Made by a program: the position numbers and the translations under genes. Shown piece after piece: positions 1 to 64,000 of a stretch of DNA of 64,000 bases; within the stretch, counting starts at the first letter, position 1; the number at the start of each line of letters is the position of its first letter. A model generated the notes under the pieces. That model searched no databases. It had not been told where the DNA came from and saw nothing but the letters and a program-made list of their open reading frames with translations. This stretch comes from Clostridia bacterium. Its GTDB lineage: Bacteria > Bacillota > Clostridia > TANB77 > CAG-508. The stretch is taken from NCBI GenBank assembly GCA_017511265.1, contig JAFWKV010000029.1, forward strand, positions 547 through 64,546, read 5' to 3'.

Positions 1-8845: not shown

Positions 8846-9659
8846 TTATTGCTTGCTTAAATTCTTCATCATTAGGTGCTTTTCCATGCCATTCTACTTT
8901 ATTTTCCATAAATGAAACACCTTTGCCTTTTACTGTTTTTGCAATTATGCAAGTAGGCTTTCCTTTTGTATCTTTTGCTTTTCCGAAAGCTCGAATAATT
9001 TCTTCAAAATTGTGTCCATCTATTGTAAATGTTTCAAATCCAAAACTTTTAAATTTTTCCTCAATTTTGTTTAGTCCTATAACTTCTTCTATAGTACCAT
9101 CTATTTGTAAATTATTATTATCTACGATTACACATAAATTATCTAATTTGTATTTATTTGCAGACATTGCAGCTTCCCATACTTGTCCTTCTTCTATTTC
9201 CCCATCTCCTAAAATTGTGTACACTCTATAATTTTTATTATCTAATTTTCCTGCAATTGCCATTCCTACTGCTGCAGATATTCCTTGTCCTAATGATCCT
9301 GTTGACATATCTATTCCAGGTACTTTTGTCATATCGGGATGTCCTTGCAGATTGCCGTCTATTTTTCTGAATTTGCTCAAGTCCTCCATACTAAAATATC
9401 CTCTTAAGGCTAATGCTGAATATAATGCAGCAACGCAATGACCTTTAGATAGAACAAATCTATCTCTATCTTCCAAATTTGGATTTTTTTCATCAATATT
9501 CATTTCGTTAAAATATAACACTGACATAATGTCTGCTATTGAAAGTGAGCCGCCTGGGTGTCCTGATCTTGCATTATAAACTTGTTTTACTATTTCTATT
9601 CTTATTTGTTTGGCTTTTTCTTCTATTTCTTGAATTTTGGTAATTTCCAAAAAAATCAC
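8808..9659 (-). CDS. Transketolase, N-terminal (thiamine-diphosphate-binding) subunit. The C-terminal tail comes from the repeat.
   Basis: 283 aa with SGHPGGSLS and GDGEIEEGQVWEA (TPP-binding) motifs. The tail [11 protein letters not shown] is encoded by the hairpin at 8811-8845. The start is uncertain (GTG 9659 or TTG 9650). Confidence 0.88.
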   Translation of the reverse strand: MIFLEITKIQEIEEKAKQIRIEIVKQVYNARSGHPGGSLSIADIMSVLYFNEMNIDEKNPNLEDRDRFVLSKGHCVAALYSALALRGYFSMEDLSKFRKIDGNLQGHPDMTKVPGIDMSTGSLGQGISAAVGMAIAGKLDNKNYRVYTILGDGEIEEGQVWEAAMSANKYKLDNLCVIVDNNNLQIDGTIEEVIGLNKIEEKFKSFGFETFTIDGHNFEEIIRAFGKAKDTKGKPTCIIAKTVKGKGVSFMENKVEWHGKAPNDEEFKQAINDVFWDGAKKHH

Positions 9660-9807
9660 ACTCCTTTATAAAGTTATAATACCACAAGGTTATGTGATTT
9701 ACTATAGTTTTTTCATTTTTTTATTTAAAAAATTAATGTTAATGTTTAGACTTTGCTATACATTTTTTTATTATGATGCTCATACATTTAAATTAAGAGG
9801 TGTAAAA

Positions 9808-10867
9808 TTGTTTAAAAAAAGTATCCATATAATAAAATTTAAAGGTCTTATAATTCCATTTGTATTTTTAGCTTTTACTATAGGTCTAATTATATTTTCA
9901 AGCAGTAACTTGGTTGCAGCTAAAAATCGGACTTAACTTATGGGCAAATTCTGTTGTACCATCATTGCTTCCATTTTTTATAGCAACAGAACTATTATGT
10001 AGTACAAATATAATAAATATTTTAGGTAACTTTTTTAATATTTTTATGAAACCATTATTCAATATTCGTGGTGAAGGTAGTTTTGCTCTAATTATGGGAA
10101 TTATAAGTGGATATCCCACAGGTGCAAAAATAGCTTGTAAATTTAGGCAAGATAATATATGTACAAAAGAAGAATGTGAGCGCTTACTTAGCTTTACAAA
10201 TAATTCCGGTCCTTTATTTATAATTGGAACTGTTGGAATAAGTATGTTTGGAAATTCTACTATAGGTCTACTTTTATTTATAACTCATATATTATCTTGC
10301 ATTACTGTTGGATTTATATTTAGGTTTTGGAAATTTAATAATGTAACAAGTCTTGATAGTTCAGAAAAAAATTTTAATATGACTAAAACAGAAAAAAATA
10401 TTAATTTTTTAAATCTTGGTGAAATAATAGGTACAAGTATTACAAATTCTATTTCAACAATACTGATGATTGGAGGTTTTGTTGTACTATTTTCAGTTGT
10501 AATTTCTATTTTAAACTCAAGTAAACTTCTTCAATTATTGGCTGTTTTAATTTCACCATCTCTTGAGTGTTTAAATATCCCCTGTGATTTTGCATCTCCA
10601 TTTATTATCGGTTTTATTGAACTTACAAATGGTATTAGTGCAATTTCTACTATTCATTTTAAACAAATTTCTTTGAATATTGTTGCTACTGCATTTTTTC
10701 TTGGTTTTGGTGGTATTTCTGTTATGCTCCAAGTTTTTAGTATTATCTCTAAAACAGATTTGTCAGCTAAGCCTTATGTTATGGGAAAATTACTCCATGG
10801 GTTAATTGCCGCAGCTTATACATATCTTCTTATTTATTTTGTTCCCATTTTTAATTTTAATTTATAG
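9808..10867 (+). pseudogene. YlbJ-like sporulation integral membrane protein (nucleoside-recognition/Gate domains), interrupted by a +1 frameshift near 9922-9930
   Basis: The TTG at 9808, after AAGAGG, opens ...LAFTIGLIIFSSSNLVAAKNRT* (stop at 9934). The +1 frame continues GLNLWANSVVPSLLPFFIATELL... through ORF 9914..10867. The junction matches the conserved ..GLN.W...V.PSL.PFF segment of YlbJ. Confidence 0.75.
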
Positions 10868-11230
10868 GTGCTGCCTTTTGGGACGGGATAAAAAAACATC
10901 ACCCTGTTCAATCAATTGGGGCGGAGATTTTTAGCAAGAAATCAGCTATTTGGGCACAGACTCCCATAATTATTAAAATTTATTGAAATTTCGAATGTGC
11001 CGTGAAGCAATTGTACAAAATATTAAATAGAAGTCAAAAAGGGTCCTGTCTTCGGGTATAGTTTTGACTTCTCTTTTAGATTTTGTAAATTGTGTAGCAA
11101 ACCGAGAAATGTAAATAAATTTTAATAATTATGGGAGTCTGTGCCCAAATAGCTGATTTCTTGCTAAAAATCTCCGCCCCAATTGATTGAACAGGATGAT
11201 GTTTTTTCCCCCGTCCCAAAAGACAGCATC
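10868..11230. repeat. ~360-bp foldback element with ~120-nt near-identical inverted arms that begin with the GGGACGG module and a ~120-nt structured core
   Basis: The arm GCTGCCTTTTGGGACGGGATAAAAAAACATCACCCTGTTCAATCAATTGGGGCGGAGATTTTTAGCAAGAAATCAGCTATTTGGGCACAGACTCCCATAATTATTAAAATTTATT reappears as its reverse complement at 11104-11226, with an 82-nt perfect stretch. It fills the whole gap between two convergent genes. Confidence 0.92.
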
Positions 11231-11570
11231 ACATATCGTCATCTTCGTCATGTTCGCATCCATGGCACCCTTCACAACCATAATGTCCACAAGATTCACC
11301 ATCTATATCTCCTGTCCAATCTAGTTCAATTATATTTTCACATTCTGGACAAGTAACTTCTGTTTTTCCATCTGATATGTCAGTTGTAAATTCATTATTA
11401 CAATATGGACAAACAATTTCAAAATCAAAAGCTTCATCCATATAAATATCATTTTCTATTTTATTGATAATACTTTCCATTTTGTTCATTTTATTTTCTA
11501 ATTCTTGTTGTTTCTGTAATATTAAATCTAATTTTTTATCGATATCATTAAAATCGGCCATAATGTCCAT
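11229..11570 (-). CDS. Small zinc-ribbon protein with a coiled-coil N-terminus and a Cys/His/Asp-rich tail
   Basis: 113 aa with CPYCNN...CPECEN (a 4-Cys ribbon) and then CGHYGCEGCHGCEHDEDDDM. Function unknown. Confidence 0.6.
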   Translation of the reverse strand: MDIMADFNDIDKKLDLILQKQQELENKMNKMESIINKIENDIYMDEAFDFEIVCPYCNNEFTTDISDGKTEVTCPECENIIELDWTGDIDGESCGHYGCEGCHGCEHDEDDDM

Positions 11571-11576
11571 ACTCCT

Positions 11577-12143
11577 TTAAACTCTTTCCATATACGTACA
11601 TGTACGTGTATCTATTTTTAATACATCACCTACATTTATAAATAATGGAACCATTAATTCTAATCCTGTTTCCAATGTTGCTGGTTTTCCTGATGTAGTA
11701 GTTGTGTTTCCACTAAATCCAGGTTCTGTATATGTAACTTCTAATTCAACAAATGTTGGTGGTTCAACCGCAAAGATACTTCCTTTATATGAAAGTATTG
11801 TAACATCTGTATTTTCTTTTATGTATTTTAAACAATCTCCTAATTGTTCTTTGTTTAATGGTATTTGCTCATATGTCTCATTATCCATAAAATAATACAA
11901 ATCTCCATCATTATATAGATATTGCATTACTTGTTTGTCTATTTCTGCTGCTGGGAATTTTTCGTTTGGATTAAACGTTTTATCTATAAGTGCTCCTGTG
12001 ATTACATTTCTGATTTTTGTTCTTACAAAAGCTGGTCCCTTCCCTGGTTTTACATGTTGGAACTCTACTATTTTGTATACTGCTCCATCCATTTCAAATG
12101 TTACTCCATTTCTGAAGTCTCCTGCTGAGTAAACTGCTGCCAT
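11577..12143 (-). CDS. efp: Translation elongation factor P
   Basis: 188 aa with the EF-P signature [19 protein letters not shown] and conserved OB domains. Confidence 0.95.
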
Positions 12144-12171
12144 AATTAAATCATTCCTTTCATTTTTTATT

Positions 12172-13230
12172 TTATATTATAATATAATTTTTAGCAGATT
12201 CTGTTAAACTTATGCATCCAAATTTTGTAATTAATACTGTGTCTTCAATTCTAACACCATATTTTCCCGGTATATATATTCCTGGTTCATCTGTAACAAC
12301 CATATTTTCTTTTAGTAATGTATCATTATTCATACTTATATATGGTCTTTCGTGTATTTCCATTCCAACTCCATGACCTAATGCATGAATCAAGTCATAA
12401 TTGTAAAAGCGAAAATTAGTATCTACATTTTTTGCAATTTGTCTTATAATTGCTCCATCTTTCATCTCATCTAATGCTTGTTGTTGGCTTTTTAAAACTA
12501 TATCATATATTTTTTTAATATCTTCTGGTACACTTCCTACAAATATTGTTCTTGTCATATCTGAACAGTATCCATTGTATTTGCATCCCATATCTATTGT
12601 AATAATATCTTGCTCTTCTATTTTTCTGTCTGTTGGTACTGCATGCGGTTTTGAGCTGTTTTCTCCTGAAGCAACTATTGTTTCAAAAGATACTCCTTCT
12701 GCATTTTCATTATAAAAATTATCAATTTCTCTAGCTATTTCTTTTTCTGTCATACCTGGTTTTATAAATTTTATTATATATGAAAAACAATTGTCTGTAA
12801 TTTCGCATGCTGTTTTTAAGTTTTTTATTTCTTCTTCATCTTTTATTATTCTTTGTTTTTCAATAAGATTGTCAGTTTCTACCAAACTATTTACTTTAAA
12901 TTTATGCATATATTCTTTATATTTTGCATAGGTTACATAACTTTCTTCAAACCCTACATTTTCGCAAAACATAAAAAAGTTCTCATAGTCTTCTTGTGAC
13001 ATATCAGTATAATTATATACTATTATTTCATCAAATAATGTTAGTATACTATGTGCATATTCAATATATCTTCCATCTGTTATATATACATTTTCTTTTC
13101 TTGTTATAAGTAACATTCCTTCTGCATCTATGCCTGTTAAATATTTTATATTAACTGGGTTTGATATTATCATTCCTTGTAAATTTAAACTTGTCATTGC
13201 ATTTCTCAGCCATGTAATTTTAGAATTCAT
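12172..13230 (-). CDS. M24 family Xaa-Pro aminopeptidase/dipeptidase
   Basis: 352 aa with the creatinase-like N-domain and pita-bread metal ligands ([34 protein letters not shown]). Confidence 0.88.
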
Positions 13231-13248
13231 ATTGGTACACCTCGTTTT

Positions 13249-14001
13249 TTATCCTTTATATAATCCTAGTGTGAATATTTTAAATAATACTCCTAATAAT
13301 AATTCGTATGGAATAAATATGCTTATAAATGTTGCTATTACTATAAATGGTCCAAACGGAATATATTCAGAAGCACTTTTTACTTTTGTGGCAATTAAGA
13401 CTATGCTTAGTATTGCTCCTATTAAAAATGAAACTAATGCTATAATTATAATGTTTGATAAACCAAAAAATAAGCCTAATGCTCCCATAAGTTTAACATC
13501 ACCTAGTCCCATTGCTTCTTTTCCATATACTAAACCACCAAGTAATGTTATAGCTAGAAATATTCCTCCACCTGCAAGCATTCCAAGTAGCATATTTATT
13601 GATATTGCAACATTTGAAAGCCCATATAAAAATGTAAATATTAAGCCAATTTCAAACATTGTAAGATTTAATCTATTTGGTATAATTGTTAACCTGTAGT
13701 CAATTACAAATACTGAGAGTAGCATAGGGGTTAAAATTAAAAATTTTATTAAGTCTAAATTTGCTATAAGAGTTTCTTTTATTCCAAATCTATATAATAG
13801 TCCAATATATATTGCTGATGTTAGAATCATTAATATGTAGTTTGGTTTAAATAGCTTTTTGTTTTCTTTGAAAAATTCAGTTGATATTACTTTTTTATAT
13901 TCAGGTAATCTTTTATTCGCCCAATCTACTACAATTCCTACAAAAAGCCCTAGTATTGCTACTATTACATAATATGCTACATGCACATCATTAAAATACA
14001 T
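13249..14001 (-). CDS. A24 family prepilin peptidase
   Basis: 250 aa polytopic membrane protein with the GLGDVKLMGALGLFFG motif typical of type IV prepilin peptidases. Confidence 0.85.
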   Translation of the reverse strand: MYFNDVHVAYYVIVAILGLFVGIVVDWANKRLPEYKKVISTEFFKENKKLFKPNYILMILTSAIYIGLLYRFGIKETLIANLDLIKFLILTPMLLSVFVIDYRLTIIPNRLNLTMFEIGLIFTFLYGLSNVAISINMLLGMLAGGGIFLAITLLGGLVYGKEAMGLGDVKLMGALGLFFGLSNIIIIALVSFLIGAILSIVLIATKVKSASEYIPFGPFIVIATFISIFIPYELLLGVLFKIFTLGLYKG

Positions 14002-14004
14002 TTA

Positions 14005-14508
14005 TTATTCTCCCTTATTCTTAGTTTTTCTATAGTTTTTCTTTATTAATTCTTCTAATGGTCTTTTCCACATTGTAATCCATATATCTTTTTTCTCTAT
14101 TGGTTCAACTAATATTGTAAACATTTTACATCTATTTCCACCAAGTATATCTGTAAATAATTGGTCCCCAACTACTGCAATATTTTCTGGATTTTCTTTT
14201 AGTTCTTTTTTTACTTTTAAAAATCCTAATTTTAATGGCTTTTTTGCAAAATATTTATATGGTATATCTAATTTTTGTGCTATTTTTTGAACCTTTGCTT
14301 CTTTATTCGTATTTGATAATATATATAATTTTATATTTTCTTTTTTTAAATTATTAGCCCAATAAATAGTTTCCTCTGATAGATTACAGTAGTAATCTAT
14401 CAGAGTATTATCAACATCTAATATTAATGCTTTTATGTTGTTTTCTTTTAAGAACTTCGTTGTAATATTACTTACTTTGTCAAAATCTGCTTTTGGATAT
14501 AAAATCAT
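14005..14508 (-). CDS. YqeG-family HAD-IIIA phosphatase
   Basis: 167 aa with the LDVDNTL (DxD) motif and VGDQLFTDILGGN. Confidence 0.8.
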   Translation of the reverse strand: MILYPKADFDKVSNITTKFLKENNIKALILDVDNTLIDYYCNLSEETIYWANNLKKENIKLYILSNTNKEAKVQKIAQKLDIPYKYFAKKPLKLGFLKVKKELKENPENIAVVGDQLFTDILGGNRCKMFTILVEPIEKKDIWITMWKRPLEELIKKNYRKTKNKGE

Positions 14509-16122
14509 TTAATTGTTATCCTCTTCATTATTATTATCTTCATTATTATTGTTGTTATTGTCATTATTATCGTTGTTGTTTTCATTGTATTCTTCATTAT
14601 TGTTATAATCACGTTGTTCATTATTTTCGTCACCATTATTGTCTTGTTGTTCTTCTTGATAATTGTTATTATTTTCATTATTGTTATTTTCTTCCGTATC
14701 TTGTTGTTCATTGCTATTATTTTCACTAGTTGATTGACGCTCATTATTATTTTGAGCTTTATTTTTTCCATATCCTAATCCATCTAATTGGTCTGTTAAA
14801 TTATATGTTTTTTGGTCAATTTCTAATACATATGATGTTTTGCCTTCGTCTATTGAAAGATATATACTATCAAAGAAAAATTGTGCCCATACTTCTTCAC
14901 CTGTTGTTGTTATTACATTATATTTTTTATCTCTTTGAACTATAATAACATTATAATCAGGTACAACTAGCAAACTATATCCTGAAGATCCTGCCCTATT
15001 GTTAGATGTAACATAACCTATATCATCATATTTGAAGTCCGTAACTTGTTTTCCTCTTATATCGAAAAATGCCCATTGTTTATCCTTTTGTACAGGTATT
15101 AAACTGTCTGCTAAAATATATTTACTTCTTATGTCATTTTCTTTAAATACATTAATATCTTCGATTCCAATTTTATTATAATATGTATCTAATATTATTT
15201 TTCCATTAAAGTCTATAACTCCATATTTATCTGAGCTCTTAACTTCATATAATTTTTTTTCATAGTCAATTAATTTTATATCATCATATATTGATTTAAT
15301 TTTTGTTTTTTTGTTATTCGATATAATTCCCTTTTTTCCTCCTGAACCAACTAAAAAATCATTAGTATGTTCTAAATAATCGATTTCTTCATATTTTGGT
15401 TCAAGTAGTGTTTCTAACTTTCCATTTGATATACTTAAGACAGCCACTTTTTTATTGTTACTATCTTTTCCATTTTCTACAATTAGCCATCCACCAAGTA
15501 TAGCTTTTTGATTTGTAAAATCTTCACTTATTCCGTCATATCCAAGATTTGTAACACCTGTTGAATATGAATTTATTAAATATGGCATTGTATAAATTTC
15601 CATTTTTTTGTCTTCAACATTATAGTTCCATACAAGATTAAATGCTTTTTCTATACCTGATATTGTTGTATATAGTTCTCCTTCTATAGCCTTAACCGGT
15701 TCATCTATTGAAAACACGTCATATCCAGAATCTTCATCTGTAAGTTTTTTATATATTTGCTTTGATCCTAAAGAAAACATTGCTATTTCGTTTTCACATT
15801 CAACATAGCATTGATTTGCTTCTTCTGATTTGGTCATATAATTACCGCCAAAATCGTTATACCCAAATGTTTTGGCTGCTCTTCTTATCGGTACATATAT
15901 TTTTTGTGGATTATTTTCGTCAAATCTTATCATGTTTTTTACTGTATTAGATTCACTTCCATTAACTTTAACTACTAATGTGGATTGTTTTACATAAATT
16001 ATTGCTCCTATTACAAATAGGACCATAACTATTAAAAAAATTATTACTGCTAAAATTATTGTAGTAGTTTTTTTATTGTTTGTTTTTTCTTCAACATTAA
16101 AATCTTCATCGAATAGCTCCAT
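14509..16122 (-). CDS. Membrane-anchored WG-repeat protein with an extreme Asn/Glu/Asp low-complexity C-terminal tail
   Basis: 537 aa. N-terminal TM segment; repeated YG.ID..GK motifs (WG/KWG-type repeats). The last ~85 residues are almost only N/E/D/Q, encoded by AAT/GAT/GAA repeats at 14509-14770. Confidence 0.65.
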   Translation of the reverse strand: MELFDEDFNVEEKTNNKKTTTIILAVIIFLIVMVLFVIGAIIYVKQSTLVVKVNGSESNTVKNMIRFDENNPQKIYVPIRRAAKTFGYNDFGGNYMTKSEEANQCYVECENEIAMFSLGSKQIYKKLTDEDSGYDVFSIDEPVKAIEGELYTTISGIEKAFNLVWNYNVEDKKMEIYTMPYLINSYSTGVTNLGYDGISEDFTNQKAILGGWLIVENGKDSNNKKVAVLSISNGKLETLLEPKYEEIDYLEHTNDFLVGSGGKKGIISNNKKTKIKSIYDDIKLIDYEKKLYEVKSSDKYGVIDFNGKIILDTYYNKIGIEDINVFKENDIRSKYILADSLIPVQKDKQWAFFDIRGKQVTDFKYDDIGYVTSNNRAGSSGYSLLVVPDYNVIIVQRDKKYNVITTTGEEVWAQFFFDSIYLSIDEGKTSYVLEIDQKTYNLTDQLDGLGYGKNKAQNNNERQSTSENNSNEQQDTEENNNNENNNNYQEEQQDNNGDENNEQRDYNNNEEYNENNNDNNDNNNNNNEDNNNEEDNN

Positions 16123-16139
16123 TTGTAGCTTTCCTCCTT

Positions 16140-17392
<1,253 letters not shown>

Positions 17393-17395
17393 TTA

Positions 17396-18418
17396 TTATA
17401 TAATTAACATTGCATCACCGAAGCTGAAAAAACGATATTTTTCCCTAACTGCTTCTTCATAGGCACTCATTACATAGTCTTTTCCTGCCAAAGCTGACAC
17501 CAGCATTAGCAGTGTAGACTCAGGTAGATGAAAATTTGTAATAAGTCCGTCTATACATTTAAATTTATAACCTGGATAGATAAAAATTTGAGTATCTCCT
17601 TCTGCTTCTTTTACTAATCCATTTTCATCTGCAATGGTTTCTAATACTCTTGTTGATGTTGTACCGATTGATATAATTCTATTACCATTTTTCTTTGCTT
17701 TATTAATTTTTTCTGCATCTTCTTGCTTAATATAAAAATGTTCTGAATGCATATGATGGTCTTCTATTTTATCAACCTTAACAGGTCTAAAAGTTCCAAT
17801 TCCGACATGTAATGTTACATTTGCTACTTCTATCCCTTTTTCTTTAATTTTTTCAAATAGTTCTGGTGTAAAGTGTAAACCTGCTGTTGGTGCTGCTGCA
17901 GAACCATCATATTTTGCATATACTGTTTGATATCTGTCTTTTTCTTTTAATTCTTCATGTATGTAAGGTGGCAGTGGCATTAGGCCAATTTTATCCAAAA
18001 TTTCGTTAAATATCCCCTCATATTTAAATTCTACTTTTCTTGTTCCGCCTTCCATCACTTCTAAAACCTCAGCTTTAAGTAATCCATCTCCAAATTGTAC
18101 CTTTGCACCCGGATGCAGTTTATTGCCTGGTCTTACTATACACTCCCAAGTGTCTCCTTCTATTCTGTTTAAAAGCAAAAATTCAATATTTGCTCCTGTT
18201 TCCTTCTTACCATACAGTCTTGCTGGTAACACCTTTGTGTTATTTCTTACTAAGCAATCTCCTGGCTGAAGATAATCTATTATGTCCTTAAATTTTTTAT
18301 GTTCTATGTTTTTTTTAAGTCTATCTAATACCATTAATCTTGATTCATCTCTTTTTTCTATCGGTGTTTGTGCAATTAGTTCTTGCGGTAAATCATAATA
18401 AAAATCTTTAACTTCCAT
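17396..18418 (-). CDS. queA: S-adenosylmethionine:tRNA ribosyltransferase-isomerase
   Basis: 340 aa with typical QueA sequence ([34 protein letters not shown]). Confidence 0.95.
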
Positions 18419-18429
18419 CTTTTTCCCTT

Positions 18430-19752
18430 CTAATTGTGTTTAAACATATTTCCTATATTTCTTTTTGCTTTTTCAAATATCTGTGCTATTTCTTGAAAAA
18501 TGTTTTGTGGCTCGTAAAAAACATTTCCTAAATTTTGGCTTTCAATAAAATTTGATTCTTTTGCAGGTTTTAATTTATATACTATAGGGTCAAGTCCTAT
18601 TAGCTTATCTCCTGCTTTTATATTACTTGTCATATAATCCGTATACCATGCTTTTAAACCTTCTGCCAATTCATTTTTATAGCCATACTTTTCATTATCG
18701 TGCAATGCAGGTATTTCATAGTCATATTCTTTTAATGTTCTTTCTAATGAGTGTAGAAATTCGTGTAAAAATACTTCTTCTGGAAATCTATTTATTCTTG
18801 AATCATATTTATACAAATAATTTCTTGCTTTATTTGAAAGACGTATATTTGAATATCCAACTCCATAATAATCCATTGAGCCTAAGCCAACCCAGTCTTT
18901 TACTTCTTTGTCGTCTAATTTAAATATTATAAAAATATGGTCATAGTCGTGTGAAGCAATTTCATCTTTTATTTGATTTTCTATTGTCTCTGGTGCAACA
19001 TAATAGCCATATTCTTCATCATATGTTAGTGTATTTATTGGTGTATCTTTTTTGTAAATATCACAACTAGCTGTCATTTTGTCACCTGATAATGTTTTTG
19101 CTGCATTTTCAAATCTTTTTATTGTGCTTTGTATGTCTGATATGTCTGTATTAGATAATGTATAATTTAAGTTTTCTCCATTTACAGTAGTAGAAAGAGT
19201 ATTAAATATGAAGCACGCAAATTTCCATTCTGTATTTTCTTCTTTTTTTCCTTCTTCTATTTTGAAATCTGAAAACCATGCCTTTCCTTTGCAATCGTCT
19301 ACATACCCGCCGAGTCTAAATCCTACATTTACAGTTTCTTTATTTTTTGAATTAAATATCATTTCTATTTGTTGCCAATCTGTTGTACCTGAAATTGCCA
19401 TAGATCTATCTGTTGTACCTTCTACCGAAATTTGTGCTCCACTACCATCTGATTTATTTTTTGACTCTACATCTGCAGTCTTTACCATACATGTTACTTT
19501 ATATGGTGTATCTTTTTTTACTTGTATAGATTCGTAAAACATAGCATCATTATAATCTGGTGATTCTATGTTATAGCTTGCTTTATTGTTATATTTTTGT
19601 TCATTATCTCTAGTAAATACTGATGTTCCCATGTTCTTTTCACTTAGTGTAAAGTTGTTGAAGTCCTTGCCTTTATATATTTTAAATAATACAACTACAA
19701 ATACAACTAAAAAGATTATTTCAATTATCTCAATAATACGTTTTTTAGACAT
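18430..19752 (-). CDS. Membrane-anchored hypothetical protein with a CBM-like beta-sandwich region and an HExxH motif
   Basis: 440 aa. N-terminal TM segment, a jelly-roll-like segment (GAQISVEG...[12 protein letters not shown]...[12 protein letters not shown]), and HEFLH near the C-terminus. Confidence 0.45.
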
Positions 19753-19790
19753 TGTTTTCTCCTTTATTTACAGTACTACTATTATACTTG

Positions 19791-20059
19791 AAAATGAAAA
19801 AATGGTCAAGAGGAACTGCTGTCTTTTGGGACGGGGCAAAAAAACATCACCTATCCATTTATCATATTTATTAAACATTACGACCTTGTTGTCGCTTTCT
19901 TTCATTGAAGTTTAATTAATGAAAGGAAAGCTCCAGCCGACTACGCTTCGCTCCGCCTACGCGGTCTACATTTTTTAATAAATATGATAAATGGATAGGT
20001 GATGTTTTTTTGCCCCGTCCCAAAAGACAGCAGTTCCTCTTGACCATTTTTTTCATTTT
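19791..20059. repeat. ~270-bp foldback element (MITE-like) that is homologous, in inverted orientation, to the element at 33296-33500
   Basis: The arms AAAATGAAAAAATGGTCAAGAGGAACTGCTGTCTTTTGGGACGGGGCAAAAAAACATCACCTATCCATTTATCATATTTATTAAA and its reverse complement flank a GC-rich core containing GCGTAGGCGGAGCGAAGCG (as its reverse complement). It overlaps the rnr stop codon. Confidence 0.92.
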
Positions 20060-21831
20060 CTCTCAAAGTCTACTTGTCTTAATTCCTTACTTGCGTTAAT
20101 AACACGAACTTTCATCTTATCACCAATTTTAAAAGTTATTTTGGTTTTTTCTCCAATTAAAATTTTTCTATTCTCATCATATTCAAAATACTCATCACCT
20201 AAATTTTCAAATCTAACTAATCCTTCTACTGTATTTTCTAGCTCAACAAACACGCCAAACTGTGTTACTGAAGAAATAATTCCATCATATTCTTCTCCAA
20301 TTTTATTTAGCATATACTCCGCTTTTTTTAGTTTGTCAGCATCTCTTTCAGCTTTAGTTGCAATCTTTTCCCTTTCAGATGATTGTGCAGCCCTTTTTTC
20401 TGCTTGTTCAAAATGTTCTTCTAAATAATTTTCGCTAACGTCGTAATTTTCTTCTAAGTATTTAGAAATAATTCTGTGTATAAAGAGGTCTGGATATCTT
20501 CTTATTGGTGATGTAAAATGACAATAATATTTTCCTGCTATTCCAAAATGTCCTTTATTCTCAGCTTCATACCTCGCTACCTTCATCGTCCTTAGCACTA
20601 GTGTTGATATAACTCTTTCTTCTTCTTTTCCTTTTACTTCTTCTAATATTTTTGCAAATTCTTTTGGGTAAACTTTATCTTGTGTTATTTTTACTTTTAG
20701 CCCAAAATTAAATAAAAATTTATTAAGCTCTTTAACTTTATCTATATCTGGATCTTCGTGTACTCTATATATAAATGGCGCTTCTAACCAATAAAACTTT
20801 TCTGCTATTGTTTCATTTGCTATTAGCATAAATTGTTCTATTATTTCATTTGCAAATGATGTTTCATATTTATGCACATCTATTGCTTTTCCTTCAATAT
20901 CTAATATAATTTCACTCTCTGGAATATCTAGATTTAAATATCCATTTTCAGCTCTCTTATTTTTTAATATTTTTGCTAATTCTTCCATTAGTTTGAAGTC
21001 TTTTATATAGTCTTTGTATTTTTCAAGAATTTGTTTGTCTGAACCATCTATAATTTTTTGCACATCGTGGTAATTCATTCTTTTGCTAACATTTATAATT
21101 CCTTTGTACACATCTGAATTTACAACATTTCCATTTTTGTCAATTTCCATCGTGCAACTTAAAGTAAATCTATCTTCTCCTGCGTTTAAGCTACATATTC
21201 CATTTGACAGTTCTCGTGGTAGCATTGGTATTACTCTACCTAGCATATACACACTTGTCCCTCTAAGTAGTGCTTCTTGGTCTAACAAGCTATTTTCTTT
21301 CACATAGTAACTTACATCTGCTATATGCACATCTAAAATGTAATTTCCATTTTCTGATTTTGTGACTCTAACAGCATCATCTAGATCTTTTGCATCCTCT
21401 CCATCTATTGTAAAAATTACGTCTTCTCTTTTGTCTTTTCTGTATGGAATATCTTTTTTGTCTGTTTTTCTCGATACCCTTTTTGCTTCTTGAATAACAT
21501 TTTTAGGGAACTCTGATGGCAAGCCATATTCTTTTATTATTGAAAGCATATCCACTCCTGCTTGATTTATGCCTCCTATTACTTCTATTATTCTACCTTC
21601 AGCTTTTTTTCCTTTTTTAGGAAGCTTTGTAATTTTTACTACTACTTTATGATTGTGCCTTGCTTTTCCAAACCCACTTTTGGGAATAAATATGTCTGTT
21701 CCTAAACTTTTATCATCAGGAATTACAAAGCCAAAACTTTTGTTGTACTGAAATGTACCAACCACAGTATCTGAGCTTAATCCTTTTTCACTTCTTTTAT
21801 TTATGCTTTCTTCAAAATCTTTATTTATCAT
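20053..21831 (-). CDS. rnr: Ribonuclease R (short form without the N-terminal HTH region)
   Basis: 592 aa with cold-shock-like domains, an RNB catalytic domain (IDGEDAKDLDDAV, FTSPIRRYPD) and a C-terminal S1 domain. Confidence 0.92.
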   Translation of the reverse strand: MINKDFEESINKRSEKGLSSDTVVGTFQYNKSFGFVIPDDKSLGTDIFIPKSGFGKARHNHKVVVKITKLPKKGKKAEGRIIEVIGGINQAGVDMLSIIKEYGLPSEFPKNVIQEAKRVSRKTDKKDIPYRKDKREDVIFTIDGEDAKDLDDAVRVTKSENGNYILDVHIADVSYYVKENSLLDQEALLRGTSVYMLGRVIPMLPRELSNGICSLNAGEDRFTLSCTMEIDKNGNVVNSDVYKGIINVSKRMNYHDVQKIIDGSDKQILEKYKDYIKDFKLMEELAKILKNKRAENGYLNLDIPESEIILDIEGKAIDVHKYETSFANEIIEQFMLIANETIAEKFYWLEAPFIYRVHEDPDIDKVKELNKFLFNFGLKVKITQDKVYPKEFAKILEEVKGKEEERVISTLVLRTMKVARYEAENKGHFGIAGKYYCHFTSPIRRYPDLFIHRIISKYLEENYDVSENYLEEHFEQAEKRAAQSSEREKIATKAERDADKLKKAEYMLNKIGEEYDGIISSVTQFGVFVELENTVEGLVRFENLGDEYFEYDENRKILIGEKTKITFKIGDKMKVRVINASKELRQVDFERK

Positions 21832-21860
21832 TTTTTTCCTTTCTTTTTTTTAATTGAAAA

Positions 21861-21885
21861 AGAACGCATTTTTTAACGCGTTCAA
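21861..21885 (-). terminator. Putative rho-independent terminator after secG
   Basis: On the minus strand, GAACGCGTTAAAAAATGCGTTC is followed by TTTTTC. The stem is short. Confidence 0.45.
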
Positions 21886-21890
21886 TAATT

Positions 21891-22139
21891 TTACATTACA
21901 TATACTGTTCCAAGTGCAATTGTTAAAACTACAAATGCCACTCCTAATATTATAGTCCATTTTGTCATACGACCTTCTTTGGTTCTTCCTTTATTTTGCT
22001 CATAAAAGTTGTCTGACCCTGCACCTGTAATTGTAGATGATAAACCTTCATCTCCTTTTGATTGCTTTAATGTTAGTATTATTAGTACTAAACATATTAT
22101 AAAATAGACTATTGATAAAATTATTTTTACTACGCTCAC
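21891..22139 (-). CDS. secG: Preprotein translocase subunit SecG
   Basis: 82 aa with two TM helices and a G-rich loop (ITGAGSDNFY). GTG start 8 nt after AGGAGG. Confidence 0.8.
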   Translation of the reverse strand: MSVVKIILSIVYFIICLVLIILTLKQSKGDEGLSSTITGAGSDNFYEQNKGRTKEGRMTKWTIILGVAFVVLTIALGTVYVM

Positions 22140-22262
22140 TTATTATTCCTCCTAACGGTCATTGTTATTCTTGTACCAAAATATTGTAACATATAGTTTT
22201 AGAAAAATCAATTGTTTTGATAAATTTTTTATTCATCTTCGTTATATAAGCTATTTTATTTA

Positions 22263-22289
22263 AACTTTTTGGACCTGTCCCTAAAAGTT
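22263..22289. repeat. Degenerate GGGACGG-type hairpin (loop AGGGACAGGTCCA on the minus strand)
   Basis: In AACTTTTTGGACCTGTCCCTAAAAGTT, the stem is AACTTTT/AAAAGTT. It abuts the stop codon of the 234-aa membrane protein gene. Confidence 0.5.
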
Positions 22290-22993
22290 CATAAAAAAAT
22301 AAGCGTAGTAACTTGAAACACAATTGCTAAAACAATTACTTTCATAAAATTTCCTAGCATTAAACTAAAGTTATATCCCTTTATTCCCATATTATTAATT
22401 TGCTCAAAGCCGTCAACTATTTTTTCTATTTCTTCGTCAGTACTCATATTAGCCTTTTGCATATAATCTTTAGCCAAAAATTTTGCCTTAATCATAGCAT
22501 CATTTTCAAGATAAGCTCTAACAACAAATTGCACAAAGCCTAGTAAAATGTACATACTTAAAATCAATATTTTATCTGGCAGAAGTTTAAATATAGAAAG
22601 TATAATAGCAATTACAAAATACAAGTTGCACATATTAGTAAATATAAAATTAAACAGTATTATTCTTTTATCTTGAACTGAATGAATACACTCATGCGCA
22701 ATTGTTTGAATACGTATAAAATTTGTTTGACTACCTGCAATTATTATTTTATCTGTAATTGCAATATATACACAATCTTTTGCTTCTTTGTCTTCTTCAA
22801 TTTTTACAGATTCATTATTAAGCAGTTTTAAAATATCCTTGCAAATTTCTAAATTTGAAGGATATTTTTCAGCTAATTTATTTAATTCTTTATTCTCAGC
22901 AATTTGTTTTGAAACTTTTGGATTAAGTTTAAATATTATTGCAAGTAAAACTATTAAAGCAAAACAAATTGCTATTATACAAATAAAATTCAT
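22289..22993 (-). CDS. Polytopic membrane protein with an HExxH motif (putative zinc metallopeptidase)
   Basis: 234 aa. N-terminal TM segment, HECIH motif, and two or three further TM helices. Confidence 0.45.
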   Translation of the reverse strand: MNFICIIAICFALIVLLAIIFKLNPKVSKQIAENKELNKLAEKYPSNLEICKDILKLLNNESVKIEEDKEAKDCVYIAITDKIIIAGSQTNFIRIQTIAHECIHSVQDKRIILFNFIFTNMCNLYFVIAIILSIFKLLPDKILILSMYILLGFVQFVVRAYLENDAMIKAKFLAKDYMQKANMSTDEEIEKIVDGFEQINNMGIKGYNFSLMLGNFMKVIVLAIVFQVTTLIFL

Positions 22994-23001
22994 ATTTACT
23001 C

Positions 23002-23337
23002 CTATTTTATTACATCTTCAACAGCTTCACTAATTATTTTATTAACATCTGCAAGCATTACATTAAATTTTAACTCTGCATCAAAAAAGCTTTTTACTTC
23101 TCCAATTTCAATTAGCTCTGCATATAATTCTTGTACTTTTTTTAGTTTTTCTTCATCTTCTTTTCCTGTTTGCATAGCACTTATTTGAGCTTCATATCTC
23201 ATTTTTTGAAAGTCCATAATTTTTTCTTTTAAATCTGGCTTTAAGTCAATAAATTCTTTAGCTTTTTTATATGTCATATATTCTTCAGATGTTTTAATTT
23301 CTTGTGCTAATCTATTAGCTGTATCATATACATTCAT
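23002..23337 (-). CDS. YlbF/YmcA-family (UPF0342) regulatory protein
   Basis: 111 aa helical protein. The pattern N-terminal YD.A..LA..I..SEEY..YK.A matches the YlbF family. Confidence 0.65.
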   Translation of the reverse strand: MNVYDTANRLAQEIKTSEEYMTYKKAKEFIDLKPDLKEKIMDFQKMRYEAQISAMQTGKEDEEKLKKVQELYAELIEIGEVKSFFDAELKFNVMLADVNKIISEAVEDVIK

Positions 23338-23352
23338 TTAAAATCCTCCATT

Positions 23353-24645
23353 TTATGCATAACTTTCGCGTTTTCTAAATGGTAATAAATTAATAATATC
23401 ATTATTTGTATTTCTCGTTCTTTTATTCTTTTGAGCGCGTTCTTGTTCAATTTGTCTTTTTTGCTTTTCAGCCATTGATTGACAAATTGCTTTTTGATAT
23501 GTAAAATGTGTGTCTTGTGCAATTTTATTCCAATTGTAATTATTTCTAACTTTATTTTTTGCTTTTTTTACAACATTTGCACATAGTTGCTCATCATATA
23601 AAAGTTCTAGAACAGAATCTGCTATTGAATTACAGTTACCTGCATAGCTCTTCATTCCATTAACTCTATGATCTACTATTTCGTCTAATCCACCAATATC
23701 TGAAACTACAACTGGATTTTCTGAAAGCATTGCCTCTAATGCAACAATTCCAAATGGTTCATAAGTACTTGGAAATACTGATATATCAGCAGCTTTATAC
23801 ATCTTTTTCAAGTCATCTCCACCTAAGTATCCTGCAAAGCATACTTTATTTCCTAATCCTAAATTATTTGCTTGTTCTTTTAGTTCGTCAAGCATTCCTC
23901 CTTTTCCTGCAATTACTAATTTTGCATCATTATATCCTTGCAGAATTTTTGGCATTGCTGAAATTAAATGTTGCACACCCTTTTCATATACCAATCTTCC
24001 AACATAAAGTATTATTTTTTCATTGTCCATTGCATATTTTCTTCTAAAATTATAATCTCTATCTATTCCACTAAATAATGTTGTGTTTACTCCATTAGGT
24101 ACGACATTTATTTTTTCATATGGTAAGCCAAACAGCCTCTGAAGCTCGTTTTTCATGTAATTGCTGTTTACTATTACTTCTGCTGCTTCATAAGTTAAAA
24201 GCCATTCTGTATCATTAAGATATTTTTGTAAATCATTGTGTATTCCACCATTTCTTCCTGCTTCTGTTGCATGAATTGTGGCAACTATTGGTAAATCATA
24301 GGAATTTTTTAATGTTTTTGCTGCATATGCTACCAACCAATCATGTGCATGTATAACATCAAAATTTCCTTTTTCAACTATTATTTGATTCGCTTTTGCT
24401 ATCATATTAAAGTTCATTTGCATAACCCAATCTATTAGGGTATTTGCATTTATCATGTAGTTATTTACTCTGTATACTTCTACTCCTCTGTCATTCTCGT
24501 ATTCCAGACTGTTTCCCTCATTATATGTTATAACAGTTACTTCATGTCCATCTTTTATTAGCCTGTGTGATAAATCATGTACAACTCTTGCTACCCCTCC
24601 TACTACTCTTGGTGGGTACTCCCATGTTAACATTAATATCCTCAA
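23353..24645 (-). CDS. GT4 family glycosyltransferase (glycogen-synthase-like fold)
   Basis: 430 aa with MRILMLTWEYPPRVVGG at the N-terminus and the C-terminal GT-B motif EPFGIVALEAM. Confidence 0.8.
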   Translation of the reverse strand: MRILMLTWEYPPRVVGGVARVVHDLSHRLIKDGHEVTVITYNEGNSLEYENDRGVEVYRVNNYMINANTLIDWVMQMNFNMIAKANQIIVEKGNFDVIHAHDWLVAYAAKTLKNSYDLPIVATIHATEAGRNGGIHNDLQKYLNDTEWLLTYEAAEVIVNSNYMKNELQRLFGLPYEKINVVPNGVNTTLFSGIDRDYNFRRKYAMDNEKIILYVGRLVYEKGVQHLISAMPKILQGYNDAKLVIAGKGGMLDELKEQANNLGLGNKVCFAGYLGGDDLKKMYKAADISVFPSTYEPFGIVALEAMLSENPVVVSDIGGLDEIVDHRVNGMKSYAGNCNSIADSVLELLYDEQLCANVVKKAKNKVRNNYNWNKIAQDTHFTYQKAICQSMAEKQKRQIEQERAQKNKRTRNTNNDIINLLPFRKRESYA

Positions 24646-24743
24646 CTTTATGGCCCCTTTCTTTTGTTAAAATTTCTCACAGCTATTTTATACAAAAAAT
24701 CGACAAATGTAAATGGTTTTTTTACAATTTTTTTATTTTTTTT

Positions 24744-24764
24744 CTCCGTCCCAAAAAACAGCAC
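24744..24764. repeat. Solo half-copy of the A-type GGGACGG module
   Basis: CTCCGTCCCAAAAAACAGCAC abuts the holA stop codon. Confidence 0.7.
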
Positions 24765-25786
24765 TATGAGCAATACGCGCACAAAATTGACTCCAGCCCA
24801 ACCTGGACATCAATAAGCCCAATCTTATACTTATAATCCAAATCAATTAGCTCCATAATAATTGTATGTAACTCATTAAGTTTAAAATAGCCTGCTTGAG
24901 TTTTATACTTATTAGCTAAAAAAGTTTGATTTGGCTTTAGTTCAAGACTAGGAATAATGTCTTTATTACTATTAACTGCAATTTTTGTTAAATACAATCT
25001 TTTAAAATGGTTATACAAAGTAATAAGAATTTTTTGCACAGGCTCTTTAGCATAAATTAAATTATGCAAAACCTCCAAAGCCTTAGCAACATTTTTTTTG
25101 CCTAAATTATCAGTCATTTCAAATACAATACTTTCTATTTTTTTTATAGCAAGTTTATCAATATCTTCTCTAGTTATTGTGCCACCTTCTCCAGCATATT
25201 CTATTAGTTTTCTAATTTCGTTTATTAGTTCTTGCATATTTGTGCCACAGCATTCGATAAAATATTGTATTGTTGCATTATCAATATTGACTTTATAACC
25301 ATTGCAGATTGTTTTTATTCTTTTTTGTATTTGTGCAGGTTTTTGAAATTCAAATTTACATACTACTCCCTCTTTGTCTATAGTTGAATATAAATTGCTT
25401 TTACCCGCTTCTTCTTCAATAAATACAAGAATAACTGATTCTTTTATAATATCAATATTTTCTTCTATGTAATCATTCAGCTTGTCTCTAAAATTAGTTA
25501 TACTTTCTTTTTGTTTTTTTGCACCTGTTTTAAATAAGCCCGTATTTCTAGCAATTATAAGTTTTTTTTCATAACCAAAAGCAGGTGTTTGAATGTCTGA
25601 AATAATATTTTCAATAGTATCTTCATCAATATTAATATAATTAATTCCTGCAACAATTTCTCCAAAGTGTTTTTTTATTTTTTTTACATTGCTGTCTATT
25701 AAAAAAGTTTCCTCACCAAAAAGAAGGTATATGCTTGCTAAATTTCCACCTTTTAGTTCCTTTTCTAGTTCTTCTATTTTTAGCAT
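24764..25786 (-). CDS. holA: DNA polymerase III subunit delta
   Basis: 340 aa. The size and N-terminal pattern (IYLLFGEETFLID...) fit HolA. Confidence 0.8.
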   Translation of the reverse strand: MLKIEELEKELKGGNLASIYLLFGEETFLIDSNVKKIKKHFGEIVAGINYINIDEDTIENIISDIQTPAFGYEKKLIIARNTGLFKTGAKKQKESITNFRDKLNDYIEENIDIIKESVILVFIEEEAGKSNLYSTIDKEGVVCKFEFQKPAQIQKRIKTICNGYKVNIDNATIQYFIECCGTNMQELINEIRKLIEYAGEGGTITREDIDKLAIKKIESIVFEMTDNLGKKNVAKALEVLHNLIYAKEPVQKILITLYNHFKRLYLTKIAVNSNKDIIPSLELKPNQTFLANKYKTQAGYFKLNELHTIIMELIDLDYKYKIGLIDVQVGLESILCAYCS

Positions 25787-25802
25787 ATATACCCTCTCCT
25801 TT

Positions 25803-27857
25803 TTATTTACCTAATATAATTCTAAATACCTCAGCAACACTCCAGCCCTGTGCTATTGCACCTTTTGGAAGATTTGGTCTTTTTGAATCATATAATTCTG
25901 AGATGTTACCAACACACCCTTCTTCTCTTAAACTTTTTTCAAATGTTTTATGAACCTTTTCTCTAAATTCTTGTAATTTACTTTCCAATTCTTCTTTTTT
26001 CTTCTTACCTTTTTGTGCATTAATCATGTTTTTTAATGAGTCATAATATAACCCAAGTAGCCATGGCCAAGTAATTCCTTGATGATAGCTCATATCTCTT
26101 CTAAAGCCATCACCCTCATATACATCAACATAGTCTTTTTCTCCTTTTGCCAAGGTTTTTAAGCCATAATTGTTTAATAATTTTTTTGTAACTGTGTTCA
26201 GAATATTTTCTGCAATTTCTGAATTTGGCTCTATTACCGGATATGTAAGGCTAAGTGCAAATAACTGATTTGGACGAATTTTATTGTCACCAAGCACATC
26301 AAATAAGCACTTTCTTCTAGCATTATAGAATTTTTCGTTAAATGAATTTTTACATTTTTTTGCTAATTCTTTGTATTTTTGGGCTTTTGCTTTGGTTTCA
26401 AATTTTTCAGTTAAATCTGCCATAATCATTAATGCATTATACCACATTGCATTTATTTCTACTGCTTTTCCATTTCGTGGAGTAAATGCAAAGTTTCCGT
26501 ATTTAGCATCCATCCACGTATTTTGCGTATATTCAGTACCTGATACTATTAGGTTATCTGTGTCTAAATAAATATTATTGTCATCTATATCTATCCCTTT
26601 TTTATAGTTTTCAATAATTGATTTTAAATTCTCATATATTTTTTTCTCTACGAATTCGTAATCTTCAGTATAGTCTAAAAATTTTCTAGTTTCTTCAAAT
26701 AGCAATAATGATGCATCTACGCTGTTATACAAAGGTCTGTTGTCATAACCTGAATAACCATTTGGAACTAATCCTTGTTTTATGTCTCTAACATAAGTTA
26801 ATAGTAAGTCTTTTGCAATTTCAAATCTTTTAGTTACTAAAAGTAAGCCCTCGAAGGCTATTAAGCTATCACGTCCCCAATCTAAAAACCATGGATAACC
26901 AGCAATCAATGTATATAGCCTAAAGCTTGGTCTATACACAACAAAGTTATCTGTTGCAAGTATAAATTCTTTTATTAATTTTTCAAAATCTTGCTCTTTT
27001 TTATTCTTCTTTTCTTTATTTTCTTCTATTAATGATGAATTTTTTACTATTTTGTTTATTCTTCTTTTTTCAGCTTCTATTACTTTTTTTACATCTATTT
27101 TTGATATTGCTTCTAAAGAGCACTTAAATGAAATTTCTTTTTCTTCATTTGGCTTTATATCTATTTGGAATACACCAGTAACACAGTGATTTTCTTCTGG
27201 GAAGAATCCACGCTTTTCTTCTTCAACATAAAACATATTGTAAAATATATCATTATCGTGTTTTTGGTAAATTCCATCTGACATACTCATATATACTGGT
27301 GTCATACCATTTCCGTCTATTACTAATTTTACTTCTGCCTTATTTACTTCTTGCCTTATGTCAAATATATGATTTGTATTCATTGTATGAAAATCTCTAT
27401 AATTTATAATTGGTGCTATATTTAGTCTAGCTTTTTGGCTACCATTTTTTATTTTATAATACACTCCAACTGTGTTTTTACCATACTCCATACAAATTGT
27501 TTTTGTGATTTCTATATCATTTATTTTATATTTAAATGTAGGTACATAGTCTTTTATAAAGCTTGTTTGATATTTAAATCCTTGTGATATGTAGTTTTTA
27601 CATACATTTGTATATAAGTCAAATTTTTCGCCTTCGATTTCAATACTTTCATCTAATTTTGAAAGTATTAAAAATCTTCTTGCTGGTGGTGTAAATGGTG
27701 CAACTAGTAAGCCGTGATATTTTCTTGTGTTTGCTCCTATTATGCTAGAGCTTGCATATCCACCTATTCCATTTGTTATAAGCCATTCTTTTGTTAGTCC
27801 TTCTTCTAATGTTAATTGTTTTTCTTTAAATTCCATTTGTTTCTCCTTTAAATTCAT
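25803..27857 (-). CDS. Glycogen debranching enzyme (amylo-alpha-1,6-glucosidase, GDE N+C domains)
   Basis: 684 aa with WLITNGIGGYASSS, the N-terminal motif RKYHGLL, and a C-terminal (alpha/alpha)6 region (GYPWFLDWGRDS, WMDA). Confidence 0.85.
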   Translation of the reverse strand: MNLKEKQMEFKEKQLTLEEGLTKEWLITNGIGGYASSSIIGANTRKYHGLLVAPFTPPARRFLILSKLDESIEIEGEKFDLYTNVCKNYISQGFKYQTSFIKDYVPTFKYKINDIEITKTICMEYGKNTVGVYYKIKNGSQKARLNIAPIINYRDFHTMNTNHIFDIRQEVNKAEVKLVIDGNGMTPVYMSMSDGIYQKHDNDIFYNMFYVEEEKRGFFPEENHCVTGVFQIDIKPNEEKEISFKCSLEAISKIDVKKVIEAEKRRINKIVKNSSLIEENKEKKNKKEQDFEKLIKEFILATDNFVVYRPSFRLYTLIAGYPWFLDWGRDSLIAFEGLLLVTKRFEIAKDLLLTYVRDIKQGLVPNGYSGYDNRPLYNSVDASLLLFEETRKFLDYTEDYEFVEKKIYENLKSIIENYKKGIDIDDNNIYLDTDNLIVSGTEYTQNTWMDAKYGNFAFTPRNGKAVEINAMWYNALMIMADLTEKFETKAKAQKYKELAKKCKNSFNEKFYNARRKCLFDVLGDNKIRPNQLFALSLTYPVIEPNSEIAENILNTVTKKLLNNYGLKTLAKGEKDYVDVYEGDGFRRDMSYHQGITWPWLLGLYYDSLKNMINAQKGKKKKEELESKLQEFREKVHKTFEKSLREEGCVGNISELYDSKRPNLPKGAIAQGWSVAEVFRIILGK

Positions 27858-27863
27858 CTTATG

Positions 27864-29567
27864 TTATTTACTAAGTTTACTATTTTTTAGTGTTCTTTCC
27901 ATCTCAGCTTTTAAGTCTTCTCTTGTTTTTCTTCTTTTAGAATTATGGCTAGTATTTTTTATTTTTGTATTATTTTCTATTGTATCATCAGGTATAAGTC
28001 TATTTCTTACAGTACCCTCATTTTTTTCGCTGTGTCTTTTGGTTGATGTCTTCTTTTTAGCTTGTCTCTTTTTTCTGCTTGCTAAATTGTCTGATTCTCT
28101 AATTGATGCAATCCTTTCACTGTATTTATTGCTAAATTTGCTCTTTCCTTTTGTTTTTGTCTTGTCTTTATTGTTATTTCTTTTGCTGGCTTTTGCTGTT
28201 GCTCTTTTCTTTCTATTTATTTCTTTATCTGCTTTTAATTTTGTATTCATCATTAAATATTCTGGGTCGTTTTGTTTGTCTTGATAACGTAGGTCGTCGC
28301 AAATTAGCTCTATAATTGATGATGCAACAAGTCCTGAATCGTGTCTAACATATTCACCATTTATAACTGACAAGTTTCTTTTAAGGAATTTTATCTTTTT
28401 GAATTTGTTTTTTGCTACATCAATATCTTGTTCTACAAGGTCTGCACCTTCTTTATTATATTTTTTTATGAATTCTGGAATAACTTCTCCTGTATCGTAA
28501 ATACAATAGTCAATTAACCCTTCTCCGCAATGTTCATAAATTGCATTTATATGGTCTGATATTGTGTATTCATCTGTTTGGCCTGGTACTGTCATTATAC
28601 TGCTTACATATATTTTCATAGCTTTACTTTCTTTTATTGCTTTTGCTACACCACTTATAAGTAGATTTGGTATAATATTTGTATACAAGCTTCCTGGTCC
28701 TATTATTATGCTATCTGCATTTTTTATTGCTTCTATTACTCCTGGTGCTGGTCTACAGTTTGATGGTGATAGGTATACTCTGTTGATTTTTGTTAATTTG
28801 TCAAATACTACTTCCGGAATTCTTTCTTTTTCTTTTACAACATAACCATTTGCAAGCTCTGCACATATTGTCATTTCGTCTAGTGTTACTGGCATCACTT
28901 TACCTATCATATTTATTATTTCATTGGTTTTCTTTACTGATTCTGTAAAGTCTCCATTGATATTTCTCATTGTTGAAAAATATATGTCTGCAAATGATAG
29001 TCCAGCTAGTCTTCCTGCATTGCTGAATTTGTAGTTAAATAGCCTTCTTGTTTCTTGTTCATTTTGTGATAGTGCTATTACACTATTTGTTATGTCTTCT
29101 GTTGGCAATATTTGTAGTTCTTTTTGGAAGGCTGTTTGTCCTTTCCCATAGTCTGATACGGTTACTATTGCAGTTAAATTGCTCGTGTATTTTTTCATTC
29201 CTGAAAGGATTGTGTCTAAACCTGACCCACCTCCTATTACTACCACATTTGGTCCTTTGTCATATATGGTTTTGTTGAATATTAGTGAGTTTACATTTAC
29301 ATTGTCTTTCCCTTCTGTCATTCGGTCATCTGTGTTTTCTATTAATACCTCTAGCGTTCTCTTATTTATGAATATTAGGCCTATTACTATACACATAAAG
29401 CCTACTACAAATATTGCTGCAATTAGTGCTATTCTTTTGAAGGATATTTCTTGTAGCACTATTATTTGTGCCATTCCTTGGCATACAAACATTATTCCTA
29501 CTAGGATTAAAAACATCCATCTTTTCATTTTTGTGCTTGATTTGAACCAATGAATAATTCCGTTCAT
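27864..29567 (-). CDS. YvcK/CofD-family gluconeogenesis-factor-like protein with added N-terminal TM helices and a ~150-aa Lys/Arg-rich tail
   Basis: The core VVVIGGGSGL...IIIGPGSLYTNIIPNLL is typical of YvcK. The start is taken at ATG 29567 (AAGGAGAG 8 nt upstream); the ORF-track extension to 29651 runs through a repeat. Confidence 0.8.
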   Translation of the reverse strand: MNGIIHWFKSSTKMKRWMFLILVGIMFVCQGMAQIIVLQEISFKRIALIAAIFVVGFMCIVIGLIFINKRTLEVLIENTDDRMTEGKDNVNVNSLIFNKTIYDKGPNVVVIGGGSGLDTILSGMKKYTSNLTAIVTVSDYGKGQTAFQKELQILPTEDITNSVIALSQNEQETRRLFNYKFSNAGRLAGLSFADIYFSTMRNINGDFTESVKKTNEIINMIGKVMPVTLDEMTICAELANGYVVKEKERIPEVVFDKLTKINRVYLSPSNCRPAPGVIEAIKNADSIIIGPGSLYTNIIPNLLISGVAKAIKESKAMKIYVSSIMTVPGQTDEYTISDHINAIYEHCGEGLIDYCIYDTGEVIPEFIKKYNKEGADLVEQDIDVAKNKFKKIKFLKRNLSVINGEYVRHDSGLVASSIIELICDDLRYQDKQNDPEYLMMNTKLKADKEINRKKRATAKASKRNNNKDKTKTKGKSKFSNKYSERIASIRESDNLASRKKRQAKKKTSTKRHSEKNEGTVRNRLIPDDTIENNTKIKNTSHNSKRRKTREDLKAEMERTLKNSKLSK

Positions 29568-29612
29568 TGTTATTTCTCTCCTTTTTTCTGCAATTCTCGT
29601 TTTAATTGGATG

Positions 29613-29657
29613 CTTTGAGTGATGCTTTGGGGACGGAGGAAAAAGTATCACTCAAAG
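29613..29657. repeat. GGGACGG-loop hairpin with a third stem type
   Basis: In CTTTGAGTGATGCTTTGGGGACGGAGGAAAAAGTATCACTCAAAG, ~16-bp stems flank the GGGGACGGAGG loop. It lies between the murB stop and the yvcK-like RBS. Confidence 0.85.
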
Positions 29658-29681
29658 CCACACTTGACTTGTGAATTGCAA

Positions 29682-30653
29682 TTACATTATTTCAATTTCT
29701 AATTCGATTAATTTTCCCGTTATCTTGTAGACTTGCGCCTTGACATAGTCTATTAGGTCAAGTACGTCTTTTGCGGTAGCACCACCTGTATTTACTATGA
29801 AGCCTGCGTGTTTTGTTGATACTTGTGCTCCACCTATTTGGTAGCCTTTTAACCCGCATTTGTCTATTAATTCTGCTGTGATAAAGTCACTTCCTCTTTT
29901 GAAAGTACTTCCTGCATTTGGATATTCTAATGGCTGGTGTTCTTTTCGCCAACTTGCGTATTCTTCCATTTTTGCTTTTATTTCTTCTTGGTTTCCTTGT
30001 GCTAGTTTTAATTTTGTTTCTAGAATGATGTATTTTTCTTTTGCAAATATACTGCCCCTGTATGTAAATTGCTGTTCTTGGTTTGCTAGTGTGTGTATGT
30101 TGCCTAACATATCTATGTATGTTGTCTCGACAACGACGTCTTTTATTTCTTTGCCGTGTGCTCCTGCATTCATTCGTATTGCTCCACCTATGGTTCCAGG
30201 TATTCCTGATAGTTCTTCAAATCCTGTTATGCTGTTTTGCATTAGCATATAAGCTAAAGTTCCCATAAGTACGCCACTATGTGCTGTTACTTCAATATAG
30301 CTTTTTCCTTTTTTATTATTTGCTTGATTGTTTATTTGGCTGTCTTCTTGATGTTCATTGCTTGCATTTTCTTTTATATCTATATCTGTTAGCTGTGGCT
30401 TTAGTACTATTCCTTGTATGCCTTCGTCTCTTACAAGTACATTGCTTCCATTTCCTATTATGTGTAATGGAATGTTGTTTTTGTTTGCAATGTCAATGGC
30501 TTGCTTTATTGTTTCTATACTTGTTGCTTTTATAAAAACTTCTGCATCTCCTCCTATTTTGAATGAAGTATGCTTTGACATTGATTCGTTATATAAGATA
30601 TTTTTCTCAAGTTCTTGTATGTTACTTTCTTTTATTATTTGCTTTACTTTCAA
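29682..30653 (-). CDS. murB: UDP-N-acetylenolpyruvoylglucosamine reductase
   Basis: 323 aa with FAD-binding GGDAEVF/GNGSNVL motifs and the C-terminal motif GSTFKRG...GGAQVS.KHAGFIVN. It contains a ~30-aa Asn/Gln-rich insertion. Confidence 0.92.
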   Translation of the reverse strand: MKVKQIIKESNIQELEKNILYNESMSKHTSFKIGGDAEVFIKATSIETIKQAIDIANKNNIPLHIIGNGSNVLVRDEGIQGIVLKPQLTDIDIKENASNEHQEDSQINNQANNKKGKSYIEVTAHSGVLMGTLAYMLMQNSITGFEELSGIPGTIGGAIRMNAGAHGKEIKDVVVETTYIDMLGNIHTLANQEQQFTYRGSIFAKEKYIILETKLKLAQGNQEEIKAKMEEYASWRKEHQPLEYPNAGSTFKRGSDFITAELIDKCGLKGYQIGGAQVSTKHAGFIVNTGGATAKDVLDLIDYVKAQVYKITGKLIELEIEIM

Positions 30654-30783
30654 GTTTGCACCTCGCTTATTTTGTCTTTTTCTTTATATAAATTTCTTTG
30701 TTCCTTTATTTTTATAAACCATATTACTTTCGGGATGTACTCCTGTATCTATAATTTAATGTAATTTTATTTAATTAATATAG

Positions 30784-31236
30784 TTATTTGTTTATAATAA
30801 CACCTGTATCTTTATATAAAGCTTCTCCCTTATTAGTGAATTTTTCTTTAGAATTAATGACTATTCCATTATCATAATTTACTATGTATTCATATTCACT
30901 TTCTTCTAGTCCTAAATTTTTTAATTCTTCTCGTCTTAATTCATAATATGTTAATTGTTCTGGTAGGGTAACTTTCATTTCATCTGCAATATTTTTTACT
31001 TCTGAATATTCTTTTATTGTTCCCACCAATGCTTGTTGTTCATTGGTTAATTTGTATTTTGTATATCTTTCCATTATAGCATGCTGTACCATGTCTAATT
31101 CTGTCCATAATCGGTTATCTTTACTTGCTCGTATTGAGTCTCTTCCTGCTTTTACTCCTATTGCACCTATAATAATTAATACTATTATTGTTATAATTAG
31201 TGCTATTAGTGTTATTCCTTTGTTCTCTTTTAACAT
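30784..31236 (-). CDS. Prepilin-type N-terminal cleavage/methylation-domain protein (orphan pseudopilin-like)
   Basis: 150 aa. The N-terminus MLKENKGITLIALIITIIVLIII resembles the class III signal peptide but lacks the usual Glu5. Confidence 0.55.
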   Translation of the reverse strand: MLKENKGITLIALIITIIVLIIIGAIGVKAGRDSIRASKDNRLWTELDMVQHAIMERYTKYKLTNEQQALVGTIKEYSEVKNIADEMKVTLPEQLTYYELRREELKNLGLEESEYEYIVNYDNGIVINSKEKFTNKGEALYKDTGVIINK

Positions 31237-31441
31237 AGTTTTTCTCCTTTGATTTTTTTACTTTTTTATCTTATCATTTATTTTATTTTTTTACAACATA
31301 AATTGCAAATAAATTTGAAGATTTTGTTTTTTTTTGTACTTGTTTTTGATATATGCTTCCTTTCTTTTATTTAATTATTTCGATTCAATTAATCTGATAC
31401 AATTTTTTGCAAGAATTTTTACAATTTTTAGCATATTAAAA

Positions 31442-31480
31442 AATAGCAATAAGCTGTCAATCAGACTTCTCATTGCTATT
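31442..31480 (-). terminator. Putative terminator after the 205-aa orphan gene
   Basis: On the minus strand, AATAGCAAT...21-nt loop...ATTGCTATT is followed by TTTTAAT. Confidence 0.4.
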
Positions 31481-31519
31481 GGGTTTAAAGCTCAATAATT
31501 TGAGCTAAGCAAGTGCACC

Positions 31520-32137
31520 TTACTTTTCTTCTTTTATCCCTAAGAAATTCTTAAGTATGAAGAAGAAAGTATACAAGTCATAATCAGAAATAATCTCAAA
31601 TGTAAATTGAGAATGATCTTGATTATAGCATCCGTAGATTTTATCCTTTGGAAATCCCTCACAATACCAAATTCGTTCTGCAGGATTAAAAACTGCCATA
31701 AAATCACAGTCTAAAGGTATGTCTGATTTTATAGAAACGTTCCAGTCATAGAAATTATTCCTAAGTATTATTTCTATACCATATTCCTCAAGAGCAATTT
31801 GGTATACAGGTAGTGTTATTGAGTGTGAATAATGTGTAGAGATTACTTGTGGTTCAAATATAATCCATTCTTCATTATTTGGTCTAAGAAGTCTATTAAT
31901 GTTATTACACACAAAGCATACTTTTTTGCCTAGTTCTTCTCTTGAACTTTGATAAAATGGTTCATTTACCCGAATCCATGCAGTAATATCTATAGGTAAA
32001 TGAGCATTATAATACTCTCTGAGATATTTGATTATTAGTGGGTCTGTATATTGGCTTACCTCATAGTCTTCTGGATTGAAATCTTCTATGTACCTTTCCA
32101 TATCTGCTAAAATAGCATAGTGCACTCGACCTTTCAA
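31520..32137 (-). CDS. Hypothetical cytosolic protein (orphan, no recognisable motif)
   Basis: 205 aa. TTG start 5 nt after AAGGAGG. It is flanked by ~280 and ~250 bp of non-coding DNA and contains one of the only two intact in-frame CGG codons I found (31970-31972). Confidence 0.6.
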   Translation of the reverse strand: MKGRVHYAILADMERYIEDFNPEDYEVSQYTDPLIIKYLREYYNAHLPIDITAWIRVNEPFYQSSREELGKKVCFVCNNINRLLRPNNEEWIIFEPQVISTHYSHSITLPVYQIALEEYGIEIILRNNFYDWNVSIKSDIPLDCDFMAVFNPAERIWYCEGFPKDKIYGCYNQDHSQFTFEIISDYDLYTFFFILKNFLGIKEEK

Positions 32138-32347
32138 AATGTCCTCCTTTTATTGTCGAAGGTTCTCTTACTCGTTGCAATTGCAACATATAAGTATTTT
32201 AGCACATTTATCTTTGTTTTTCAAGCAGTGTATAATTGATTTGACGATTTTGTATTTTTTTAGTTGTATTTTGTTATATGTTTGCAAAAAGTCAACGTTT
32301 GTCCTGTTTTTTTGCACTAAAGTCTTTTATTTTTAGGAAATTTATGG

Positions 32348-32353
32348 TATAAT
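32348..32353 (+). promoter_or_regulatory. Extended -10 element (TGgTATAAT) for the SPFH gene
   Basis: TATAAT at 32348-32353 is preceded by TGG, about 32 nt upstream of the ATG at 32386. The -35 region is weak. Confidence 0.4.
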
Positions 32354-32385
32354 GAAGATGTAGTTAATTTTAGGAGGAAGTTAAA

Positions 32386-33294
32386 ATGGTATTTTTATTA
32401 ATTTTACTTGCTATATTTTTTATTATAGCAATACTATCAATAAAGATTGTTAGACAATCTGAAGTATATGTAATTGAAAGACTTGGTAAATTTCATAAAG
32501 TGGCAGATGCAGGTCTTACAATTATAATTCCATTTATAGACCATGTTAGGTCAGTAGTTAGTTTAAAACAGCAAACAATGGATATTCCACCACAAGGTGT
32601 TATTACAAAAGATAATGTTACAATAACAATTGATACAGTTGTATTCTATCAAGTAATAGACCCAGCAAAAGCTGTATATGAAATTCAAAGTTTAAAAAAA
32701 GGTATTGAATACATTTCTACAACTGCTATTCGTGATATTATTGGTAAAATGGACTTAGATGAAACATTTACATCAAGAGAAGAAATTAATAGTAAATTAA
32801 GAATTGTTCTAGATGAAGCAACAGACAAATGGGGTTGTAATATTGATAGAGTTGAAGTTCAAGATATTAATCCACCTGCAGAAATTAGAGATGCTATGGA
32901 AAAGCAAATGAATGCAGAAAGAAATAAAAGAGCTTTAATTCTTGAGGCTGAAGCTGAAAAACAATCTGCTATTACAATTGCTGAAGGTAAAAAACAAGCA
33001 GCTATATTAGAGGCTGAAGCTGATAAAGAGGCTAAAATTAGAAGAGCTGCCGGTGAAGCTGAAGCTATAAAAGAAGTTGCCGAAGCTAAAGCTAAAGAAG
33101 TTCAAATGGTTTATGAAGCTATTAAAAAAGCTGATCCTGATGAAAAATTGGTTCAAATTAAATCACTTGAGGCTTTAGAAGAAGTTGCTAAGGGTGAAGC
33201 TAATAAGGTGTTTATTCCTTTTGATGCTACTACTGCTCTTGGTAGCCTTGGTGCTCTAGCTGATGTAGTTAAGGATGGAAAAGAGAAAAAGTAA
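32386..33294 (+). CDS. SPFH/band-7 (stomatin/prohibitin-like) membrane protein
   Basis: 302 aa. N-terminal TM segment, then a band-7 core (IVRQSEVYVIERLGKF...DNVTITIDTVVFYQVIDP...) and an Ala/Glu-rich coiled coil. Confidence 0.9.
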   Translation: MVFLLILLAIFFIIAILSIKIVRQSEVYVIERLGKFHKVADAGLTIIIPFIDHVRSVVSLKQQTMDIPPQGVITKDNVTITIDTVVFYQVIDPAKAVYEIQSLKKGIEYISTTAIRDIIGKMDLDETFTSREEINSKLRIVLDEATDKWGCNIDRVEVQDINPPAEIRDAMEKQMNAERNKRALILEAEAEKQSAITIAEGKKQAAILEAEADKEAKIRRAAGEAEAIKEVAEAKAKEVQMVYEAIKKADPDEKLVQIKSLEALEEVAKGEANKVFIPFDATTALGSLGALADVVKDGKEKK

Positions 33295-33295
33295 T

Positions 33296-33500
33296 GATGT
33301 CTTTTGGGACGGGGTAAAAAAACAGCACCCTGTCTCTTATTATATTTATTAAAAAATGAAGACTGCGTAGGCGGAGCGAAGCGAAGTGGATGGAGCTTCC
33401 CCCACCTTTTTTTAAAGGGTGGGAAGCGACAACAAGGTCGTAATGTTTAATAAATATAATAAGAGACAGGGTGCTGTTTTTTTACCCCGTCCCAAAAGAC
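33296..33500. repeat. 205-bp foldback element (MITE-like) with 58-nt perfect inverted arms starting with the GGGACGG module; homolog of 19791-20059
   Basis: TGATGTCTTTTGGGACGGGGTAAAAAAACAGCACCCTGTCTCTTATTATATTTATTAAA and its exact reverse complement flank the core ...GACTGCGTAGGCGGAGCGAAGCGAAGTGGATGGAGC[hairpin]GCGACAACAAGGTCGTAATG. It fills the gap between the convergent SPFH and ileS genes. Confidence 0.93.
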
Positions 33501-33501
33501 A

Positions 33502-36500
33502 TCATTTTACCACTTCTACATCAATTTTCAAAATTTCTCCATTAATTTTACATTCATTATAATTTACTCTAGTTTCATTAAAGAAAATATTTTCAGCTAA
33601 AGTATCTTTTTTTATTGTATCTTCGAATTTCTTTATAACACCTTCAAGCATTTCATTTTCAGCAACATAAAGATTAATTCTATCTAATACTTCAAAGTCA
33701 CAGTCTTTTCTCATATTTTGTACTTTTGATAAAATTTCTCTTAAATAGCCTTCTTCTTTTAATTCTGGTGTAATTGTCGTATCAAGTACAACACCTACTT
33801 CACCTTCACCACTAAATGCAAAACCTTCTTTTCCTTGCATTGTTACAAGTAAGTTATTTTGGTCAAGTGCAATTTGAGTTCCGTCTATGTCGATATATTC
33901 TACTCCACCATTTTTTACTGTATTTGCTAAATCCATTTGATTTTTCTTTGCTATTTCTTGTCTTATTTGTGGAATTAACTTACCATATTCTCTACCTAGT
34001 ACTGGTAAATTTGGCTTAATTTCAAAGTCTACGTATTCTGACATTTCTGCTCCAAGTACAACTTCTTTAACATTTAGTTCTTCTTTAACAATATGGCTAT
34101 AGTATTCTGGTAAAGTGTCAACTGAAATTAACATTTTTGAAAGTGGTTGTCTATTTTTGATATTAGCTGCATTTCTGGCCCCTCTACCTAGTTTTACTAT
34201 CTTGTATGCTAAGCTCATCTCTTCTTCTAATTTATGGTCTATAACACTTTCATCTACTTCTGGCCATAAACATAGATGTACACTCTCAGGTGCAGTTTTA
34301 TCTATTCCAACTACTAAATTTTGATAAATTTCGTCTGTAATGAATGGTACAAATGGTGCTGAAATCTTTATAAGTGTTGTTAAAACTTTATATAGTGTCA
34401 CATAAGCCCCTATTTTATCATCAGTTAAAGTCTCACTCCAATACCTTTCTCTGTTTCTACGTACATACCAGTTTGATAATTCATCTGTGAAATTTTCTAT
34501 TAATAATGCTGCAGAAGTAATATCATAAGCTTCTAGCTTGCTATCGACTTCTTTGACCAATGTATTTAGTTTCGAAATTATCCATTTATCCATTATGTTT
34601 TCGCTTTTGAAGTTGCTGTATTTTAATGGATTAAATTGATCTATTTCTGCATATAAAACATAGAATGAATATACATTCCATAATGTTGATAGAAAGCCTC
34701 TTTGTGTTTCTTGTACATTTTCTAAAGAAAGTCTTGTAGGTAGCCATGGTGCACTACAAGTATAAAAATGCCATCTTGTAGCATCTGCTCCAACTGTATC
34801 TAATAGTGTAAACGGATCTACTCCATTTTTCTTTGATTTAGACATTTTTTGCCCTTTTCCGTCTAATACATGTCCTAAAACTATACAGTTTTCAAATGGT
34901 GAACGTCCAAATAATGCTGTTCCAATTGCAGTTAATGTATAGAACCATCCTCTTGTTTGGTCAACCGCTTCTGATATAAATTGTGCTGGAAAATGATTGT
35001 CAAACACATCCTTATTTTCAAATGGATAATGCCACTGTGCATATGGCATTGAACCAGAGTCGAACCAACAATCTATAACTTCCTTAAACCTTGTCATTTC
35101 TTTTCCACAATCTGGGCATTTTAAATGAACATCATCTATATATGGCTTATGCAATTCTATATCATCTGGGCAATCTACTGCTTTTTCTTTTAATTCTGCA
35201 ATGCTTCCTATACATTCTTGATGTCCACATTCACATTGCCAAACTGGTAATGGTGTTCCCCAATATCTGTCTCTTGAAATTCCCCAGTCAATAACATTCT
35301 CTAAAAATTTACCAAATCTTCCAGTTCTAATTGTGTCTGGATACCAATTTACTTTGTTATTATTGCTTACTAATTCATCTCTTAATTTACTCATTGCAAC
35401 AAACCAGCTTGCTTTTGGATAGTATAATAGTGGTGTGTCACATCTCCAACAATGTGGATATGAGTGTAAATGCTTTGCTGAACTAAACAATTTGTTTTCT
35501 TGTTTTAGCCAGTTTACTATGTCTTGGTCACAGTCTTTTACAAAGCGACCTGCCCATGGTGTAACTTCTTCTACAAATTTTCCTGATTTATCAACTAAGT
35601 TTATAAATGCTATTCCATTTTGTTTTGAAACTAAGCTGTCATCTTCACCATAAGCTGGTGCAATATGAACAATTCCAGTACCATCTTCTAAATTTACGTA
35701 ATCCCCATGAATTACTTCAAATGCTTTTCCTTCTACTTTAGCAAATGGCATTAGCTGCTCATATTTAGTTCCCAGTAATTCTGTTCCAGGAAATTCTTTT
35801 TCAATTTCATATGGTGTTTCCTTTAATACTACTTTTAATAAATCTTTTGCTAATATATAGTTTTCATATTCTGGTTCCTCTTCTGTTCCAACATTTGCTT
35901 TAACTTCTACATAAGTATAAGCTTTGTTTACACATAATGCTAGGTTTGATGGTAATGTCCATGGTGTTGTAGTCCATGCTAAAATGTATTTGTTTTCCCC
36001 TACTACTTTAAATTTTGCAATACATGTTAGGTCTTTTACATCTTTATATCCTTGTGCTACCTCATGTGAAGAAAGTGCTGTTCCACATCTTGGACAATAT
36101 GGCATTACTTTATGTCCTTCATATAATAATCCCTTTTCCCACATTTGTTTTAAAGCCCACCATACTGACTCAATATAATTATTATGATATGTTACATAAG
36201 GATTATCCATATCTACCCAAAATCCTACTTTGTTTGTCATTTTCTCCCAGGTTGAAACATATGTAAACACACTTTCCTTACATTCCTTTACAAATTTCTC
36301 TACTCCATATTCTTCAATTTGTTCTTTACCTGAAATTCCTAATTTTTTTTCAATTTCAAGTTCAACTGGCAATCCATGTGTGTCCCAACCGGCTTTTCTG
36401 TCTACATGATATCCCTTCATTACTTTATATCTTGGGATTATGTCTTTCATTACTCTTGTTTCTATATGACCAACGTGTGGCATTCCATTTGCTGTTGGTG

Positions 36501-36639
36501 GTCCATCATAAAATGTAAAATATCTTTCTCCTTTATTCATATCAAAGTTTTTCTTTATTACGTCTTTTTCTTTCCAAACTTTTGCAACTTCTCTTTCCAT
36601 CCCCACAAATCCGTTGGGTAATTCAACTTTTTTATACAT
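33502..36639 (-). CDS. ileS: Isoleucine--tRNA ligase (type 2 / long form)
   Basis: The class I HIGH variant ([12 protein letters not shown]) and KMSKS are both present, as are the editing domain and C-terminal zinc-binding cysteines. The start is taken at MYKKVELP (ATG 36639, after GGAGGAG); the ORF-track extension to 36732 is repeat sequence. Confidence 0.95.
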
Positions 36640-36651
36640 TTTTCTCCTCCT

Positions 36652-36732
36652 GTGATGTTTTTTGGGACGGGGCAAAAAAACATCAAATTTTTTATTAGTG
36701 ATGTTTTTTTGCCCCGTCCCAAAAAACATCAC
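36652..36732. repeat. 81-bp twin A-type GGGACGG hairpin (inverted pair) between the 774-aa gene and ileS
   Basis: GTGATGTTTTTTGGGACGGGGCAAAAAAACATCA-AATTTTTTATTA-GTGATGTTTTTTTGCCCCGTCCCAAAAAACATCAC. The TGA stop of the upstream gene lies in its last stem. Confidence 0.92.
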
Positions 36733-39053
36733 TCAATACTAAACTCAGCTACATTTACAGTTTTAATAACAGGCGTATTATCATCTTCCAGAACAATAAC
36801 TCTAAATGACTTCTTGTTGTCTCTTTTTAATTTAACTTGAGAAATGTCAAATAACATATTTGTACTAACATCCATTCCAAGAGGTAATGTTTTATTTTTA
36901 TTGTCATAAAATACGCTATTTGTGTAAGCAATTGCATTAGTATTTCTTTCAAGATTTATTTTATATAAATTGATTCTGTTTTCTTCGCCTTTTATTGCTT
37001 TTTTTATTTCTTGTTCTGGGTTTAAATTAAATACGTTTATATTATTTTTACTTATTTTTCCGCCATTTACTGCTATATATATTGGTACATTTTCAGTTAT
37101 TTTTATTTTTGGTAGTGCTGATTGTAAACCGTCTAATACTCTTTCTAATGCTAATTTGTAACCTAATTGTTTTGTATTTTTTGTTAAGTCTAAGATTTTG
37201 TATTTATCTTTTGGTTGTTCTCTGTGCATTTTTTCTGCTATTTTTTTAATTTTTGTATTATCATCTGCTTTTCCTGCAAAGATGTCAAAGTCTTCTTTTT
37301 CTTCGAGTTCATTTTCTTCTTTTGCTTCTTTTTTTATATTTTTTAATGCTGTTTCAATTTCTTTTGGAAGTACTGTGTTTCTTTTAACTTTGTTTAATAT
37401 TTCTAATACATTGGTTGTTGTAATAAATATACTGTCTAGTTCTTCTGATGTAAGTTCTTTTCTTTGTTGCATATCCATTGCTTTTCCGAAGTCTTTTAAG
37501 TCTTCTTTATAGTTAAATATTTTACTTATTTTCTTTTTCACATTGATTTCTTCAATTTCACCTTCTGGTAAATTGGCTATTTCGTCTTTATTACTGTATT
37601 TCCAAAATTCAAATATGCTTTTCTTGTGGCTATCTATTTCTGCAATATATGCTGATGCATTTTCTATTTTTTTCTTCATATTTTTTATTTTTAGTTTTAT
37701 TGCATTTATGTCCATTAATAGATTACGCATATTTGTTTCTTTTTTGTAATATTCCCCTGCTGTGTCAATCAATTCTTCAATTGTATAGTGGTCTTTTGGC
37801 TTTAATTTTTTTCTTCTATGTGCTTTATTTTGCTCTTTATTGTCTTTAAATTCATTTTCTTCTATTTTAGATGATTTTTCTTTTACTCCCTTTTTCTTTG
37901 ATTTTTTGTTATATTTAAAGAAGTATTTCATTTTACCAAAGAATGATTTTTTGCACTCCAAAAATGTTGATATTTGCTTTTCTTTAGCTAGATACTCAAT
38001 TTCTAGAAGTGATGCTTCTTCCTTTAATACTTTTAGCTTTTTTTCTAATTCTTCTATATCTTGATCTGCTTGAATATGTAAGTCTTCTGTGTCAATATAT
38101 TCATTTTTTATAAATTCTGCTAAATTTTCATATTCTATTTTTTCATCATCAAAATAAAATTCAAGGCTTCCCTTTTTATCTATATTGGTTGTAAATGTAT
38201 AATAGTGTGGTATTTCTGTTTGTAACATAAAAAGTGCTTTTATTAATCTATAAAATTCATTTGCCTCTTGTTTATTTTTTAATTGTACTTTATATGTGGT
38301 CTTGATGTTTTCGTATACCTCAGTTTCTCCAACAATTTGTATACTTAATTCATCCTTTTTATTATACACCTCATATACTAATGGCCAGTCTTTAGTAAAT
38401 AACCATAAATAGTTTTCAATATCTTCAAATTGAGATTTTTTTAAATATGTGTTTGAGTAATCTATATGACTTATTGGTACAAATATTCTACTCATTTTTT
38501 TATTTTCTATTTTTTTCTTTAACAAATAAAAAAATGTTGAATAGTCTGAGTCTTCTGTCGGAACTAACATAAAATATTTGTCTGTTGCTTCTGAATAATA
38601 TATTTGCCATAAGTAATTACCTGTATATTTAACTTTAAATGGCATATTTGTATTTAATTCTTTTTGCTCCTGTTCAATTTTTTCTATGTCTTCTATTTTT
38701 ATTTTTTTTAGCATATTTAAAAATGTTGTATGTCTTACAATATTTTCTTCTTTTTCTGAGTCTAAATATGAATAAATAGGTCTTGCTTTTGAGTATTTAT
38801 CTTTTAAGGCATCTAATCTATTTGTTGGTGATAAAATTATTTCTATATCTTTAACATATATAAATCTATATTGTTTGTGTTTGTTTTCTTCATTTGTGCC
38901 TATTGGTTTGAATTTTAAAGCTGCAAATTTTTTTAGGTTTTCTGGTATTTTATTTAAGTCTAATCCTATATATTTTAGCTTTTCTTCTATTTCATCATTT
39001 GTCGTTTCTTTTACTGCTTTTTTTCTAGGCAAAGTTTCTTCCCCCTTACACAT
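36729..39053 (-). CDS. Large uncharacterised Lys/Glu-rich coiled-coil protein
   Basis: 774 aa with no catalytic motif recognised and a central coiled-coil/basic region. The start is uncertain: ATG 39053 lacks an SD, whereas TTG 39032 follows AAGGGGGAA. Confidence 0.55.
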
Positions 39054-39120
39054 ATACTATTATTGACATTTTAACATACATATATTATCATACTTTTTTT
39101 TAATTGTCTATGTTTAGTAT

Positions 39121-39170
39121 TAAAAAAGAATAAAAATATACCCCTCACTTTCTTTCTAGAAAGTGAGGGG
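39121..39170 (-). terminator. Rho-independent terminator of the small GC-rich ORF
   Basis: On the minus strand, CCCCTCACTTTCTAGAAAGAAAGTGAGGGG (11-bp GC-rich stem) is followed by TATATTTTTATTCTTTTTT. Confidence 0.8.
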
Positions 39171-39216
39171 CTGTTGGCTTACAAGGTAGTTACTGATATA
39201 GAGTCTATTACCTACC

Positions 39217-39459
39217 TTACCAAGCTTGCTTATGGGCATAGCGGATTGTCATAAATCCTGCCTCCATATACTGGACCCAAACCAAAATGGTGAGGTCACC
39301 ATACTGAGTAGCCAAGATGGTGTAGCTTCCACCACCATTCCTGGTGCCAGGAATAGGCTGCATATTCGCTGCATCTTCCATTGTGAGGACATGTTTCCCA
39401 TCGAATAGATGGGAATTAACGTAATTCTGCACCTGCAACGCTTCTTTTGGAGCCAACAT
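39217..39459 (-). CDS. Small hypothetical protein (80 aa) with foreign composition
   Basis: MLAPKEALQVQNYVNSHLFDGKHVLTMEDAANMQPIPGTRNGGGSYTILATQYGDLTILVWVQYMEAGFMTIRYAHKQAW. The ATG lies 5 nt after AAAGGAGG. Hand count gives 113/243 G+C (~47%) against ~27% in neighbouring genes. It has its own promoter and terminator. Confidence 0.65.
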   Translation of the reverse strand: MLAPKEALQVQNYVNSHLFDGKHVLTMEDAANMQPIPGTRNGGGSYTILATQYGDLTILVWVQYMEAGFMTIRYAHKQAW

Positions 39460-39537
39460 AGCGTCCTCCTTTGACACTTGTCTCCTATGATGTTATACCC
39501 TTGATGTTAAAAGGAGTAAAACATCGCTTACACTTAT

Positions 39538-39566
39538 ATTATAGCACATTTTTTTAAAATAATCAA
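39538..39566 (-). promoter_or_regulatory. Near-consensus sigma-A promoter (TTGATT-17 nt-TATAAT with TGc extended -10)
   Basis: Minus strand reads TTGATTATTTTAAAAAAATGTGCTATAAT. It lies ~75 nt upstream of the 80-aa ORF. Confidence 0.65.
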
Positions 39567-39591
39567 ATTATGTAAATTTCTAAAATAAGGC

Positions 39592-39773
39592 ATAAATTTT
39601 ATAGATTAGTCTAATTGTTTAGTTATAAATAAAGAAAATCTGCGTAAGCGACCAAACGAGCTTTAGCGAGTGCTACCCTCGCAAGCTACAGACTAGTCAT
39701 TTTAGTTCGTAGCTTGCAACACACAAAGATTTTCGTATTTATAACCAAACAATCAGACTATATAAAAATTTAT
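39592..39773. repeat. ~180-bp imperfect foldback palindrome with AT-rich ~50-nt arms and an ~85-nt GC-rich core
   Basis: The arm ATAAATTTTATAGATTAGTCTAATTGTTTAGTTATAAATAAAGAAAATCT pairs with CAAAGATTTTCGTATTTATAACCAAACAATCAGACTATATAAAAATTTAT. The core has CTGCGTAAGCG and the 9-bp hairpin GCAAGCTAC/GTAGCTTGC. It lies just after the ATPase stop. Confidence 0.8.
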
Positions 39774-39786
39774 ACTTACTTATTTT

Positions 39787-42498
39787 CTATTCTTTAATTG
39801 TATTAATTTTAAGCAATTTAAAAATCTCTACTACAACTATTGGAGTAAGCACAAGTAATACTATTTCAAGTATATTTCCAGCAGGCAAAGCTGGTATGCT
39901 AAACATATCTCTTAGTGCTGGTATAAGTAGAATTACAAACATTAATGAGCCTGAAGCAAGTGCTGCCCACAATAGTTTTACATTATTAAATAATCCACCT
40001 GCAAACATTGATCTTTTGTTGTCTCTTACATTAAAGATGTGTACTAATTCTGCAAATGAAAGAACTATAAATGCCATTGTTTGTCCAACTTCTAGTTTTG
40101 TTTGCTCTAAGCTAAGCCCTGTAATTGCTTCATTTGTTGTTCCAATTCCTATCATAAATGCGGCAAGTGTTACAGCTCCTATTACAATTCCTTGGTAAAT
40201 CATTCTATATGTCATTCCAGGTGTAAATACTCCCTTTTTAGGCTCAATTGGTTTTCTTTTCATGAGGTCTTTATTTGCTGGGTCAAATGATAGTGCTAAT
40301 GCTGGTAATGAATCTGTTACAAGATTAATCCATAAAATTTGAATTGGTAGTAATATTTCAACTGATGCAACATTTGCAATTCCAAACCATTTTGCAATTA
40401 GCGGTGCACCAACTGTTGCAACAAATAATGCTACTATTTCTCCAACATTTGTTGATAGTAAATATAATATTACTTTAATGATGTTGTCATATATTCTTCT
40501 TCCTTCTTCTACTGCTGATACTATTGTTGTGAAATTATCGTCTGTTAGAATTACATCTGCAGCTTCTTTTGATACATCTGTACCAACAATTCCCATTGCA
40601 CAACCAATGTCTGCTGTTTTTAATGCTGGGCTATCGTTTACTCCATCTCCTGTCATAGCAACTATTGCATCATTTTTTTGCCATGCCTTTACAATACGTA
40701 CCTTATGTTCTGGCGAAACTCTTGCATATACAGAATAGTTTTTTACATTTTTTTCTAGGTCTTCATCTGTCATTTGTTCAAGTTCACTACCTGTTATTGC
40801 TTCATTTTCATTTTCTAATATTCCTAAACTCTTTGCTATTGCTGTTGCTGTAATTTTATGGTCACCTGTAATCATTACTGTTTTTATTCCTGCTTGCTTA
40901 CATTTTTCAACAGCATCTTTAACTTCTTCACGTGGTGGATCTATCATTCCAACCATTCCTAAGAAGATCAAATTATTTTCCATTGTAAGCATTTCTGCTT
41001 CTGTTGGTTCGTGATCAATTTCTTTATATGCCATTGCCAATACTCTTAATGCATCTTTTGCCATTTCTTCATTTCTTTCATATATGACTTTTTTGTAATT
41101 TTCTAAGTCTGTTTTTATTTCTCCATTTATTGCATAAGAATTTGATACTTGTAGCAATTCGTCCACTCCGCCCTTTGTAAACACTATATATTTTCCGTCA
41201 ATTTTGTTTACAGTTGTCATTAACTTTCTTTCTGAGTCAAATGGAATTTCTCTCATACGTGGCATTTGGTCATATATGCTTGGATCAAAGTCTAGGCTGA
41301 AGCTCATATCTACAAGTGCCGTTTCTGTAGGGTCTCCTGCTAGTCCATCATCTTTTGTTATTTTTGTGTCATTACATAACATACTTGCTAATACTAGTTT
41401 TTTTAATTCTTCATCTTCTACTTTTACGTCTTCAAGTTTTACTAGTTTTCTATTCCAAAATACTTTTTTTACTGTCATTTTGTTTTGCGTTAATGTTCCT
41501 GTTTTATCTGAACATATAACAGTACTGCTTCCTAATGTTTCTACAGATGGTAATTTTTTTATAATTGCATTTTTCTTTACCATATTTTGAACACCTATTG
41601 CCAAAACTATTGTTGTAACAGCAACCATACCTTCTGGTACTACAGCAACTGCCAATGATACAGCCGTCATGAACATTGAAAGTAAGTCTTTTCCTTGCAA
41701 AATACCTATTATAAATATAAATACACATATTGCAAGTGACACTATTCCTAAAGTTTTGCCCAATTTATTTAATTTCATTTGAAGTGGTGTAATTTGCTTT
41801 TCTGCTTTATTTATCATTTGAGCAATTTTTCCAACTTCTGTATTCATTCCTGTTTCTACAACAATTCCTTTTCCTCTACCATATGTAACTAAACTAGAAG
41901 AGAATAGCATATTCTTTCTGTCACCAATTCCTACTTCTTCTTCAATTTCAACAGCATCTTTTTCCACTGGAACTGATTCTCCTGTAAGTGATGATTCTTG
42001 GGTTTTTAGGTTTACAGCTTCGATTACTCTTAAATCTGCAGGTATATAGTCTCCTGTTTCTAATACTACTATATCTCCTGGTACTAGTTCACTTGATGGC
42101 ACTACTACCATACTTCCATTTCGTACTACTTTTGCTGTATGGCTACTTAATTTTTTCAATGCCTCAAGTGATTTTTCTGCTTTTAACTCTTGTGCCACCC
42201 CGATAATTGCATTAACTAATACTACTATTAATATTATGATTGTGTCTGTAAAACCTTCGTCACGCATTACTCCAACTATTCCAGATACGATAGCTGCTGC
42301 TATAAGAACTATTATCATAAAGTCTTTAAATTGTGCTAAAAATCTTTGAAAAATTGATGTTTTAGCCGTTTCTTGAATCTCATTTAATCCATATTTCTTT
42401 TTTCTTTCTTCAACTTGCTCCATTATTAGACCTTCTTCTAGATCTACATTTAAGTCTTGCTTTGTTTCTTCAACTGTTTTTTGAAACCATTGTTTCAT
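39787..42498 (-). CDS. Calcium-translocating P-type ATPase (P2A/P2B type)
   Basis: Contains the phosphorylation site CSDKTGTLTQN, TGES, MITGDH, GDGVNDSPALK and 10 TM helices. The start is taken at MKQWFQK (ATG 42498, after AAAGGAGAAAAAG); the ORF-track extension to 42576 is repeat sequence. Confidence 0.93.
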   Translation of the reverse strand: MKQWFQKTVEETKQDLNVDLEEGLIMEQVEERKKKYGLNEIQETAKTSIFQRFLAQFKDFMIIVLIAAAIVSGIVGVMRDEGFTDTIIILIVVLVNAIIGVAQELKAEKSLEALKKLSSHTAKVVRNGSMVVVPSSELVPGDIVVLETGDYIPADLRVIEAVNLKTQESSLTGESVPVEKDAVEIEEEVGIGDRKNMLFSSSLVTYGRGKGIVVETGMNTEVGKIAQMINKAEKQITPLQMKLNKLGKTLGIVSLAICVFIFIIGILQGKDLLSMFMTAVSLAVAVVPEGMVAVTTIVLAIGVQNMVKKNAIIKKLPSVETLGSSTVICSDKTGTLTQNKMTVKKVFWNRKLVKLEDVKVEDEELKKLVLASMLCNDTKITKDDGLAGDPTETALVDMSFSLDFDPSIYDQMPRMREIPFDSERKLMTTVNKIDGKYIVFTKGGVDELLQVSNSYAINGEIKTDLENYKKVIYERNEEMAKDALRVLAMAYKEIDHEPTEAEMLTMENNLIFLGMVGMIDPPREEVKDAVEKCKQAGIKTVMITGDHKITATAIAKSLGILENENEAITGSELEQMTDEDLEKNVKNYSVYARVSPEHKVRIVKAWQKNDAIVAMTGDGVNDSPALKTADIGCAMGIVGTDVSKEAADVILTDDNFTTIVSAVEEGRRIYDNIIKVILYLLSTNVGEIVALFVATVGAPLIAKWFGIANVASVEILLPIQILWINLVTDSLPALALSFDPANKDLMKRKPIEPKKGVFTPGMTYRMIYQGIVIGAVTLAAFMIGIGTTNEAITGLSLEQTKLEVGQTMAFIVLSFAELVHIFNVRDNKRSMFAGGLFNNVKLLWAALASGSLMFVILLIPALRDMFSIPALPAGNILEIVLLVLTPIVVVEIFKLLKINTIKE

Positions 42499-42522
42499 AC
42501 ACTTTTTCTCCTTTCTTTTGTA

Positions 42523-42577
42523 GTTGTCAATGGGGACGCTTTCGAAGTTGTCATTTAGAACCGTCCCAATTGACAAC
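42523..42577. repeat. B-type GGGACGG element: a truncated arm plus a complete hairpin
   Basis: GTTGTCAATGGGGACGC-TTTCGAA-GTTGTCATTTAGAACCGTCCCAATTGACAAC lies directly upstream of the ATPase RBS. Confidence 0.88.
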
Positions 42578-42578
42578 T

Positions 42579-42637
42579 AAAAATAAAAATAGACTCTTAA
42601 AAGAAATAGCCTCTTTAGGTATTTCTTCTAAAAGTCT
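42579..42637 (-). terminator. Rho-independent terminator downstream of tRNA-Glu
   Basis: On the minus strand, AGACTTTTAGAAGAAATAC...CTATTTCTTTTAAGAGTCT (19-bp stem) is followed by ATTTTTATTTTT. Confidence 0.7.
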
Positions 42638-42719
42638 CGCTTGCTTTAATGAAAAGCTTATTAACCAGATACTAATGTATCGCGACTGTTGATTAATAAT
42701 TAAAAGCTACTCCCTTTTT

Positions 42720-42794
42720 TGGTAGCCCGTACGGGAATCGAACCCATGATTCCACCTTGAGAGGGTGGCGTCTTAACCGCTTGACCAACGGGCC
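42720..42794 (-). tRNA. tRNA-Glu (anticodon CUC)
   Basis: The reverse complement is GGCCCGTTGGTCAAGCGGTTAAGACGCCACCCTCTCAAGGTGGAATCATGGGTTCGATTCCCGTACGGGCTACCA. It folds into a cloverleaf with a 7-bp acceptor stem, the anticodon loop CU-CUC-AA, a TTCGATT T-loop and an encoded CCA. Confidence 0.9.
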
Positions 42795-42823
42795 TTAAAC
42801 TTTTTATATTTTACCATAAGCTT

Positions 42824-43228
42824 TTATGTATTGTCAAGAGATTTTGAAAGAAGCTCTTGCAATCTTTCATTCTGTTTTGTCAAATACAAATAGCCAATTA
42901 AAGCTTCAAATGCAGTTGCATACATATATTCTTGTACACTTGAATTTTTAGGTAGATGATGATTTTCTGCATTTCTTCCTCTACGTATTATATCTTTTTC
43001 TGCTTCTGTTAAATCATCATATATTTTGTTTAAAATTTCTGCTTGTGCTCCAGCTTTAACATATTTTATTGCTTCTATATGTAATTTATGTGGTTTTAAG
43101 TGTGTTGTGTTAACTAGATGTGTACGTATAAATAATTCATATACGCAGTCACCTACATATGCCCATGTGAGTGGTGACATTACTTGTACTTCTTCTGTAG
43201 ATTTTTCTAATTTTATAAATTCTTCCAT
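42824..43228 (-). CDS. mrnC: Mini-ribonuclease III
   Basis: 134 aa with LTWAYVGDCVYELFIR and EALIGYLYL, which are typical of Mini-III. The start is taken at MEEFIKL (ATG 43228, after AAGGAGGAAAA). Confidence 0.85.
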   Translation of the reverse strand: MEEFIKLEKSTEEVQVMSPLTWAYVGDCVYELFIRTHLVNTTHLKPHKLHIEAIKYVKAGAQAEILNKIYDDLTEAEKDIIRRGRNAENHHLPKNSSVQEYMYATAFEALIGYLYLTKQNERLQELLSKSLDNT

Positions 43229-43239
43229 TTTTCCTCCTT

Positions 43240-43268
43240 GTGTCAATTAAGCCCGTCCCCATTGACAC
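43240..43268. repeat. B-type GGGACGG hairpin at the rbgA/mrnC junction
   Basis: GTGTCAATTAAGCCCGTCCCCATTGACAC encodes the last codons (CVNGDGLN*) of rbgA and ends 4 nt before the mrnC SD. Confidence 0.9.
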
Positions 43269-44157
43269 ACTTTTCTAATGTTATTTTTCCTATTGTTCCA
43301 CTTCTAAATTCGTCTAAGATTATTCTTGCTGTTTTTTCTTCATCTATGTTTCCACCTGACATTATAGCTCCTCTTTTTTTGCCTATTAAAAGTACTATGT
43401 CATATATATTAACATTTTCAGGTTCGTCTCTATTTAGTATTTCTTCTACTTCTTCTGGCTTTATTTTATACCTTTTTAATAAATTTTCTCTGTAATTTTC
43501 TAGTAGATATTTTATTAAGTAATACGCAATGTCTGTTCTTTCTAGTATGTTATCTTTTATTGTTCCTGTGAAAGCTAAATTTAGTGCTACTTCTTGGCTT
43601 TCGAATTTAGGCCACAAAACTCCTGGTGTGTCTAATAATTCTATGTTGTCATTTATACGTATCCATTGATTTTGTCTTGTTACTCCAGGTCTATTAGCAA
43701 CCTGAACTGCTCCTTTTTTTGCTATTCTATTTATTAATGATGATTTTCCTACATTCGGTATTCCTAAAATCATTGCCCTTATTTTTCTGCCTACTCTGCC
43801 TTTTTGTGCTAATTTTTCTAAGTCTTCCTTCATTGTTTGTTCTATAAGTTTTATTGCTTCTTTTATTCCTCTTCCAGTATTTGCATCTGTTAGTACTGCT
43901 GGAGTCCCCTGGGTTTTAAAATATTCTATCCATTTTTTATTTTGAATTTCATCTGATAGGTCGCTTTTGTTTAATATTATTATTTTCTTTTTTCCTTTGG
44001 TTATTTCCGCTATATCAGGATTCTGGCTAGATATTGGTATTCTACTGTCTAATAGTTCTACTACTACATCTATTAGTTTTAAATCTTCTTTGATTTTTCT
44101 TTTTGTTTTTGCCATGTGTCCTGGATACCAGTTAATATTAGTTTTATTATCGTTCAA
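43243..44157 (-). CDS. rbgA: Ribosome biogenesis GTPase A (YlqF/RbgA)
   Basis: 304 aa with WYPGHMAKT and circularly permuted GTPase motifs (NKSDL ... GIPNVGKSSLINR ... DTPG). Confidence 0.92.
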   Translation of the reverse strand: MNDNKTNINWYPGHMAKTKRKIKEDLKLIDVVVELLDSRIPISSQNPDIAEITKGKKKIIILNKSDLSDEIQNKKWIEYFKTQGTPAVLTDANTGRGIKEAIKLIEQTMKEDLEKLAQKGRVGRKIRAMILGIPNVGKSSLINRIAKKGAVQVANRPGVTRQNQWIRINDNIELLDTPGVLWPKFESQEVALNLAFTGTIKDNILERTDIAYYLIKYLLENYRENLLKRYKIKPEEVEEILNRDEPENVNIYDIVLLIGKKRGAIMSGGNIDEEKTARIILDEFRSGTIGKITLEKCVNGDGLN

Positions 44158-44233
44158 TTATATCACTTCCTATTTTTTGTCATACAAGCAGAATTACTTT
44201 ATATTTAACTTTTTTTGTATTCTGTGTATCCTT

Positions 44234-44959
44234 TTAAATCTTTTTATTAGTTTTCAATTTACTGACATCAAATTTTTCTTTCTTTTTATTTTTGTAATCT
44301 ACTAAATATTCTTTTAATGATTTAGTTTGCTTAAATGGATTCATAAAAGAATATTTTTCTTTTCTCTTATTTTGTTCATCTTTTATGTGCACTTTTAATT
44401 GTTCATATTTGACAGTAAAGTTGTTTTCTTTAGCATATTGTTTAATCTTACTATACAACTTACTTGAATAAAAATAGTCTATTATTATGAAACCTGTGAA
44501 TAATCCAAGTGTGTATGAAAATGCTAAATTTTCTCCAAACCAGTCTAAAGCATGCATTACATAAGGAGCAAGTATAAAGTAATATACTCCTCCTATCGCA
44601 GTCCATATAGCACTAAAAAGTGGACATATTACTCCTTTATAGTTTCCCCATTGATTACTATAATCCCATAATCTAATATTATTTTTAAGCCCCATTAATC
44701 CTCCTATAAGTTCGATTAAAGTCATAAAAAGTCCCATTAATAAAACTATAATGATAGGATTCAAATCACTATCTTTAAATAATAAAAATATCACCGTTAA
44801 GGTTACTAGTCCAAATCCATATATAGGCAAATATGGTCCTATTAAGAATCCTGGATTAACCCATTTGCCATGAACAATCCTTCTGAAAAATAGTTCTAAT
44901 ATCCATCCTATGGTACATCCTATATAAAATATAAAAATAAATTGTAATAAAATATTCAT
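44234..44959 (-). CDS. Polytopic membrane protein (putative ABC-transporter type IV / DUF1113-like)
   Basis: 241 aa. N-terminus IGCTIGWILELFFRR...GPYLPIYGFG, ~5 TM helices and a Lys-rich tail. Confidence 0.5.
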   Translation of the reverse strand: MNILLQFIFIFYIGCTIGWILELFFRRIVHGKWVNPGFLIGPYLPIYGFGLVTLTVIFLLFKDSDLNPIIIVLLMGLFMTLIELIGGLMGLKNNIRLWDYSNQWGNYKGVICPLFSAIWTAIGGVYYFILAPYVMHALDWFGENLAFSYTLGLFTGFIIIDYFYSSKLYSKIKQYAKENNFTVKYEQLKVHIKDEQNKRKEKYSFMNPFKQTKSLKEYLVDYKNKKKEKFDVSKLKTNKKI

Positions 44960-45044
44960 TTAATTATAACTCCTTTAAAAAAATTTATTAAAATCCATTA
45001 TATTTTAGCATAAACATAATTATTTTTCAAATAAGGTATTTGTA

Positions 45045-45079
45045 TCAATAAAACACTCTAGCAGTTTCCCACTAGAGTG
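45045..45079 (-). terminator. Rho-independent terminator after the 42-aa ORF
   Basis: On the minus strand, CACTCTAGTGGGAAACTGCTAGAGTG is followed by TTTTATT. Confidence 0.65.
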
Positions 45080-45089
45080 CCTTAATAGC

Positions 45090-45218
45090 TTAAGCAGTTA
45101 GGACAACAAGTCCAGTTATTGCAAAAGCTATAATGCATACACGGCGTATATGCACATTTTTTTTGTACTGGTTCTTTGCCATTACGGCAAAGCGCCAGTA
45201 GCCGTAGTAAGATGGCAT
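45090..45218 (-). CDS. Small membrane peptide (42 aa), absent from the ORF track
   Basis: MPSYYGYWRFAVMAKNQYKKNVHIRRVCIIAFAITGLVVLTA. The ATG follows GGAGGGAGGTGGCA. It has a basic middle and a C-terminal TM helix. Hand count gives ~41% GC (53/129). Confidence 0.55.
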   Translation of the reverse strand: MPSYYGYWRFAVMAKNQYKKNVHIRRVCIIAFAITGLVVLTA

Positions 45219-45261
45219 TGCCACCTCCCTCCATTTGCTTTAGGCTTTTCCTGTATTTATT

Positions 45262-45290
45262 ATTATACCATATTTTCCCAAAAAAAGCAA
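45262..45290 (-). promoter_or_regulatory. Near-consensus sigma-A promoter (TTGCTT-17 nt-TATAAT, TGg extended -10) for the 42-aa ORF
   Basis: Minus strand reads TTGCTTTTTTTGGGAAAATATGGTATAAT, starting 5 nt after the glucoamylase stop. Confidence 0.6.
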
Positions 45291-45294
45291 ATTA

Positions 45295-47253
45295 TTACTT
45301 ATTCATCATTTTTTCCATAACAATAATAAACATTGCATGTGACCAGCCTAAGCCCAAAACCCAATTTGGTTTTAATGTACTGTTATCAATTTGTTCTCCT
45401 AAAAAGCTGTGTTTTCCAACAGTTTTTAAGACAAAATCAAATGTTTCTTTTGCTTTTTTCTTTTCTCCTTTTTCTAAGTAGTATAAGGTCATCCATAAGT
45501 TAGCAATTGGCCAAGGATTACCATTCATGTAATGGTCGCCCTCAAATCTTTGATATCCTCCTGTATATGTTCTTAATGTTAAATTGATTTTTTCTATTGT
45601 GTTTTGAACTTTCTTCTCTTTTGGTGTAAATACACTAAATGGAACGACACTACCTATTATGCTTATATCCATTTTTTTATCTTCTGTATTACGTACATAT
45701 GATTTTTTTTCTTCATCATATAAATTATTGTTAATGAATTTTTTTATTTCTGATTGAAGATTTTCAATTTCTTTTACAGATTTATTTATTTTTTCTTCTT
45801 TTAGTCTATTTCCTTCAAAATTCGAAACACCTTTACCAAGTTTTTTATAAATTTTTTGAATGCAATCAAATGCCGCATATATACTTGCAAGTGAATATAA
45901 ATGTATTCCTTCATTCATTTCCCATAAGTCATAGCTTATATGTATTTTTTCTTTATTTGCATATTTGCTATTTTCTATTTCTTTTTTTACTACATCATTA
46001 TTTAAATCCGGTATTTCTAAATTTTGTTTAACATATTTTTTCAAAAATTCTATTGCCTTTTCACACATACGTAAATTGTCTTTTAAAAATTTTTCGTCTT
46101 TAGTATATTCATAGTGTGAATATACTCCATATACTACACTTGCAGTTTCATCTATTTGATACCCCCAACAAGGTGCTAATTTTCCATCTGTGTAAAATCG
46201 TTGTTCCCACATGCCATTTTTGCTTTGTGTAGTTTTGCAAAATATTTTATAAAACTTGTCTGTTTCTTTTGTCATTTTTAATATATCTAGTGCTTTTGTT
46301 ATAAATACTGCATCACGTGGCCAGCAGTACGCATATCTTCCACAAAAATTACGTTCTTCATCTACTTCAGGAGCAGCTATAATACCTCCTGTTTCAGAAT
46401 TCATTAATAATGGAAATAATAATATACTTCTTAAATATACTTCTTGCATTTTTTCTTCATACGAATTTTTTGGCTCTTTTATATTTAATCCATTATGATC
46501 TTTTACATATTTTCTCCAATATGATTTTGTTTTTGAATATTCTTTTTGTAAATCGATTTTTTTTATTCTTTCAATTTCTTCTTCTATTTTTTGAATTCCT
46601 TTTGTGTTTTCTGCAATTGATATACATATTTCAATTACTTTTTTCTCATTAGGTTTTATTGTACCTAAATCATAGCTTATGCTTGAGTCTTTTGACATTC
46701 CTATATAATCTTTGTCTTGTATTATACCACTTAATATTGTATCATTACTTCCATTTATTTGATGGCTTAATAGCTTTACAGATTTTGCAAATGTACTTAC
46801 TGTGAAGTCATGTGCATATTGAATCATTCCTCCATCAATAACTTTTGCAGATACAAAGTTATTGTTATCTGATAATAATTCTGAATGTATAAGAAAGTTT
46901 AAATCAAGCTCTATATTGTTGTCATTAATAAATTCATATCTTCTAACTAAAATATCTTCTTTTAATGGCATAAAGTCTGTTTGTAAGATTTTTAACTTAA
47001 AATATGTGTTAGTAATTTCTGTATTTAAAATATTTGTATCTGTATCATAATATTGTTTATATGTGTTGTTTACATCTTCATGCAAATATATTAATGCAGA
47101 ATCATTTACTTTAATTCCTGTATGATAAAAGTTTAAGTATTGTCTATTATCTCTACTTGGAAAATATAGTCTTTGTAATTCTCCTTTTAATGTTAATGTT
47201 GCAAGCATACTTTTATTTCCGATTATTGCTTCATTTAAATATTTGTTAATCAT
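45295..47253 (-). CDS. Glycoside hydrolase family 15 (glucoamylase/glucodextranase-like)
   Basis: 652 aa with an N-terminal beta-sandwich and an (alpha/alpha)6 catalytic domain (YCWPRDA, WEQRF, LWEMNEG, GYQRFEGD.Y, W..A). Confidence 0.8.
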   Translation of the reverse strand: MINKYLNEAIIGNKSMLATLTLKGELQRLYFPSRDNRQYLNFYHTGIKVNDSALIYLHEDVNNTYKQYYDTDTNILNTEITNTYFKLKILQTDFMPLKEDILVRRYEFINDNNIELDLNFLIHSELLSDNNNFVSAKVIDGGMIQYAHDFTVSTFAKSVKLLSHQINGSNDTILSGIIQDKDYIGMSKDSSISYDLGTIKPNEKKVIEICISIAENTKGIQKIEEEIERIKKIDLQKEYSKTKSYWRKYVKDHNGLNIKEPKNSYEEKMQEVYLRSILLFPLLMNSETGGIIAAPEVDEERNFCGRYAYCWPRDAVFITKALDILKMTKETDKFYKIFCKTTQSKNGMWEQRFYTDGKLAPCWGYQIDETASVVYGVYSHYEYTKDEKFLKDNLRMCEKAIEFLKKYVKQNLEIPDLNNDVVKKEIENSKYANKEKIHISYDLWEMNEGIHLYSLASIYAAFDCIQKIYKKLGKGVSNFEGNRLKEEKINKSVKEIENLQSEIKKFINNNLYDEEKKSYVRNTEDKKMDISIIGSVVPFSVFTPKEKKVQNTIEKINLTLRTYTGGYQRFEGDHYMNGNPWPIANLWMTLYYLEKGEKKKAKETFDFVLKTVGKHSFLGEQIDNSTLKPNWVLGLGWSHAMFIIVMEKMMNK

Positions 47254-47260
47254 TTATATA

Positions 47261-48907
47261 CTACCCCTCAATTATATTTACAATTTGTTTTTCTAATTCC
47301 TTAATTTTTTCATTAATTCTAAACATATCTTCATCTTTTAAATTAACATCTTCTACATCTTTTCTTACATATTCGTCCATATCTTTAAGTTCTTCTTTTA
47401 ATTTATTTAGTCTCTTAATAATTTCTAATTTAATCTTCTTAGTTTTTCTAATATGAATCTTATCTGTCATTTGAATTTCATCACTTAATTCATAGGTTTC
47501 TCCTAAGTCTGGAATTGTTACTCCTATGTTTGTTTCTGTTAATATTTTATCTTTTAATACTTCTTGTGATTCTTCTTCTCCATGAACTAAAAAAATGTGT
47601 TTTGGCTTTTCAATAAATGAATATATAAAGTTCATAAGCCATTCTTGATCAGCATGCCCTGAATAACCTTCTATATATTCAATACGAGCATTTACTGCAA
47701 TTTCTTCACCAAATATTTTTACCATCTTTGCTCCATTAACAATTTTATGTCCTAATGTTCCTGGAGCTTGATATCCTACAAAAAGTATTGTATTACTTGG
47801 ATCCCATAAATTATGTTTTAAATGATGTTTTATTCTTCCAACTTCACACATACCACTTGCAGAAATAATTATGCAAGGTTCTGGGTTTTCATTAAGTGCT
47901 TTTGAATCATCTGCAGTAAGTGTAAACTTTAAATCAGGAAATTCTAATGGATTATCTCCACTTGCAATTAGTTTTTGTGTTTCTTCGTCAAATAAATTCA
48001 TATTCTCTTTAAATACTTCTGTTGCAGAAATTGCGAGTGGACTGTCAACATATACTGGTGCTTTCATTATTTTTTCATATTTTCTTTGGAATTCTTCATC
48101 TTCCTTGTGTTGTTCTTTTAAATTATTAATTTCATATAAAATTTCTTGTGTTCTTCCTACTGCAAATGATGGAATGATTACTGTTCCATTTTTATCTAAT
48201 GTATCTGCTACTATATTTAAAAATTTCTCAGCTTTATTTTGGTCTTGTACATGAAGTCTACTTCCATAAGTAGATTCCATTACTAAATAGTCTGTTTTGT
48301 CTATCATTGTTGGTGAATCTAGTAGTGGTATATCGTTATTTCCTAAGTCCCCAGTAAATACAACCTTTTTTTCTTCTCCATCTTCTTTTATCCATACCTC
48401 AATAATAGCAGAACCTAGCATATGTCCAGCATCATTAAATCTTACATGTATGTTTTCATCTATGTCGTAAATTTCATCATAATTTACTGGTACAAATAGT
48501 TCTAATGACTTTACCGCATCCTCTGCCGTATATAGTGGAGGTATTGGCTTTAAACCTTGTCTTATCCTTTTTTTATTTTTCCATTGAATTTCTGTTTCTT
48601 GAATATGTCCGCTATCTGGAAGCATCAAACTACATAAATCACATGTTGCTTTATGTGTATATATTGGGTTTTTAAATCCCTCATTGTATAGTTTTGGTAT
48701 TCTTCCTGAGTGGTCTATGTGTGCATGTGTTAGCAGCATAAAATCTATTTCTGTTGGATTAAAACTAAATGGTTCATCATTTTCTAATTCCAATTCAGCT
48801 TTTCCTTGGTACATTCCACAGTCTACTAAAAATTTTTTTCCTGCTGCTTCTACTAAAAAGTTTGAACCTGTTACTGTCTTTGCTGCTCCTAAAAACGTAA
48901 TTTTCAT
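47261..48907 (-). CDS. MBL-fold beta-CASP ribonuclease (CPSF73/TTHA0252-like)
   Basis: 548 aa with the metallo-beta-lactamase motif HAHIDHSG, beta-CASP motifs and the C-terminal motif HGE. Confidence 0.8.
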   Translation of the reverse strand: MKITFLGAAKTVTGSNFLVEAAGKKFLVDCGMYQGKAELELENDEPFSFNPTEIDFMLLTHAHIDHSGRIPKLYNEGFKNPIYTHKATCDLCSLMLPDSGHIQETEIQWKNKKRIRQGLKPIPPLYTAEDAVKSLELFVPVNYDEIYDIDENIHVRFNDAGHMLGSAIIEVWIKEDGEEKKVVFTGDLGNNDIPLLDSPTMIDKTDYLVMESTYGSRLHVQDQNKAEKFLNIVADTLDKNGTVIIPSFAVGRTQEILYEINNLKEQHKEDEEFQRKYEKIMKAPVYVDSPLAISATEVFKENMNLFDEETQKLIASGDNPLEFPDLKFTLTADDSKALNENPEPCIIISASGMCEVGRIKHHLKHNLWDPSNTILFVGYQAPGTLGHKIVNGAKMVKIFGEEIAVNARIEYIEGYSGHADQEWLMNFIYSFIEKPKHIFLVHGEEESQEVLKDKILTETNIGVTIPDLGETYELSDEIQMTDKIHIRKTKKIKLEIIKRLNKLKEELKDMDEYVRKDVEDVNLKDEDMFRINEKIKELEKQIVNIIEG

Positions 48908-48929
48908 TTATATCATCCTTTCTTGTAAT

Positions 48930-48963
48930 TGATTTTTTTGACACAACCCCGACCCAAAAATCA
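48930..48963. repeat. Degenerate GGGACGG-type hairpin (loop GGGTCGGGG on the minus strand)
   Basis: In TGATTTTTTTGACACAACCCCGACCCAAAAATCA, the stem is TGATTTTT/AAAAATCA. It is intergenic. Confidence 0.55.
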
Positions 48964-48981
48964 TCGTCCTAAAAAAAGCAA

Positions 48982-50565
48982 TTACATAAATAATTTTATT
49001 TTTTTATTCAATCGAACACTTAAGTCATTTTTATTCAAATCTTGCAAATCTAGTTTAATTATTTGATCTGAAGTTTTATCATCAAAAAATTGCATAAAAA
49101 AGTTTCCATTATCTTTATAAATTTTAATTGATAGTTCTTCTAAAGAAATTATACGTATTCTGAATATATTTTTCATTATTTCGTAATTTACTTCTTCATC
49201 ATTTGCAAATTTTTCTATAATTTTATTGTTTATTGCTTTTTTTATAAGTAGTTGTCCAGTTGTTTTTATAATATTTTGTATGCTTTTTATTTCATATATT
49301 CTTGTGTCTAAGCTAAAAGGTAACAAGCAATAATATCTGTATCTATATATCAAATTTGTGATTTTTTGCTTACTTTCTGCCATTTCTATTTTTATTTTTA
49401 GACATTCAAGAAATAGTTTTTGAAGGTAAATTATTTTTTCTTCTATTTTGCTGTCCAAATCTTTAACAAAGGCTAGTTTTAAAATGTTATATTCTTTTTC
49501 AGTCTCTTCTTTTTTTATCAAGAAGTTTTGAGGTTTTAATAGCATATTGCATTCTTCGTATTCTTTGTATATTTTTTCTCTTTCCTCAATCATTATTTTT
49601 ATCAATACTCTTATGCTAAAAATTTTTTCGTCTAATGATAGTTTTTCATTTCTCTTTAAGTATTCATTTTGTAATAGTTCTCGGTCATTTATTGTTGTAT
49701 CTATTCGTAAAATTTCATTTTGCAATTTGTTTTTTTTGGTTGTTAGTTCTTCAATATATGCTTGTTTGTTATTGAAATTTTCAAGCATTTTTTCTAATTC
49801 TTTTTTTGATTTTTTTATGTCATTCATTATACTTGGATTTACTTTTATTTCCATCAATACTGAAAGTTCATTTAAACATTTTATAATATATTTTGCTCTT
49901 TTTTCTCCATAATTAATGCTTAATTGATTTTCAAATTTTTCTATATAGTCTATTATAGAGTCACCTTTTTTTATCCAATCTTCTATAAATTTTTGCCCTA
50001 TTAAAATTAAAATATTTTGATATATTAAATTATACTCCAAGCTTTCTACTTCTCTTGCAACTGTAGTCCACGACCAACCATTAAATTCTCTTAATGGTTC
50101 TACTGTGTTTATACAATCCCCTATGTTTATTAAATTAGATAAAGTATTACTTAATAAGTAATACTTATCATTTACTATTTTTTCTTTTTTGTCTAACTTT
50201 GATATTGCATATAATAGTTTTCTTGCTATTGGTAAGCATGTTATTTCACTTCTTTTTTTATTTATAGTAAATGTTCTATTTCCTAGTAATTTACTTTGCT
50301 CTGAATTTGGTTTAACTATTTTTATTGTTTTACATTTTTGTTTTATTATAGTTATATAATTTTCAATATACTCTTCTTTGGTTTTTGCATCTTTTTTTAC
50401 TAATTCGTAATCTTTATATGCTGTTTCTATTTTATATAATATTTCTAGGAGAAGACTTTTTGCATTTTCACCAAAGAATTTATTTTCTAAAACTTCCTCA
50501 AGTTCATTTTTATAATTTTTTTTAACAAATTTTTTGAATAAATTCTCTTCTTTTTTACTTTGCAA
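48982..50565 (-). CDS. Uncharacterised Lys/Glu/Ile-rich helical protein
   Basis: 527 aa with no motif recognised. Confidence 0.5.
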   Translation of the reverse strand: MQSKKEENLFKKFVKKNYKNELEEVLENKFFGENAKSLLLEILYKIETAYKDYELVKKDAKTKEEYIENYITIIKQKCKTIKIVKPNSEQSKLLGNRTFTINKKRSEITCLPIARKLLYAISKLDKKEKIVNDKYYLLSNTLSNLINIGDCINTVEPLREFNGWSWTTVAREVESLEYNLIYQNILILIGQKFIEDWIKKGDSIIDYIEKFENQLSINYGEKRAKYIIKCLNELSVLMEIKVNPSIMNDIKKSKKELEKMLENFNNKQAYIEELTTKKNKLQNEILRIDTTINDRELLQNEYLKRNEKLSLDEKIFSIRVLIKIMIEEREKIYKEYEECNMLLKPQNFLIKKEETEKEYNILKLAFVKDLDSKIEEKIIYLQKLFLECLKIKIEMAESKQKITNLIYRYRYYCLLPFSLDTRIYEIKSIQNIIKTTGQLLIKKAINNKIIEKFANDEEVNYEIMKNIFRIRIISLEELSIKIYKDNGNFFMQFFDDKTSDQIIKLDLQDLNKNDLSVRLNKKIKLFM

Positions 50566-50582
50566 CTTTCTTCTCCTTTCTT

Positions 50583-52997
50583 TTATTCTGTTTCAGTAGT
50601 AGTTTCACTTGTACTCATTTTCAATTCTTGCAATTTTTCCATTCCCATAAGTACTTGTCTTGGTTTGCTTCCCTGATATCCTGAAATAATTCCTCTTTCT
50701 TCCATTTGGTCTATAATTCTACCAGCTCTAGCATAACCAACCTTTAATTTCCTTTGAATAAATGATGTTGATGCTTGTCCTGTTTCAACAACTAAATCAA
50801 TTGCCTCCATTAATAATGGGTCTGTATCATCATCTTGAGCGTCTTCTGCTAGTTCTTTTTCTGTTTTGTTACTATTTTCTATACTTTCAAGAATATCTTC
50901 ACTATATGTTGCTGTTCCATTTGATTTTATAAAGTCAACAATTTTTTCAACCTCTCCATCTGAAACAAATGCTCCTTGAACTCTAGTAGGTTTTGGTGCT
51001 CCTGCTGGAAAGAATAGCATGTCACCTTTTCCTAAAAGTTTTTCAGCACCTGTGCTATCTAATATTGTTCTAGAATCAATTTGAGATGATACTGCAAATG
51101 CAATTCTAGAAGGAACATTTGCTTTAATTAAACCTGTAATTACATCAACAGATGGTCTTTGCGTTGCTATTACCAAATGCATTCCTGCAGCTCTTGCTTT
51201 TTGTGCTAAACGACATATTGATTCTTCTACCTCTTTTGCTGCAACCATCATTAAATCTGCAAGTTCGTCTATTATTACGACAATTTGTGGTATTTTAGCT
51301 GTACCACCTTCTTTTTCTACTGCATTATTATATCCTTGTAAGTCTCTAACACCTCTGCTTGCAAATAGTGTATATCTATTGTCCATTTCTTGTACTGCCC
51401 ATGCTAATGCTCCTGCAGCTTTTCTTGGGTCTGTTACAACTGGAATTAATAAATGTGGTATTCCATTATATACTGATAATTCAACAACTTTAGGATCTAC
51501 CATAACTAATTTTACTTCACTTGGCTTACTGTTAAAAATAATACTTGTAATAAGAGTATTTATACACACACTTTTTCCTGATCCTGTAGAACCTGCAATT
51601 AGTACGTGTGGCATTTTAGCTATATCTGCAATTACAGCTTGTCCTGCAATATCCTTTCCTAAAGCAACACTTAATTTTGATTCTGAGTTTAAAAAATTAT
51701 CGCTTTCTAATACATCTCTTAAATGTACTGAAACTTTTTCTTTATTTGGTACTTCTATTCCAACAGCTTGTTTTCCTGGTATTGGTGCTTCTATTCTTAT
51801 TGTTTCTGCTGCTAAATTTAAGGCTATATCATCTGCTAAATTAGCAATTTTACTTACTCTTACTCCTTCTGCAGGTTTTAATTCATATCTTGTTATAGCA
51901 GGACCAACAGAAACATTTTCTACTTTTGCTGAAACTCCAAAACTGTGTAATGTTCTTTGTAATTTGGCTGCTGTATCTGTTAAAGCTTTGGCTCCACCTT
52001 TTAATGTTTTCTTTTGTCCTAGACTTAGCAAAGTTAATGGTGGGTATTCATAATTTTCGTCTTCAACTGTAAGTGTATGTTCTAATTGAAGAACTTCTTT
52101 GGTCTTTTCTTCTTTCTTTTCTTCTTCTTGTTTAAATAAATTACTTTCAATTACATCTGGCGAAGATGTTTCTACATTTTTGTTTGTCTCACTGTCATTT
52201 TTTAACATTTCACTCACTTTTTGTGTGAATTTCTTTGGTTCTTCATGGTTCTCATCTAATACAGCACCATTCAGGTTTATTTTTATTTGTTCATCTTCAG
52301 TTTCATCTAAGGCTATCTCTCTTGCTATGCGTTTTTCTTCTCTTATACGATTTCGCTTATCTTTTGCTTGTTCTTTTTCAGCTCTTCTTTCGTCTTGAAG
52401 TTGCTCTCTTCTTTGTATCCTTTCTTCTTGTATTTCTTCTCTTTTTTCTGCATATTGTTCTAATAATACCCCTAATTTTTCAGATAGATTTATTTCAAAG
52501 GTTATTGCAAATAGAATTATAGATAAAATTATACTAACAATTGTTGCTCCCAATTTTCCAAAAAGTTTAATTAATGGAACAGAGGCTAATGCCCCTAATG
52601 CTCCTCCTCCAGCATTTTCTTTTCCAAGATTATATGCATTTTGGGCAACAACCTGTAGATTATCTTTTACATCTAGCTTACCATTTCCAAATTCAAAACT
52701 ACTAATTAATGTTGCAATACATATTAGTAGCAAAAAATATTTAGCTAATTTTTCTCCTAACATTTCTGTTTTACTACTTGATACTTTGATTGTAATAATT
52801 AATGTTCCCACTGGTAAAATATATTTTAGCCAGCCAATCATTCCACCTAATAAATCACTTATACTTTCTCCCACATATCCTGATTTTGTGTATACAAGTA
52901 CAGCAATTATTATACTAAATATTACGGTTCCCAAAGTCATTAAATCTATACTTTGTGTTTTTTTGGTTCTTTTTTTATATTTTCTTTTTGCTGCCAT
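50583..52997 (-). CDS. ftsK: DNA translocase FtsK/SpoIIIE
   Basis: 804 aa. N-terminal TM domain, charged linker, motor domain with Walker A GSTGSGKS, and a C-terminal gamma (winged-helix) domain. Confidence 0.95.
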
Positions 52998-53075
52998 TTA
53001 CAACATCCTTTCTGTTTCTTTTAATTAAAACCACAAATTGGAGGTCTGATTTTTTAAGACCTCTGACCTCCAATT

Positions 53076-53579
53076 TTATTTTAACTCTTTTCTACTATTT
53101 TGTATTGTTTTTATGGTATCTTCTAAAGATATCTGCATTAAGTTCAAGGCTTCTCCCATATTCTTTTCTAAATTCGATAAAGTATTTGAAAGAACCTGCT
53201 CAGTTTCTTCTAATAAATTGTCAGCATAGTCTTTTGTTCCTTTTGAAATCTCTCTTGACATTTCATTTGCAGTTTCTATTATTTCTGTTTTTTGATCATA
53301 AGCCTTTCTTGTTATTTCATGTTCATCAATCATAGATATTATTCTATTCTCTGCTTCTTTAACAATATCATCTGCTTCTTTTTGAGCTTCTACTAAAATA
53401 CGTTGTCTTTCTTCTTTTACCCATTTGGCCTGTTTTAATTCATCAGGAAGTTTTATTCTAATTTCTTTTATAATATCTAGAAGTTCGTCTTTATCAACTA
53501 TTCCTTTCGCAGAAAATGGTACATTTCTGGCATTTTCTATAATATCTTCTAAAGTTTCTAATAATGTAAAAATTTCCAT
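53076..53579 (-). CDS. Coiled-coil hypothetical protein (167 aa)
   Basis: All-helical, Glu/Lys-rich. The start is taken at MEIFTLLE (ATG 53579, after AGGGAGG). Confidence 0.5.
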   Translation of the reverse strand: MEIFTLLETLEDIIENARNVPFSAKGIVDKDELLDIIKEIRIKLPDELKQAKWVKEERQRILVEAQKEADDIVKEAENRIISMIDEHEITRKAYDQKTEIIETANEMSREISKGTKDYADNLLEETEQVLSNTLSNLEKNMGEALNLMQISLEDTIKTIQNSRKELK

Positions 53580-53603
53580 TTTTATCCTCCCTTTCGGCAC
53601 AAG

Positions 53604-54149
53604 TTATTTTTTTATGAAAATAACTGTTACTCTGCCGTATTTCCTTTTGTCTATTCTGTAATTATTTAAATTTGTAATTTCATCAATTATTTTAGAATTA
53701 TCAGTTTCAACTATTATCTTTGTATCATCTTTAATTATATTTAGTTCTTCTGCTAATTTTATTGCTTGTTGTATAAAATCCGTTTTATAAGGTGGGTCTA
53801 AGTATATAAAATCAATTTTTTCATTTGCTACTCTTTTTAAGCAATCTTTAAAATCTATATTATATACTTTTACTTTTTCTTCTAGATGAGTTTTTTCAAT
53901 ATTTTTATTTATTATTTTTATCGCATCTTTTGATTTATCACACATAATTACTTTTTGAGCACCTCTGCTTGCAGCTTCTAATGCGACTGCTCCACTACCT
54001 GAAAATAAATCTAAAAAAATCGAGTTTCTTATTTCATTTTGAATTATATTAAATATTGATTCTTTAACTCTATCTAATGTTGGTCTTGTTTGAATACCTT
54101 CTAGTGTATATAATTTTGTTCCTCTTGCTGTTCCACTTATAATTCTCAT
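53604..54149 (-). CDS. rsmD: 16S rRNA (guanine966-N2)-methyltransferase RsmD
   Basis: 181 aa with RPT.DRVKE..FN, the SAM-binding motif DLFSGSG and DPPY. Confidence 0.9.
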   Translation of the reverse strand: MRIISGTARGTKLYTLEGIQTRPTLDRVKESIFNIIQNEIRNSIFLDLFSGSGAVALEAASRGAQKVIMCDKSKDAIKIINKNIEKTHLEEKVKVYNIDFKDCLKRVANEKIDFIYLDPPYKTDFIQQAIKLAEELNIIKDDTKIIVETDNSKIIDEITNLNNYRIDKRKYGRVTVIFIKK

Positions 54150-54331
54150 TCTTTTACCTTTCTTCTATTATATTTTATTAGTTTATTTTGTAAAGTCAAT
54201 AGTATTAACAAAAATGTAATATATATTTAATAGTTCTGTAATATTTTTACTAAATTGTAATATTTTTCTATGTTTTTTGTCATAAAGCAATAAAAAAAGA
54301 CTATTCATAATAAAATAGTCTTTTGTAAAAT

Positions 54332-54781
54332 TTAGTCTTTATTTACTTCTTTTAATAATTCTAATTGAGAAATTAATAATGATTCCATTTTTGCTTTGTA
54401 TACATCAAATTGCTTAGTTAATTCCTCTTTTTGTTGTTCTTTAGCTGCTACTTCTTGATTTAATTTATTTACAGTATCCTGTATTGAAGATTTTGCTTCA
54501 GCTACAATTTGATCTGCTTGCTGTTTTGCTACATTTTTAACTTCTTCAGCAGTTGATTGTGCCATAAGTAATGTGTTTTGTAATGTTCCTTCTATAGTTC
54601 TGTATTTACTTAGCGCATCTTCTAATTCTTCTATTCTTCCTTTTTGTTCAGTTAATTCTTTATATATTTTTGCATAATCTACAGATAAATCATCTAAAAA
54701 ATCGTCAACATCTTCTACACTGTATCCATTCATCATTTGTTTAGAAAATTTTTTATTTTCTATGTCTAATGGTGTTATCAT
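54332..54781 (-). CDS. divIVA: DivIVA domain cell-division protein
   Basis: 149 aa. The N-terminus MITPLDIENKKFSKQMMNGYSVEDVDDFLD matches the DivIVA lipid-binding domain and is followed by a coiled coil. Confidence 0.88.
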   Translation of the reverse strand: MITPLDIENKKFSKQMMNGYSVEDVDDFLDDLSVDYAKIYKELTEQKGRIEELEDALSKYRTIEGTLQNTLLMAQSTAEEVKNVAKQQADQIVAEAKSSIQDTVNKLNQEVAAKEQQKEELTKQFDVYKAKMESLLISQLELLKEVNKD

Positions 54782-54804
54782 TTTGGATCCTCCTCTGTAT
54801 TAAA

Positions 54805-55290
54805 TTAGTTAAGGTTGTTATTTTTCAACCATGAAACAGATAATTTACTTTTAATTTCTTCTCTGGCCATTTCATTTGTAATTTCATAGTTCACTGGTGC
54901 AACTAGAAATATTGAATTAGATATTTTTTGAATATGTCCATCTAATGCAAAAACTCCACCACTTATAAAATCTACTATTCTTCTAGCAGCTTCTTTATTA
55001 ACATACTCTAAATTTACAATTACAGATTTCTTTTCTTTCAAAAAGTTACAAATTTCTTCAGATTGTTCAAAAGTTGTTGGTTGTGAAATAACCATTCTAA
55101 CTGATTGTGATTGTGCTTGTGGCATAGCCACTACTTTTTTTCTATTTCCAAAAATTTTTCTTCCATCTGTTTCTTCTTCTACATTTTCGTATTCTTCATC
55201 TATATAATCTGCTCCATCTTCATATTCTTCCTCTGCTTGATCTCCCATTCCAAAAATTCCCCAAACTTTGTCCATTATTGCTCCTGTCAT
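54805..55290 (-). CDS. sepF: Cell division protein SepF
   Basis: 161 aa with an N-terminal amphipathic helix (DKVWGIFG) and a C-terminal SepF core (VISQPTTFEQSEEICNFLKEKKSVIVNL...FLVAP). Confidence 0.85.
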   Translation of the reverse strand: MTGAIMDKVWGIFGMGDQAEEEYEDGADYIDEEYENVEEETDGRKIFGNRKKVVAMPQAQSQSVRMVISQPTTFEQSEEICNFLKEKKSVIVNLEYVNKEAARRIVDFISGGVFALDGHIQKISNSIFLVAPVNYEITNEMAREEIKSKLSVSWLKNNNLN

Positions 55291-55417
55291 GAATAAAACC
55301 TCCTAATATTTAAAATCTTTTGTTTTGTTGTTTATAGTATCTATCTTTTTTTTACAATTGTCAATAGTTTTTTAAATTGTCTTACAATTTTAATATTTCT
55401 GTAACATTTTTGTAATA

Positions 55418-56665
55418 TTACTCTACTTTTTCTAAATTAGGATTTAATAAAATTTCGTCATAAAGAGATATTTTTTTGTAAGATGATATTTCTTGTGGAT
55501 TATATCCTAATTCTTTCAATTCATCTGTGGTATATGATGTTACTATTGAATAATTATCGTTTTTTCTTAAAACTTTTACTAGTATTTTATTTGAATATCC
55601 TGCTCTACTTCTTACTACATATTGCAATCCATTTTGTTCAATAATAGCTTGATTTGGAACTTTAAGTCCTGCATAACTCCACCATATTAAATTAAATGAA
55701 AGTTTTCTATAATTTATTAATTCATCTGTTAATTCTTTTGTTTCTAATACAATTATATTATTGCCAGTATCTTCTGGTTTTATATATTTTATTTCGGCTG
55801 CAATTTCTTTTTCTTCAGAAAATGATACTTTTAATTTATCTCCTACTTTTGCTTCTTTTGCCTTTTCAGAATTTAAAATTGTAACAATATAACAAGAAAA
55901 ATTATCAATTACTTTTCCAGATTCATCACTGGTTGCTACCATTTTTCCTGTTTTTAAATTTAAATTTTGTAAATAGCTTTCACTTAAATATGTAAAATCA
56001 ACATTTGCTAATGTTTCTTCTAGTCCATCAACTCTATATGAAACGACCCCACTATTCGGAGCTTTTACATATTCTGACCCTGAATTTAATTGATTTTCAT
56101 ATTTGCTTCTTTCTTCAATTAGTTCTTTTATATATGAACCACTTGGACTTAGTTCACCTGCCATTTTTGCTTTTTTTGTAACTAAATCACCTATTTGTTT
56201 CTTAGATTCAGTAATTTCATTAAGATTTGTTAGTTCATTTAGGTTAGTAATTTTTTCATCAATTTGTCCTTCTAAGATTTTTAAATCTGAACTATATATA
56301 TTTGTGTTTTCTTTTGCTAATGCTTCTTCTATTTTTCCATCTAATTCTACAATTTTTTCCTTTAATTCTTCTTCATTATTGCTGTAATATCTAAAAATAG
56401 ACTGATTATTTGCTACTTTTTCTCCTTCTATAGCTATTTGTTCCATTCCATTTTTATAATTTTCACCTTTTACAACTGCTTCTTTCCTTATTACATATCC
56501 TTCAGCAATTTCTTCTAAATACAGTGTTCCCTTTTCTACAGTAAATGTATCAGTTGGTTGTTTAACTAATAAGTATGCTGTATATAAAACATATATGAAA
56601 ATTAAAGTTAAAGCTATAGTTACAAATATTTTATTATTCTGTTTTACTTTGCTTTTATTTTTCAA
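55418..56665 (-). CDS. HlyD-like membrane-fusion/adaptor family protein
   Basis: 415 aa. N-terminal TM segment, a coiled-coil hairpin flanked by beta-barrel-like segments (APNSGVVSYRVDG). Confidence 0.5.
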   Translation of the reverse strand: MKNKSKVKQNNKIFVTIALTLIFIYVLYTAYLLVKQPTDTFTVEKGTLYLEEIAEGYVIRKEAVVKGENYKNGMEQIAIEGEKVANNQSIFRYYSNNEEELKEKIVELDGKIEEALAKENTNIYSSDLKILEGQIDEKITNLNELTNLNEITESKKQIGDLVTKKAKMAGELSPSGSYIKELIEERSKYENQLNSGSEYVKAPNSGVVSYRVDGLEETLANVDFTYLSESYLQNLNLKTGKMVATSDESGKVIDNFSCYIVTILNSEKAKEAKVGDKLKVSFSEEKEIAAEIKYIKPEDTGNNIIVLETKELTDELINYRKLSFNLIWWSYAGLKVPNQAIIEQNGLQYVVRSRAGYSNKILVKVLRKNDNYSIVTSYTTDELKELGYNPQEISSYKKISLYDEILLNPNLEKVE

Positions 56666-57582
56666 TTTATACCCTCCAAAATAATATTAATATTATTTTG
56701 TATTTCTTCTGTTCCATCAAGCCATATTGTTTCTTTGTTTTTTCTAAACCATGTTAGTTGCCTTTTAGCATATCGTCTTGTTTGCATTTTTATATTGTCA
56801 CACATTTCTTCAAAAGAGTTTTTTCCATCTAAATACTCTGCAACTTCCTTATATCCAAGTCCTTGCATTGCAGTTGGAAATTCCGAATATTTTTGAAGTA
56901 AGTCTTTTACTTCTTGTACTAATCCGTCTTCAATCATAAAGTCTACACGTTTGTTTATTCTATCATATAAAATTTCTCTGTCCATATTTATTGCATAAAT
57001 TTTAAAATTATATTTTACTCCATTTTTTCTTGATTCTCGTTCTAATTCTGTTTTTGTCTTTCCTGTTGATTTATATATTTCTAGAACTCTCATAATTCTT
57101 TTTTTGTCATTTATGCTTATCTTTTTCATTGCCTCTTCGTCAATTTCTTTTGCTTTGTTGTATAAAAATTCTAGTCCCTGTTTTTCAATTATTTGTTCTA
57201 ATTCTTTTCTATATTTCTCGTCTACTTTAATTTCATTATATTCTATTCCATATATTAAGCTATCGATATATAATCCTGTTCCACCCACTAAAATTGGCTT
57301 TTTATTTTTTGACAGTATTTCTTCAATAGCAAGTATTGCATCTTTTTTGAAATCTGCTACACTATATCGTTTTTCAGGAGATACAAAGTCTATTAGGTAG
57401 TGTTTTATTCCTTGCATTTCTTCTGGACTTGGTTTTGCTGTACCTATCGTCATATCTTTGTATATTTGCATTGAATCGCAAGATACTATTTCACCATTAA
57501 TCTTTTTTGCAAGTTCTATTCCTAGTTTTGTTTTACCTGATGCCGTTGGTCCACAAATCACTATAACATTAGGTTTATCCAC
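56662..57582 (-). CDS. miaA: tRNA dimethylallyltransferase
   Basis: 306 aa with the P-loop GPTASGKT, DSMQIYK and VGGTGLY. Confidence 0.95.
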   Translation of the reverse strand: MDKPNVIVICGPTASGKTKLGIELAKKINGEIVSCDSMQIYKDMTIGTAKPSPEEMQGIKHYLIDFVSPEKRYSVADFKKDAILAIEEILSKNKKPILVGGTGLYIDSLIYGIEYNEIKVDEKYRKELEQIIEKQGLEFLYNKAKEIDEEAMKKISINDKKRIMRVLEIYKSTGKTKTELERESRKNGVKYNFKIYAINMDREILYDRINKRVDFMIEDGLVQEVKDLLQKYSEFPTAMQGLGYKEVAEYLDGKNSFEEMCDNIKMQTRRYAKRQLTWFRKNKETIWLDGTEEIQNNINIILEGIN

Positions 57583-57595
57583 TATATACCTCCTT

Positions 57596-58027
57596 TTATT
57601 TATTATTTATCATATTTATAATTCCTTGTTGTGTACTTTTAAAATATGAGTATTCAATTATCAAAATTATTATAAAAAGAATCACGAATGCAATTAGTTT
57701 TTTATTAAATTTCTCTCTTGCAATTTCATTTGTGCTTATTTTCCCGATAATGCTGGCCAGATAAGGCATTGTTAGTAATCCATTAACAGGTATAAATACA
57801 GCTAATAACATATTTCTAACTTTTCCTATCATTTCTTCATTTTCATAATTAATACCATTTGATGATATATTAAATATAATTAGTGTTATTATGTACATTA
57901 TAAGTAATCCTGTTGCAATATATGCTATTTTTACTTTGATGTCATTTACAAAACTTAATTTATGTAATGAAAATACTACTAACAATATATATAGTATTAT
58001 TGTTATTGTAACTATAAGTACTATCAC
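57596..58027 (-). CDS. Small polytopic membrane protein (4 TM), function unknown
   Basis: 143 aa hydrophobic ORF, tightly packed between mutL and miaA. Confidence 0.5.
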   Translation of the reverse strand: MIVLIVTITIILYILLVVFSLHKLSFVNDIKVKIAYIATGLLIMYIITLIIFNISSNGINYENEEMIGKVRNMLLAVFIPVNGLLTMPYLASIIGKISTNEIAREKFNKKLIAFVILFIIILIIEYSYFKSTQQGIINMINNK

Positions 58028-58039
58028 TGCTTATGCCTC

Positions 58040-60622
58040 CTATTTTCTTGCAAATTTTCTTTCTAAATCATATTTAGTCATTTTAATCGCAATTGGTCTA
58101 CCATGAGGACATGTGAATGGATTTGGTAATTTTAATAATTCATTTAGCAATTTATGTACCTCTTCCTCACTTAAATCCATTCCAGCTTTTACTGCTGCTT
58201 TGCATGCTACTGTTGCAATAAATCTTTCTTCTATTTCTTGTTTTGCTGTTCTTGCTATTGAATTTATTTCATCTAGTGTTTCTAAGAATAGTTCTTTTGT
58301 GTCTAAATTAATACATATTTCTGGAACTCCTGATAATTTTATGGTATTTTCTCCAAATTCTTCTAATACAAAGCCTGCTCTTTCAAACATTTTTATATTA
58401 TCTCTGGTAATATCCATTTCTTTATGTGTTAATGTAATAACATCTGGAAGTAGCATTAATTGTGAATTTTTTGATACTTCTCCACTATAATAATTATTTT
58501 TTACCTTTTCATATAGAATTCTTTCATGGGCTGCATGTTGATCAAACATATACAATTCTTTGTTCATTTCTAATATTATATAAGTTTTAAATGCTATTCC
58601 AATATATCTATATTCTGGTGCTTGTTCTTCTTCTATTTTTTCGAAAATTGATACTCTATTGTCTTCTGAAATAATGTCATATGCACTATTTACTTTTTTA
58701 GCATCATCTTCTTCAGTATTTATATCTTTTTCTTCTTTTTCTATCTCTGTTTCGTCAATTTTAGGCATTACTCCAAATGTTTTATAGTACATTTCTTTAA
58801 AGTCTAAAGGCATTTCTTGTTCTGTATTTTCTAGCATTTCATCTATTTTGCTCTTTACCTCTTCCGCTTCTTTTTGTAATTCTTCGTTTTGAATAGTTTC
58901 TTGGGCTTCATTTACTTCTTCTGCTTCATTGGTTAGAATTGCTTCAGCTTCATTATTTAATTCATTTTGTTCTTCATTTTCATGTTCATTTTTCATATTA
59001 ATTATTGCTTTTGGCAATTCATCTTCACTTGTTTCTGTAGTTGTAGTATTTTGGTTTAATTTATTGATTTCGTTGTTTTCAATTACTGCATTTTCTTCAT
59101 TTATCTCTGTTACTACATTTGAATCTGTTTCGTTAGTTTCAAGTTTTTCTTGTGCTTTTAACACATACTCTGTTTTTTCTTCTTCAACATCTATATTACT
59201 TTTTTCTTCTTCATCTTCATTAATTGTATATCCAAATTCTTTTTTAGCATTGTCAACCTCTGCTTGCATTTTTTGTTGAAGTTGCTTTAGTTGTTCTAAT
59301 ACTTCAAATGTATCAATAAATTCTCCTGTTGTTTTTTTACTTTCTTCTTTTGGAGTTTTTGTATATTCTTCCTTTACCTTTTGATTTTCTTGTATATTAA
59401 TTTCTTGTGCTTTTTCTTCTTGTTTATGTTCTTCTTGTTTATCATTATATATTTGGGAAATAATGTTATCTCTTTCTCCTATGTCATTTATTTCTTTGTC
59501 GATTTCCTCTTTTTTCTTTTTCCTCCAGCCAAATAAACCTCCTGCTCTATCTTCTTTATGTGGCTTAATAACTTCAGGCAATGTATTTTCAATCTTTTTA
59601 TGTTCTGGTTCTTTTGCAGTATTAGCTACAAGTTCACTTTTAAGTAAAGCATCTTTTACTGTATGGTATATTGCTTTAAAAATTTTGTTTTCTTCTTCAA
59701 ATCTAACTTCTAATTTTGCTGGGTGCACATTTACATCTACTTTACTTGGATCTAATTCAATATTTAATACTACAAATCCAAATTTACCAAGTGGTATCAT
59801 TCCTTTGAATGCTTCAGCTACAGCTGCAGATAATGTTTTGTCTTTTATATATCTTTTATTAACAAAAAATATTTGCCTTGACCTGTTTGATCTTGCAGTT
59901 TCAGGTTTTCCAACAATTCCTTTGACTTTAATATCTTCATATTTATACTCGGTTGTTATTGCAGCTTCTGCTACATCTTTTCCATAAATACTATATATTA
60001 CACTTGATAGCTTTCCATCTCCTGTTGTTTGAATTATTGTTTTTCCTGTATTTATAAATTTAAATGCTATTTCTGGATGTACTAATGCACTATGTGTTAT
60101 GACATCTTCTATGTATCCTGATTCTGTATAATCCTTTTTTAAAAATTTATATCTTACTGGTGTATTATAAAATAGGTTGTTTACTGTAATTATTGTACCT
60201 GTAGAACATGCAGCCTCTTCCTTTGTTAATATATTTCCACCTTCTACAACTACTCTATATCCTTCACTTTGAACTGCTGTTTTTGATACTAATTCAACAT
60301 TTGCTACTGCTGCAATACTGGCTAATGCTTCTCCTCTAAACCCCATTGATCTTACTGTTTGTAAATCATCAGCTTTCCTTATTTTACTTGTTGCATGTCT
60401 TTCAAATGCCATTTCTAAATCATCTGCCGCTATTCCCATTCCGTTGTCTACTATTCTTATGTAAGATATTCCACCATTTCTGATTTCTACTGTAATATTA
60501 TTTGCTCCTGCATCTATAGAATTTTCAATCATTTCTTTTATTACTGATGCTGGTCTCTCTATAACTTCTCCTGCTGCTATTTTGTTTATTGTTAGATCGT
60601 CTAGTAAAACTATATTTCCCAT
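58040..60622 (-). CDS. mutL: DNA mismatch repair endonuclease MutL with an expanded ~400-aa Glu/Lys/Asn-rich linker
   Basis: 860 aa with the GHKL ATPase N-domain (AAGEVIERPASVIKE, DNG.GI, GFRGEAL) and the C-terminal endonuclease motif DQHAAHERILYE. Confidence 0.95.
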   Translation of the reverse strand: MGNIVLLDDLTINKIAAGEVIERPASVIKEMIENSIDAGANNITVEIRNGGISYIRIVDNGMGIAADDLEMAFERHATSKIRKADDLQTVRSMGFRGEALASIAAVANVELVSKTAVQSEGYRVVVEGGNILTKEEAACSTGTIITVNNLFYNTPVRYKFLKKDYTESGYIEDVITHSALVHPEIAFKFINTGKTIIQTTGDGKLSSVIYSIYGKDVAEAAITTEYKYEDIKVKGIVGKPETARSNRSRQIFFVNKRYIKDKTLSAAVAEAFKGMIPLGKFGFVVLNIELDPSKVDVNVHPAKLEVRFEEENKIFKAIYHTVKDALLKSELVANTAKEPEHKKIENTLPEVIKPHKEDRAGGLFGWRKKKKEEIDKEINDIGERDNIISQIYNDKQEEHKQEEKAQEINIQENQKVKEEYTKTPKEESKKTTGEFIDTFEVLEQLKQLQQKMQAEVDNAKKEFGYTINEDEEEKSNIDVEEEKTEYVLKAQEKLETNETDSNVVTEINEENAVIENNEINKLNQNTTTTETSEDELPKAIINMKNEHENEEQNELNNEAEAILTNEAEEVNEAQETIQNEELQKEAEEVKSKIDEMLENTEQEMPLDFKEMYYKTFGVMPKIDETEIEKEEKDINTEEDDAKKVNSAYDIISEDNRVSIFEKIEEEQAPEYRYIGIAFKTYIILEMNKELYMFDQHAAHERILYEKVKNNYYSGEVSKNSQLMLLPDVITLTHKEMDITRDNIKMFERAGFVLEEFGENTIKLSGVPEICINLDTKELFLETLDEINSIARTAKQEIEERFIATVACKAAVKAGMDLSEEEVHKLLNELLKLPNPFTCPHGRPIAIKMTKYDLERKFARK

Positions 60623-60792
60623 TTTTAATCCTCCAATTTTTATTACATATTACAGTATGAATTATATCATTAACTTTTCTTTTTTGTATAGGGTTTTTAT
60701 AAAATTTGTAACAAAAATTTTATGAGTTCATATTATATATCATACAAAAGATTTACGAAAGCTACTTATCAATATGAAGGGAGGTAAGTTTT

Positions 60793-64000: not shown

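Follow-up and report, generated by a model that had tools for sequence, protein, structure and literature searches.

How do the two arms of a long inverted repeat stay exactly complementary while their sequence changes? The question is raised by two homologous foldback elements, E1 and E2, in a stretch of 64,000 nucleotides (the window) from an uncultured rumen Clostridia bacterium with 29% GC. The first-pass annotation of this DNA offered a choice between selection for a folded structure and a mechanism that copies one arm from the other. That proved to be the right question to ask, and of the two answers the DNA-level one is favored by arms that mirror each other in Watson–Crick pairs only, by indels and a sequence block that are mirrored as well, and by relatives of the elements whose arms have decayed. 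Both elements exist as described, with slightly wider extents than first noted (19790-20060 and 33293-33506), and are nested in the manner of Russian dolls, with an outer block, a module, an inner arm and a core. Their parts are as follows, with the strand given where one applies.

19790..20060, minus strand: E1, whole foldback; the core reads GCGTAGGCGG... on this strand
19790..19875: E1 arm on the side of the 440-aa gene; outer block, GGGACGG module (19815-19851) and inner arm (19852-19875)
19876..19973, minus strand: E1 core, asymmetric and GC-rich, 98 nt
19894..19931, minus strand: central hairpin of E1, GCTTTC...GAAAGC, containing a single bulge; distally it is unrelated to the hairpin of E2
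19974..20060: E1 arm on the rnr side; module (19998-20034) and rnr stop codon (20053-20055)
33293..33506, plus strand: E2, whole foldback, with Band_7 and ileS converging on it
33293..33353: E2 left arm; module (33293-33329) and inner arm (33330-33353), overlapping the Band_7 stop codon (33292-33294)
33354..33445, plus strand: E2 core, asymmetric and GC-rich, 92 nt
33395..33427, plus strand: imperfect hairpin at the center of E2, GCTTCC...GGAAGC, containing a G-U/G-T pair or bulges
33446..33506: E2 right arm, with the ileS stop codon (33502-33504) inside

The arms of E1 are 100% complementary over 79 nt (19797-19875 with 19974-20052) and reach 19790 and 20060 at 86 of 87 positions, with one indel in a run of A (A6 versus A7), while the right arm of E2 mirrors the left at 61 of 61 positions (100%). 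Folded as single-stranded DNA, E1 and E2 give –111.6 and –82.3 kcal/mol (z of about –23 and –20), and the foldback observation is far beyond chance. The only two occurrences of the 19-mer GCGTAGGCGGAGCGAAGCG in the window are on opposite strands, which confirms the proposed inverted orientation of E1 and E2; the cores also have GCGACAACAAGGTCGTAATG in common. An identity of about 88% had been estimated by eye, and BLAST gives 87–88% over the alignable parts.

When E1 is aligned with E2, 13 of the 82 predicted pairs are kept although both partners have changed. Ten of these lie in the arms, where no pair has changed on one side only and none is broken. The arms of the two elements are about 13% different, with two or three indels in addition and a 23-nt block, between AATGA and TGTC, that is found in both arms of E1. 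The claim that arm differences are mirrored within each element is thus borne out for substitutions, for indels and for the block. The middle of the arms had also been said to differ completely between the copies; with one gap the difference there comes down to about 4 substitutions and 2–3 indels. For the inner core hairpins, likewise described as wholly different and yet paired, the sequences are indeed distinct and do pair, but they share the base GCTTYC/GRAAGC and their pairing is imperfect in both copies. Since both central hairpins are imperfect, the process that perfects the arms does not act on them. By our counts the cores differ at about 4 positions in 65 nt and the arms at about 8 in 61, no clear sign of stronger conservation in the core.

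E1 and E2, first described as a pair, do not stand alone: they are long forms of a larger family of hairpins with the loop motif GGGACGG, which can be traced through the window by their outer module. The module is a hairpin of about 35 nt with this invariant loop and the consensus GTGATGTTTTTTGGGACGGGGCAAAAAAACATCAC. The motif occurs 19 times in the 64-kb window, against 0.35 expected, always as a hairpin loop or in an inverted doublet, and all 19 occurrences are intergenic or in the last codons of genes. Three settings can be told apart, namely single hairpins, short inverted doublets and long forms with differing interiors. Besides E1 and E2, the window holds the following members.

4637..4880: long form with a third stem type, GTTGTCAATTGGGACGGTTCTAATTGACAAC, and decayed arms
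8728..8845: short doublet, its arms at 94% and its right module within the end of the transketolase N-terminal subunit gene
10869..11228: E3, nested long form of 360 nt; module subtype TGCTGYCTTTTGGGACGG...CATCACCCTGT, inner arms and core unlike those of E1 and E2
17284..17393: doublet of a second stem type, TGTCAATGGGGACGGGCTTAATTGACA (17284-17371), abutting a half-module that ends ...GGGACGGAG
24729..24765, minus strand: solo half-module straight after the holA stop codon
29612..29658, plus strand: solo hairpin with a 17-bp stem and the loop GGGGACGGAGGAA, between murB and a CofD-family gene
36652..36732: minimal doublet, a pair of inverted 34-nt modules that are 100% complementary across a 13-nt spacer
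42507..42593: imperfect module pair upstream of a P-type ATPase gene
43236..43272, minus strand: solo module that ends at the ribosome-binding site of the next gene

Stem subtypes in the window are wholly different from one another (GATGTTTTTT, GTTGTCAATT, GTGTCAATG, GAGTGATGCTTT), and related genomes add AAACGGTCAA, TTCAACCAAAAG and AATCTGCCAAAA, with the loop motif constant throughout. E1, E2 and E3 have one module subtype in common, GTCTTTTGGGACGG...CATCACCYTRT, on either side of an interior that in E3 is unrelated. The E3 core contains a small hairpin of its own, and the orthologous site in two related species carries different hairpins with a GGGGACG loop. The doublet at 36652-36732 sits between a stop codon and the ileS ribosome-binding site. 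Modules and doublets are found in both orientations relative to transcription; in solo modules GGGACGG is mostly on the sense strand, directly after a stop codon, and in most of them it is on leading-strand sequence. Three half-modules (17372-17393, 24729-24765 and 5055-5074 of the related locus L034) consist of just the 5′ half of the stem and GGGACGG(AG), on the sense strand directly after a stop codon, and run on into unrelated sequence. A further foldback at 2028-2137 lacks the GGGACGG module; its AT-rich arms, perfect over 34 nt, enclose an asymmetric core of 42 nt that is richer in GC, which is the architecture of the inner part of E1 and E2. Close by, at 2150-6023, three tandem paralogues of a PcsB-like coiled-coil/M23 peptidase stand beside ftsX/ftsE, with repeat elements in their spacers. 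A literature search for GGGACGG returned nothing relevant.

Covariation in the 13-bp stem of the module was measured in an alignment of 28 distinct copies, taken both from the window and from related genomes. The stem is paired in 72.5% of cells, compared with 50.7% in shuffles (0 of 500 shuffles), and the covariation score is 0.53 against 0.21 for shuffled copies and 0.12–0.27 for slid registers. Changes are both-sided in 88 of the 96 changed cells and one-sided in 8. The module stems covary by Watson–Crick changes across the 28 copies. In the module alignment only the columns of the GGGACGG loop are invariant, and those at the foot of the stem vary; the local module stems at the outer ends of E1 and E2 are degenerate.

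Not all long members of the family are as exact as E1 and E2. The arms of E3 are imperfect (102 nt at 97%, and 89% over the outer 27 nt), with 13 mismatches and 8 gap positions over 173, the element at 4640 has 9 and 20 over 119, and a foldback in a related locus (L023:16262) has 8 and 8 over 135. Pairing is thus not maintained indefinitely, and as it is the older members that have decayed arms, perfection looks like a property of new copies. Young copies that are perfect and unlike each other, together with older copies that are imperfect, fit a regeneration of the arms at copying.

Our preferred reading, which we hold with moderate confidence, is that E1 and E2 are non-autonomous REPIN/MITE-like elements in which one arm was probably produced or corrected from the other at the level of DNA. 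They would be the long, cargo-carrying forms of a REP/REPIN-like family with a hairpin unit of about 35 nt, a family that fills intergenic spacers, between stop codons and ribosome-binding sites, or settles in last codons. A new copy would most likely be made or repaired as a single-strand hairpin, either through mismatch correction within the stem or through fold-back synthesis of one arm from the other, and resident copies would decay after insertion; the window contains a MutL gene (58040-60622). If new copies are born as perfect palindromes, every difference between lineages is automatically mirrored. Both the mobility through a single-strand hairpin and the involvement of an enzyme are what we infer for this family, and the arms would be regenerated at birth rather than homogenised later in place. 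The GC-rich core we regard as cargo, or possibly as a binding site. Counting against this reading are the finding of just two copies of the E-type core, both in the window, the lack of any transposase among the 54 window ORFs and of a recognisable target-site duplication, the position of the invariant motif in the loop, and the imperfection of the central core hairpins.

Mirroring of this kind had been called unusual, which overstates the case: compensatory changes are said to be frequent across the hairpins of REPINs (PMC3116915), and template switching is well known to homogenise the arms of inverted repeats (PMC8604942, PMC7202029). E1 and E2 could accordingly be ordinary inverted-repeat elements whose arms were homogenised in place, one being copied repeatedly onto the other after insertion by template switching at replication (quasipalindrome correction) or short-tract gene conversion. 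We think this unlikely to be the explanation, though it stays a serious rival because it is well-known behavior of inverted repeats in general, and were it true the mirroring would tell nothing of how the element moves. It accounts for Watson–Crick-only mirroring, for mirrored indels and for clustered multi-base differences, and the palindrome of E1 extends 3 nt into ancestral flank (GAA...TTC). It would also lead one to expect the same two sequences. Against it, E3, the element at 4640 and the doublet at 8728 have not been homogenised, although they share the contig and have arms just as long and spacers of similar size. In addition, reported template switching favors short spacers, where those here are 92–98 nt, and there are zero substitutions in E1 and E2, both of them recent insertions. 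Continuous homogenisation in place fits the pattern of perfect young and decayed old copies less well than arm regeneration at copying does. The quasipalindrome template switching of the Ripley model (PMC8604942, PMC7202029) resembles what is seen here in that one arm templates the other, palindromes become perfect and multi-base changes are clustered and mirrored; it differs in being a general mutational process and not a family of elements, usually with short arms and short spacers, and it leaves insertion, copy number and the conserved loop motif unexplained.

A more trivial source of perfect arms would be the assembly itself, if bubble-popping in de Bruijn graphs had collapsed small differences between them. 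The sequences come from short-read metagenome assemblies in which contigs often break inside these repeats; contigs from many samples break inside the E1 arm. E2 is nevertheless the same in four independent assemblies, one of them a MEGAHIT contig at k=141 (k exceeding the arm length), and E1 is present in a second assembly. Imperfect arms are kept elsewhere on the same contig, so the assembler does not force arm identity, and neither mirrored indels nor a 23-nt block present in both arms would be expected from an artefact of this type. We consider it extremely improbable.

Selection for an RNA fold is the other half of the original choice. Here E1 and E2 would be structured RNA, whether a small RNA or a cis-acting 3′UTR or 5′UTR stabiliser, terminator or protein-binding hairpin, with the fold kept by compensatory substitutions. 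Several features are in keeping with it: the GC-rich core stands out in a genome of 29% GC, the GCGTAGGCGG strand is downstream of a gene and on its sense strand in both copies, RNA folds of the two cores have z-scores of –1.7 to –3.0, one pair in the central hairpin of E2 is G-U compatible, and the sense-strand GGGACGG of most solo modules directly follows stop codons. A T-rich (in RNA, U-rich) tract follows the full E2 hairpin, on the ileS side only. The searches for RNA features argue the other way. Across the whole window only two tRNAs reach the Rfam gathering score, and in the E1 region a search up to E = 10 gave chance-level matches far below gathering scores, the best of them to a plant miRNA-precursor model (E = 1.4e-4, 27 bits, gathering score 64). 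Rfam detected no T-box for ileS in the window. Our scan found no promoter or terminator for the core, the terminator scan yielding only a 5-bp GCGAC/GTCGT stem, and in the basic module Ts lie 5′ and As 3′ of the stem, which is the wrong way round for an intrinsic terminator. The pattern of change is also not that of an RNA: none of the 10 arm changes is one-sided (G-U) and few of the module-stem cells are, and selection on an RNA has no need of 61–86 perfect pairs in a row. Both orientations are found among modules and doublets, conservation of the core does not clearly exceed that of the arms, and the elements are absent from close relatives. Taken together, this makes a structured RNA an improbable account of the elements.

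The absence from relatives can be read at both positions, as empty sites of the kind the first-pass annotation had suggested looking for. At the site of E2, the stop codons of ileS and Band_7 are 13 nt apart in two related loci (L024 and L025, 92% IleRS identity), and a relative at 89% IleRS identity carries a different GGGACGG palindrome there. At the site of E1, relatives with 86–88% RNase R identity (L044-L048) keep the gene order rnr, 440-aa gene, queA, tgt, with a spacer of 79–99 nt between the first two genes that lacks the element and with conserved flanks GAGAGAA ... CAAGTATAAT. Given separate empty sites in related genomes, E1 and E2 are separate insertions, fairly recent ones judging from these alleles, and not products of a local duplication, an origin that we set aside because the insertion sites and empty alleles are independent. 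Between queA and tgt, L046 has a spacer of 8 nt, L044 another palindrome and the window a half-module with a doublet; the L044 palindrome (4875-5036) lacks GGGACGG and has AT-rich arms and a GC-richer center. Foldbacks of different kinds have repeatedly settled in the intergenic sites of this genus.

Target-site duplications, which the first-pass annotation had also suggested looking for, did not emerge from the same comparison: no direct repeat could be recognised at the E1 or E2 junctions against the empty sites in L024 and L044/L046. This bears on a further alternative, that E1 and E2 are classical MITEs, internally deleted insertion sequences moved by a DDE transposase, with GGGACGG doublets as preferred targets for nested insertions. 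Their nested structure would suit such an origin, as would the occurrence of different interiors in E1, E2 and E3 within the same module subtype, and the start of the E2 inner arm, CTGTCTCTTAT, appears to match the IS50/Tn5 end (the Tn5 mosaic end) over 11 nt. Target-site duplications are missing at the outer and inner junctions alike, and the flanks of the inner unit are mirror images rather than direct repeats. Among the 54 ORFs of the window there is no transposase of any kind, and no full-length insertion sequence with the same ends was found in the window, the related loci, or plasmid or phage collections. The terminal inverted repeats of real insertion sequences are short and usually imperfect. 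We therefore rate a classical MITE as very improbable. The elements do have terminal inverted repeats and do not have a target-site duplication, and since the MITE definition fails on the latter we have filed them as being of the REP/REPIN/MITE kind.

One further comparison at the E1 site concerns strains. L034, with an rnr 99% identical to that of the window, has the rnr-side terminus of E1 up to ...TGCTGTCTTTTGGGACGG and beyond GGGACGG a different nested palindrome, followed by a different convergent gene (presumably the 3′ end of a Clp-type ATPase gene in L034 and L035, judged by eye; L035 is at 96%). In L034 (5039-5232) and L035 (2426-2509) the divergence from E1 begins exactly after GGGACGG. 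Either a rearrangement took place at the repeat, or two assemblies contain an identical mis-join, which is less likely.

Among known systems REPINs are the closest match, which is as far as we would take the comparison, without claiming membership. REPINs are inverted doublets of REP sequences that form a long hairpin or a "clover" (PMC3116915). The present family shares with REPs and REPINs (PMC3116915) a short hairpin unit that occurs singly or as an inverted doublet with a spacer, a doublet that can fold as one long or two local hairpins (36652-36732, 8728-8845 and 17284-17371 fit this), abundance, an extragenic location (in the 64 kb examined here), variability between close relatives and compensatory hairpin changes. 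It differs in that the invariant motif is in the loop, where REPs have a GTAG-type tetranucleotide at the foot of the stem, and in that the stems differ completely between subtypes. Its long forms, with interiors of 150–290 nt, near-perfect arms of 61–100 nt and an asymmetric GC-rich core, set it further apart, and we found no described counterpart of forms with such arms and such a core. No RAYT gene was seen in the window or in the Pfam lists of related loci; RAYT group 1 occurs in Clostridia. The host here is an AT-rich uncultured Clostridia lineage and not a proteobacterium.

Two other systems invite comparison. Correia elements of Neisseria and Rickettsia palindromic elements are small, non-coding, bounded by inverted repeats and polymorphic between strains, and they insert at gene ends, where they supply promoters or new C-termini and stop codons. 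Their terminal repeats are short and they usually duplicate the target (TA for Correia), in contrast to the elements here, whose arms are up to 86 nt and perfect, with a nested structure and no visible duplication. Members of the IS200/IS605 family recognise a DNA hairpin on one strand, make no target duplication, need no terminal inverted repeats and show an orientation bias linked to replication. The lack of a target duplication and the position of most solo GGGACGG motifs on leading-strand sequence are points of likeness to them. They differ in that the E elements are symmetric apart from the core and in that no Y1 transposase was found, PF01797 being absent from the Pfam lists of the related loci.

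A more specific version of a DNA-level mechanism can be put forward, which we regard as doubtful. The GGGACGG loop may be the recognition and cleavage site of a putative single-strand DNA enzyme of HUH/Y1 type that drives an undescribed REP-like system in uncultured rumen Clostridia, with long forms copied as half-elements (one arm and the core) and the second arm produced by fold-back synthesis. Elements would then be joined and nested at the GGGACGG loop, which would explain the junctions right after GGGACGG at 17380, at 24752 and in L034. If true, bacteria would have a mechanism of foldback transposition by which each new copy comes out as a perfect palindrome. On the way in which REPINs and other symmetric hairpin repeats regain their symmetry after moving, E1 and E2 bear directly, as two young insertions, about 13% diverged (with indels and the 23-nt block) and each flawless, with older relatives on the same contig that have decayed.

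Further copies of the GC-rich core were sought in GTDB representatives, JGI metagenomes, IMG/VR, PLSDB and INPHARED, and in all of these only two copies were found, both in the window. An exact scan for GCGTAGGCGGAGCGAAGCG in a set with a single genome for each GTDB species returned 14 matches, every one by chance and in a GC-rich genome. A scan of JGI metagenomes for GCGACAACAAGGTCGTAATG gave 7 hits, none of which is the element; at least 5 are in one conserved protein-coding region that we take to be hslV from reading the hit sequences. IMG/VR yielded 0 hits for GCGACAACAAGGTCGTAATG and 0 for the outer module, and E2 had no blastn match in PLSDB or INPHARED. In the related loci (about 250 kb, reached through IleRS and RNase R homologues) modules are present and the E-type core is absent. 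A peptide encoded by the core was considered and rejected, as the sole open frame seen in E2 is broken by a stop codon in E1. Strain variants carried no SNP by which mirroring could be followed, four loci (L015-L018) being identical and the contig of P0003 being identical and ending inside an arm. An apparent "read-through" RNase R of 618 aa (P0122, L033) comes from DNA identical to that of the window; its frame runs on into E1 because the gene caller took TGA for Trp.

Finally, we considered what the family does to neighboring genes. Both copies had been placed flush against stop codons, and the stops of rnr, Band_7 and ileS do lie in or overlap the arms, because TGA occurs within (G)TGATG. 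RNase R ends in ...FERK* in the window and in ...FERI(x)* in relatives. A module (8808-8848) encodes the final 11 codons and the stop of the gene for the transketolase N-terminal subunit, so the element has replaced the C-terminus of the protein. E1 also contributes to one promoter-like site, given below.

19781..19809, minus strand: promoter-like site with 11 of 12 consensus positions, upstream of the 440-aa gene

Its –35 hexamer TTGACC is in the E1 arm and is separated by a 17-nt spacer from a –10 hexamer TATAAT in flank that is conserved among relatives. The GGGACGG family rewrites gene ends, with new stop codons, new C-termini and one –35 box, and in this lineage it marks breakpoints of strain rearrangement and breaks metagenome assemblies. 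The opposite E1 arm aims an identical hexamer at rnr on the other strand. Across the window, 50 of the 54 ORFs are on the minus strand and the plus strand has a GC skew of –0.18 and an AT skew of –0.22, which places the window on one replichore with a strong strand bias.
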